Assembly (NCBI GenBank): GCA_965279305.1
Contig: OZ257143.1
Location: 570,001 to 602,000, forward strand
DNA length: 32,000 bases
Reading direction: 5' to 3'
From: Gammaproteobacteria bacterium
GTDB taxonomy: Bacteria; Pseudomonadota; Gammaproteobacteria; JBIOEC01
In this document: piece by piece, positions 1 through 32,000 of the stretch
Position numbering within the stretch: position 1 is the first letter of the stretch
Layout of the letters: the number at the start of each line of letters is the position of its first letter
The notes under the pieces: generated by a model
Told to the model about the DNA's origin: nothing
The model's input: the letters and a program-made list of their open reading frames with translations, nothing else
Database searches by the model: none
Made by a program: the position numbers and the translations under genes

Positions 1-137
1 ATACAATAGTTCCTTTATGCTATCAGGAATGAATATTACACAAATGTTTAAAGTATTGATCTTAAGCATGATAGCCGGTTGTGCCAGCGCGTATATAGTA
101 GTGACCCATTACTTATATCAGTTGCACAGCAACTCTT

Positions 138-989
138 CTATCTAAAAGTAATGTCTTCTACTCGCACATAAGCTTCTATAGCGGTTTTTTCTGCGGGCTT
201 CATTTTCCAAGCATGTCCGTAAATCACTTCATACGTCATGGGCAAACGGTTATCTTCCAGAGCGTAAGGCTGATAACATTCCGCCAACTGTTTAAATCGA
301 TTTTTTCCCGTTAATGTTTTGCGTCTAGAACTATCGGCATTCGTCGCACCAATCGTCTGCAAATCTTTCATCATGCTCATCACATCTTTATAAGTTGCAG
401 TAATATATTCCATATCCATTACCGGATCGGAAAAAGAAACTTTTAATAACATATCCCCAATAGGATGCATATCTAAAAAAGTATTTACATGAGGTGCTTT
501 ATCAATTTGAGACCAACAATAACGTAGCTCTTGCAAAGTATCAGGGCCTAATGTTGAAAACATTATTAAACCACCTTCTTTAAGAAGGCGAAAACATTCG
601 CTTAATGCCGGTAGTAGTGGATCACACCATTGAAACATTAAATTAGAAAAAATTAAATCAAAACTATGATCAGGAAAAGGCAGCCGCTCGGCATCAGAAG
701 AAACTCGTATAATATTATTGCCTAATTTATCTGCTTGTTGAAGCATAGACACAGAATGATCGACCGCCACAATTTCAGCAGCTGGATAGCGTTTCGCTAA
801 AGCTTCTAATTGTTTTCCTGTGCCGCAACCTAAATCCATTACACGATGCGGAGATAATTTAATATCATCTAAACGCTCTTCCAAGCGTTTTCCAATTTCT
901 CGTTGAATAAAAGCGGCTTGATCGTAATGCGCAGCCGCTTTATCAAATTGCATGGCTATTCGTTTTTTATCTAGGGGTGAATGTGACAT
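138..989 (-). CDS. bioC: Malonyl-ACP O-methyltransferase BioC (class I SAM methyltransferase)
   Basis: 283-aa ORF. SAM-binding glycine motif VMDLGCGTG and a BioC-like N-terminus (FDKAAAHYDQAAFIQREIG). Its start overlaps the stop of the upstream BioH-like gene by 19 nt. Confidence 0.8.
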   Translation of the reverse strand: MSHSPLDKKRIAMQFDKAAAHYDQAAFIQREIGKRLEERLDDIKLSPHRVMDLGCGTGKQLEALAKRYPAAEIVAVDHSVSMLQQADKLGNNIIRVSSDAERLPFPDHSFDLIFSNLMFQWCDPLLPALSECFRLLKEGGLIMFSTLGPDTLQELRYCWSQIDKAPHVNTFLDMHPIGDMLLKVSFSDPVMDMEYITATYKDVMSMMKDLQTIGATNADSSRRKTLTGKNRFKQLAECYQPYALEDNRLPMTYEVIYGHAWKMKPAEKTAIEAYVRVEDITFR

Positions 990-1762
990 GTGTTAAATAA
1001 CCATTCCGTAAATAAATCAGGATTTGAAAAAAAAGGCATATGAGTGGCGTGTGGCATGACTTCTGTTTTTATTTGTTTTTCATTTTCCAACAAATAATTA
1101 GCCAAGCCTACAGGCACCAATGCATCTTTCCCGCCCAGCAATATATTAACCGGGCATGAAATTAAATTGAAGCTATTACGCAAATCTTGAGTTTTTAAAA
1201 CCGATAAACCCCAGCGCAAACCTTCTTTAGAAGGTAAATTTTCTTTTACAAATACGCTGAGCGCTCTAGCATCTTCCTTGCCAGTGGGAACACCAAACGT
1301 TTGTAAAGCAATAAAACGGGTGAGCGTAGCTTCCACATTAGCTTCAAGACGTTGTGTAAATTGCTCTAAAATATCTTCTCTTACACCATATGACCATTGA
1401 TCATCGGCAACAAATTTTGGCGTGCTCGCCACTAATAATAATTGACGAATATGAGACGGATATTTTTTGGCAATCGCTAACGATAAAACACCACCTAAAG
1501 ACCAACCTAACCAAATAGCATTGGAGGGTGTTTGTTTTACTAGTTGATCTAGTACATCATCAAAAGAGCCGGATTCAAGAATAGGACTCTTTCCATGACC
1601 AGGCAAATCAACCAACGTGATCTCAAAATAAGGGGTTAACTGGGGTAACAAGGCGCTCCAGATCTGGCTTGAAAATCCCCAGCCATGTAATAAAACTAAG
1701 GGTTCAGCATCAGATCGCGTAGATTGCACGCGAGTTATACATAAATCATTCGTCACATTCAT
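971..1762 (-). CDS. bioH: Pimeloyl-ACP methyl ester carboxylesterase BioH (alpha/beta hydrolase)
   Basis: LVLLHGWG oxyanion motif, nucleophile elbow GWSLGG and a C-terminal His (PHATHMPF). The ATG at 1762 overlaps the dapF stop as ATGA, so the ORF-track start at 1777 is probably too long. Adjacency to bioC supports the call. Confidence 0.72.
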   Translation of the reverse strand: MNVTNDLCITRVQSTRSDAEPLVLLHGWGFSSQIWSALLPQLTPYFEITLVDLPGHGKSPILESGSFDDVLDQLVKQTPSNAIWLGWSLGGVLSLAIAKKYPSHIRQLLLVASTPKFVADDQWSYGVREDILEQFTQRLEANVEATLTRFIALQTFGVPTGKEDARALSVFVKENLPSKEGLRWGLSVLKTQDLRNSFNLISCPVNILLGGKDALVPVGLANYLLENEKQIKTEVMPHATHMPFFSNPDLFTEWLFNTCHIHP

Positions 1763-2598
1763 TGAGGATAAAACCACTCACCTTCGGATACTACCGTTGC
1801 GGATCCTGTCATCCATACGGGATCCGCATCTCCACCTAGCCATTCAATAGTTAAATGCCCGCCTGGCAATGCCACATCCACCGTATCTTCTACCCACTGG
1901 TGGCGACGTGCTATCACCATGGCAGCACAAGCCCCGCTACCACATGCCAATGTTTCGCCTACTCCGCGTTCAAATACGCGTAATTTAATATGGCGCCGGT
2001 CACTCACTTTCATCAAACCTACGTTAACACCCTCTGGGAAAGCGGTATGCGTATTTAAAGCGTGCCCCCATTCGTGTAGCAACTTCTCATTGCCATCTTC
2101 TACTAAAATAAGCGCATGTGGGTTACCCATGGAAACCGCATAAAAAGAAACATCATGCCCTAAAATAGAAATAGAGTATTTTTCTTCTTGAGGTAATATC
2201 AAAGGCAAACTGCTGGCCAGAAAATTAGGCGTACCCATATTCACTTTCACATTACCATCCGGCAATTGAATTAACTCCATGATCGTATTTTTGGTAGCGA
2301 CCATTAATTGCTTTTTATCTGATAATTTTTTTAATTGAATAAATTTCGCCAAACATCGTGCGCCATTACCGCATTGCCCACTGGTGCTGCCATCCGCATT
2401 ATAAATGGTATAACCAAAATCCACTGTGGGAAAAGGAGCAGCTTCTAAAATTAATACTTGATCGCAACCAATACCATAATTACGATTGGCAATTAATTGA
2501 ATATCTTCCGTCAGTAGTTCTATATTTTTAGCGATATTATTGATTACTACAAAATCGTTTCCTAATCCATGCATTTTAGTAAAAGGTATTTTTTTCAT
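1759..2598 (-). CDS. dapF: Diaminopimelate epimerase
   Basis: FTKMHGLGNDFVV N-terminus and both catalytic Cys motifs (GNGARC, ACGSGACA). The ATG at 2598 overlaps the lysA stop (ATGA), so the ORF-track start at 2619 is less likely. Confidence 0.9.
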   Translation of the reverse strand: MKKIPFTKMHGLGNDFVVINNIAKNIELLTEDIQLIANRNYGIGCDQVLILEAAPFPTVDFGYTIYNADGSTSGQCGNGARCLAKFIQLKKLSDKKQLMVATKNTIMELIQLPDGNVKVNMGTPNFLASSLPLILPQEEKYSISILGHDVSFYAVSMGNPHALILVEDGNEKLLHEWGHALNTHTAFPEGVNVGLMKVSDRRHIKLRVFERGVGETLACGSGACAAMVIARRHQWVEDTVDVALPGGHLTIEWLGGDADPVWMTGSATVVSEGEWFYPQ

Positions 2599-3839
2599 AG
2601 TAGTTTTTCTTTTTCCCATAAGTCTTCATCTGTTTCACGCTCACGGATCAATACTGGACCTGCATCCGTTAATAATATTTCAGGAACTCGTGGACGTGAA
2701 TTATATTGTGAGCTCATTACAAACCCATAAGCACCGGCGTCTTTCACCGCTAAAAAATCTTTTTCTTCCGCAAACAAGGTTCTGTCTTTTCCTAAAAAAT
2801 CGCTGCTTTCACACACGGGGCCTACCACATCACACAAAAATGTAGCATTATCTGTTTGTTTTAAAGGAACAATATCTTGCCATGCATCATATAAAGCGGG
2901 GCGGATTAAATCGTTCATTCCCCCATCCACAATAATAAAGTTTTTATCGGCTGATTTTTTAACATATTGCACCTCTGTTAAAAAAACACCGGCTTCAGCT
3001 ACAATTGAGCGACCAGGCTCTAAAGATAAGCTAATAGAGCGGCCTTCTAAGCGTTTAATCATCGCTTGGATTAATTCTTTTGGCGTAGGAATTTTTTCAT
3101 TTTGATAAGGAATACCTAAACCACCACCCATATTAATTTTCTCTATCACTATGCCTTCTTTCTCTAATTGATCGACCAGCGTTAAGATATTATCTAGCGC
3201 TTCAATAAAAGGTTCTATTTCTGTGATCTGAGATCCAATGTGGCAATCCACACCAATCACTTTAATATTCGGCAATTGTTTTGCATAACGAAATGCCTTT
3301 AACGCATCGTCCATGCTAATACCAAATTTATTTTCTTTTAAACCGGTACTAATATAATGGTGAGTTTTTGCATCCACATTCGGATTAACACGCAATGCTA
3401 CAGACGCAAGCGATTTACCCTGCTGCGCAATTTTCTGTATGCGATCTAATTCAGGAATAGACTCTACATTAAAACAATAAATATTTTTTGATAAGGCATA
3501 TTCAATTTCATCCTCTGTTTTACCAACGCCTGAAAAAATAATTTTAGCAGGATCGCCGCCCGCTTTTAGCACACGCTTTAATTCGCCAACTGAAACCAAA
3601 TCAAAACCTGCGCCTAATCGTGCCAATAATTGAAGTACAGCTAAATTACTATTGGCTTTAACGGCGTAACACAATAAATGAGGGAAACCATGAAAAGCAT
3701 CTTCATGAGCTTTCCAACGTTCTTCAATCATCGCTTTTGAATACACATAGCAAGGAGTACCAAATTTATTCGCAATATCTATGAGTGAAGTATTGCCACC
3801 ATGCAAAACACCTTCGCGATACTGCCAAAAATTATTCAT
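2595..3839 (-). CDS. lysA: Diaminopimelate decarboxylase
   Basis: 414 aa. PLP-lysine motif CYAVKANSN, plus GGGLGIPY, EPGRSIVA and CESSD motifs typical of fold-III PLP decarboxylases. Sits immediately upstream of dapF. Confidence 0.9.
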   Translation of the reverse strand: MNNFWQYREGVLHGGNTSLIDIANKFGTPCYVYSKAMIEERWKAHEDAFHGFPHLLCYAVKANSNLAVLQLLARLGAGFDLVSVGELKRVLKAGGDPAKIIFSGVGKTEDEIEYALSKNIYCFNVESIPELDRIQKIAQQGKSLASVALRVNPNVDAKTHHYISTGLKENKFGISMDDALKAFRYAKQLPNIKVIGVDCHIGSQITEIEPFIEALDNILTLVDQLEKEGIVIEKINMGGGLGIPYQNEKIPTPKELIQAMIKRLEGRSISLSLEPGRSIVAEAGVFLTEVQYVKKSADKNFIIVDGGMNDLIRPALYDAWQDIVPLKQTDNATFLCDVVGPVCESSDFLGKDRTLFAEEKDFLAVKDAGAYGFVMSSQYNSRPRVPEILLTDAGPVLIRERETDEDLWEKEKLL

Positions 3840-3842
3840 TAG

Positions 3843-4085
3843 TTACTCTTTAGTTTGTACTTTGTTTCTGTAAATTTGTCTTTGCTCTTCTGGAACACCT
3901 TGCTCTCTAGGGGCCTGCTCCGCTTTTTTTATTTCTTCAGCTTTGCTCTCTTGCGTTGTCGTTTCTTGTGCAGCCTCTTCGGTAGCGGGCTCTATCGGCA
4001 TATATAAATTTCCTTTTTGCCCACAAGCAGCCAAGGTGCCTATTAATAGTAGCGGCAGCATTAAATAACTGATGAATTTAGTCAT
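3843..4085 (-). CDS. lptM: Small lipoprotein LptM/YifL (LppL-like)
   Basis: Lipobox LAAC followed by GQKGNLYMP. This is the hallmark of the small lipoprotein that precedes lysA/dapF in many gammaproteobacteria. Start taken at ATG 4085 (MTKFISYLM...). The ORF-track start at 4142 is probably an over-extension. Confidence 0.6.
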   Translation of the reverse strand: MTKFISYLMLPLLLIGTLAACGQKGNLYMPIEPATEEAAQETTTQESKAEEIKKAEQAPREQGVPEEQRQIYRNKVQTKE

Positions 4086-4142
4086 AAAAAACCTAGTAAT
4101 AGCCGAATTAATGCATATAATATCATATTTCTGGGGAAACAT

Positions 4143-4808
4143 ATGTTAGAAACCATTGAACTCTGCAGCTCCATTCACACACCTAATGCCAGCATTATTT
4201 GGATGCATGGGCTAGGCGCCGATGGCTCTGATTTTGAAGATCTCGCTGGTCAATTACAGTTACCTGACGCTCTTTCTATACGATTTATTTTTCCGCACGC
4301 GCCTATACAACCTGTTACCCTCAATGGGGGCATGAAAATGCGCTCATGGTATGACCTTTACGAGCTAAGCACCAACTCTCGCGAAGATGAAAAAGGATTG
4401 TGGGATGCCCATGAAAAAATCGCCGAGCTGATAGAACAAGAACATTTACGAGGCATTCCTAGAAATCGAATTATATTAGGTGGGTTCTCTCAAGGGGGCG
4501 CATTAGCCCTTTACACAGGATTACGATACTCACACGCGTTGGGAGGCATTATTGCCCTATCCACTTATTTGCCGCTCGCTAAAAAATTAAGTGAACAAGC
4601 CAACCCAGCACAAGAACATATTCCCATTTTTATAGCTCATGGTACACAAGATCCCGTGGTACCTTATGCCTGGGGAAAATTAAGCGACACCTACTTGAAA
4701 AAACAAGCTTACAAAGTTGATTGGCATGAATATCGTATGGCGCATCAATTATGCTTACCCGAAATTGCTGATATTCGTGAATGGATAATAAAACAGTTAC
4801 TTCCGTAA
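4143..4808 (+). CDS. Carboxylesterase/phospholipase-family alpha/beta hydrolase
   Basis: 221 aa. Nucleophile elbow GFSQGG, Asp motif HGTQDPVV and a C-terminal His (MAHQLC). The architecture resembles the carboxylesterase II / acyl-protein thioesterase family. Confidence 0.78.
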   Translation: MLETIELCSSIHTPNASIIWMHGLGADGSDFEDLAGQLQLPDALSIRFIFPHAPIQPVTLNGGMKMRSWYDLYELSTNSREDEKGLWDAHEKIAELIEQEHLRGIPRNRIILGGFSQGGALALYTGLRYSHALGGIIALSTYLPLAKKLSEQANPAQEHIPIFIAHGTQDPVVPYAWGKLSDTYLKKQAYKVDWHEYRMAHQLCLPEIADIREWIIKQLLP

Positions 4809-5573
4809 ACTAACGCCTTTCTCTAATAAGTATAAAGCGGTTGCCATTAAAATAACTACTAAGCTGACAATCAAGCCTAAGGCCACATAAATATTCACAT
4901 CCGATATTCCTAATAAGCTATAACGAAACGCATTAACCATATAAAGAATAGGATTAGCTAATGAAACCGTGTGCCAAAAACTGGGGAGTAAATCGATAGA
5001 ATAAAACACACCGCCTAAATAAATTAACGGAGATAAAATAAAAGTAGGAATTAAATTAATATCATCAAATTTACGTGCATAGACTGCATTAACCAAACCT
5101 GCCGTAGCAAATAAAATAGCCGTCAACACAATAACAAATAACATTAAACCGATATTCATAATTTTAATATCAGTGAAAAATAGCGCTACACCCGTAACAA
5201 TAACACCTACCAATAAACCTCTTAACGCACCGCTTAAAACATAGCCTAATAAAATAATTAAATTTGGCGTAGGAGAAACCAGTATTTCCTCAATACTACG
5301 CTGAAATTTGGCACCAAAAAAAGAACCAACCACATTGGCATAAGAATTATTGATAACAGCCATCATCACCAATCCAGGCACTATATATTCGATATAGTTA
5401 ACCCCATTCATATCGCCGATACGTTGCCCCATTAATTTACCGAATACTAAAAAGTAAAGAATAGTAGTAATAACAGATGGTAATATAGTTTGCACCCAGA
5501 TACGCGTAAAACGATGAATCTCTTTGATGACAATAGTATTAAATGAAACTAAATTTCTTTTATTCAACAGCAT
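4797..5573 (-). CDS. yadH: ABC-2 type transporter permease (YadH-like)
   Basis: 258 aa and multi-pass hydrophobic. It closely resembles E. coli YadH as I recall it (EIHRF.RIWVQT..P.VIT..LYF..FG, FFGAKFQR.IEE). Overlaps the upstream ATPase gene. Confidence 0.8.
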   Translation of the reverse strand: MLLNKRNLVSFNTIVIKEIHRFTRIWVQTILPSVITTILYFLVFGKLMGQRIGDMNGVNYIEYIVPGLVMMAVINNSYANVVGSFFGAKFQRSIEEILVSPTPNLIILLGYVLSGALRGLLVGVIVTGVALFFTDIKIMNIGLMLFVIVLTAILFATAGLVNAVYARKFDDINLIPTFILSPLIYLGGVFYSIDLLPSFWHTVSLANPILYMVNAFRYSLLGISDVNIYVALGLIVSLVVILMATALYLLEKGVSLRK

Positions 5574-6495
5574 CGTTATCCTCTTTCGCTCGTGTTAGTT
5601 TTAAGAACATTTCTTCTAAGCGGCTTGTTTTATTACGCAAACTAATAACATTAATTTTCTGTTTTGATAACAAATCAAATAATTCATTAACGGATTGGGT
5701 TTTTGGTACTCCAATTTCCAACGTTGTAGAATCCAGCAACTTAACCTCATACCCTTTTAATACCGGCGCTTGCGTCAATGCTTGGTTAATATCTAGTACT
5801 AAATATTCTAAATCTAGTTTATTTAAAAGTGATTTAGTATCCGTGTTTTCTACAATCTTACCTTTATCAATAATAGCCACGTGTTTGCATAACTGTTCGG
5901 CTTCTTCTAAATAATGCGTGGTTAAAATAATAGTGACGCCTTCGGTATTAATTTTTTTCAAAAACTCATACATCGATCGACGTAATTCAATATCAACACC
6001 GGCGGTAGGCTCATCTAAAATTAATACTTGGGGATGGTGAACTAACGCGCGGGCGATCATCAAGCGACGTTTCATACCACCTGATAATAAGCGAGCCTCT
6101 GAATCACGCTTTTCCCATAAGCCTAAATCTTTTAGCAATTTATCCACGGTGATTTTGGCTTTATCTCGCGTTACACCGTAATATCCTGCTTGGTTAATTA
6201 AAATATCTTTTACTTTTTCAAAGATACTAAAGTTATATTCTTGAGGAACCACACCAATATACGATTTGGCTAATGAAAAATCGGTATCAATATTGGCATC
6301 AAAAATGCGAACTTGTCCGCTAGTTTTTCTAATCAGTGAAGTTAAAATACCAATAGTGGTGGATTTACCCGCGCCATTAGGTCCTAACAACGCAAAAAAA
6401 TCGCCTTTTTTAACAGTTAAGCTAATGTTTTCAAGTGCCAGCATGCCATTTTCATAGGTTTTGCTCAAGTCTTGAATTGTAATTGCATCTACCAT
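5560..6495 (-). CDS. yadG: ABC transporter ATP-binding protein (YadG-like)
   Basis: Walker A GPNGAGKST, signature LSGGMKRR, Walker B VLILDEPTAGVD and H-loop TTHYLEEA. Translationally overlaps the permease gene. Confidence 0.88.
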   Translation of the reverse strand: MVDAITIQDLSKTYENGMLALENISLTVKKGDFFALLGPNGAGKSTTIGILTSLIRKTSGQVRIFDANIDTDFSLAKSYIGVVPQEYNFSIFEKVKDILINQAGYYGVTRDKAKITVDKLLKDLGLWEKRDSEARLLSGGMKRRLMIARALVHHPQVLILDEPTAGVDIELRRSMYEFLKKINTEGVTIILTTHYLEEAEQLCKHVAIIDKGKIVENTDTKSLLNKLDLEYLVLDINQALTQAPVLKGYEVKLLDSTTLEIGVPKTQSVNELFDLLSKQKINVISLRNKTSRLEEMFLKLTRAKEDNDAVE

Positions 6496-6509
6496 GTCGC
6501 TCTAACCTC

Positions 6510-8063
6510 TTATTTTTTTGTATCGTCAGATAAATCTATCACAGGAATATCGCTTACTGATAAAACACCGTGTTCATAGCGAACATTAATATAGTACTTA
6601 TGATCTTCATTCTTAACAAATCCAAACGATTCAGCCTGCTTAATCATGGCATCTGATTCGGCTTGATAATCGCGTGTTGTCATCTCTGATTTTACAGGTC
6701 CTTCGGCAGAAGGAGTAGATGAAACCGAGGGTGAATGGATAACCGCAGGCTCAGTCACTCGCATAAAAGGCGTTAACCACATATAAAATTGCGAAAGCCC
6801 CCAAGCAGCAGTCTGTTTTACTAACGTTTCAGAAGCGGTTAACTCCAGATGCGCATCTACATTTTTGATCCAATAATCAAAACTATCCAACTCATTTCTA
6901 TCGTTGGCTGGTGCTAATATAGAGATACCGGCATCACCTGAGAGAGAGCCCGATTCTGTTACTAAAACAAAATCATTTATTTGGTAAGAAGGTTTACGTT
7001 GCACTAACTGTAGCACATCATTAAATAGCTCCTGTTTTTGCGCAGGGCTTAAATAATTATAAAAGAGTTCTGTTGAATCAGATGAAAACCAAGCATCATA
7101 TAATTTTCTAATATCTTCTAATGCCGCTCTATCAATATGAGTATAAGTAACATCCGCACTAAACGGCCCCATAATATTTTTATTAAAAGAGAAATTTTCT
7201 AATTTTACTTTAGTTTCTCCATTCATTTCGCCCTGATCGTTTCCAGACACATGAATGCTGTGGTACGAAAACTGATTCGCAATATATTGCATATCTTGTG
7301 CAGCAATTTGTAAGGCATCCAATGTTAATTTTGTCTCACCAAACCAAGTGCCGTACCATAATGCGGTAGGATGATCGAGCTCACCTGAAAATTGTAATTG
7401 CGCATCATCCACAACCCATCGAACACCATTCTGATTATTAATAGGATAAAGCACAAAATTAAAATGCGGCACCGCAATAGCAGCGGTCATATCTTCTCCG
7501 CTGCGAGAACGTTTCATTTCAAAATCAAATCCTGAAAAGTTTAACTGGCCTTGTTCGTCTTGAAAACTAATTTCATTTGTTTTTGCCCATATTTTTTGAT
7601 CGGCTAATAAACTGATATAACCATTAATAGTTCCAGTATTCGCGCCGGTGATTTCCACAAAACGTGCAGGCAAATTTTCTGTTACATAATTAACAGGCGC
7701 TTCTATCCACGCGAGTCCCCATAAAGGACGCGGCTCGTTCGAATGAGGGCGCCATAAAAAAGGACCATGAGAGATATGTGCAACAGTGGTTACAATAGGT
7801 TTTAAAGCAGCAATATTATTTTCGCTAGCAGGCGCATGATAATTGATATTGATAGTAGCGCTTGAATGCCACCAATGACGCTCGATATCTGAAACCGCCA
7901 ATTCTATTGCGCCTAATTGGCCGCCTCTAATAGGAATGCGTAACCCGTTAATTTCGTTTAACACATATTTAGCATGCCACCCAAACAAAAAAGGCAGTGC
8001 TAGAATGAGGGATAGAGGAACCGCAGTTCCAAGTAACCAGAATTTTGTTGACCTTTTTAGCAT
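6510..8063 (-). CDS. YdgA-like (DUF945) membrane-anchored protein
   Basis: 517 aa with an N-terminal TM anchor. The size and scattered motifs (HISHGPF, FSGFDFEM) resemble E. coli YdgA as I remember it. The assignment is tentative. Confidence 0.45.
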   Translation of the reverse strand: MLKRSTKFWLLGTAVPLSLILALPFLFGWHAKYVLNEINGLRIPIRGGQLGAIELAVSDIERHWWHSSATININYHAPASENNIAALKPIVTTVAHISHGPFLWRPHSNEPRPLWGLAWIEAPVNYVTENLPARFVEITGANTGTINGYISLLADQKIWAKTNEISFQDEQGQLNFSGFDFEMKRSRSGEDMTAAIAVPHFNFVLYPINNQNGVRWVVDDAQLQFSGELDHPTALWYGTWFGETKLTLDALQIAAQDMQYIANQFSYHSIHVSGNDQGEMNGETKVKLENFSFNKNIMGPFSADVTYTHIDRAALEDIRKLYDAWFSSDSTELFYNYLSPAQKQELFNDVLQLVQRKPSYQINDFVLVTESGSLSGDAGISILAPANDRNELDSFDYWIKNVDAHLELTASETLVKQTAAWGLSQFYMWLTPFMRVTEPAVIHSPSVSSTPSAEGPVKSEMTTRDYQAESDAMIKQAESFGFVKNEDHKYYINVRYEHGVLSVSDIPVIDLSDDTKK

Positions 8064-8240
8064 CCAAAGTTCCTTTTGATCTTTTTAGGTGATCTCTTTA
8101 GGTGGGGCGTTTTAGGAGCCTGTTTTGGGGCTTCCTTGGCTATTATATCATAGCGAATTAGGGTGGATTGCATTAAGGCACGGCTTTTTGTATAATAGAT
8201 GCCCATAGATTATTAATACGTCCTAAAGTAGAGGTTTTTA

Positions 8241-8489
8241 ATGAAAGCATCGATTCACCCTGAATATAAAGAAATTAAAGTGGTATGCAGCTGTGGTAAC
8301 ACCTTTACTACCCGCTCAACCTTGGGTGCTCAAAAAGACGTATTAAACCTCGAAATCTGTTCAGCTTGCCACCCTTTCTATACTGGCCAACAAAAAGTAA
8401 TGGATACTGGCGGCCGTGTAGACAAGTTCAAACAACGCTACGGCGGACTTGGCGACAAGAAGAAAACCGGCACAGAAGACAAGTCATAA
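8241..8489 (+). CDS. rpmE: 50S ribosomal protein L31 (Zn-ribbon form)
   Basis: MKASIHPEY..., four Cys (CSCG ... [10 protein letters not shown]) and [11 protein letters not shown]. Carries a short Lys/Asp-rich C-terminal tail. Confidence 0.95.
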
Positions 8490-8498
8490 TTTTTGTTA

Positions 8499-9233
8499 TT
8501 ACTCGTGCAATAACCCCAATCTTCGTGCTCTAACAATAGCCTGATATTTATTGCTTACACCCAGCTTTTTATTCAAATTTTGAATATGAAAATTGGCTGT
8601 TCTTTCGGTAATATGAAGGTTTTTCGCGATATCTCTAGCCAAATAACCTTTGACCGTTAACTCTAAACACTGCATTTCACGCCGCGTAAGCTTAAACTTA
8701 TCTATAGTGCCCTGCTCGGGCTGCAATAATTCGACCAATTTTCCATAGTAATAGTACCCTGCCAAAAAGCAGAAATGTACGTATTCCGGGTGCTGATCTA
8801 ACCAGTTTTCCCCTTTTCGCTGGTGCAATACTAATACCGAAAACTCATCCCCAGGCCCATGAATGGGGATCAGCAAGCCTTTATGCAACCCAAACTGAAT
8901 GGATTCTTCTCTTAATCGGGCTTCTTTGGCCTGTTTTACTTCTTTTATTTGCTCATATACATCCCATAAAATGGGCTCCGCCACCTTCTTGGCCAGCTTC
9001 AAAGTTTGGTCTACATCTTCATATTGAGAGGCAATAAAATGGTGATGCCAGGCTTCAAGGGCCGGGCTTACATACGAATATCGCAAGGGTCGTTGAGAGC
9101 TGGGGTACAGATCATAATAGGTAAAAGCATAGCTATGGATCCCTAAAGTACTTAAATAATGGCTTAAAACCTTATTTAATTCCTTAAGAGAATCGGCCTG
9201 TTTAATACGTTCCAATAGCTGCTGAATAGTCAT
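8499..9233 (-). CDS. LuxR-family transcriptional regulator (autoinducer-binding-like N-domain + HTH); LuxR solo
   Basis: C-terminal LuxR HTH (LTRREMQCLELTVKGYLARDIAKNLHITERTANFHIQNLNKKLGV). The N-terminal ~170 aa carry W..Y..D / ILWD / IPIHGP spacing reminiscent of acyl-HSL-binding domains. No luxI-like gene is in the window. Confidence 0.78.
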   Translation of the reverse strand: MTIQQLLERIKQADSLKELNKVLSHYLSTLGIHSYAFTYYDLYPSSQRPLRYSYVSPALEAWHHHFIASQYEDVDQTLKLAKKVAEPILWDVYEQIKEVKQAKEARLREESIQFGLHKGLLIPIHGPGDEFSVLVLHQRKGENWLDQHPEYVHFCFLAGYYYYGKLVELLQPEQGTIDKFKLTRREMQCLELTVKGYLARDIAKNLHITERTANFHIQNLNKKLGVSNKYQAIVRARRLGLLHE

Positions 9234-9243
9234 AAAAACCCCA

Positions 9244-9293
9244 AAAACCTGACAGTGATAACAGGTTTTAATTATAGCATACCAGGATACAAT
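9244..9293 (+). promoter_or_regulatory. lux-box-like palindrome plus -10 element upstream of the GH5 gene
   Basis: AAAACCTG-N10-CAGGTTTT (9244-9269). Its 20-bp core ACCTGACAGTGATAACAGGT (9247-9266) has the same length and outer ACCTG/CAGGT arms as the classic lux box. TACAAT lies at 9288-9293, which would centre the box near -43 of a start around 9300. Confidence 0.45.
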
Positions 9294-9328
9294 GTTGGAA
9301 CATTAACTAATTCTTAGTGGAGTAGCAC

Positions 9329-10759
9329 ATGAAACGTATATTACTTTTATCCCTTTTAATGAGCGCTCCGTTAGGTGCTATGGCTGCGCCCCAACAATTG
9401 GCCAACTATTTAGGAACCGGCAGCGATCCTAAACTGGTATTAGAGCTATCAGAAGAAAACGGCCCAGGCTGGGATTCTTTCACTATTGATTACAAAGGCA
9501 TTGGTGGGATCCCCTACCATTCTACCACCTCCAAAAACTGGAGCCCCTGGAATGTAAAAGACGAATGCGGAAATTATTATGGCACCATCACCTTGCATAG
9601 TAACGGCAGCACAGCTACCTTGGGTGGTTATGAAGGTGGTGAAAACGGATTCTATTTAGAAGGCATTGAATTTGTTTATAACGCTACCGTTAAAGCGTAT
9701 CAATTAACCGTTGATAAAATTAATCGTGGTGAAGAAACTTGCCAAAGTGATGCGGGTCCTTTTCCTTACGCTCCTTTAGCACAACCGGCTGTGTATGCAG
9801 ACACACAAGCAAAAATTACGTTTAGTGTGAATGGCGATAAAATGGTTAACGATAGAGGTGAAGAAATTATATTAAAAGGAATTGTAAGACCTTCTTTAGA
9901 ATGGAATGCGCAAGGCGAATTTTTAAGCGAAGAAGATATTAAAAACATGGTGGCATGGGAAGCGAATATGTTGCGCATTAATATGAACCAAAATTATTGG
10001 TTTCAATCCGCACCTGCTACTGAAAAAGGATCTTACAAACAAATTATTAACGCGTTAGTGTATTACGCAATTGAAAATAATATGGCTGTGGTTTTAGATT
10101 TACATTGGACGGATGGTCAACATCAAAGCAATATGGCCAATAAAGAATCTGTGCGCTTTTGGAAAGAAGTAGCTTATGATTATAAAGATTTTGGAACTGT
10201 GATATTTGAATTATTTAATGAGCCAGTGAATATTGATAAAAATATTTGGCTTAATGGTAATGAGCAATATGCCGGATACCAAGAACTTTTCGATGCAGTA
10301 AGAGAAGTGGGCGCCAACAATATCTGTTTAATTAACGGATTAGATTGGGGTTATGACTTAAGCTTTGTTAACGAATCTTATAAAGTAAATGGAAGCAATA
10401 TTATTTACGGTTCACATCCTTATAATGAAAAAGGAAAAGAATCTTACACCGGCCAAGGCGGCAGCTTTGATAATAACTTCAAAGGTGTACTTGGAACATA
10501 TCCGTTAATGTTCACCGAATTTGGCGTAAACGATCCTTCTTATTTTCCTAATGGCTATCAAGGTGTTTACGAACATATTCTAGCGTATATTAACCAACAT
10601 GATATTAGTTATTCTGCATTTGCGTGGTGGGTAGAAAGTGATCCTGCTAGAGCCAATGTATTCCCATCAGTTATTAAAGATTGGAATGGCTCGCCATTAA
10701 ATGGTGGTGTGTATATTAACGATGATATGCATGCAGAGCCTGGCACTCCTATAGAGTAA
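9329..10759 (+). CDS. Secreted glycoside hydrolase family 5 (endoglucanase/cellulase-like)
   Basis: Sec signal peptide (MKRILLLSLLMSAPLGAMA). GH5 hallmarks FELFNEP (acid/base Glu) and FTEFG (nucleophile Glu). The ~170-aa N-terminal domain is of unknown type. GGAG RBS sits 7 nt upstream. Confidence 0.85.
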   Translation: MKRILLLSLLMSAPLGAMAAPQQLANYLGTGSDPKLVLELSEENGPGWDSFTIDYKGIGGIPYHSTTSKNWSPWNVKDECGNYYGTITLHSNGSTATLGGYEGGENGFYLEGIEFVYNATVKAYQLTVDKINRGEETCQSDAGPFPYAPLAQPAVYADTQAKITFSVNGDKMVNDRGEEIILKGIVRPSLEWNAQGEFLSEEDIKNMVAWEANMLRINMNQNYWFQSAPATEKGSYKQIINALVYYAIENNMAVVLDLHWTDGQHQSNMANKESVRFWKEVAYDYKDFGTVIFELFNEPVNIDKNIWLNGNEQYAGYQELFDAVREVGANNICLINGLDWGYDLSFVNESYKVNGSNIIYGSHPYNEKGKESYTGQGGSFDNNFKGVLGTYPLMFTEFGVNDPSYFPNGYQGVYEHILAYINQHDISYSAFAWWVESDPARANVFPSVIKDWNGSPLNGGVYINDDMHAEPGTPIE

Positions 10760-10790
10760 AACTTTAAAAAAAGTGTTGCTCGAATAAAAC

Positions 10791-10821
10791 CCTGTCGCTT
10801 TAAAAAGTGACAGGTTTTTTT
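10791..10821 (+). terminator. Rho-independent terminator of the GH5 gene
   Basis: 10-bp stem CCTGTCGCTT / AAGTGACAGG (one G-U pair), 4-nt loop, followed by T7. Confidence 0.7.
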
Positions 10822-10991
10822 ATTACCTCAAATATCATTTTGTTAAGTCAAACTAATAGGTGATCTCCCACTTAAAAATCAGCAAAAAAGCAGTGCTATT
10901 TTTATTTTAAATATCTTTTTTCTTGCTATAATACAAATAAAAAAATGAACGAAGGAAGGAAAGTCATTTAACTTTAAATCAAGGTTTTTTT

Positions 10992-11447
10992 ATGCACTCT
11001 GCTTTAGCCGTTGCCAACCGTATTTTAAAACTGGCTCAAGAAAAAGGAAATCGGCTAACCCCTTTACAGCTAATGAAACTGGTATTTTTATGTCACGCAT
11101 GGATGCTAGGTTTACACAAAAGACACTTAGTAGAAGATCCTGTAGAAGCATGGAAGTATGGCCCCGTCATCAAAAAACTATATGATTCGATTAAAGAATT
11201 TAAAAGTAACCCAGTACCCTATCCTTTAAATGATGTTAATAAAATAGAGTTTGACGCAATAGAAGATAACTTGATCACTCAAGTGTATGATGCCTACGGA
11301 CATTTTACTGGCATCCAGCTTTCAGCACTCACACACGAAAAGGGCAGTCCATGGGATCAAGCATGGACAAAAGGTGGAAACAACCCCACCATATCCAATG
11401 ATGTAATAGAACATTATTATCGCAGTCTTGCAGACAACTCTGTTTAA
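10992..11447 (+). CDS. Panacea-domain (DUF4065, SocA-like) putative antitoxin, PanA copy 1
   Basis: 151 aa. Motifs LTPLQLMKLVFLCHAWMLG, EAWKYGPVIKKLYD and THEKGSPWDQAW match the DUF4065 pattern (LKLQKLLY.A..W....G..LF...FEAW..GPV...Y; H....PW). Confidence 0.75.
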   Translation: MHSALAVANRILKLAQEKGNRLTPLQLMKLVFLCHAWMLGLHKRHLVEDPVEAWKYGPVIKKLYDSIKEFKSNPVPYPLNDVNKIEFDAIEDNLITQVYDAYGHFTGIQLSALTHEKGSPWDQAWTKGGNNPTISNDVIEHYYRSLADNSV

Positions 11448-11463
11448 CAGAGGAGCCAACAAC

Positions 11464-11805
11464 ATGAAAAAAGTCCCGTTACCTTTATCAGTACCTGATA
11501 ATAATGAGGCACTGGCAGTGCAGGAAGCCGCATCGTACAACAACGCGTCATTAGAAAAAGATGCTAAAGAAAGAGAACATCACCGCAGAGAAGGGTTTAG
11601 AGATCACGTACACATTGCAGGAAAATTAGTATTTTGGATGATTGTGACAGTAGCAACCAGCATGGTCGCGTTATGGGGCTGGCATATTACGACGCCAATG
11701 CCACTACATTTTTTAGAAGACCATCAACTTTCCGAAATAAAAAGTCTAATATTTTCAGGCACGGTAGTTACCGTAGCATCAGCCTTTCTTAAACGCTATT
11801 TTTAA
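11464..11805 (+). CDS. Small two-TM membrane protein, candidate PanA-neutralised toxin
   Basis: ATG at 11464 is preceded by AGGAG (8-nt spacing) and lies 16 nt after the PanA stop. 113 aa: a polar N-terminal half, then two hydrophobic helices (LVFWMIVTVATSMVALWGW; LIFSGTVVTVASAFL). No recognisable family. The ORF-track start at 11428 overlaps PanA and lacks an RBS. Confidence 0.5.
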   Translation: MKKVPLPLSVPDNNEALAVQEAASYNNASLEKDAKEREHHRREGFRDHVHIAGKLVFWMIVTVATSMVALWGWHITTPMPLHFLEDHQLSEIKSLIFSGTVVTVASAFLKRYF

Positions 11806-11829
11806 TTTTTCTACCGTATCAATCCAACC

Positions 11830-12621
11830 TTAAGAAGGACTATCAGGCATCTCTTGAATAGAAGCCGGTTCTTCAGGGAATGCGCGAACCCCTATAGCAC
11901 CGTCTTGATCTACAACAGCAAATTGATTTGGATCTAAAAGTAGATCAGGAGCTTGTTGCAATGGGGGTTTATAAAAAGGGGAATTATAAAAGTGAGGATC
12001 CCCTTCTAATTGTGCTGCACGCTCTCGTATAGACAAAGAGGGTTTGATAAGAGTAGAATTTGGATACGGAGGTGCGCTAGGTTGTGGAGCGCTAGCTTGT
12101 CGAGCGCTAATTCCTGCCGCTTGCTCATCACTTGCTTGCGGAGCGCTAATTCCTGCCGCTTGCTCCACTAGTAAAGCATGAGCCTCTTTCAAAGCCTTGA
12201 TAATTTTGGCTACAGATGCTCGCGGAGCCTTAGGCAATAAAGCATCGACACCTTGCTTTCTCAAGTTTTTTTCGTTTGCTCTCTGGGGATCTCGTAGCAA
12301 AATCTGAGTTACCAATTCATCATTTGCATGTCTAAGCGCGTGCAAAAACAATGTATTTCCTGGATCCGTATCTCTTTGATCAAGTACCGAAGGATAATTA
12401 TCAATAACAGTAACCACAAGATCTGTCATACTCCGTGCCACTGCTGCAAAAACAACTGTTTGTCCCCCACGTTTTTCTTCAAGCAAATTTAATGCATCTG
12501 TGATATGGCTAGCAAGATAGTCTATAATTAATTGTGTTGCCGTAGCCTTAGCATTCTCATCCTGCCCCATTCGCGAGACATAACCAAACAGCGGATTTAT
12601 AGATCCTAACGAGCTGTACAT
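11830..12621 (-). CDS. Ankyrin-repeat protein with Pro/Ala/Gln-rich C-terminal half (module copy 2, gene B)
   Basis: Ankyrin-like units (GQTVVFAAVARSMTDLVVTVIDNYPSVLDQRD; DPGNTLFLHALRHANDELVTQILL). The N-terminal ~100 aa are paralogous to ORF 13696-14193. Contains a 39-bp tandem repeat. Confidence 0.65.
   Translation of the reverse strand: MYSSLGSINPLFGYVSRMGQDENAKATATQLIIDYLASHITDALNLLEEKRGGQTVVFAAVARSMTDLVVTVIDNYPSVLDQRDTDPGNTLFLHALRHANDELVTQILLRDPQRANEKNLRKQGVDALLPKAPRASVAKIIKALKEAHALLVEQAAGISAPQASDEQAAGISARQASAPQPSAPPYPNSTLIKPSLSIRERAAQLEGDPHFYNSPFYKPPLQQAPDLLLDPNQFAVVDQDGAIGVRAFPEEPASIQEMPDSPS
12102..12165 (-). repeat. In-frame tandem repeat (39-bp period) inside the ankyrin gene
   Basis: The exact 25-mer GAGCGCTAATTCCTGCCGCTTGCTC occurs at 12102-12126 and 12141-12165. 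It encodes EQAAGISA(P/R)QAS twice. GCGCTA recurs four times across 12074-12148. Confidence 0.8.
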
Positions 12622-12639
12622 ATTAAGTTCCCTTATTAA

Positions 12640-13554
12640 TTATTGAGGACTTTTTGCACTCTGAGTCTGAGCAGGTGCTCCTGGTTTATCAGATTTAGAA
12701 AATTTGCCAAATATTCCTCCTGTTACTGGGGTAGCAAGATTATTGCTACTGCTACTTCTGGAAGATGAGCCACTACTACTTCCACTGGGAGTAGGATATT
12801 CATACTCAGGACCAGGAGCAATAGAAAGAATCGGCGCAGCTCGAGCGGCGCTTCTTGCCATCATATTCGTAACACCCTTGCGTGCTTCTTGAGCCTCTAG
12901 TTTTCTGCGCTGTAATGCCGCTAAAGTTTGCGTATTAGCTGCACTTTTTTCAACAGCAACAACTTGAACTTCCACAGACGCTAAAATCTTACTTTCTGTC
13001 TGGGTAATTCGCTGCATCGCCTCTGCTTTTAATGCTTCTCTATGTTCTGCAGTACCTAAAGTCAGATATAAGTTTGCCAATCCTTGAGGCGGTCCTTTTT
13101 CAACAGCAATAATTTCCAGCTGTTTATCAGCATCATCTGCGGCCGCGTCCTCTGGCTTATCGGCTTTGCTTGCTTTCGGCTTAGATTTAGTTTTTTCTGG
13201 TGCTGAGCCAACTCTTTTAGCCTTGACAATTTCATCTGCTATTCGACCTGCAATAATGCTTTGCATAAGAGGAATAAGCTCTTCAGCTTGATCAGGCTCA
13301 TCACTAGCAATATTATCTATAATAGCGAGGAGCGGCCATTTAGGCTTCTCAGGAAACATAATATCTGACAACATTTTTTTTAACCGTTGAACATGTTCCT
13401 CCTGCATAGAATCTGTTTTTGTTTTTTCTAGCAAAGCCACTTTTACTAAGTTATAAAAATCCCTCTCACGCACAAGTTCCATTTTTTGTACCGAGACAAC
13501 TTGAATCGGGGCGGGAGATCTTACTGTCAAAGCACTTGATGGAGATGAAAGCAT
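12640..13554 (-). CDS. Hypothetical protein (module copy 2, gene A); coiled/low-complexity with a Ser-rich tract
   Basis: 304 aa with a GAGGAAAA RBS. The N-terminal ~110 aa are paralogous to ORF 14204-14836 (RDFYNLVKVALLEKTKTD... vs KDFYNLVKQALFTKTKTE...; IIAGRIADEIVKAKRV vs IIAERIADTLIISKRV). Its stop lies 18 nt before the ankyrin gene. Confidence 0.55.
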   Translation of the reverse strand: MLSSPSSALTVRSPAPIQVVSVQKMELVRERDFYNLVKVALLEKTKTDSMQEEHVQRLKKMLSDIMFPEKPKWPLLAIIDNIASDEPDQAEELIPLMQSIIAGRIADEIVKAKRVGSAPEKTKSKPKASKADKPEDAAADDADKQLEIIAVEKGPPQGLANLYLTLGTAEHREALKAEAMQRITQTESKILASVEVQVVAVEKSAANTQTLAALQRRKLEAQEARKGVTNMMARSAARAAPILSIAPGPEYEYPTPSGSSSGSSSRSSSSNNLATPVTGGIFGKFSKSDKPGAPAQTQSAKSPQ

Positions 13555-13601
13555 AATTTTTCCTCAACGTTAGTATCAAAGTAAACTACTGTTCGGCAGG
13601 T

Positions 13602-13630
13602 ATTGTCCCATGAGAAAATATAAGTGTCAA
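13602..13630 (-). promoter_or_regulatory. Candidate sigma70 promoter for module copy 2
   Basis: On the minus strand: TTGACA (13630-13625), 17-nt spacer, GACAAT (13607-13602). It lies 48 nt upstream of the ATG at 13554. Confidence 0.4.
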
Positions 13631-13695
13631 CAATTTCTGCTAAACGCTCTGCATAAAGCACATCTATAAAAAATTCTTTTGCTATATATTTTTTG

Positions 13696-14193
13696 TTACA
13701 TAGGAACACTAGATAGCGTATTAGCAACATCAGGAGCCTGTTTGCGTTTTTTTTCTAATTCATCTGTGTAACGAACCAGAACACATTTGACCCGAAAAAC
13801 CATTTTCTCTGGCGTATGCTTGTCACACAAAGCAAGAGCATCTTCGTCTTTGTCATTAATATCGTAAACAGAATTTATCGACAATTGAAAAATAGCCTCC
13901 AGCACTCTAGAGCGTCCGTATTTTACTGCATATAATGCCGGCGTATTTCCATCCTCATCTTCTCGCTGATTAATTAATTCAGGATATCTGCGTACTAACT
14001 CAATAGCAAGAACAGAAATTCCTCGTTTTATTGCTAAAAAAATAACAGAAAGTCCCTCTCTTTTTTCTTCTAATAATTTTAAAGCTTCTCTAGGATGGCT
14101 TTCTAAATAACATATTACCAATTGTGCAGCGGTATTTCTTCCATCTTCATTTGCATGCATGTTTTTTATGTATGTAAAAAGGGGATTAATCAT
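13696..14193 (-). CDS. Ankyrin-repeat protein (module copy 1, gene B)
   Basis: Start taken at ATG 14193 (MINPLFTYIKNM...), with an AGAGGA RBS overlapping the upstream stop. Ankyrin-like units (EGLSVIFLAIKRGISVLAIELVRRYPELINQRE; EDGNTPALYAVKYGRSRVLEAIFQL). Paralogue of 11830-12621. Confidence 0.65.
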   Translation of the reverse strand: MINPLFTYIKNMHANEDGRNTAAQLVICYLESHPREALKLLEEKREGLSVIFLAIKRGISVLAIELVRRYPELINQREDEDGNTPALYAVKYGRSRVLEAIFQLSINSVYDINDKDEDALALCDKHTPEKMVFRVKCVLVRYTDELEKKRKQAPDVANTLSSVPM

Positions 14194-14203
14194 GTAAATT
14201 CCT

Positions 14204-14836
14204 CTAAACAGGTGTTCCAAAATGTTGATCGTATGCGGATTTTGGAGGAACAGGAGCAGCCTTTACTGCCGCCACTTTAGCACGCCGTTCTTTTAATTCT
14301 ATTAATCTTGCACGCTGCGCGACCATTGTTTCTCGCGCTGCAGCCGATTGTTGTTGGGCCGCTATAAAATCATTTCCTTTTTGCTCTATCACCTGTCCTG
14401 CTTCTGTATACAGAGCTTGTTGATAGGCCGTATTAGTTCGAAGTAGACTATAAAGACTTTCTAAAGCTAAAGGAGCAGAAATATTCTCCATAACAGCTAA
14501 CGCACCCTCTTTATCTTTAGAAACACGTTTGGAAATAATAAGTGTGTCGGCAATTCTTTCGGCAATAATTTTTTTTATAATAGGCTCACTTTGCTCTGAT
14601 AGTGCAGGCTCTTGTGCGGCAATATTATGTATCAATACAAGAAAAGAAGGGTTATCGTTATCATCAAGCATCATCGTACTCAAAACTTGCTTCACAAGAT
14701 CAAAATTTTCATCCGAAATAGATTCGGTTTCTGTTTTTGTTTTTGTGAATAATGCCTGCTTTACTAAATTGTAAAAATCTTTTCGCTCCAAATAAGCTTG
14801 TCGATCAAAACCAGATGAACTAGAATTAGCGAACAT
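14204..14836 (-). CDS. Hypothetical protein (module copy 1, gene A)
   Basis: The ORF-track start at 14896 is a TTG codon. The ATG at 14836 has GGGAG 7 nt upstream (MFANSSSSGFDRQAYLERKDFYNLVK...). Paralogue of 12640-13554. Confidence 0.55.
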   Translation of the reverse strand: MFANSSSSGFDRQAYLERKDFYNLVKQALFTKTKTETESISDENFDLVKQVLSTMMLDDNDNPSFLVLIHNIAAQEPALSEQSEPIIKKIIAERIADTLIISKRVSKDKEGALAVMENISAPLALESLYSLLRTNTAYQQALYTEAGQVIEQKGNDFIAAQQQSAAARETMVAQRARLIELKERRAKVAAVKAAPVPPKSAYDQHFGTPV

Positions 14837-14944
14837 AAAATTGCTCCCGAATGAAGACTGATCACTTGATAATGCGAGTAGAGTCTGGCATAGCAAAAAA
14901 CGACTGTCAAATTGGAGTGAAGAAATATTAGAAAAAATATTTGA

Positions 14945-15808
14945 TTATTGAGGAGCTTGACGTGAAAGAGCCAGTAACGCTTCAGCAGCTGGAGCAGGAT
15001 CCGAGGCTACAGGCAAATACAATGCTACAGGTAACAACAATTCATCTGCTACGTTAGCCGCCTCTTTATCGCGTGATTCAATAAACACTAAAATCCTACA
15101 AGCATCGGTATGACCTTGTGCAGCAGCCCTTCTAAACAAATGAATGGCCGTGTCTTTATCTTGTATTACGCCTATTCCTTTTAAATAGAAAAGACCTAAC
15201 ATATATTGTGATTCATGATGATTTAGTTCGTCCGCTTCTGCAAACCACGCAGCCGCCAAATTTAAATTTTGAGACATACCAGTTCCCTGTAAATAAAGCA
15301 TCCCTAAATTAAATTGCGCTTCTGCTAAATTCTGATTAGCGGCACGCGTTAACCAATTTATTGCCAAATCATAAGCGCCTTCAGCTGTGCCATCAAGAAT
15401 CATTACAGCCAAAGCATTTTGTGCATTTGCATAGCCCTGCTCTGCTGCTTGTTTAAGATAACGAGTGGCTTCTGCATAGTCTACATTCATACCCATTCCA
15501 TCTCTATATATGATACCTATATTATAAATAGCGGGAATATAACCTAATGCAGCTGCACGCAGAAAACACTCGAAAGCCAGCGTATAATCTCGTTTTACAA
15601 CTCTGCCCTGAATATACTTTGCTCCTAATTCAAATAAAGTATTCGCATTAGTCTCTGACATAATCTTAGCCATTATCGCTATGTTAGTACCAAGAGGCCG
15701 GCTAGTGCTCGTCCACATCGGATCTACATCAGAACGTAATTCTTTAGGCGTTGTTTTCACAATCTGGGGAGCAGGAGCCAGGTTAGCGGAAGAGGGATTT
15801 CGGTACAT
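14945..15808 (-). CDS. Sel1/TPR-like repeat protein
   Basis: Repeated ~36-aa Sel1 units (ATRYLKQAAEQGYANAQNALAVM; AINWLTRAANQNLAEAQFNLGMLY; AAAWFAEADELNHHESQYMLGLFY; AIHLFRRAAAQGHTDA). Confidence 0.85.
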   Translation of the reverse strand: MYRNPSSANLAPAPQIVKTTPKELRSDVDPMWTSTSRPLGTNIAIMAKIMSETNANTLFELGAKYIQGRVVKRDYTLAFECFLRAAALGYIPAIYNIGIIYRDGMGMNVDYAEATRYLKQAAEQGYANAQNALAVMILDGTAEGAYDLAINWLTRAANQNLAEAQFNLGMLYLQGTGMSQNLNLAAAWFAEADELNHHESQYMLGLFYLKGIGVIQDKDTAIHLFRRAAAQGHTDACRILVFIESRDKEAANVADELLLPVALYLPVASDPAPAAEALLALSRQAPQ

Positions 15809-15845
15809 ACTAATTCTCTTTACTATTTTTTTGTAACTTTTTGTT

Positions 15846-18554
15846 TTACACCACTAGAACAGTTGCCGTTATTCTAGGACGCGGCGGCACATGCGGACGC
15901 GGAGCATAAGGCTTTAATACATCCGGTACTGTTTCCACAACAGGGAAAGAAATGGTTCTTACTTTTACCGCAGGCTGATCTAAAATGTCTTGTAGTTCTT
16001 GAAGTAGTTGATTAGTTCCTTTATTTACTCTGGTTCTAATTTTATTAGGATTTTTATTAAGTTCTGTTTCAAATCGTTTTATGCTTTTTCTTATTCCTGT
16101 TATTTTTCCTACACTATTGTCGTTAGAGATAAACAAATCCAATACAATTTCTTTTAAAAATTTATTATAATAAGGCGCTTCAACCCCTGGAATTTTATTA
16201 AGCGCTTTAACAAATTTAGTGATCATTTCTTTAATAAAAACCAATTGATATTGAGCTAAACGTTCTTCATAAAATTTTGTACCAACATTGGTTAAAATAC
16301 TCAATGAATATTTAACACTATCATTGGGAGGTAATATTTTTTGATATAAATCGATAAGCTCATACACTTGTCGCTTTTTATTCGCTAAATCTAGCGCAAT
16401 CCCTAATGCCGTTGCGGCGTACGCAAGAGGAGCGCTTTCTTCATCTTCCACCATTTCATAGAAAATAACGCCTATATCTGACAAATCGTTAAATAAAGGA
16501 GGCAAGCAAATAGTTTTTGTTATTTCATTTCTAAATATACCTACAAACGTTTCTGTTGCATCATCTGCTGAATCCAGCTCTAATTCGGCAATCTTATCTG
16601 ATCTTAATATTTCAGAGAATCTAGCTTTCAACGTTTTTCCAATAGCTTCTCTTTCTTTTTTATTATTAAGATATTTAATAGCTAACTCTATTGTCGTTTC
16701 CTCTGTTTTTGCAGGAGGAGAGTCTGGCGTGCTCACGTGCTCTTGATTTTCATCTCTATGCACTTTTGCACAATAATCAGGAATATCATTTAAACAGTGA
16801 TTAATTTCCGCTATAAATTCACCCCCCTCATTGCTTAATGAACGAGATGAGCGGCCAGAACTAAGAGATGCTATATCTACCGAATGTGAAGAACCATAAG
16901 CTTCCGCAAAAACCATCAGTCTTTGTTCGAAAACAGAAAGTCTATCCACCACGGGAATATCTCTATCGAAAAGAACGGTATACCAAGGCATTTCTTTTGG
17001 ATAGCCTAAAACATCCGAGAAATCATTAGCATCTAAAAATGCGCGATACTTTGCGCAAATTCGCTTTAAAAATAGAATAGTATGTTCAGCTGCAGCATCA
17101 GCACTGTTTTCATTTTTTGTAAGATTTTCTAGAAAATGTGCTGAGGCAGCAAGATTATTTGAGGATTTATAATAGGCCTCTAATCGTTTAAAATCATGCT
17201 CTCGTTTAATTTCGGAAATAACATCTACCAATGCTTGTTGTAGCACCTGCATCACTTCATCATCTTGTAATAAATATACAGTAGAAAACGATTCAAACGC
17301 TTTTGACATTTGATTCACATTTTTAATAGATAATAGCTCAACGCGATTTGTATTCTTATGAGCATATTGATCTTTTATATTTTTTTTAAGATAATCAGAA
17401 AGTGGCACAGCAAATTCTGTGGCATATATCTCTTCTTCTGGATCAGCTGATGCATATTCATTGTATATGCTATAAGTTTCATATTTATCCTGATAATCCT
17501 TAGTGGTTACATGCCAGGCCATTAAATTTTCAAAAAACACATTTGCGACGGGTTCAGAAGTAGGGTTAAACAAATGAGCCAAACCAGATTCAACCAAACT
17601 GCTATTCGAATTTACTAAGGCTTCTTTGCAATGAAGGGTAGGACAATCGATAATCAAAGCAATCGCATTTTCAAACTCAAAAAACGATCTTTCTCTATTT
17701 TGCGGATTTTCCTCCCCAAAACATTCTCTAATATTATTTTTTATTTTATTTCCCAACTCATGCAATGCGTTTTTAAAACGATATAATCTGACAACAGCGG
17801 ATGATGTGGTTTCAGTCAATAAAATATCTTTTAGCTTTGCAATATGCGTCGCAAGCGCGGGGCTGCTTGAAAGTTCTCTTTGATAAAGACGAAAACGAAT
17901 TTGTATAAAGTGAATAATATATTCCGCATAACGTTCACTATAAGAATTATCCTCTTGTTCCAAAATAGAAGACGCCTGATAAGCCGAGCTACGTACCACA
18001 GGCATATTTTCATATTTTCTTGCTAGCTCTTCTACTTCCGCTTTAAAATAATTTAACTTCACCAGCACTACCGCTAAAGCTGCATAGGCTAACCGTTCAA
18101 GAGGAGCGGAAGAACTTGAAACTAAAGAGCTTAATTTTTCGCAAATATCAGTAACACTTCCCTGAATACCAAGATCTTCAATTTTATATTCAGCGTGTTC
18201 AGCCATCATATAAGAAACAAAATAATCGATAACCCATAATTCCTGGTCACTATCGCTTATGTTTTTATCTTTAATCCACTGAGGAGCTGCTTTAACTACA
18301 GATTGCATGGCAGCCGATAGCTTGGATTGGTTCAAAGGAGAGTTTTCTACCTTTAAAAAGTACTTGGCTAATTGCGTAATACTAGGGGTAACGCTATCAG
18401 GAGAAGGGGGCTTTTTAAGTGAACGTGAAGCATCAAAGACTATCCCGCGAAAGGTTGAACTCAATATATCAGGAACGTCAAAAAGAGCGGCCGATTTGCC
18501 AGGCAAACGCATCGCTTTTGAAGCCTCAGCTACTAATACTCTGGTATTTAACAT
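15846..18554 (-). CDS. Large hypothetical protein (902 aa) with an internal module duplication and a Pro-rich C-terminus
   Basis: Uninterrupted 2.7-kb ORF starting at ATG with an AGGA-type RBS. No motif I can assign. Two ~180-aa segments look homologous (SSAPLERLAYAALAVVL...YSERYAEYIIHFI vs ESAPLAYAATALGIAL...FYEERLAQYQLVFI). Confidence 0.6.
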   Translation of the reverse strand: MLNTRVLVAEASKAMRLPGKSAALFDVPDILSSTFRGIVFDASRSLKKPPSPDSVTPSITQLAKYFLKVENSPLNQSKLSAAMQSVVKAAPQWIKDKNISDSDQELWVIDYFVSYMMAEHAEYKIEDLGIQGSVTDICEKLSSLVSSSSAPLERLAYAALAVVLVKLNYFKAEVEELARKYENMPVVRSSAYQASSILEQEDNSYSERYAEYIIHFIQIRFRLYQRELSSSPALATHIAKLKDILLTETTSSAVVRLYRFKNALHELGNKIKNNIRECFGEENPQNRERSFFEFENAIALIIDCPTLHCKEALVNSNSSLVESGLAHLFNPTSEPVANVFFENLMAWHVTTKDYQDKYETYSIYNEYASADPEEEIYATEFAVPLSDYLKKNIKDQYAHKNTNRVELLSIKNVNQMSKAFESFSTVYLLQDDEVMQVLQQALVDVISEIKREHDFKRLEAYYKSSNNLAASAHFLENLTKNENSADAAAEHTILFLKRICAKYRAFLDANDFSDVLGYPKEMPWYTVLFDRDIPVVDRLSVFEQRLMVFAEAYGSSHSVDIASLSSGRSSRSLSNEGGEFIAEINHCLNDIPDYCAKVHRDENQEHVSTPDSPPAKTEETTIELAIKYLNNKKEREAIGKTLKARFSEILRSDKIAELELDSADDATETFVGIFRNEITKTICLPPLFNDLSDIGVIFYEMVEDEESAPLAYAATALGIALDLANKKRQVYELIDLYQKILPPNDSVKYSLSILTNVGTKFYEERLAQYQLVFIKEMITKFVKALNKIPGVEAPYYNKFLKEIVLDLFISNDNSVGKITGIRKSIKRFETELNKNPNKIRTRVNKGTNQLLQELQDILDQPAVKVRTISFPVVETVPDVLKPYAPRPHVPPRPRITATVLVV

Positions 18555-18587
18555 AAATCCTGTCCTGCGGTAGGTGCAAAAGATTAA

Positions 18588-18616
18588 ATTCTACCCCAAA
18601 CCGTTCTAATTTGCAA
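18588..18616 (-). promoter_or_regulatory. Candidate sigma70 promoter of the 902-aa gene / effector-like block
   Basis: On the minus strand: TTGCAA (18616-18611), 17-nt spacer, TAGAAT (18593-18588). It lies ~34 nt upstream of the ATG at 18554. Confidence 0.5.
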
Positions 18617-18747
18617 GACAACTTACTTCTAGCCTCTAGGTAGGAACCCCTAAGGCACCTCCCTTCGCCATCCTCCCAAAAGTTGATCTAGGTGTATAAA
18701 AAACATACAATGCCATCTCTGTTTTTTTAAAGTAGTAAGAGGTTTAT

Positions 18748-19140
18748 ATGAGATTTTATGCAGTTATCTTGGTTTTAGCGTCATTCTTAACATCCGGCTG
18801 CTCTGTATATATGGCCGCCAAAGGAAACAACGGTACAGACTTAGATGAAATTACAGAGTGCAAAACCAGAGGCTGTTTAATAGCAGCTGGCGCCCAACCC
18901 ATAGGAGCCCAAAAAGACAAAAATGGCGACTACACCTCTGAAACCTTTAGAATCATCAAACCCACCGGATCGGCTGCAAGAGCAGCCATGCATGGCGTAC
19001 TTGATCTCGCCACCTTTGGGATTTGGGAAGTTGCCGGAACACCGATAGAAGGCTATCTAGGAAAAGAAGAATCCATCGCCATCAAAGTAAATTACGAACA
19101 CGATGGCAACACCATTGATTCAATGTCCATCGAACAATAA
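18748..19140 (+). CDS. Lipoprotein of unknown function
   Basis: Signal peptide plus lipobox (MRFYAVILVLASFLTSGC). 130 aa. An 88-bp internal segment is duplicated at 20897-20984. Confidence 0.7.
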   Translation: MRFYAVILVLASFLTSGCSVYMAAKGNNGTDLDEITECKTRGCLIAAGAQPIGAQKDKNGDYTSETFRIIKPTGSAARAAMHGVLDLATFGIWEVAGTPIEGYLGKEESIAIKVNYEHDGNTIDSMSIEQ

Positions 19141-19161
19141 TTGCTAAATTAAAACCTATCG

Positions 19162-19196
19162 ATGTAATTGCGCCACAAGCGGTGTCGCAATTACAT
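19162..19196 (+). other. Long hairpin downstream of the lipoprotein gene
   Basis: 11-bp perfect stem ATGTAATTGCG / CGCAATTACAT enclosing CCACAAGCGGTG. That core is related to the CCACAARCTGTGG hairpins at 20374 and 20838. No T-run follows. The 3' foot coincides with the right end of the segment missing from the duplicate copy. Confidence 0.55.
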
Positions 19197-19270
19197 TAGC
19201 ATTGGCCAAATCGTAATCCATCTCTCACCCCAAAATCATCCAAATGGAACTAGTATTTTATTTCTATTTT
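19197..19270 (+). repeat. Leader repeat copy A (upstream of PanA copy 2)
   Basis: TAGCATTGGCCAAATCGTAATCCATCTCTCACCCCAAAATCATCCAAATGGAACTA... It recurs at 20985-21060 with roughly 85% identity by eye. Confidence 0.8.
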
Positions 19271-19336
19271 ATATTTTTCCCGATAGAATTATTTTAAATT
19301 GATTCCTGTACGAAATAATTTAAAAACGAGATATTT

Positions 19337-19795
19337 ATGGCTACGTGTTTTGATGCTGCAAAATATATTCTTGAAGTAAAAAATGAACTGCCTGTCGTTA
19401 AATTGCAAAAATTACTTTATTACGCACAAGCATGGTCTTTAGTTTGGGATGAAGCACCCTTATTTAAAGAAAATATAGAAGCATGGATCAATGGCCCTGT
19501 GATCCCCGTATTGTATGAATTTCACAAAGGTAAATACTCTATACAATCAGCTGATTTACCCGATGCATCTTCAGATAATTTAACAAGCAACCAAAAAGAT
19601 ACGATTAATCAGGTATTAAATTACTACGGAAATAAATCACCACAATGGTTGAGTGATTTAACCCATCTCGAAGATCCCTGGAAAAATGCACGCAAAGGAA
19701 TTCCACCAAACGAAAGAGGTAATAGCTTAATTAGTTTGGCAGATATGAGCGAATACTACTCTTCGCTCCCTCCAGAGGACAATGTAGATGTCTAA
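19337..19795 (+). CDS. Panacea-domain (DUF4065, SocA-like) putative antitoxin, PanA copy 2
   Basis: 152 aa. VKLQKLLYYAQAWSLVWDEAPLFKENIEAWINGPVIPVLYEF and LTHLEDPWKNARKG fit the DUF4065 pattern very well. Confidence 0.82.
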   Translation: MATCFDAAKYILEVKNELPVVKLQKLLYYAQAWSLVWDEAPLFKENIEAWINGPVIPVLYEFHKGKYSIQSADLPDASSDNLTSNQKDTINQVLNYYGNKSPQWLSDLTHLEDPWKNARKGIPPNERGNSLISLADMSEYYSSLPPEDNVDV

Positions 19796-20243
19796 AAATA
19801 AACAAGCAAAAATTTATCGTAAACCATCTATTGAAAACCAAATCAGAACAGCTGGTACAAATCAACATCGCATTACTAACACACTTGATCATCATCCTGT
19901 TTGGCAATTAAAAATTATCGATATGGAACATAAAAACTGGGGATGGAAAAACATACAAGGACAACTTCAAGAAGTTCTCTCAAAACTAAAAGATTATGAA
20001 ACCATGCAATGGAAAGAAATTAAAAGTAACAACGCTCGGGATCACGCAGTAGAAACGGATAAGCTAAACACCGAAGCAAAAAAACGTCTTCAAGAATTAA
20101 AACTTGATGACGTAGGACAGCTATATAGACTTAGACTAAGCGGTACCCAAAGAGTATGGGGTATTTTAGACGGATACATCTTTAAAATTTTATGGTGGGA
20201 TCCTAATCACACCGTATGCCCCTCTGCCAAACGAAACACCTAA
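19788..20243 (+). CDS. Hypothetical 151-aa protein, candidate PanA-neutralised toxin (possible RelE/ParE-like C-terminal sheet)
   Basis: The ATG overlaps the PanA stop by 8 nt (GTAGATGTCTAA). I recognise no family. The C-terminal LYRLRLSGTQRVWGILDGYIFKILWWDPNHTVCP has a strand-turn-strand pattern resembling the last three strands of RelE/ParE-fold toxins (inference). Confidence 0.55.
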   Translation: MSKNKQAKIYRKPSIENQIRTAGTNQHRITNTLDHHPVWQLKIIDMEHKNWGWKNIQGQLQEVLSKLKDYETMQWKEIKSNNARDHAVETDKLNTEAKKRLQELKLDDVGQLYRLRLSGTQRVWGILDGYIFKILWWDPNHTVCPSAKRNT

Positions 20244-20274
20244 TAACTTCATTAATAAACATACGATCAATATT

Positions 20275-20345
20275 TTACGAAACAACCTGTTTCGTAAATA
20301 TCCTATAAATTCCAAAACCAATTTTCGGAACAGGCTGTTCCGAAA
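20275..20345 (+). repeat. Pair of related perfect hairpins (10-bp stem, 3-nt loop)
   Basis: TTACGAAACA-ACC-TGTTTCGTAA (20275-20297) and TTTCGGAACA-GGC-TGTTCCGAAA (20323-20345). The two stem differences are both compensated on the opposite arm. Confidence 0.6.
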
Positions 20346-20373
20346 TTACCCTAAGCAAGTGAATATCCAATTG

Positions 20374-20396
20374 GTCCACAAGCTGTGGACTTTTTT
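20374..20396 (+). terminator. Hairpin + T6 (terminator-like boundary element X)
   Basis: GTCCACA-AGC-TGTGGAC followed by TTTTTT and then CAATGTCA. Confidence 0.55.
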
Positions 20397-20531
20397 CAAT
20401 GTCATATTTCCATCTCCAATAACAACCTCTAAATATCTCTTATCCTCTCTTACATCTATTAAATTGCTTTAATCAAAACCTAGTCTACACTCCAAACACA
20501 GACAATATCGCACAAAAAGGAACTTTGAAAT

Positions 20532-20804
20532 ATGAGATTTATTCTTATACTGCTTCTATCAATATTTACTACAGGAATCGTAACTGCAAATGATATTCAA
20601 AATAACGAATTAAAATCCAGCATAGTTTGCCCAGAAGTTTCAGCTAATGAATCGCAAATAGAAGGTGATAATACAGAACTAGCAAAAAGCGGTTGCTGCT
20701 CTTGGCATGATGGAGTCTGCGGATGTTCTGGCGGAAGAACACAATGCTGTGATGGCACAACAAGCCCTTCCTGTACCTGTTACGGCAATATGCCTGTGGG
20801 ATAA
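20532..20804 (+). CDS. Small secreted cysteine-rich protein
   Basis: Signal peptide MRFILILLLSIFTTGIVTA. The mature C-terminal 35 aa hold 9 Cys (GCCSWHDGVCGCSGGRTQCCDGTTSPSCTC). AAGGA RBS. Followed by a hairpin + T6 terminator. Confidence 0.6.
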   Translation: MRFILILLLSIFTTGIVTANDIQNNELKSSIVCPEVSANESQIEGDNTELAKSGCCSWHDGVCGCSGGRTQCCDGTTSPSCTCYGNMPVG

Positions 20805-20837
20805 CCCTAATTTGTGCTCGCTTCCAAAATATAAAAA

Positions 20838-20860
20838 GCCCACAAACTGTGGGCTTTTTT
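20838..20860 (+). terminator. Rho-independent terminator (boundary element Y hairpin)
   Basis: GCCCACA-AAC-TGTGGGC followed by TTTTTT. Same architecture and flank (TTTTTTCAATGTCA) as 20374-20404. Confidence 0.65.
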
Positions 20861-20888
20861 CAATGTCAAACGTCAAAATTTGACCCCA
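20860..20888 (+). repeat. GTCAA-triplet motif, copy 1
   Basis: TCAATGTCAAACGTCAAAATTTGACCCCAT contains two direct GTCAAA units plus one inverted unit, forming the palindrome GTCAAA-A-TTTGAC (20872-20884). It matches 21949-21977 at 27/30. Confidence 0.7.
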
Positions 20889-20896
20889 TATCATTT

Positions 20897-20984
20897 TCAA
20901 ACCCACCGGATCAGCGGCACGAGCAGCTATGCATGGCGTACTCGATCTCGCCACCTTAGGAATTTGGGAAGTAGCCGGAACACC
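20897..20984 (+). pseudogene. Fragment of a lipoprotein gene paralogous to 18748-19140
   Basis: 88 bp align without gaps to 18956-19043 with 8 mismatches. It encodes ...MHGVLDLATLGIWEVAGTP versus MHGVLDLATFGIWEVAGTP. There is no start or signal peptide. The 3' part is replaced by the leader repeat. Confidence 0.8.
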
Positions 20985-21060
20985 TAGCAATGGCCAAATC
21001 GTAATCCATCTCTCACCCAAAAATCATCCAAACAGAACTACAAATTCCATTCTATTTCTT
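20985..21060 (+). repeat. Leader repeat copy B (upstream of the DUF3800 gene)
   Basis: TAGCAATGGCCAAATCGTAATCCATCTCTCACCCAAAAATCATCCAAACAGAACTA..., homologous to 19197-19270. Confidence 0.8.
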
Positions 21061-21087
21061 GCTCTAATAAACAAGTACTTATATAAT
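21059..21087 (+). promoter_or_regulatory. Candidate sigma70 promoter
   Basis: TTGCTC (21059-21064), 17-nt spacer, TATAAT (21082-21087). Confidence 0.4.
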
Positions 21088-21093
21088 ATTATT

Positions 21094-21180
21094 AGGTGGG
21101 TAAAGCCTGAGTAAACCGCGAAGCTGAAAAGTATCGTAAGCGTTCTTTTAAGAACGTCGGTCTCAGGGTCCACCTTTTTT
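21094..21180 (+). ncRNA. Candidate structured RNA (leader/attenuator of the DUF3800 gene, or a small RNA)
   Basis: Begins where the candidate promoter would initiate. Outer helix AGGTGG (21094-99) / CCACCT (21170-75). Second helix CCTGAG (21106-11) / CTCAGG (21162-67). ACCG/CGGT (21115-18 / 21158-61). Apical hairpin CGTTCT-TTTA-AGAACG (21141-56). Followed immediately by a T-run ending at 21180. Confidence 0.3.
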
Positions 21181-21216
21181 ATTGTCCAAAATTGACTTGC
21201 AACGAAGTTAATAAAA

Positions 21217-21924
21217 ATGAACTCTAAAGTCATTTTTTTGGATGAAAGCGGTGATCTAGGATGGAAATTCGATTCTCCTTACCGGCACGGAGGCTCAAGT
21301 CGTCACCTCACTATTTCTGCTGTTATTCTTCCAGAAAGTAAAAAACACCTGCCAGCACGACTGATAAAAGATTTATATATAAAATCTAAATGGCCAACAA
21401 AGCAGGAAAAGAAATGGGCAAAAATGAGTGCAAAAGAGCGCTATGATTTTGCTTGTTCAGCGAAAAACTTAATAGATTTAAATTTTGATATTGAATACCT
21501 TTCAATTACTGTTTACAAACCTAATGTGCATGATCATATCAAGAAAGATGCTAATAAACTCTATAATTATATGATAGGGTTACTATTACTAGATAAAATG
21601 CAGATTTGTGACGAAGTATTATTTGTGCCAGATAGCAGAGAGCTTAAAGTGGCAGGAGGAAAAAGTTTGCATGATTATTTATTAACCCAGCTTTGGTTTG
21701 ATAGACATACCAAAACTCAAGTAATAAACCAGCCTAGAGATAGCGCTTCAGACAAAGGAGTCCAATTTGCAGATATGCTTTCCGGATTAATTCAACACTA
21801 TTTTGAAGATAAAAAAACAAACTTATTTTCCATGTTGAAAAATCAAATTAGTTTCAAAAAACTATATTTTCCTCAAAAGACTTCCGCTCGCACTATTAGA
21901 AGTGAAAAAGTGATTATTTTATAA
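21217..21924 (+). CDS. DUF3800-family protein
   Basis: 235 aa. The N-terminal VIFLDESGDLG and C-terminal VQFADMLSGLI correspond to the DES and QxxD motifs I remember for DUF3800. No SD is visible upstream of the ATG. Confidence 0.72.
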   Translation: MNSKVIFLDESGDLGWKFDSPYRHGGSSRHLTISAVILPESKKHLPARLIKDLYIKSKWPTKQEKKWAKMSAKERYDFACSAKNLIDLNFDIEYLSITVYKPNVHDHIKKDANKLYNYMIGLLLLDKMQICDEVLFVPDSRELKVAGGKSLHDYLLTQLWFDRHTKTQVINQPRDSASDKGVQFADMLSGLIQHYFEDKKTNLFSMLKNQISFKKLYFPQKTSARTIRSEKVIIL

Positions 21925-21948
21925 TTATCTTTTCAAGATGACATATCG

Positions 21949-21977
21949 TCAATGTCAAATGTCAAGACTTGACCCCA
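21949..21977 (+). repeat. GTCAA-triplet motif, copy 2
   Basis: TCAATGTCAAATGTCAAGACTTGACCCCAT. The palindrome here is GTCAAG-A-CTTGAC (21961-21973), so the A>G change is matched by T>C on the other arm. Confidence 0.7.
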
Positions 21978-21983
21978 TCAGTG

Positions 21984-22484
21984 TTAAGAAAGAATCCATG
22001 TACGCCAGTAGCTCGGTTGTAAAGCCGGCGCTTGAGCAGGACGCGCGAGGGGTGGAGATTGAGCTTCAGGCCAAATGACAGCAGCACTCATTTCTGCTTC
22101 ATTAAAAAATGCATCAGAAAAAACGATTTCTAACTCTCTTAGAGGTGTAGCATGAGTTTCTTTAATAATTTTGCATATTAGCCCAATCAGGGTAATGATA
22201 GTTCCAAGCCCTGCTTGCAGATAAGTAAGAATATTTAAGAATGTCTTAGCAGAGGAATCAGAGGAATTTGAAGTTGATAAAACTACCGTTTGAATAACTG
22301 CTAATGCAGCCACTATAGTAGCTGCGGTATAGCCAGCATACGTTATTGCACTATCACAACGTTTAACGGTAATGCTCCAGGAATGCAGCCTACAATCTAA
22401 ATCACCTTTACTCTCAAACCATTCCTGCAACCATGCTTTTTTTTGAGCTGACGTTCTGTTTGAAAAATCAGGAACGGTTGGCAT
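21984..22484 (-). CDS. Hypothetical membrane protein with a paired-TM hydrophobic hairpin
   Basis: 166 aa. Two hydrophobic helices (YAGYTAATIVAALAVIQTVVL; FLNILTYLQAGLGTIITLIGLICKII) are separated by a Ser-rich loop. Pro/Ala/Gln-rich C-terminus. Confidence 0.5.
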   Translation of the reverse strand: MPTVPDFSNRTSAQKKAWLQEWFESKGDLDCRLHSWSITVKRCDSAITYAGYTAATIVAALAVIQTVVLSTSNSSDSSAKTFLNILTYLQAGLGTIITLIGLICKIIKETHATPLRELEIVFSDAFFNEAEMSAAVIWPEAQSPPLARPAQAPALQPSYWRTWILS

Positions 22485-22578
22485 TATATCTCCTGCTTAT
22501 AAAAATAATTCTATTCTTATAAATGATAGTCTAGGATAAATTTAACTAAAGTAAAGCCTCCATTCTGTATCAAAATGA

Positions 22579-23043
22579 TTATTCAATCCCGATGCAAACA
22601 ATGCATTCATCCGTTCCTGGATAGATCTCAAAATCAGTTATATATTTACGTTTCACTTCAAGATTCTCATTAAAGAATTCCCAGATTTTTTTCCAGGTAT
22701 TAATGATGGTTTCAGGCATAGGCCCTTTAGATTCAAAAACTAGGTAGGTGCCTTCTTGAATATCAATTGTTTCAAATGCATCGCAGGGTTTAGAAACTGC
22801 CATACCGGCGGTTAAGTTATAAGCGCCTGAAAAATCAGATTCATAAGAAGAATATACGCCATAAATGGGAGAGTCTTTTAAACGATGAGGGATTTTTTCA
22901 GCTATATTTTCTGCAAAAAAAGTGCCCCAATGATTCGCTAGCTTTGCGGTAGCCGGATTAAATTCATCCTGGTTGTTAGTTCGAACAGTAATGCCGCTAA
23001 CCATAAATGCAGGAATTTGTTTTTGGGTTATTTTAACTGCCAC
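22579..23043 (-). CDS. GyrI-like / AraC-effector-binding-domain small-molecule-binding protein
   Basis: 154 aa with a GTG start. The pattern (F.V.GI.VRT.N......I..LW..F; YGVY..YE......Y...AG..V; GTY.VF...G) is typical of stand-alone GyrI-like domains. Confidence 0.65.
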   Translation of the reverse strand: MAVKITQKQIPAFMVSGITVRTNNQDEFNPATAKLANHWGTFFAENIAEKIPHRLKDSPIYGVYSSYESDFSGAYNLTAGMAVSKPCDAFETIDIQEGTYLVFESKGPMPETIINTWKKIWEFFNENLEVKRKYITDFEIYPGTDECIVCIGIE

Positions 23044-23064
23044 GGTTATACCTATTGAATTTTA

Positions 23065-23141
23065 TGGTGGGCCCACTAGGACTCGAACCTAGGACCAAAG
23101 GATTATGAGTCCTCTGCTCTAACCAACTGAGCTATGGGCCC
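23065..23141 (-). tRNA. ileX: tRNA with CAU anticodon, most likely tRNA-Ile2 (lysidine type) rather than elongator Met
   Basis: The reverse complement GGGCCCATAGCTCAGTTGGTTAGAGCAGAGGACTCATAATCCTTTGGTCCTAGGTTCGAGTCCTAGTGGGCCCACCA folds as a cloverleaf: 7-bp acceptor, D arm GCTC/GAGC, anticodon loop CTCATAA, T arm CTAGG/CCTAG, encoded CCA. The C4:G69 and C5:G68 pairs and the TTGGTC variable region resemble E. coli ileX as I recall it. Confidence 0.88.
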
Positions 23142-23188
23142 CTGACGGGATAGGGAGTCTATTATATGTAGTTTGGGAGGATTTGTCC

Positions 23189-23233
23189 AAAAAAGAGAAC
23201 CTTCTTCCCCCTGGTTACCCAGAAGGAAGAAGG
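23189..23233 (-). terminator. Rho-independent terminator of rpoD
   Basis: 9-bp stem CCTTCTTCC / GGAAGAAGG with an inner CTGG/CCAG helix. On the minus strand it is followed by TTCTCTTTTTTGG. Confidence 0.6.
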
Positions 23234-23281
23234 CCAAACTAGAATCATTACTGATATCTAGAGGTTTCAAGGAGAAAAGGT

Positions 23282-25117
23282 TTATTCCTCGCCTTCCAAG
23301 AATCCGCGCAGGTTTTCTGAACGGGTTGGATGACGTAACTTCCGTAAGGCTTTGGCTTCGATCTGACGAATACGCTCACGTGTCACATCAAACTGCTTTC
23401 CTACTTCTTCTAAGGTGTGATCGGTGTTCATATCGATACCAAAACGCATTCTGAGCACTTTTGCTTCTCGCGTGGTTAGCGATGCTAACACTTGGCGAGT
23501 GGCTTCGCGCAATCCTTCTTCTGTCGCCGCATCAATCGGTGACTGAATATTAATGTCTTCAATAAAATCACCTAAGTGTGAATCTTCATCATCACCAATC
23601 GGCGTTTCCATTGAAATAGGCTCTTTAGCAATTTTTAAGATCTTGCGAATTTTATCTTCAGGCAACATCATTTTTTTGCTTAATTCTTCAGGAGTTGGAT
23701 CGCGTCCCATTTCTTGCATCATTTGACGAGAAATACGATTTAATTTATTAATCGTTTCAATCATATGCACAGGAATACGAATGGTACGTGCTTGATCCGC
23801 AATTGAACGTGTAATTGCTTGTCTGATCCACCAGGTGGCATAAGTTGAAAACTTATAACCACGACGGTATTCAAATTTATCAACCGCTTTCATTAAACCA
23901 ATATTACCTTCTTGAATTAAATCTAAGAATTGTAATCCGCGATTGGTATATTTTTTCGCGATTGAAATAACTAAGCGTAAATTGGCTTCCACCATTTCTT
24001 TTTTAGCGCGGCGAGATTTCGCTTCACCTACAGAAATACGGCGATTTAATTCTTTTAATTCGTCTAAATTAATACCGGCTTCTTGTTCAATTTGTTGGAA
24101 CACGGCTTGGTATTTTTCTACTTCAGGACGAATATTTTCTAACGCATTTCCGCGATCGCCACGTTCTTTAATATAGTTTTTCAACCAATTAAGATCGGTA
24201 GCATGTCCGGGGAATTCAGTGATAAAGGTTTTACGAGCCATGCGCGCTTTGTTAATGCACAAGTTCATAATGGCGCGTTCTTGATCACGCACTAAATCTA
24301 CTTTTACGCGAACGAAGTTGACTAATTCGTCCATTTGTTTTGAAACAATATTGAAACGTAAAAACTGTTCAACCAATTGTTGATGTAAGGCTTGTAGTTT
24401 TTTAGCGCTTTTTTTAGATTTTTGGCTTAAGGCCATGTATTCATCGTAAATGCCTTTCAGTAAAGCAAATCGACGAGCCGCTTCTTCCGGATCAGGCCCA
24501 GTTTCAGTAAAACCATCCGCATCGCCGCCGGCTTCGGTTTCTTCTTCTTCAATTTCGGCAGTCGCTAATTCATCATCTAATAGAGGAACTTCAGGGTTTT
24601 CAACATCAGCAAAACCGCTGATCACATCAGAAATACGGATCTGGCCGGTTAAGCTTAAGTTGTAGCGATCTAATAAGAGGCCAACCACTTTAGGGTAAGA
24701 AGCCAAGGCATGCATCATTTCTTGCAAGCCTTCTTCAATACGCTTAGCAATCACAATTTCGCCTTCGCGGGTTAGCAGCTCTACACTACCCATTTCACGC
24801 ATATACATACGCACGGGATCGGTAGTACGACCAAAATCGCCTTCTACAGCGGCTAAAGCAGCGGCCGCTTCTTCCATGGCTTCTTCTTCTGTAGCCACGT
24901 TATCGGTGAATAATAAGGTTTCTTCGCCTGGCGCTTCTTCGTAAACTTTAATACCCATATCGTTAATTTTGCTGATGAAATCTTCGATTTCTTCAGGCTC
25001 AACCACATCAGAAGGTAAATGGTCATTCACTTCCGCGAATGTTAAATACCCTTGAATACGGCCTTTGGCGATAAGATGTTTTAATTGCGAACTTTGATCA
25101 TTGCTAGCGTCACTCAT
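23282..25117 (-). CDS. rpoD: RNA polymerase sigma factor RpoD (sigma70)
   Basis: 611 aa. Region 2 ([28 protein letters not shown]), region 4.2 ([29 protein letters not shown]) and the acidic region 1. Confidence 0.97.
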
Positions 25118-25327
25118 ACTCCACCTTTATATATTAGATGCAAAAAATAGTAGTCAAGGAATAGCGTTGCGGCTATTCATCCATCACACATTCCTTGTGA
25201 GCGGTGCTAAAGAAAGGCTGTACTGCTACTACATTGTCGTGAAGTATATTTACTGCCTACTCAAACGTTTTAAGCGACTGAAGTTTCCAGTGCTTGCACT
25301 CGGCGGTCAACCCTGACCTAAAATAAA

Positions 25328-27100
25328 TTAATGTTGATGTTTAGATTCTAGGTCAGAATCCTTGTTTGTCAACGTACGAAGCTGATTTTTTTCTTCATTT
25401 GTTAATCCAGCTAAACCCACTTGCGCTACTTTTTTATGAAGCAATTGTAATTCTTGTTCTGCTTCTTGTAATTTTAATCGCGCTAAAATTTCTGTTACTT
25501 CTTTTGACGCTTGTTCTGTATTTAACAAGTGTTCCCACGCCGCCAAAGACGCTATATATTGTATGTATTCCGATTCACTCCAAATATTTAATAAAATACC
25601 TGTATGTATGTTCGGGTTATTTCTCAATAAAATTAAGAGTTCATTTAACAGTACTGTATCTTTATCTGGCGTTTCTTTTTCCATTCGCCATGGCGAAGGA
25701 ATTTGATTAATTAAAGAAGGATATTGCAACAACAAACTCATTAAGCGTTGCACAATGGTTAAACTATTTCCTAATTTAATCGGCGCCTCATTTATTTTTT
25801 TTGTGCCCTTCTCTTGAGGCTGCTCACATAATTTTTTTATTTCTCTAATATTGAGCCCGGTCGTTTGTGTTAACTGCTCCCACAATAACGATTTACGTGC
25901 ACCTTCGGGCAATTGCTGCAACAAGGGTTGAGCTAATTTAATTAATTTTGCTTTTCCATCTAAATGGCTCAAATCCACCTGTGGCAACAAATGTTGCAAC
26001 ATAAACGTGGTTAATGAGGTAGCATGCGCTAATGCTTGCTCAAAGCCTTCTTTACCCGCTTTACGCACAAAAGAATCGGGATCTTCTTTTTCAGGTAATA
26101 TTAAAAATTTTATTTCTCGTTCATCGGTGGCAATAGGCAAACACTGCTCTAATGCTCTCCACGCGGCGCGTTGGCCTGCGGCATCACCATCAAAACAAAA
26201 GATAACATTATCTACTAAACGAAATAGTCTTCTTAAATGTTGCACATTCAGCGCAGTGCCTAATGTCGCTACCGCGTAATCCACATCATATTGTGCTAAA
26301 GCGATAACATCTAAGTAACCTTCTACTACTAATAGTTTTTCTAACTTCCCTGGTTTTTGTGTCGCTTCATACAAACCATACAACTCTTGGCTTTTATGAA
26401 AGATGGCCGTCTCTGGCGAATTTAAATATTTGGGAGTGGCGTCATCCAATACACGACCACCAAAAGCAATCACACGTCCTTGGCGATCACGGATCGGAAA
26501 CATGATGCGGTGTCGAAAACGATCATGATATCTACCTTGGGCTTTTTCGGTGAGCATGCCCGTGGCAACTAAATTCTTTTGCTCATTTTTAAATTGTCTT
26601 AACAAATTCTCAAAACCCGGAGGAGCAAAACCTAAACCAAACTGCTGACAAATTTCTCCGGTTAATCCTCGTCCGCGCAAATAATCAATGGCGATCGCTT
26701 TTTGAGGATGTTTTTTTAATTGAAAATTATAATATTGCGCAACTTTTTCCATCAAACTATACAATTCATTGCGCGAATCCGTTTGAGCTGGCGTTAATTT
26801 TTGTGTGGTAGGAACAGTTAGTCCTACGCGAGCCGCCAACTGCTCAATGGCTTCAACAAAGCCAAAATGCTGATGCTCCATTAAAAACTTAATGGCGTTT
26901 CCATTTGCCCCGCAACCAAAGCAATAATAAAATTGTTTTCGTTGGCTTACGGTAAAGGAAGGTGTTTTTTCCTGGTGAAAAGGACAGCAGGCTTTGTAAT
27001 CACGCCCCGCTTTCTGAAGGGTGACAAACACTTCGATAATTTCAATAATATCGACTCGCCCTAAGAGCTCATCGATAAAGGTTTGTGGAATGGAGGACAT
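25328..27100 (-). CDS. dnaG: DNA primase
   Basis: Zn-ribbon CPFHQEKTPSFTVSQRKQFYYCFGCGANG. TOPRIM motifs VVEGYLDVI and FDGDAAGQRAA. Position between yqeY/rpsU and rpoD. Confidence 0.95.
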   Translation of the reverse strand: MSSIPQTFIDELLGRVDIIEIIEVFVTLQKAGRDYKACCPFHQEKTPSFTVSQRKQFYYCFGCGANGNAIKFLMEHQHFGFVEAIEQLAARVGLTVPTTQKLTPAQTDSRNELYSLMEKVAQYYNFQLKKHPQKAIAIDYLRGRGLTGEICQQFGLGFAPPGFENLLRQFKNEQKNLVATGMLTEKAQGRYHDRFRHRIMFPIRDRQGRVIAFGGRVLDDATPKYLNSPETAIFHKSQELYGLYEATQKPGKLEKLLVVEGYLDVIALAQYDVDYAVATLGTALNVQHLRRLFRLVDNVIFCFDGDAAGQRAAWRALEQCLPIATDEREIKFLILPEKEDPDSFVRKAGKEGFEQALAHATSLTTFMLQHLLPQVDLSHLDGKAKLIKLAQPLLQQLPEGARKSLLWEQLTQTTGLNIREIKKLCEQPQEKGTKKINEAPIKLGNSLTIVQRLMSLLLQYPSLINQIPSPWRMEKETPDKDTVLLNELLILLRNNPNIHTGILLNIWSESEYIQYIASLAAWEHLLNTEQASKEVTEILARLKLQEAEQELQLLHKKVAQVGLAGLTNEEKNQLRTLTNKDSDLESKHQH

Positions 27101-27543
27101 TAGCCCAACATATTTTTAATCTTGTTTCCCAAACTGCCCATATCCGTGCGACCTTGCACTTGCGGTTTGAGTAGAGCCATCACTTTGCCCATGTCTTGCA
27201 TGGTTTTTGCATCCACAGACGCGATAGCCTCTTTAATAAGAGCATCCAACTCTGCCTCTGACAACGGTTCGGGCAAATAGCGCTGAATAATGGAAAGTTC
27301 GTATTCTTCTTGCTTCACGAGATCATCGCGCTTAGCTGCCTGATATTGTGAAATAGACTCTCTGCGTTGTTTGACCATTTTGTCCAAAATAACCAGGATT
27401 TGGCTGTCATCCAGGGTGATTCTTTCATCAATTTCTTTTTGTTTGATGGCCGCCATAATGAGGCGAAGAACCGATAAAAGAGGCTTGTCTTGGCTTTTCA
27501 TCGCCTCTTTTACCTGGTTTTGGAGTTGGTCTCGCAAGGTCAC
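27100..27543 (-). CDS. yqeY: GatB/YqeY domain protein
   Basis: 147 aa. LKEAMKS.D...L.VLRL...AIKQKEID motif and the conserved position between rpsU and dnaG. Confidence 0.85.
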   Translation of the reverse strand: MTLRDQLQNQVKEAMKSQDKPLLSVLRLIMAAIKQKEIDERITLDDSQILVILDKMVKQRRESISQYQAAKRDDLVKQEEYELSIIQRYLPEPLSEAELDALIKEAIASVDAKTMQDMGKVMALLKPQVQGRTDMGSLGNKIKNMLG

Positions 27544-27546
27544 AGT

Positions 27547-27786
27547 TTAGCTCCCACGGCGTGAGCGCGTTACTGTACCTGTTGTTATACCTGTAGTATC
27601 GCGTGACATTTTTTTCAAATGACGCTTAACAGCGGCAGCTCTAGAACGCTGGCGCTCTTTAGAAGGGGGTTCGAATGCTTGGCATTTGCGGGCACGGGCT
27701 AAAACGCCTGATTTTTCCACCGCACGCTTAAATTTGCGTAAACCGCTAGCAATATCTTCATTTTCACGTAAATATACACCTGGCAT
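27547..27786 (-). CDS. rpsU: 30S ribosomal protein S21
   Basis: MPGVYLRENEDIASGLRKFKRAVEKSGVL...ERQRSRAAAVKR matches the S21 pattern. Carries a short extra basic C-terminal tail. Confidence 0.9.
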   Translation of the reverse strand: MPGVYLRENEDIASGLRKFKRAVEKSGVLARARKCQAFEPPSKERQRSRAAAVKRHLKKMSRDTTGITTGTVTRSRRGS

Positions 27787-27919
27787 GTGATCACTTTCCT
27801 CATTAATAAGTTATCTGAACAGGAAATAATACTGCAAAATAAGCCTAATAGCAAGGCACCCTGCTTGGTGGGGGATAAAAATGGGATTAGACAACAGTCT
27901 TTCTTAAAAACCATCAACA

Positions 27920-27975
27920 TTGTGTAAAGCTTACAGCCTGTGATATACTTGTATTACATAAAGTATACACGTATA
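27920..27975 (+). promoter_or_regulatory. Candidate promoter/operator of the relBE-like operon
   Basis: TTGTGT (27920-25), 18-nt spacer, extended -10 TGATATACT (27941-49). It overlaps the inverted repeat TATACT-N12-AGTATA and reiterated GTAT(A/T) units (27951, 27963, 27971), as expected for an autoregulated RHH operator. Confidence 0.4.
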
Positions 27976-27988
27976 TTGGAGGGGTTAT

Positions 27989-28201
27989 ATGTTAGCCGTA
28001 AGGTTACCAGCAGAGCTTGAAAAAAGGCTCGATAAGCTAGCAAAAAAAACAGGGCGCACTAAAACTTTTTATGTTAGAGAAGCCCTTGCCGATCATATTG
28101 ATGAGCTGGAAGATGTCTATTTATCCTTAAACAGATTAGAAAATCCTGGAAAAATTTGGTCACTAGATGATATGGAGAAAGGCCGTGACATGGACAGTTA
28201 A
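27989..28201 (+). CDS. Ribbon-helix-helix antitoxin (RelB/CopG-like)
   Basis: 70 aa. N-terminal RHH (MLAVRLPAELEKRLDKLAKKTGRTKTFYVREAL). GGAGG RBS. Overlaps the downstream RelE-like gene. Confidence 0.8.
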   Translation: MLAVRLPAELEKRLDKLAKKTGRTKTFYVREALADHIDELEDVYLSLNRLENPGKIWSLDDMEKGRDMDS

Positions 28202-28451
28202 GTGGGAAGATAGCGCGGCTAAAGAATTTCGAAAACTCGATAAGTCCATCCAGAAAACCATTTTGACTTATTTAAGAGAACGCATTGCTGTCAAAGAAGA
28301 TCCTAGACGTTTTGGAAAACCGCTTTCTTATGATAAATATGGATTATGGAGATACCGCATCCAGGATACACGAATTATCTGCAAAATCTTCGACGATGAA
28401 CTTCTCGTTTTAATTGTAAAAGCAGCGCACCGAAAAGGCGTTTACGACTAA
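28185..28451 (+). CDS. relE: RelE/StbE-family mRNA interferase toxin
   Basis: WTVKWEDSAAKEFRKLDKSIQKTILTYL...LWRYRIQDTRIICKIFDDELLVLIVKAAHRKGVY is a typical RelE pattern. Probable GTG start at 28185 after a GGAGAAAGG RBS (ORF-track ATG at 28167 is possible). Confidence 0.85.
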   Translation: MTWTVKWEDSAAKEFRKLDKSIQKTILTYLRERIAVKEDPRRFGKPLSYDKYGLWRYRIQDTRIICKIFDDELLVLIVKAAHRKGVYD

Positions 28452-28489
28452 CTCTCTAACAGATCAGTTAATCACTATTACAAAATAAA

Positions 28490-30781
28490 TTAAGGTTCGG
28501 AAAAGTGGCTGCTTGTAGAGGCTGCCGGAGATGTGCTTTGTAATTCAAATTCATGAGGGTCTGCTCTAGTAGGTGCTGGTGCGGCGGTAAGCAATCTAGG
28601 TAATCGAGAGAACCCTGACCATAATCCAGTCAATCCTCGAGATGCAACTGATGCCACTTCAGAAGCAACATCACTGGTAACATTCGCAACACTACCTAAA
28701 CCATCCATCACAAATTCTGTGGCGGCACTAGCAACCTCTTCTAGGGCTGTGGGTTTAAACGCGGGTTTTCGAATGATATCGTCATTTCCATTCAGAATTT
28801 TTTTAGCACGTTCAAATAATACAGCGATCTCCTGACTGCCTTTTTTATTCATTTCTTCTGCGGTTTTTCCTTGGGTATTTTTATGAGTCATTAATTCAAA
28901 AAGATACCCTCTTTCCTGAGCAAACGCTAAATACAATTCAACAATACCCGTATATCCCAACGCCGTAACATGATGCAGCGGAGTATTCGATTCTTTCATT
29001 TGGTTTAATACCATAGAAGAGCAAGGGTGAACCCCACGATCCAATAAAAAATAAATCTCATTAAACTCTAGATTGTGGGTGGCGTTTACCAGCTCAGTTG
29101 CCAGCCGTTTATTTCTTTTTGAAATAGCATAATATTCATTTTTTTGCCTCTCATTGGTTGGGAAAGTAATATCCAAATATATGCCTACATTTCTAGCATA
29201 GGCATTAATTATTGTTTGAGACAAGTGATGGTTATTGGCGGTTGAAATATTTTTTAAATCTACTTTTAAATAGTGAACTCGTGATTGTGCAATAAGTTTA
29301 GCAAGCGCTTCGACAACGCGCTCACTTCTTAGTTCTTCGCTATAAATAGAGACAGATGATAGCGAAGAACACTCACTCATTCGACATAGCAATGTTAAAG
29401 CCGCTTCATTGCTTAAGCCGCCCCTCGTAGCCATTATCCACAATTCAACTAAAGTCGCCGCTGGCAATATATCACTTAAAAAACATTCATTTTTGCGAAG
29501 ATCATCTATTTCGCCAATCGTAAGACGTGATATTCTTATATTGTTTTCCCTCGCCACTTCCATTGCTTCTTTTAACTCATCAAGAGACGCTCTAGGATCA
29601 GGAAAATAGGACATTGAAACAAACTGTTCAGTTAATTCAGTTTTATTGAAAAAGCCGAGCACTTGGTTGCTTCCATTATACGCATGATAACTAATAAGGT
29701 TAAGAGGCAATATATCTTTTACTGCAACCATCATCCTCATCGCGAAAGCAGGTGTTACCCTATTATTACAGAATTTAATATTGATATCTTTGAACTTTTC
29801 TTTGTCAGGAAGCGTTGCCATTTTCTCTTTTCTTTTTATAAAAAGTTTTGGCAATTGTTCTGTTAAAAACGCAAGATCTTCTTTAGAGAAATAAGTAAAT
29901 CCTGAAAAATTAAAAGAAGGATGAAGTTGAGGCGCAATAAAGAAATAATTCACTAAATCAACAAGCTCAGGGTTTAAACCTGTTTTATTCTCTTGCTCTA
30001 TAGGAAACGTAATGCGAGCCTGTTTTATTCTTAACATACTTCCTTTGATAGAAAGAATATCGCCTTGATCCCCCATCACTAAACGAGAAAAAGTCATTCC
30101 ACGCGACACTATTTTTTCAAGCAAAAAAGTTTCAACTGCATTGGAAAGATAAGGATCATGTATACGTAAATCATGAACAGAAACAGGGATTGCCGCTACA
30201 AAGTTTGCCAATTTTTTTTTATCTAACGCGTCCAGGTCGTTAAGTCTGAATAGAAACTGACTCCTCACTATTAATGAAGAGAAAGAAAGACCTAGCTCTT
30301 TTGCTAATGTAAGAGCATCGGTTACTATACGAAGATTCTCCATTATCGGGATAAAAAGCTGACCGGGTTTGTACTGACTATATTCAAAATTATTCGTTAA
30401 ACCATCTCTAGATTTATCCGATATAGTCACTATAGCGTTTCTAGGGGAAGTGCTATCATAATTAATAGAGGTCATAGGCTTTCCGCTTTTTACCAATGCA
30501 TCTAGCATTTTTACGACAAAAACGGGCGTGCAAACAGGTGAAACAATATGAGAAGCTAAAGAAAATGAAATATAAAATTGGCTAGGAAAATACTCTACAG
30601 GAATTTCACCTAACACCCTCAGTATTTCTGCTTCATCTTCTTCAGTAAAGGAATTATAAGGACTTAAATTAAGCTCAGCAGAATTTTGTTTGGAACGAGG
30701 ATCAGCCCCCTCACCTTTCCAAGGTTCGAGATTAAATCGTAATACTCTCAATGCTTCTTGAAGTTCTGTATTAACGGGCAT
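28490..30781 (-). CDS. Large eukaryote-like protein: unknown N-terminal half + RI-type leucine-rich repeats + C-terminal ankyrin repeats
   Basis: The ATG at 30781 is preferred because the ORF-track start at 30796 is TTG. 28-aa LRR-like periodicity (LSNEAALTLLCRMSECSSLSSVSIYSEE / LRSERVVEALAKLIAQSRVHYLKVDLKN / ISTANNHHLSQTIINAYARNVGIYLDIT). Ankyrin units (NEIYFLLDRGVHP...; SNTPLHHVTALGYTGIVELYL; NTQGKTAEEM). Confidence 0.62.
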   Translation of the reverse strand: MPVNTELQEALRVLRFNLEPWKGEGADPRSKQNSAELNLSPYNSFTEEDEAEILRVLGEIPVEYFPSQFYISFSLASHIVSPVCTPVFVVKMLDALVKSGKPMTSINYDSTSPRNAIVTISDKSRDGLTNNFEYSQYKPGQLFIPIMENLRIVTDALTLAKELGLSFSSLIVRSQFLFRLNDLDALDKKKLANFVAAIPVSVHDLRIHDPYLSNAVETFLLEKIVSRGMTFSRLVMGDQGDILSIKGSMLRIKQARITFPIEQENKTGLNPELVDLVNYFFIAPQLHPSFNFSGFTYFSKEDLAFLTEQLPKLFIKRKEKMATLPDKEKFKDINIKFCNNRVTPAFAMRMMVAVKDILPLNLISYHAYNGSNQVLGFFNKTELTEQFVSMSYFPDPRASLDELKEAMEVARENNIRISRLTIGEIDDLRKNECFLSDILPAATLVELWIMATRGGLSNEAALTLLCRMSECSSLSSVSIYSEELRSERVVEALAKLIAQSRVHYLKVDLKNISTANNHHLSQTIINAYARNVGIYLDITFPTNERQKNEYYAISKRNKRLATELVNATHNLEFNEIYFLLDRGVHPCSSMVLNQMKESNTPLHHVTALGYTGIVELYLAFAQERGYLFELMTHKNTQGKTAEEMNKKGSQEIAVLFERAKKILNGNDDIIRKPAFKPTALEEVASAATEFVMDGLGSVANVTSDVASEVASVASRGLTGLWSGFSRLPRLLTAAPAPTRADPHEFELQSTSPAASTSSHFSEP

Positions 30782-30813
30782 GGGGGCTTTTCTCAAGGGT
30801 AAAATAAAGAGAT

Positions 30814-30842
30814 ATTATATAGCAACCTAACTCTCATAGCAA
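30814..30842 (-). promoter_or_regulatory. Candidate sigma70 promoter of the LRR/ankyrin gene
   Basis: On the minus strand: TTGCTA (30842-30837), 17-nt spacer, TATAAT (30819-30814). It lies ~33 nt upstream of the ATG at 30781. Confidence 0.5.
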
Positions 30843-30913
30843 TTCAGGGCTAGGGTTTTACCCAGGCATTGATCTATGAGGGAACTATCGGGTCTATGGG
30901 CTCTAAAAGAGGC

Positions 30914-31543
30914 TTAAGGGGCTATTTTTACGATGATGACTTTGCGGTTGATAGCTTGATCGGCAAAAGGCAGGCGCTCTATCAACTCGCAACGAAATCC
31001 TGGGGGCAATTCGGCGGCTTCTTTTTCGGCCTCGACACCTTTCAGAGCAATAAACGACCCTTCGGGTTTACATAAGTGCTTGGTGAGGGTTAACATTTTG
31101 GTCAGTTCCGCAAAAGCTCTGGATGTAACAATATCAAATAGCTCGGCTGGCTGGTACTCTTCTACTCTTTTGTTAATCACTTCAATATTGCGTAAACGCA
31201 GCTGTGTTTTGGCTTGAGTGACAAAACGCGTTTTTTTGCCATCACTATCCAGCAGGGCAAAGTGGCTTTCCGGCAGCATAATGGCCAAAGGAATGCCCGG
31301 CAATCCAGCCCCGGTTCCCACATCAATGATTCGCTGGCCTTTCATAAAGGGAAGCACCAACAAGCTGTCGATAATATGTCTATCAATAATATGGTGTGTA
31401 TTATCGTTAGCAATTAAATTGAAAATTTTATTCCAATGTTGTAATAGTTTTACATAATCTACGAGGAGTTGTATTTGGCTTTCTGAAGCAGCCATTTGAT
31501 GCAAGGTTAATTGTTGTTGTAGATAATCTTGAATGGGATCCAT
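30914..31543 (-). CDS. rsmG: 16S rRNA (guanine527-N7)-methyltransferase RsmG (GidB)
   Basis: 209 aa. SAM motif IIDVGTGAGLPGIPLAI, and NLIA....H.I.RHI.DSL. Immediately downstream of mnmG. Confidence 0.9.
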   Translation of the reverse strand: MDPIQDYLQQQLTLHQMAASESQIQLLVDYVKLLQHWNKIFNLIANDNTHHIIDRHIIDSLLVLPFMKGQRIIDVGTGAGLPGIPLAIMLPESHFALLDSDGKKTRFVTQAKTQLRLRNIEVINKRVEEYQPAELFDIVTSRAFAELTKMLTLTKHLCKPEGSFIALKGVEAEKEAAELPPGFRCELIERLPFADQAINRKVIIVKIAP

Positions 31544-31552
31544 TACTCTTCC

Positions 31553-32000
31553 TTAAGCTTCTAGTTTTGCGCGCGCTAAATTTCCGTGGCGTTTTAAATG
31601 CACTAATAATAAAGAAATAGCAGCCGGTGTAACACCCGGAATTCGAGTGGCTTGACCTAAAGTAGTAGGCCTTACATTTTGTAATTTTTCGCGCACTTCG
31701 TTTGATAAACTTGCTACCGCATAATAATCTAAATCGTCCGGAATAATTGATTGTTCATGGCGCAATACGCGCGCAATTTCATCGGTTTGTCTATCAATGT
31801 AGCCTGCATACTTGGCTTGAATTTCTACTTGCTCTGATTCTTCTTCAGATAGTTTTTGTTCTGGTTGTAATTCATTAATTTGCATGAGCATTTGATAATC
31901 GATTTGAGGGCGACACAGCAAATCTAATAATGAATATTCATGCGCTAATGGTTGTGCTATTAACGCTTCTACTTTTTCGCCTGTTACTGTTTTAGGTTGT
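31553..32000 (-). CDS. mnmG: tRNA uridine 5-carboxymethylaminomethyl modification enzyme MnmG (GidA), C-terminal part; 5' end lies beyond the window
   Basis: The reading frame is open to the window edge, and the ORF-track M at 31921 is an internal TTG. C-terminal motifs EIQAKYAGYIDRQ, LDYYAVASLSNEVREKL and GQATRIPGVTPAAISLLLVHLK. Confidence 0.9.
   Translation of the reverse strand, partial: QPKTVTGEKVEALIAQPLAHEYSLLDLLCRPQIDYQMLMQINELQPEQKLSEEESEQVEIQAKYAGYIDRQTDEIARVLRHEQSIIPDDLDYYAVASLSNEVREKLQNVRPTTLGQATRIPGVTPAAISLLLVHLKRHGNLARAKLEA

Follow-up and report, generated by a model that had tools for sequence, protein, structure and literature searches.

A Panacea gene pair on a gammaproteobacterial chromosome with a putative T1-type partner that is probably a RelE/YafQ-like RNase

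In the survey of Kurata et al. (2022; PNAS, PMC8832971), the partners of PanA antitoxins are sorted into 88 clusters, of which T1 is listed first and is the largest, with 217 entries labeled "pT1". Among the T1 rows listed, the antitoxin gene nearly always comes first and is separated from its partner by a few nucleotides, and the listed pairs are distributed among Cyanobacteria, Fibrobacter, Bacteroidetes, Proteobacteria, Chloroflexi, and Mollicutes. The predicted action given for the cluster is "mRNase", and the two T1 proteins recorded as assayed, from Salmonella phage vB_SemP_Emek (YP_006560566.1) and E. coli MOD1 (WP_077635758.1), are both entered as "not toxic" in E. coli (Kurata et al., 2022). 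For another pair, a standalone Panacea protein is reported to neutralize its toxin directly (Ernits et al., 2023). A second line of background comes from the Menshen defense system, in which the C-terminal effector domain of NsnC, named PB-BECR1, is a predicted RNase domain with a YafQ-like fold and carries an H-R-H triad in place of the H-D-H of YafQ (Li et al., 2025; NAR, PMC12065111).

The gene pair described here lies within a window of 32,000 nt, the whole stretch of DNA that was analyzed, and its features are listed in Table 1. As in T1 PanAT systems, a standalone Panacea gene comes first and is followed within a few nucleotides by a gene for a "hypothetical protein" of about 150 aa, hereafter the partner. 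The ATG of the partner is found 8 nt before the end of the panA stop codon (..GTA GAT GTC TAA / ATG TCT AAA), and a Shine-Dalgarno-like AGAGGA within panA lies 8 nt upstream of this ATG. Re-reading of the translations reproduced the coordinates and overlap that the initial annotation had assigned to the genes, both of which are on the plus strand, and all of the motifs it had quoted (KLQKLLYYAQAWSLVW, EAWINGPVIPVLYEF, HLEDPW, and LYRLRLSGTQRVWGILDGYIFKILWWDPNHTVCP) are found in the translated proteins. Its description of a tightly coupled two-gene pair also holds, given the 8-nt overlap and the recurrence of the same order and tight spacing (typically about -4 to +12 nt) across related loci. 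Because this arrangement recurs in genomes, viral contigs, plasmids, and a phage, both ORFs are real genes and not chance ORFs. A consensus scan called no sigma-70-like promoter in 19141-19336, and the inverted repeat directly upstream of panA is a possible operator.

TABLE 1. Features of the panA-partner locus, with positions counted from the first nucleotide of the window.
Feature	Position	Strand	Basis
panA, 152-aa standalone Panacea/DUF4065 protein without N-terminal HTH or other domain	19337..19795	+	ORF, Pfam PF13274, phrog_1281, likeness to Emek PanA
Panacea domain proper, PanA residues 23-116	19403..19684	+	Full-length PF13274 match, model positions 1-113 of 113
PanA C-terminal extension past the Pfam domain, residues ~117-146, ..ERGNSLISLADMSEYYSSL	19685..19774	+	Conserved in partner-associated PanAs
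Coupling junction, 8-nt overlap: AGAGGA 19774-19779, partner ATG 19788, panA stop 19793-19795	19774..19795	+	Sequence reading
Partner gene, 151 aa, putative T1-type PanT, predicted BECR/RelE-fold RNase	19788..20243	+	ORF, NsnC, MAG6450_fam, phrog_8366, Emek hhalign
N-terminal ~35-residue Lys/Arg-rich, low-confidence tail of partner	19788..19892	+	AlphaFold2 pLDDT, homologue charge
Folded core of partner, residues 36-145	19893..20222	+	AlphaFold2, Foldseek
Codon CAC, His86, candidate H-R-H triad residue 1	20043..20045	+	H in 96% of 82 homologues
Codon AGA, Arg122, candidate triad residue 2	20151..20153	+	Invariant, 82 homologues
Codon CAC, His141, candidate triad residue 3, in WWDPxHxVCP motif	20208..20210	+	Invariant, 82 homologues
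14-nt inverted repeat I14, 86% complementary, directly upstream of panA	19292..19325	.	Repeat search
Terminator-like hairpin and T-run, downstream of pair	20373..20398	+	Consensus scan alone

The product of the first gene had been called DUF4065/SocA-like by eye, and the Pfam profile search bears this out: the protein matches PF13274 (SocA_Panacea) with 72.8 bits (E = 5.6e-20, residues 23-116), well over the gathering score of 25.7 bits that defines PanA antitoxins, and also matches phrog_1281 (E = 2.4e-38). Its score against the NCBIfam SocA_antitoxin equivalog (E = 1.7e-12, 47.4 bits) is far below the cutoff of 190 bits, and the protein is therefore a generic PanA and not SocA. It is 38% identical to the PanA of phage Emek. 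The extension that follows the Panacea domain has the consensus "eRg..eIt.a.MaEYYsSL" in 80 PanA sequences from related loci and is a candidate partner-binding element.

To examine the pairing across genomes, ORFs were called in the fetched loci and screened with partner and PanA HMMs. Essentially all of the 90 genome and metagenome loci, drawn from more than 15 phyla, have panA directly upstream of the partner and in the same orientation, and PanA adjoins the partner in each of the 39 IMG/VR viral contigs that bear it; the pair also occurs on two plasmids and one phage record. Called genes around six homologues include a PF13274 gene directly upstream in every case (6/6), and RefSeq labels such pairs as "Panacea domain-containing protein" and "hypothetical protein". 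The sole apparent exception is locus L067, where PanA lies inverted at a distance of about 770 nt and an additional gene has been inserted. A few loci appear to be decayed: the partner is truncated at L029 and L087, and at L030 an intact partner stands beside a PanA that is split across frames, an arrangement that speaks against strong constitutive toxicity of the partner if it is not a sequencing error. At some loci, the module is found beside integrases. The initial annotation had suggested looking for recurrent adjacency to antitoxin genes, and with PanA adjoining the partner in essentially all of the ~130 loci, the pairing is effectively obligate. The pair thus also falls within the definition used by Kurata et al. 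(2022), i.e., a two-gene locus with genes no more than 100 nt apart (here overlapping by 8 nt) that is kept across species (here ~130 loci).

The partner had initially been proposed to represent a new or undescribed toxin family, a proposal that is not supported in view of the size of its family and its matches to catalogued groups. A word-indexed search retrieved just 18 relatives, whereas an exhaustive profile search returned 2,895 cluster representatives (clusters at 50% identity) at E ≤ 1e-3 and 1,996 at E ≤ 1e-10. When a single genome of each species was scanned for the motif W[WY]DPxHx[VI][CY]P, this confirmed 569 partner loci in species-representative genomes, including Cyanobacteria, Planctomycetes, Acidobacteria, Desulfobacterota, Chlamydiae, Bacteroidales, Clostridia, Actinomycetota, and one Heimdallarchaeote. 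The partner matches PHROG 8366 (E = 5.5e-11, covering residues 11-145) and the NCBIfam model NF046006 (MAG6450_fam; model positions 4-102 of 103), in the latter case with 33.5 bits, under the cutoff of 40 bits, so it is regarded as a sister group of MAG6450 and not as a member. Among 112 diverse family members, 106 match MAG6450_fam over nearly the whole 103-position model, and besides MAG6450_fam and the PADLOC model of NsnC, no other NCBIfam or PADLOC model was matched. Pfam gave no match for the partner itself and no meaningful match for the 112 relatives, in which the lax threshold of E ≤ 0.1 produced mere scatter, consisting of the eukaryotic Tugs domain in seven members (best E = 2.7e-4) and 18 families with a single member each. 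Neither MAG6450 nor PHROG 8366 has a known function. The Mollicute members of T1 agree with the Mycoplasma-derived name of the MAG6450 model.

The link to T1 is provided by phage Emek. The Emek genome has a 62-nt overlap between orf149 and orf161, as tabulated by Kurata et al. (2022), and orf161 is the assayed protein YP_006560566.1. The partner family aligned to this protein with 96.6% hhalign probability (E = 6.6e-10, 110 columns) and with 38.2 bits in hmmsearch, which indicates that the Emek protein is a remote but clear homologue. As the source genome lies outside the dataset of Kurata et al., the partner is filed as a T1-type PanT by its homology to this listed T1 member. The taxa of T1 overlap with those of the partner family in Cyanobacteria, Fibrobacter, Bacteroidetes, Proteobacteria, and Mollicutes. 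In Dulcicalothrix desertica, the L030 homologue (WP_127082463.1) and the T1 row (WP_127081585.1) are different loci. None of ten T1 accessions is found among the rows listed in the NetFlax tables, where Anabaena cylindrica appears without its T1 pair (Ernits et al., 2023). The partner family is thus large and already catalogued, though biochemically uncharacterized, and the locus is one more PanAT pair of a catalogued class rather than a new toxin family.

The predicted structure of the partner points to a RelE/YafQ-like fold. The AlphaFold2 model, built with 18 homologues, has an overall pLDDT of 81, with values of 85-92 for residues 31-140 and 54-61 for residues 1-30, and the counterparts of this N-terminal tail in 82 homologues have a mean net charge of +0.16 per residue. 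In the model, the core is arranged in the order beta-alpha-alpha-beta-alpha-beta-beta-beta, resembling the RelE/YafQ fold with one inserted helix. Foldseek was run against the PDB with the full model and with one trimmed to residues 36-151. RelE-superfamily toxins (HigB, YoeB, YafQ, HP0892/0894, RelE/RelK, ParE, PrpT, and the RelE domain of Cami1) made up 34 of the 50 top matches in the first search and 22 of 50 in the second, although each single match is non-significant (E = 0.5-5, probability ≤ 0.38). Trimming of the disordered tail and re-modeling raised the confidence (pLDDT 86, pTM 0.78) and left the Foldseek E-values no better. The longest alignments, of about 106-109 columns, have TM scores of 0.54-0.58 normalized to the 88-90-residue targets (Sa2YoeB, YafQ, and HP0894), and for this reason the match appears to involve a whole RelE-type fold and to extend beyond the last 35 residues. 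The initial annotation had likened only the C-terminal strands to RelE/ParE toxins, a likeness that stands, and had described the preceding ~100 aa as having no counterpart in them, which was not borne out: residues ~36-145 form one confidently predicted domain that aligns with the whole chains of YoeB, YafQ, and HP0894. What is extra relative to the RelE-type fold is the basic tail of ~35 aa and one inserted helix (residues ~95-103).

The ribosome-dependent mRNA endonucleases RelE, YoeB, YafQ, and HigB have an overall topology similar to that predicted for the partner and carry an arginine on the C-terminal three-stranded sheet and a C-terminal histidine. In the partner model, H86 lies on the strand before the inserted helix and R122 on the second of three antiparallel strands, followed by the WWDPxH tail. 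Across 82 homologues, W136, D138, and G125 are invariant like R122 and H141, and E71 is conserved in 96%, as is H86. In short, non-significant local alignments, R122 falls opposite R65 of YoeB and R61 of RelE, which is consistent with a triad reading and is no evidence by itself. The systems differ in their antitoxins, which are RelB, YefM, DinJ, and HigA for RelE, YoeB, YafQ, and HigB, and a Panacea protein for the partner. At the sequence level, comparison of the partner with PDB sequences (phmmer and a 112-sequence profile) gave chance matches alone (capsid, sigma-70), hhalign of the family against a 30-sequence YafQ profile gave a probability of 0.3%, single YafQ, YoeB, and RelE sequences gave no signal against the family profile, and the RelE/ParE family models of Pfam (PF05016, PF15738, etc.) matched neither the partner nor its 112 relatives. 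Since no profile signal connects the partner with YafQ, YoeB, or RelE, its assignment to the RelE superfamily is based on the predicted fold and on the relationship to NsnC, and by these two it is probably a RelE/YafQ-like RNase.

The relationship to NsnC was detected by sequence. The PADLOC NsnC model matches the partner with E = 1.8e-5 over model positions 191-280 of 284, i.e., its last 90 positions, and matches 77 of the 112 family members. Together with the conserved H, R, and H, this homology places the partner with PB-BECR1, with which it also shares YafQ as a top structural neighbor. The two differ in context, as the NsnC domain is fused to an inactive-PIN region and is accompanied by NsnA, which is ParB-like, and NsnB, an ABC ATPase, whereas the partner is free-standing, has a basic tail, and goes with PanA. 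Neither NsnA (ParB-DUF262), NsnB, nor a PIN region was found at the locus, where the partner comprises 151 aa, and the absence of NsnA, NsnB, and the PIN fusion rules out a Menshen system. The terms "Panacea", "DUF4065", and "SocA" do not occur in the main text of Li et al. (2025), and the connection of T1 with PB-BECR1 is perhaps a minor new finding.

Conservation of the putative catalytic residues also bears on the published assays. In the alignment of the Emek protein, H86 is kept, and E71 is replaced by Ser, R122 by Ala, and H141 by Phe. The E. coli MOD1 protein is likely a member of the same 90%-identity cluster, a placement made from a 147-aa member form and gap arithmetic (-20 versus -62), its accession not having been seen in the cluster listing. 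By this placement, both of the assayed T1 proteins lack equivalents of Glu71, Arg122, and His141, which are invariant or nearly so in the partner family. Given the R122A and H141F replacements in the Emek alignment, the experimental data on T1 describe a variant in which two of the three putative catalytic residues are missing, and the non-toxic results neither support nor refute the toxicity of members bearing the triad.

Taken together, we favor, with a probability of roughly 0.6, a type II-like PanAT pair in which the partner would be a translation-blocking RNase of the BECR fold that is bound and silenced by the standalone Panacea protein. On this reading, the locus is a PanAT module of two chromosomal genes, in which the antitoxin gene leads and is translationally coupled to the gene of a partner composed of a basic, disordered tail and a divergent RelE/YafQ-like BECR domain of the PB-BECR1 family. 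The partner may cleave RNA by means of His86, Arg122, and His141, aided by Glu71 and Asp138, and the predicted target is mRNA or another translation-related RNA, so that protein synthesis would stop. PanA may bind the partner directly and hold it inert, possibly through the conserved C-terminal extension, and release may follow the degradation of PanA or a sensed trigger, such as phage infection. Of this reading, the families of both proteins, their obligate pairing, the predicted fold class, and the conserved residues come directly from the data, and the RNase activity, toxicity, direct neutralization, and trigger are predictions.

A rather unlikely alternative, which nevertheless draws on several observations, is that the pair is a latent effector module whose partner is harmless on its own and becomes active when PanA senses phage infection. 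It would account for the two T1 proteins entered as not toxic in E. coli (Kurata et al., 2022), it agrees with the proposal that Panacea acts mainly as a sensor (Ernits et al., 2023), and it fits the sharing of the domain with the Menshen anti-phage effector NsnC, the presence of the module on 39 viral contigs and beside integrases, and the intact partner retained beside a disrupted PanA at L030. However, the non-toxic proteins say little about the triad-bearing subfamily because two of the three triad residues are missing from them, and overlapping genes with the antitoxin in front are the classical arrangement of type II systems. Moreover, AarT of A. guerrae (WP_152878172.1), a possibly related RNase-like toxin, is listed as NetFlax node D3 with no HHpred matches and is toxic alone, inhibiting translation (Ernits et al., 2023).

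It is quite improbable that the partner has the RelE/ParE fold without nuclease activity and poisons by binding, as ParE does with gyrase. Either activity is possible for RelE/ParE-fold proteins (PMC10440598), and chains of ParE and PrpT are among the Foldseek matches, but it is YoeB, YafQ, and HP0894, and not ParE, that give the longest structural alignments with the best scores. In the core, His, Arg, His, Glu, and Asp vary hardly or not at all, as is typical of the RNase branch, and the closest relative detectable by sequence, a predicted RNase domain, bears this H-R-H triad as well. Least probable of all is a type VI arrangement like SocAB, in which PanA would be a proteolytic adaptor that hands the partner to ClpXP without blocking it; Panacea is the domain of SocA and the SocA_antitoxin model is weakly matched, but the equivalog score far under its cutoff and the lack of similarity between the partner and SocB rule out SocAB itself, and the complexes that Kurata et al. 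(2022) report for all PanAT pairs examined are consistent with type II.

The pair is located on a chromosome. The GC content around it is about 38-40% with no compositional break, rpoD, dnaG, and a tRNA-Met gene are located downstream, and a Sel1-repeat protein and a 902-aa protein without a Pfam match are encoded upstream. Nearby genes include a lipoprotein gene, a small Cys-rich ORF, and DUF3800. A duplicated segment of 161 nt brackets the pair together with the small Cys-rich ORF, with one copy partly inside the lipoprotein gene, and suggests a local insertion or rearrangement. No integrase was found around the pair, nor was an att-type repeat of the tRNA-Met 3' end, which would mark an integrated island.

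Returning to the type II-like reading of the pair, its significance lies mainly with the family. Until now, one type of enterobacterial prophage protein has stood for the largest cluster of PanA partners, and this type lacks two of the three triad residues that are kept throughout or almost throughout the rest of the family, so that T1 may have been dismissed on a degenerate representative. In addition, the family shares homology with the principal RNase effector predicted for Menshen defense. Tentatively, and as a possibility that we do not hold to be the likelier outcome, T1 may consist mostly of active H-R-H BECR RNases of which the tested prophage variants are degenerate, with one effector domain serving in both PanA-BECR pairs and Menshen NsnABC, and with PanA as the trigger sensor of a widespread two-gene abortive-infection module found in phages as well as in the genomes of at least 569 species. 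At stake is whether several hundred "hypothetical protein" genes beside PanA would encode active RNase toxins, and whether PanAT and Menshen systems would share an effector.

Across the PanA proteins that are paired with the partner, the Panacea domain as defined in Pfam is followed by a conserved tail (residues 117-146 of the PanA in the window; consensus eRg..eIt.a.MaEYYsSL), and in approximately one third of these proteins the N-terminus is extended as well, by ~60 aa, which results in 200-217-aa forms. In the portions of the two published tables considered here, Dataset S1 of the 2022 survey (PMC8832971; Kurata et al., 2022) includes the T1 pair WP_015217523.1/WP_015217522.1 of Anabaena cylindrica PCC 7122, and Dataset S1 of the NetFlax network (PMC10440598; Ernits et al., 2023) lists rows for Anabaena cylindrica without this pair. 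Moreover, 78% of the Panacea pairs are toxin-first in NetFlax, whereas they were mostly antitoxin-first in 2022. The missing pair and the shift in gene order would fit a loss of T1 from NetFlax.

The pair also exists in an enterobacterial, P22-like prophage version. In Salmonella phage Emek (locus L092), it is located close to the annotated Mnt/Arc/Ant region, and the same version is found in E. coli prophages (H2-H9). When 5,426 complete E. coli genomes were compared with it, 82 showed matches, and 48 of these 82 contain most of the pair. Alignment with the family of the window partner indicates that the prophage-version partner has lost the equivalents of Glu71, Arg122, and His141.

Within the window, two neighboring direct repeats (see table) each have one copy upstream and one copy downstream of the PanAT pair, and the segment that they flank also contains a 90-aa ORF. 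The 88-nt and 73-nt repeats abut without a gap in the downstream copy and are separated in the upstream copy by a hairpin and the 3′ end of a 130-aa lipoprotein gene, within which the upstream 88-nt repeat is located. This arrangement looks like a scar left by a local event, either duplication or insertion. A hairpin and a T-run followed by TTCAATGTCA mark the end of several small genes in this stretch, which gives a repeated, cassette-like boundary; with 8 matches in the window against 3.4 expected, the signal is statistically weak.

The DUF3800, Cass2/GyrI-like, and tRNA-Met genes lie between the pair and rpoD/dnaG, and this stretch may be a small variable islet adjoining a tRNA. Neither an integrase nor a second copy of the tRNA 3′ end was found. 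A gene for a Sel1-repeat protein adjoins that of the 902-aa protein; a Sel1-repeat protein beside a large protein without a Pfam match is typical of host-associated, effector-rich bacteria.

Locations of features in the window and in homologous loci (window positions unless a locus is named)
Feature	Location	Strand	Remarks
Sel1-repeat protein gene	14945-15808	-	
902-aa protein gene	15846-18554	-	No match in Pfam search
Direct repeat 1	18956-19043 / 20897-20984		88 nt, 91% identity
Direct repeat 2	19197-19269 / 20985-21057		73 nt, 86% identity
TTCAATGTCA, one mismatch	at 19119 and 21948		
PanA tail	19685-19774		
TTCAATGTCA	20395-20404, 20859-20868		
90-aa ORF	20532-20804	+	N-terminus signal-peptide-like, C-terminus Cys-rich (CCSWHDGVCGCSGGRTQCCDGTTSPSCTC); no match in Pfam search
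DUF3800 gene	21217-21924	+	
Cass2/GyrI-like gene	22579-23043	-	"Integron-associated effector binding"
tRNA-Met gene	23065-23141	-	
P22-like prophage version of pair	L092 14764-15637		Salmonella phage Emek
Mnt/Arc/Ant region	L092 16280-17945		Salmonella phage Emek
Partner beside broken PanA	L030 2489-3447		Dulcicalothrix desertica PCC 7102

In the homologous locus of Dulcicalothrix desertica PCC 7102 (L030), the partner gene is intact and retains the candidate triad, and the reading frame of the upstream PanA is split into three or more fragments. Unless the disruption results from a sequencing error, the partner would be tolerated without its PanA.

Follow-up and report, generated by a model that had tools for sequence, protein, structure and literature searches.

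Probable terminal repeats of the TIRYT type, orphaned from their transposase, and a separate terminator-like hairpin recur between accessory genes of a gammaproteobacterium

Introduction

Are short repeats that recur at the boundaries of small accessory genes the sites of a recombination system that moves these genes as cassettes, or leftovers of a class of mobile DNA that is already known? The question is raised by positions 20,374-21,977 of the 32,000-nt stretch of DNA analysed here (the window; GCA_965279305.1, contig OZ257143.1, 570,001-602,000 of the forward strand), which comes from a Gammaproteobacteria bacterium (GTDB Pseudomonadota; Gammaproteobacteria; JBIOEC01) with a genome of 1.87 Mb. 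The original prediction, drawn from the sequence alone, recognised a hairpin followed by six T residues (T6) and a 30-nt motif with GTCAA units, and placed both in one repeat family that would bracket a Panacea-domain gene pair, a Cys-rich gene and a DUF3800 gene. The TIRYT class to which the answer leads is known. The 30-mer is probably an arm of a family of TIRYT-type ends whose enzyme this genome does not encode.

TIRYT elements, or TIRtrons, have GGGGWSAS ends and are found singly, as dimers and in clusters (Di Nocera, De Gregorio & Rocco 2013, PMC3733652). They correspond to the TnpA-Y1 subclass 2.1, in which the enzyme has a Bac_DnaA_C tail (Quentin et al. 2018, 10.1101/279083). TIR repeats and TIRYT genes do not always co-occur (PMC3733652); according to both papers, no TIRYT member has been characterised biochemically (PMC3733652, 10.1101/279083), and transposition is not known to have been demonstrated for any of them.

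Results

Both repeats are present (Table 1). The unit CCACAA[G/A]CTGTGG[A/G]CTTTTTTCAATGTCA lies, as predicted, at 20376-20404 and 20840-20868 with 27/29 positions identical; both differences in the stem preserve pairing (T:A to C:G), and the 0 matches across 100 shuffles indicate that chance is not expected to generate it. The 30-nt repeat also stands (27/30 identical, none in shuffles), although the ends first given for it were 1 base short. Their union in a single family that brackets each cassette had to be abandoned, as two unrelated families had been merged that merely abut at 20860. The unit of hairpin, T6 and CAATGTCA has 2 copies only in the whole genome; the core of the 30-mer has 27 occurrences at no more than 2 mismatches. 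The CAATGTCA stretch at 20397-20404 belongs either to a truncated arm, as its inner edge, or to the hairpin module, as its tail, and only its TGTCA is specific to both window copies, because CAA also follows the corresponding hairpin of genome G045.

Table 1. Features of the locus, in window coordinates, and of the autonomous element on contig L148, in coordinates of that contig.
Feature	Position	Strand	Remarks
Hairpin after lipoprotein gene	19162-19196	+	Apex CCACAAGCGGTG; -18.6 kcal/mol, z -3.9
SocA/Panacea-domain antitoxin gene	19337-19795	+	Part of 19337-20243 pair
MAG6450-family gene	19788-20243	+	Overlaps antitoxin gene
Hairpin H1	20274-20298	+	N4-ACA-N3-TGT-N4' type
Hairpin H2	20323-20345	+	N4-ACA-N3-TGT-N4' type
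Hairpin H3 (GTCCACA-AGC-TGTGGAC) and T6	20374-20396	+	Terminator-like, -10.5 kcal/mol; 3' of Panacea/toxin pair
8-nt CAATGTCA	20397-20404	+	Common to 20861-20868
Small secreted Cys-rich protein gene	20532-20804	+	Bracketed by 29-nt direct repeat
Hairpin H4 (AAAAGCCCACA-AAC-TGTGGGCTTTT...)	20834-20859	+	-20.1 kcal/mol, z -6.5; terminator-like on both strands
Solo arm, variant GTCAAAATTTGAC	20860-20889	+	nhmmer E=1e-6; terminus ...TTGACCCC(AT) faces right
Second, internally deleted copy of lipoprotein gene 3' part and downstream	20897-21057	+	Equals 18956-19043 (91%) and 19197-19269 (86%)
DUF3800-I-like structured RNA and terminator	21084-21184	+	-32.5 kcal/mol, z -4.15; directly upstream of DUF3800 gene
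DUF3800 gene	21217-21924	+	Between two solo arms
Solo arm, canonical sequence	21949-21978	+	nhmmer E=2e-9
Autonomous element, contig L148	526-1706 (1181 nt)		333-aa ORF; Y1_Tnp 50 bits; Bac_DnaA_C 25 bits, below its cut-off

The hairpin with T6, a terminator-type stem-loop, is one of four related hairpins that lie in terminator positions at this locus; one of the four abuts a solo arm by chance. H1, H2 and H3 are spaced 48 nt from one to the next, a series in which Tandem Repeats Finder reported no array, and four of the genome's eight N4-ACA-N3-TGT-N4' hairpins are found at this locus. H4 lies 3' of the Cys-rich gene, fused to the solo arm. The related core CCACAAGCGGTG, noted earlier at 19173-19184, proved to be the apex of the hairpin that follows the lipoprotein gene, a near copy of which occurs in genome G284, 45 nt upstream of an H4-like hairpin. 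Hairpins near-identical to the window set are present in G041, G045 and G284; H3 and its flanks share 31/32 positions with the G045 hairpin, and in G041 and G045 H3-like hairpins are located near P4-like integrase genes. Within the viral contigs, the pattern appeared at two unrelated phage loci, and these two matches look like generic terminators.

The 30-mer is one arm of an inverted-repeat element of ~70-90 nt with inverted ends of 26-28 nt. A census of the genome yielded 23 confident arms. They are distributed over 18 loci, of which 10 are doublets, 2 are collapsed palindromes and 6 are solos, and 17/18 of these loci are intergenic, even though crude ORFs span 92% of the genome. Eleven of the 18 loci fall within 52 kb beside ssrA and an integrase gene, where 0.5 were expected, and this effector-rich island carries Ank/F-box/LRR/Sel1 genes. 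The earlier concern that the motif might be a generic REP found at random sites was thus half justified: the family is REP/MITE-like, but it is concentrated in accessory islands instead of being randomly scattered. Doublets fold as single-stranded DNA into long hairpins (-26 and -41 kcal/mol, z -11 and -13), whereas the fold of a single arm is not significant (-2.5 to -3.3 kcal/mol, z -1.0 and -2.6). Orientation with respect to the genes is mixed, with ~7 arms directed toward gene starts and ~8 toward gene ends. Nine arms are identical over 26 nt, while the sole congener differs by 26-30% in rpoD DNA, and right arms are better preserved (6 variant cells of 203) than the centres and left arms, which vary; both observations could reflect constraint instead of decay. 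One effector-like gene has been duplicated together with its flanking repeats, as a 1.2-kb unit with its boundaries at arms, and only 11 nt separate two solo arms from copies of a tRNA-Arg att site; the repeats have therefore at least been involved in rearrangements. Another candidate for an arm-bounded unit, of 1069 nt at 1295227-1296295, was rejected: its left arm matches at only 19/24 positions, the 95th percentile of the background, and its ORF has no Pfam match.

The two window arms are solo, in direct orientation and 1089 nt apart. The canonical one, a 26/26 match to nine other arms of the same genome, occupies the 59-nt gap between the DUF3800 gene (stop at 21924) and a convergent ORF (21984-22484, - strand). 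The variant one, of a type also found in G041 doublets, abuts a duplication breakpoint, with its terminus 7 nt ahead of the duplicated lipoprotein-gene fragment.

What these arms probably are is indicated by ~1-kb elements, from Gammaproteobacteria and metagenomes, in which inverted ends that begin with GGGGTCA[AG]G enclose a gene for an HUH/Y1 transposase with a fused DnaA-C-like HTH. Among the 56 TIRYT elements collected from genomes and metagenomes, all ends start with GGGGTC (26/56 with GGGGTCAA), and a subterminal TTGAC is present in 43% of them vs ~1.5% by chance. The 30-mer shares a terminal GGGGTCAAG and subterminal TTGAC units with these inverted ends flanking RAYT-like Y1 genes. The arm ends in ...TTGACCCC; read on the complementary strand, this is GGGGTCAA, which fits 7/8 positions of GGGGWSAS, the last S being replaced by A. 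Window positions 21950-21976 are identical to both ends of the autonomous element of L148, an unrelated metagenome contig, at 25/27 positions, and the 20860-20889 arm at 22/27. Inverted flanking of a transposase gene is found at both L148 ends and, through a sister arm, at a gene of genome G029; gene-less singles and doublets, mostly intergenic, are what the present genome contains. A Tn3-type reading (GGGG ends, TAAG at ~position 38) was discarded, as there are no 5-bp duplications and Y1 genes lie between such ends.

The congener G001 and three genomes of another order, G029, G041 and G048, carry a near-identical arm; it was not found in the ~75 other class-level genomes nor in the viral contigs searched. 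All 27 arms of G029 are identical, a signature of recent spread. The same genome encodes a 325-aa Y1_Tnp and Bac_DnaA_C protein (best NCBIfam match, REP-associated tyrosine transposase, 68 bits vs a cut-off of 80) whose gene is flanked by inverted sister arms with the common terminal ACTTGACCCC. These sister arms also make ~11 identical doublets, so that G029 holds two families of identical doublets and one intact transposase gene; a second Y1 gene, considered as a further element, is a truncated pseudogene without ends. The flanks of 20 G029 doublets show no consistent direct repeats except a conserved AT, and their outermost 5 nt co-vary symmetrically. A doublet of G048 still encloses the C-terminus of a transposase and is a deletion intermediate. 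G001 is too diverged and fragmented for a comparison of the locus: the contig with rpoD stops within that gene, and the tRNA match of G001 adjoins tig, which sits elsewhere in the genome studied here. A synteny search of the genome contigs with the rpoD neighbourhood returned only distant genomes, at 64% identity or less.

The genome itself contains no Y1 transposase: PF01797 gave no match, while control genomes were positive, and protein and tblastn searches with two TIRYT proteins recovered dnaA only and no remnant. The window copies are therefore orphan solo ends. The suggestion that the 30-mer is a protein-recognised site, with an HUH/RAYT-type transposase among the candidates, accordingly agrees with its fit to RAYT-like ends, but not with the gene content of this genome. 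Three tyrosine recombinases are encoded (at 174, 1311 and 1586 kb), none of them in or near the window; two adjoin ssrA or tRNA-type att sites, and none adjoins arm arrays in the manner of an integron.

Two further details of the 30-mer were re-evaluated. The compensatory change between GTCAAG-A-CTTGAC and GTCAAA-A-TTTGAC is a real two-sided change, and the latter type of variant is found on both arms of one G041 doublet. A dyad conserved across the family is not, however, what the remaining copies display: changes in this 13-mer among the 23 arms are ~7 one-sided and just 1 two-sided, and the dyad is imperfect both in the copies that look most recently active (GCCAAGACTTGAC in G029) and in the autonomous copy (GTCCAGACTTGAC in L148). 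The argument that a one-nucleotide spacer excludes an RNA hairpin also fails, because the 13-mer can form a 5-bp stem with a 3-nt loop.

The supposed degenerate third version of the motif at 21175-21196 cannot be told from background (local score 13-17 vs a shuffle mean of 17), and its T-run is explained by its closing, as a terminator, the DUF3800-I-like RNA. Like the DUF3800-I and -III RNAs (RF02969 and RF02962), 21084-21184 has the same stems in the same position upstream of a DUF3800 gene; unlike Rfam members of DUF3800-I, it scores 26.2 bits with RF02969, under the gathering threshold of 44.2 (full model, E=0.026 in a 191-nt search). The score with RF02962 is 21.1 bits. A tRNA-Met was rejected as the att site of the island: there is no tRNA 3' fragment on the left, and the 30-nt similarity D3 has just 7 tRNA bases.

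Discussion

The explanation that we regard as probable is that the 30-mer is a solo TIR of a non-autonomous, MITE/REPIN-like TIRYT derivative, that the hairpin with T6 is a separate terminator-type stem-loop, and that the arms are relics. Relics are favoured over a new gene-cassette system because the 30-mer would be a leftover TIRYT end and the hairpin a duplicated terminator-type stem-loop. A parental element would be ~1 kb long and contain a single gene, whose product is an HUH/Y1 tyrosine transposase with a tail that resembles the DnaA-C HTH, between inverted ends that begin with GGGGTCA[AG]G. In genomes that bear the enzyme, the transposase presumably binds and cuts these ends and the gene-less doublets, and both would be copied to new intergenic sites without target duplication; mobilisation in this lineage, which has no cognate transposase here, is something we infer. 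The orphan copies may have come with horizontally acquired islands, or may have been spread by an enzyme since lost. Those in the window would be half-elements at rearrangement junctions of a small accessory region adjoining tRNA-Met, and the 29-nt repeat may be a duplication of the hairpin/arm junction or of a module. In this genome the arms most likely serve no dedicated function, and their effects would be passive, for instance by offering short homology for rearrangements.

From the perspective of known systems, TIRYT reportedly corresponds to RAYT group 1 of Bertels et al. 2017. Like TIRtrons, the family has ends that start with GGGGTCAA (published consensus, GGGGWSAS) and that elsewhere lie on both sides of a gene for a RAYT-like Y1 transposase whose tail is Bac_DnaA_C-like, and it consists of intergenic singles, dimers and clusters with no target duplication seen. 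Unlike TIRtrons, the arm family here has no TIRYT gene in the genome, carries A instead of S at motif position 8, and is concentrated in integrase-linked, effector-rich islands. With REPIN-RAYT systems (Bertels & Rainey 2011, PMC3116915; Nunvar et al. 2010) it shares two inverted short repeats that form a long hairpin doublet, intergenic dispersal, and the presence of these repeats on both sides of a single Y1/HUH transposase gene. It differs from them in that the arm lacks a GTAG/GTGG foot and forms no stable hairpin alone, in that the enzyme is of the TIR-associated branch, which has an HTH tail, and in that arms are common to different orders, whereas REPINs are mostly vertical. Bacterial MITEs (Correia/NEMIS, ERIC, RUP) are likewise 70-90 nt long, gene-less and gene-adjacent, with inverted ends of 26-28 nt and robust hairpins; however, DDE insertion sequences are the source of classical MITEs, which generate target duplications, and the lack of target duplication here is in line with an HUH-type parent.

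Might the host instead have recruited the arms for regulation or RNA processing, for example as -35-like TTGACA boxes that face outward or inward, as terminators or as mRNA stabilisers, so that selection keeps them despite the absence of the transposase? The complementary strand of each arm does have two perfect TTGACA hexamers, a promoter-like site (21952-21924, - strand) overlaps an arm, right arms are conserved while centres and left arms vary, and REPs and MITEs are known to act in such ways (PMC3733652). The orientation to neighbouring genes is mixed, though, and solo arms have no significant fold; termination at 20838-20859 is accounted for by the separate GC-rich hairpin, and transcription from the promoter predicted at 21952 would enter the DUF3800 gene in antisense. 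Co-option is quite unlikely.

Sites at which a tyrosine or serine recombinase of this genome inserts, excises or shuffles small accessory-gene cassettes, comparable to integron attC or pdif modules, are quite unlikely, whether the arms or the hairpin with T6 are meant. Resemblances to attC/pdif (Xer) sites are evident: imperfect inverted repeats with a variable centre lie at the boundaries of small accessory genes, the Cys-rich gene is within 29-nt direct repeats and the DUF3800 segment within direct arms, one arm lies at a duplication breakpoint, and the arm-bounded 1.2-kb duplication, the arms near tRNA-Arg att copies and the H3-like hairpins near integrase genes point the same way. Yet no integron integrase lies beside the arrays, all three tyrosine recombinases of the genome are remote from the window, arm orientation is not constant, and neither RYYYAAC...GTTRRRY (R''/R') cores nor a dif-like 11-6-11 site was recognised by eye. 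Moreover, the same ends flank Y1 transposase genes elsewhere, the hairpin, T6 and CAATGTCA unit exists just twice, homologues of the Cys-rich protein elsewhere have neither hairpin nor arm alongside, the G041/G045 hairpin is on the 3' side of int, which is not the usual place of attL, and, unlike integron cassettes, the flanked genes here are large and have their own signals. Cassette movement of the Panacea pair, the Cys-rich gene and the DUF3800 gene is unsupported, and the window arms are solo and in direct orientation.

Quite unlikely as well is that the retained ends are not inert, and that the better-conserved right arm and the conserved-apex hairpins mark module boundaries in integrase-linked islands, serving as a recombination or regulatory site by which intracellular bacteria from different orders would exchange effector, toxin-antitoxin and DUF3800 modules; a possible route for this would be mobilisation in trans by the TIRYT of a co-resident bacterium. 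Mere local duplication debris, to which the restriction of the hairpin, T6 and CAATGTCA unit to this locus and the duplicated lipoprotein-gene fragment in the same 2 kb might point, is very improbable for both motifs, being refuted for the 30-mer by the 23 arms and the copies in four other genomes, and weakened for the hairpin by the near-identical ones in G041, G045 and G284.

Recognising the arms as probable orphan TIRYT ends removes a false lead, as a new cassette-recombination system at this locus is not supported. It also gives a class of mobile DNA that has hardly been studied a clear new example, in which TIRYT ends without their enzyme are concentrated in the effector-rich islands of a small genome. 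Bacteria of another order, in which the enzyme is still present, share this family with almost no base changes. The deletion intermediate of G048 and the autonomous element of L148, with its matching ends, add to this case, and the G029, G048 and L148 sequences would be convenient substrates for the first biochemical work on TIRYT. For annotation, the arms can be used as marks of horizontally acquired DNA in this lineage.

Repeats and gene content of the region

Two pairs of near-identical repeats lie among the small genes of this region (see the table). Both had been described in the original prediction, and a repeat finder recovers them from the window, while neither appears in 100 dinucleotide shuffles of it (0 matches to the degenerate 29-nt and 30-nt patterns, with ≤3 mismatches allowed); as an observation, the prediction was largely right. 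The 3' part of the lipoprotein gene is also duplicated, together with sequence downstream of it. The duplicate, which begins 7 nt past the first 30-mer, lacks 153 internal nt, which took away the end of the gene together with its hairpin.

Features of the window and of the surrounding genome
Feature	Coordinates	Remarks
Window (window coordinates)
30-nt repeat pair (arms)	20860-20889; 21949-21978	27/30 identical
29-nt repeat pair	20376-20404; 20840-20868	27/29 identical
Hairpins H1, H2, H3, H4	20274-20298; 20323-20345; 20374-20396; 20834-20859	H3 and H4 terminator-like
Lipoprotein gene 3' part and downstream sequence	18956-19043; 19197-19269	
Duplicate of the two segments	20897-21057	91% and 86% identity
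SocA/Panacea antitoxin gene, with overlapping MAG6450-family gene		
Second Panacea-domain homologue	10992-11447 (+)	32% identical to that at 19337-19795
Small secreted Cys-rich protein gene		
DUF3800 gene		
Cass2/GyrI-like gene, then tRNA-Met and rpoD		
Genome (genome coordinates)
tRNA-Arg(CCT)	1344861-1344934	
Direct copies of its 3' half	1297151; 1298832; ~1310250	downstream of the tRNA gene
Integrase gene	1310412-1311770	beside one 3'-half copy
Island after ssrA (tmRNA)	173073-226000	integrase at 174.3 kb
1069-nt unit	1295227-1296295	284-aa ORF, no Pfam match

Distribution of the arms in the genome

The 30-mer is probably one inverted end, or arm, of an element of the TIRYT type, in which an HUH/Y1 transposase gene with a Bac_DnaA_C-like tail lies between inverted GGGGTC ends. 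The genome, a single contig of 1.87 Mb with 38.9% G+C, holds 27 occurrences of the core GTCAAGACTTGACCCC at up to 2 mismatches, and a profile search detects 23 arms with confidence, distributed over 18 loci. In the full unit GGGGTCAAGTCTTGACATnTGACATTGG and TTAATGTCAAATGTCAAGACTTGACCCC form an inverted pair around a centre of 14-32 nt, with a total length of 70-88 nt. Such doublets account for 10 loci, collapsed palindromes (GGGGTCAAGTCTTGACCCC-like) for 2 and solo arms, which include both window copies, for 6. All loci but one lie outside ORFs of at least 100 aa, which make up 92% of the genome, and the ORF overlapping the remaining locus is antisense and implausible.

Eleven loci, not fully independent of one another because one unit is a duplicate, cluster in 52 kb adjoining ssrA and an integrase (expected, 0.5); the genes interspersed with them code for ankyrin/F-box, LRR, Sel1, RNase III-ankyrin, AAA and RhuM-type proteins. 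A second island array, downstream of tRNA-Arg(CCT), contains four solos; two of these are separated by 11 nt from copies of the tRNA 3' half. One doublet is at 937 kb, between core-looking genes. An element end with 6-10 nt of flank is tandemly duplicated here and in two other genomes, G001 and G029, in the latter also beside a transposase gene.

The tRNA-Arg(CCT) region resembles a series of islands integrated in tandem. The ssrA island is rich in eukaryote-like genes (Ank+F-box, LRR, Sel1, RNase III+Ank) and contains pairs of paralogous genes, some inverted and some in direct orientation; it has modules in common, at 84-87% identity, with an island at 1311-1320 kb. The 1069-nt unit, which may have a weak arm (19/24) as its left boundary and a perfect one as its right, equals a TIRYT element in size, although its ORF is not a transposase.

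Transposase and autonomous parent type

No Y1_Tnp domain was found in this genome by a search that was positive in six control genomes. One intact 325-aa gene with Y1_Tnp and Bac_DnaA_C domains is present in G029, its top NCBIfam match being the REP-associated tyrosine transposase, at 68 bits and thus under the cut-off of 80. It is bounded by inverted arms, GGGGTCAAGTATTCACATGACACTTAC, which have the terminal ACTTGACCCC and 19/25 positions in common with the window arm, and which also pair up in doublets: about 11 in G029, identical to one another, and further ones in G048 and G041. In G048 one such arm pair still encloses the last 39 transposase codons and is a deletion intermediate on the way from the gene-bearing element to the doublet.

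The G029 protein has homologues in 165 of the 399 gammaproteobacterial genomes sampled, and 56 genomic and metagenomic copies could be delimited as elements of ~0.9-1.4 kb. Their inverted ends all begin with GGGGTC, mostly as GGGGTCAGGTC or GGGGTCAAGTC, and in 43% of the 56 TTGAC stands at a subterminal position, 13-30 nt in (~1.5% expected by chance); the GTCAA units noted earlier are this motif on the opposite strand. One metagenomic element (L148) measures 1181 nt and has a 333-aa Y1_Tnp and DnaA_C-like ORF whose stop codon falls within the right end. Each of its ends, GGGGTCAAGTCTGGACATTTGACATTAG and CCAATGTCTAATGTCCAGACTTGACCCC, is 25/27 identical to window positions 21950-21976 and 22/27 to 20861-20887, so that an autonomous parent type for the window motif exists.

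The same arm in other genomes

The arm itself was found in G001, a 66% complete genome of the same genus and the sole other genome of the order (rpoD DNA 70-74% identical), and in G029, G041 and G048, all three from a single family of another order; a search of roughly 75 further class-level genomes did not find it. The 27 arms of G029 are all identical and make up 89-nt doublets scattered over five contigs, which has the appearance of recent spread. Otherwise identical doublets of this genome (L081, L087, L094, L223-L230) differ in their outermost 5 nt, always in a symmetrically complementary way (GTAAT...ATTAC, GCGAT...ATCGC, GTGAT...ATCAC). The G029 doublets show no direct target duplication, which fits an HUH-type rather than a DDE parent. 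Several of them lie within or adjoin another repeat, CTGTCATCC...

The embedded palindrome

The two window arms differ in both halves of a 13-mer palindrome, which had been taken as a compensatory change preserving a dyad. The 13-mer can fold into a 5-bp stem with a 3-nt loop, in which the changed positions would sit in the loop, although at -2.5 kcal/mol (z -1.0) it does so no better than shuffles; doublets, by contrast, reach -26 and -41 kcal/mol (z -11 and -13). Among the arms of this genome, about seven have one-sided changes to the 13-mer, against one two-sided change, and the dyad is imperfect in the all-identical G029 copies and in the autonomous L148. The dyad is therefore lineage-specific and no requirement of the family. 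Both arms of one G041 doublet carry GTCAAAATTTGAC, the variant seen in the first window copy, and the intermediate GTCAAGATTTGAC occurs in both G041 and this genome; judging from these sequences, the likely origin of the window variant is a GTCAAAATTTGAC sub-lineage similar to that of G041 and not a change compensated in place.

Hairpins and a DUF3800-I-like element

The hairpin followed by T6 occurs genome-wide at the two window sites only. H1 to H4 form a local set of the form N4-ACA-N3-TGT-N4', the first three spaced at 48 nt after the toxin gene. The genome has only eight such hairpins, a number close to the 2-6 of shuffled genomes, and four of them are in this locus. In the four window hairpins and two from G041 pairing is kept at all 8 stem positions, 5 of which vary on both sides, around an invariant ACA/TGT apex; complementarity was, however, the feature by which the hairpins had been picked out.

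Near-identical hairpins occur in G045 (C1:1437692; 31/32, flanks included), in G041 (C29:3499-3578), with an H1-like hairpin 61 nt off and next to a gene for a P4-like integrase, and in G284 (C1:609457-609554), where a near copy of the lipoprotein-gene hairpin lies 45 nt upstream. The proposed link to the core at 19173-19184 is accordingly probably real, although two unrelated phage contigs also have this stem, there as an ordinary terminator, and part of the resemblance may be convergent. The stem-loop at 19162-19196 belongs to this low-copy family. Three genomes from other families have near-identical copies, also in tandem pairs, and in two of the three these adjoin genes for P4-like integrases.

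The hairpin followed by CAATGTCA was found only in this genome; since CAA of these 8 nt is common to G045, a truncated-arm reading of 20397-20404 rests on 5 nt. The 29-nt repeat is read as a duplicated hairpin module or junction. Homologues of the Cys-rich protein elsewhere have neither the hairpin nor the arm motif.

The degenerate third version proposed at 21175-21196 aligns no better than shuffled sequence. Its T6 run closes a ~100-nt element (21084-21184, + strand) that folds at -32.5 kcal/mol (z -4.15), lies immediately upstream of the DUF3800 gene, the defining context of the Rfam DUF3800-I motif, and scores 26.2 bits over the whole DUF3800-I model, below the gathering score of 44.2, and 21.1 bits against DUF3800-III.

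Role and classification of the arms

Some observations favour a role for the arms in this genome. A 1.2-kb unit consisting of a 337-aa gene and the repeats on either side of it has been duplicated, its boundaries lying at arms, and one window arm abuts a duplication breakpoint. One boundary of the 1.2-kb unit has collapsed to a minimal palindrome, an expected outcome, since through the 13-mer the two arms repeat each other in direct as well as inverted orientation. Right arms are also better conserved than left ones (6/203 against 22/196 variant cells, in a small and partly non-independent sample). Against a dedicated system, no recombinase lies near the arms, they point both ways relative to genes, inspection by eye revealed no integron-type core sites, and the arms may be a recent import with the islands, two of which, each with an integrase, share modules at 84-87% identity.

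Elements of the present kind were named TIRYT (TIR-associated tyrosine transposase) and TIRtron by Di Nocera et al., whose genome survey gives the end motif as GGGGWSAS and describes the ends as moderately abundant families of singles, dimers and clusters (PMC3733652). The proteins constitute subclass 2.1 of TnpA-Y1, with a Bac_DnaA_C/HTH tail, and the element ends are unlike DnaA boxes (Quentin et al., 10.1101/279083). Biochemical evidence on TIRYT is reported in neither paper, so that the enzyme is here presumed to bind and cleave the ends. For the 30-mer the original interpretation was right in kind, as this is a presumed transposase-recognised end of the HUH/RAYT type; its active cassette system and its dyad fall away. 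The arm family of the window is a new, orphan member of a known, little-studied class.
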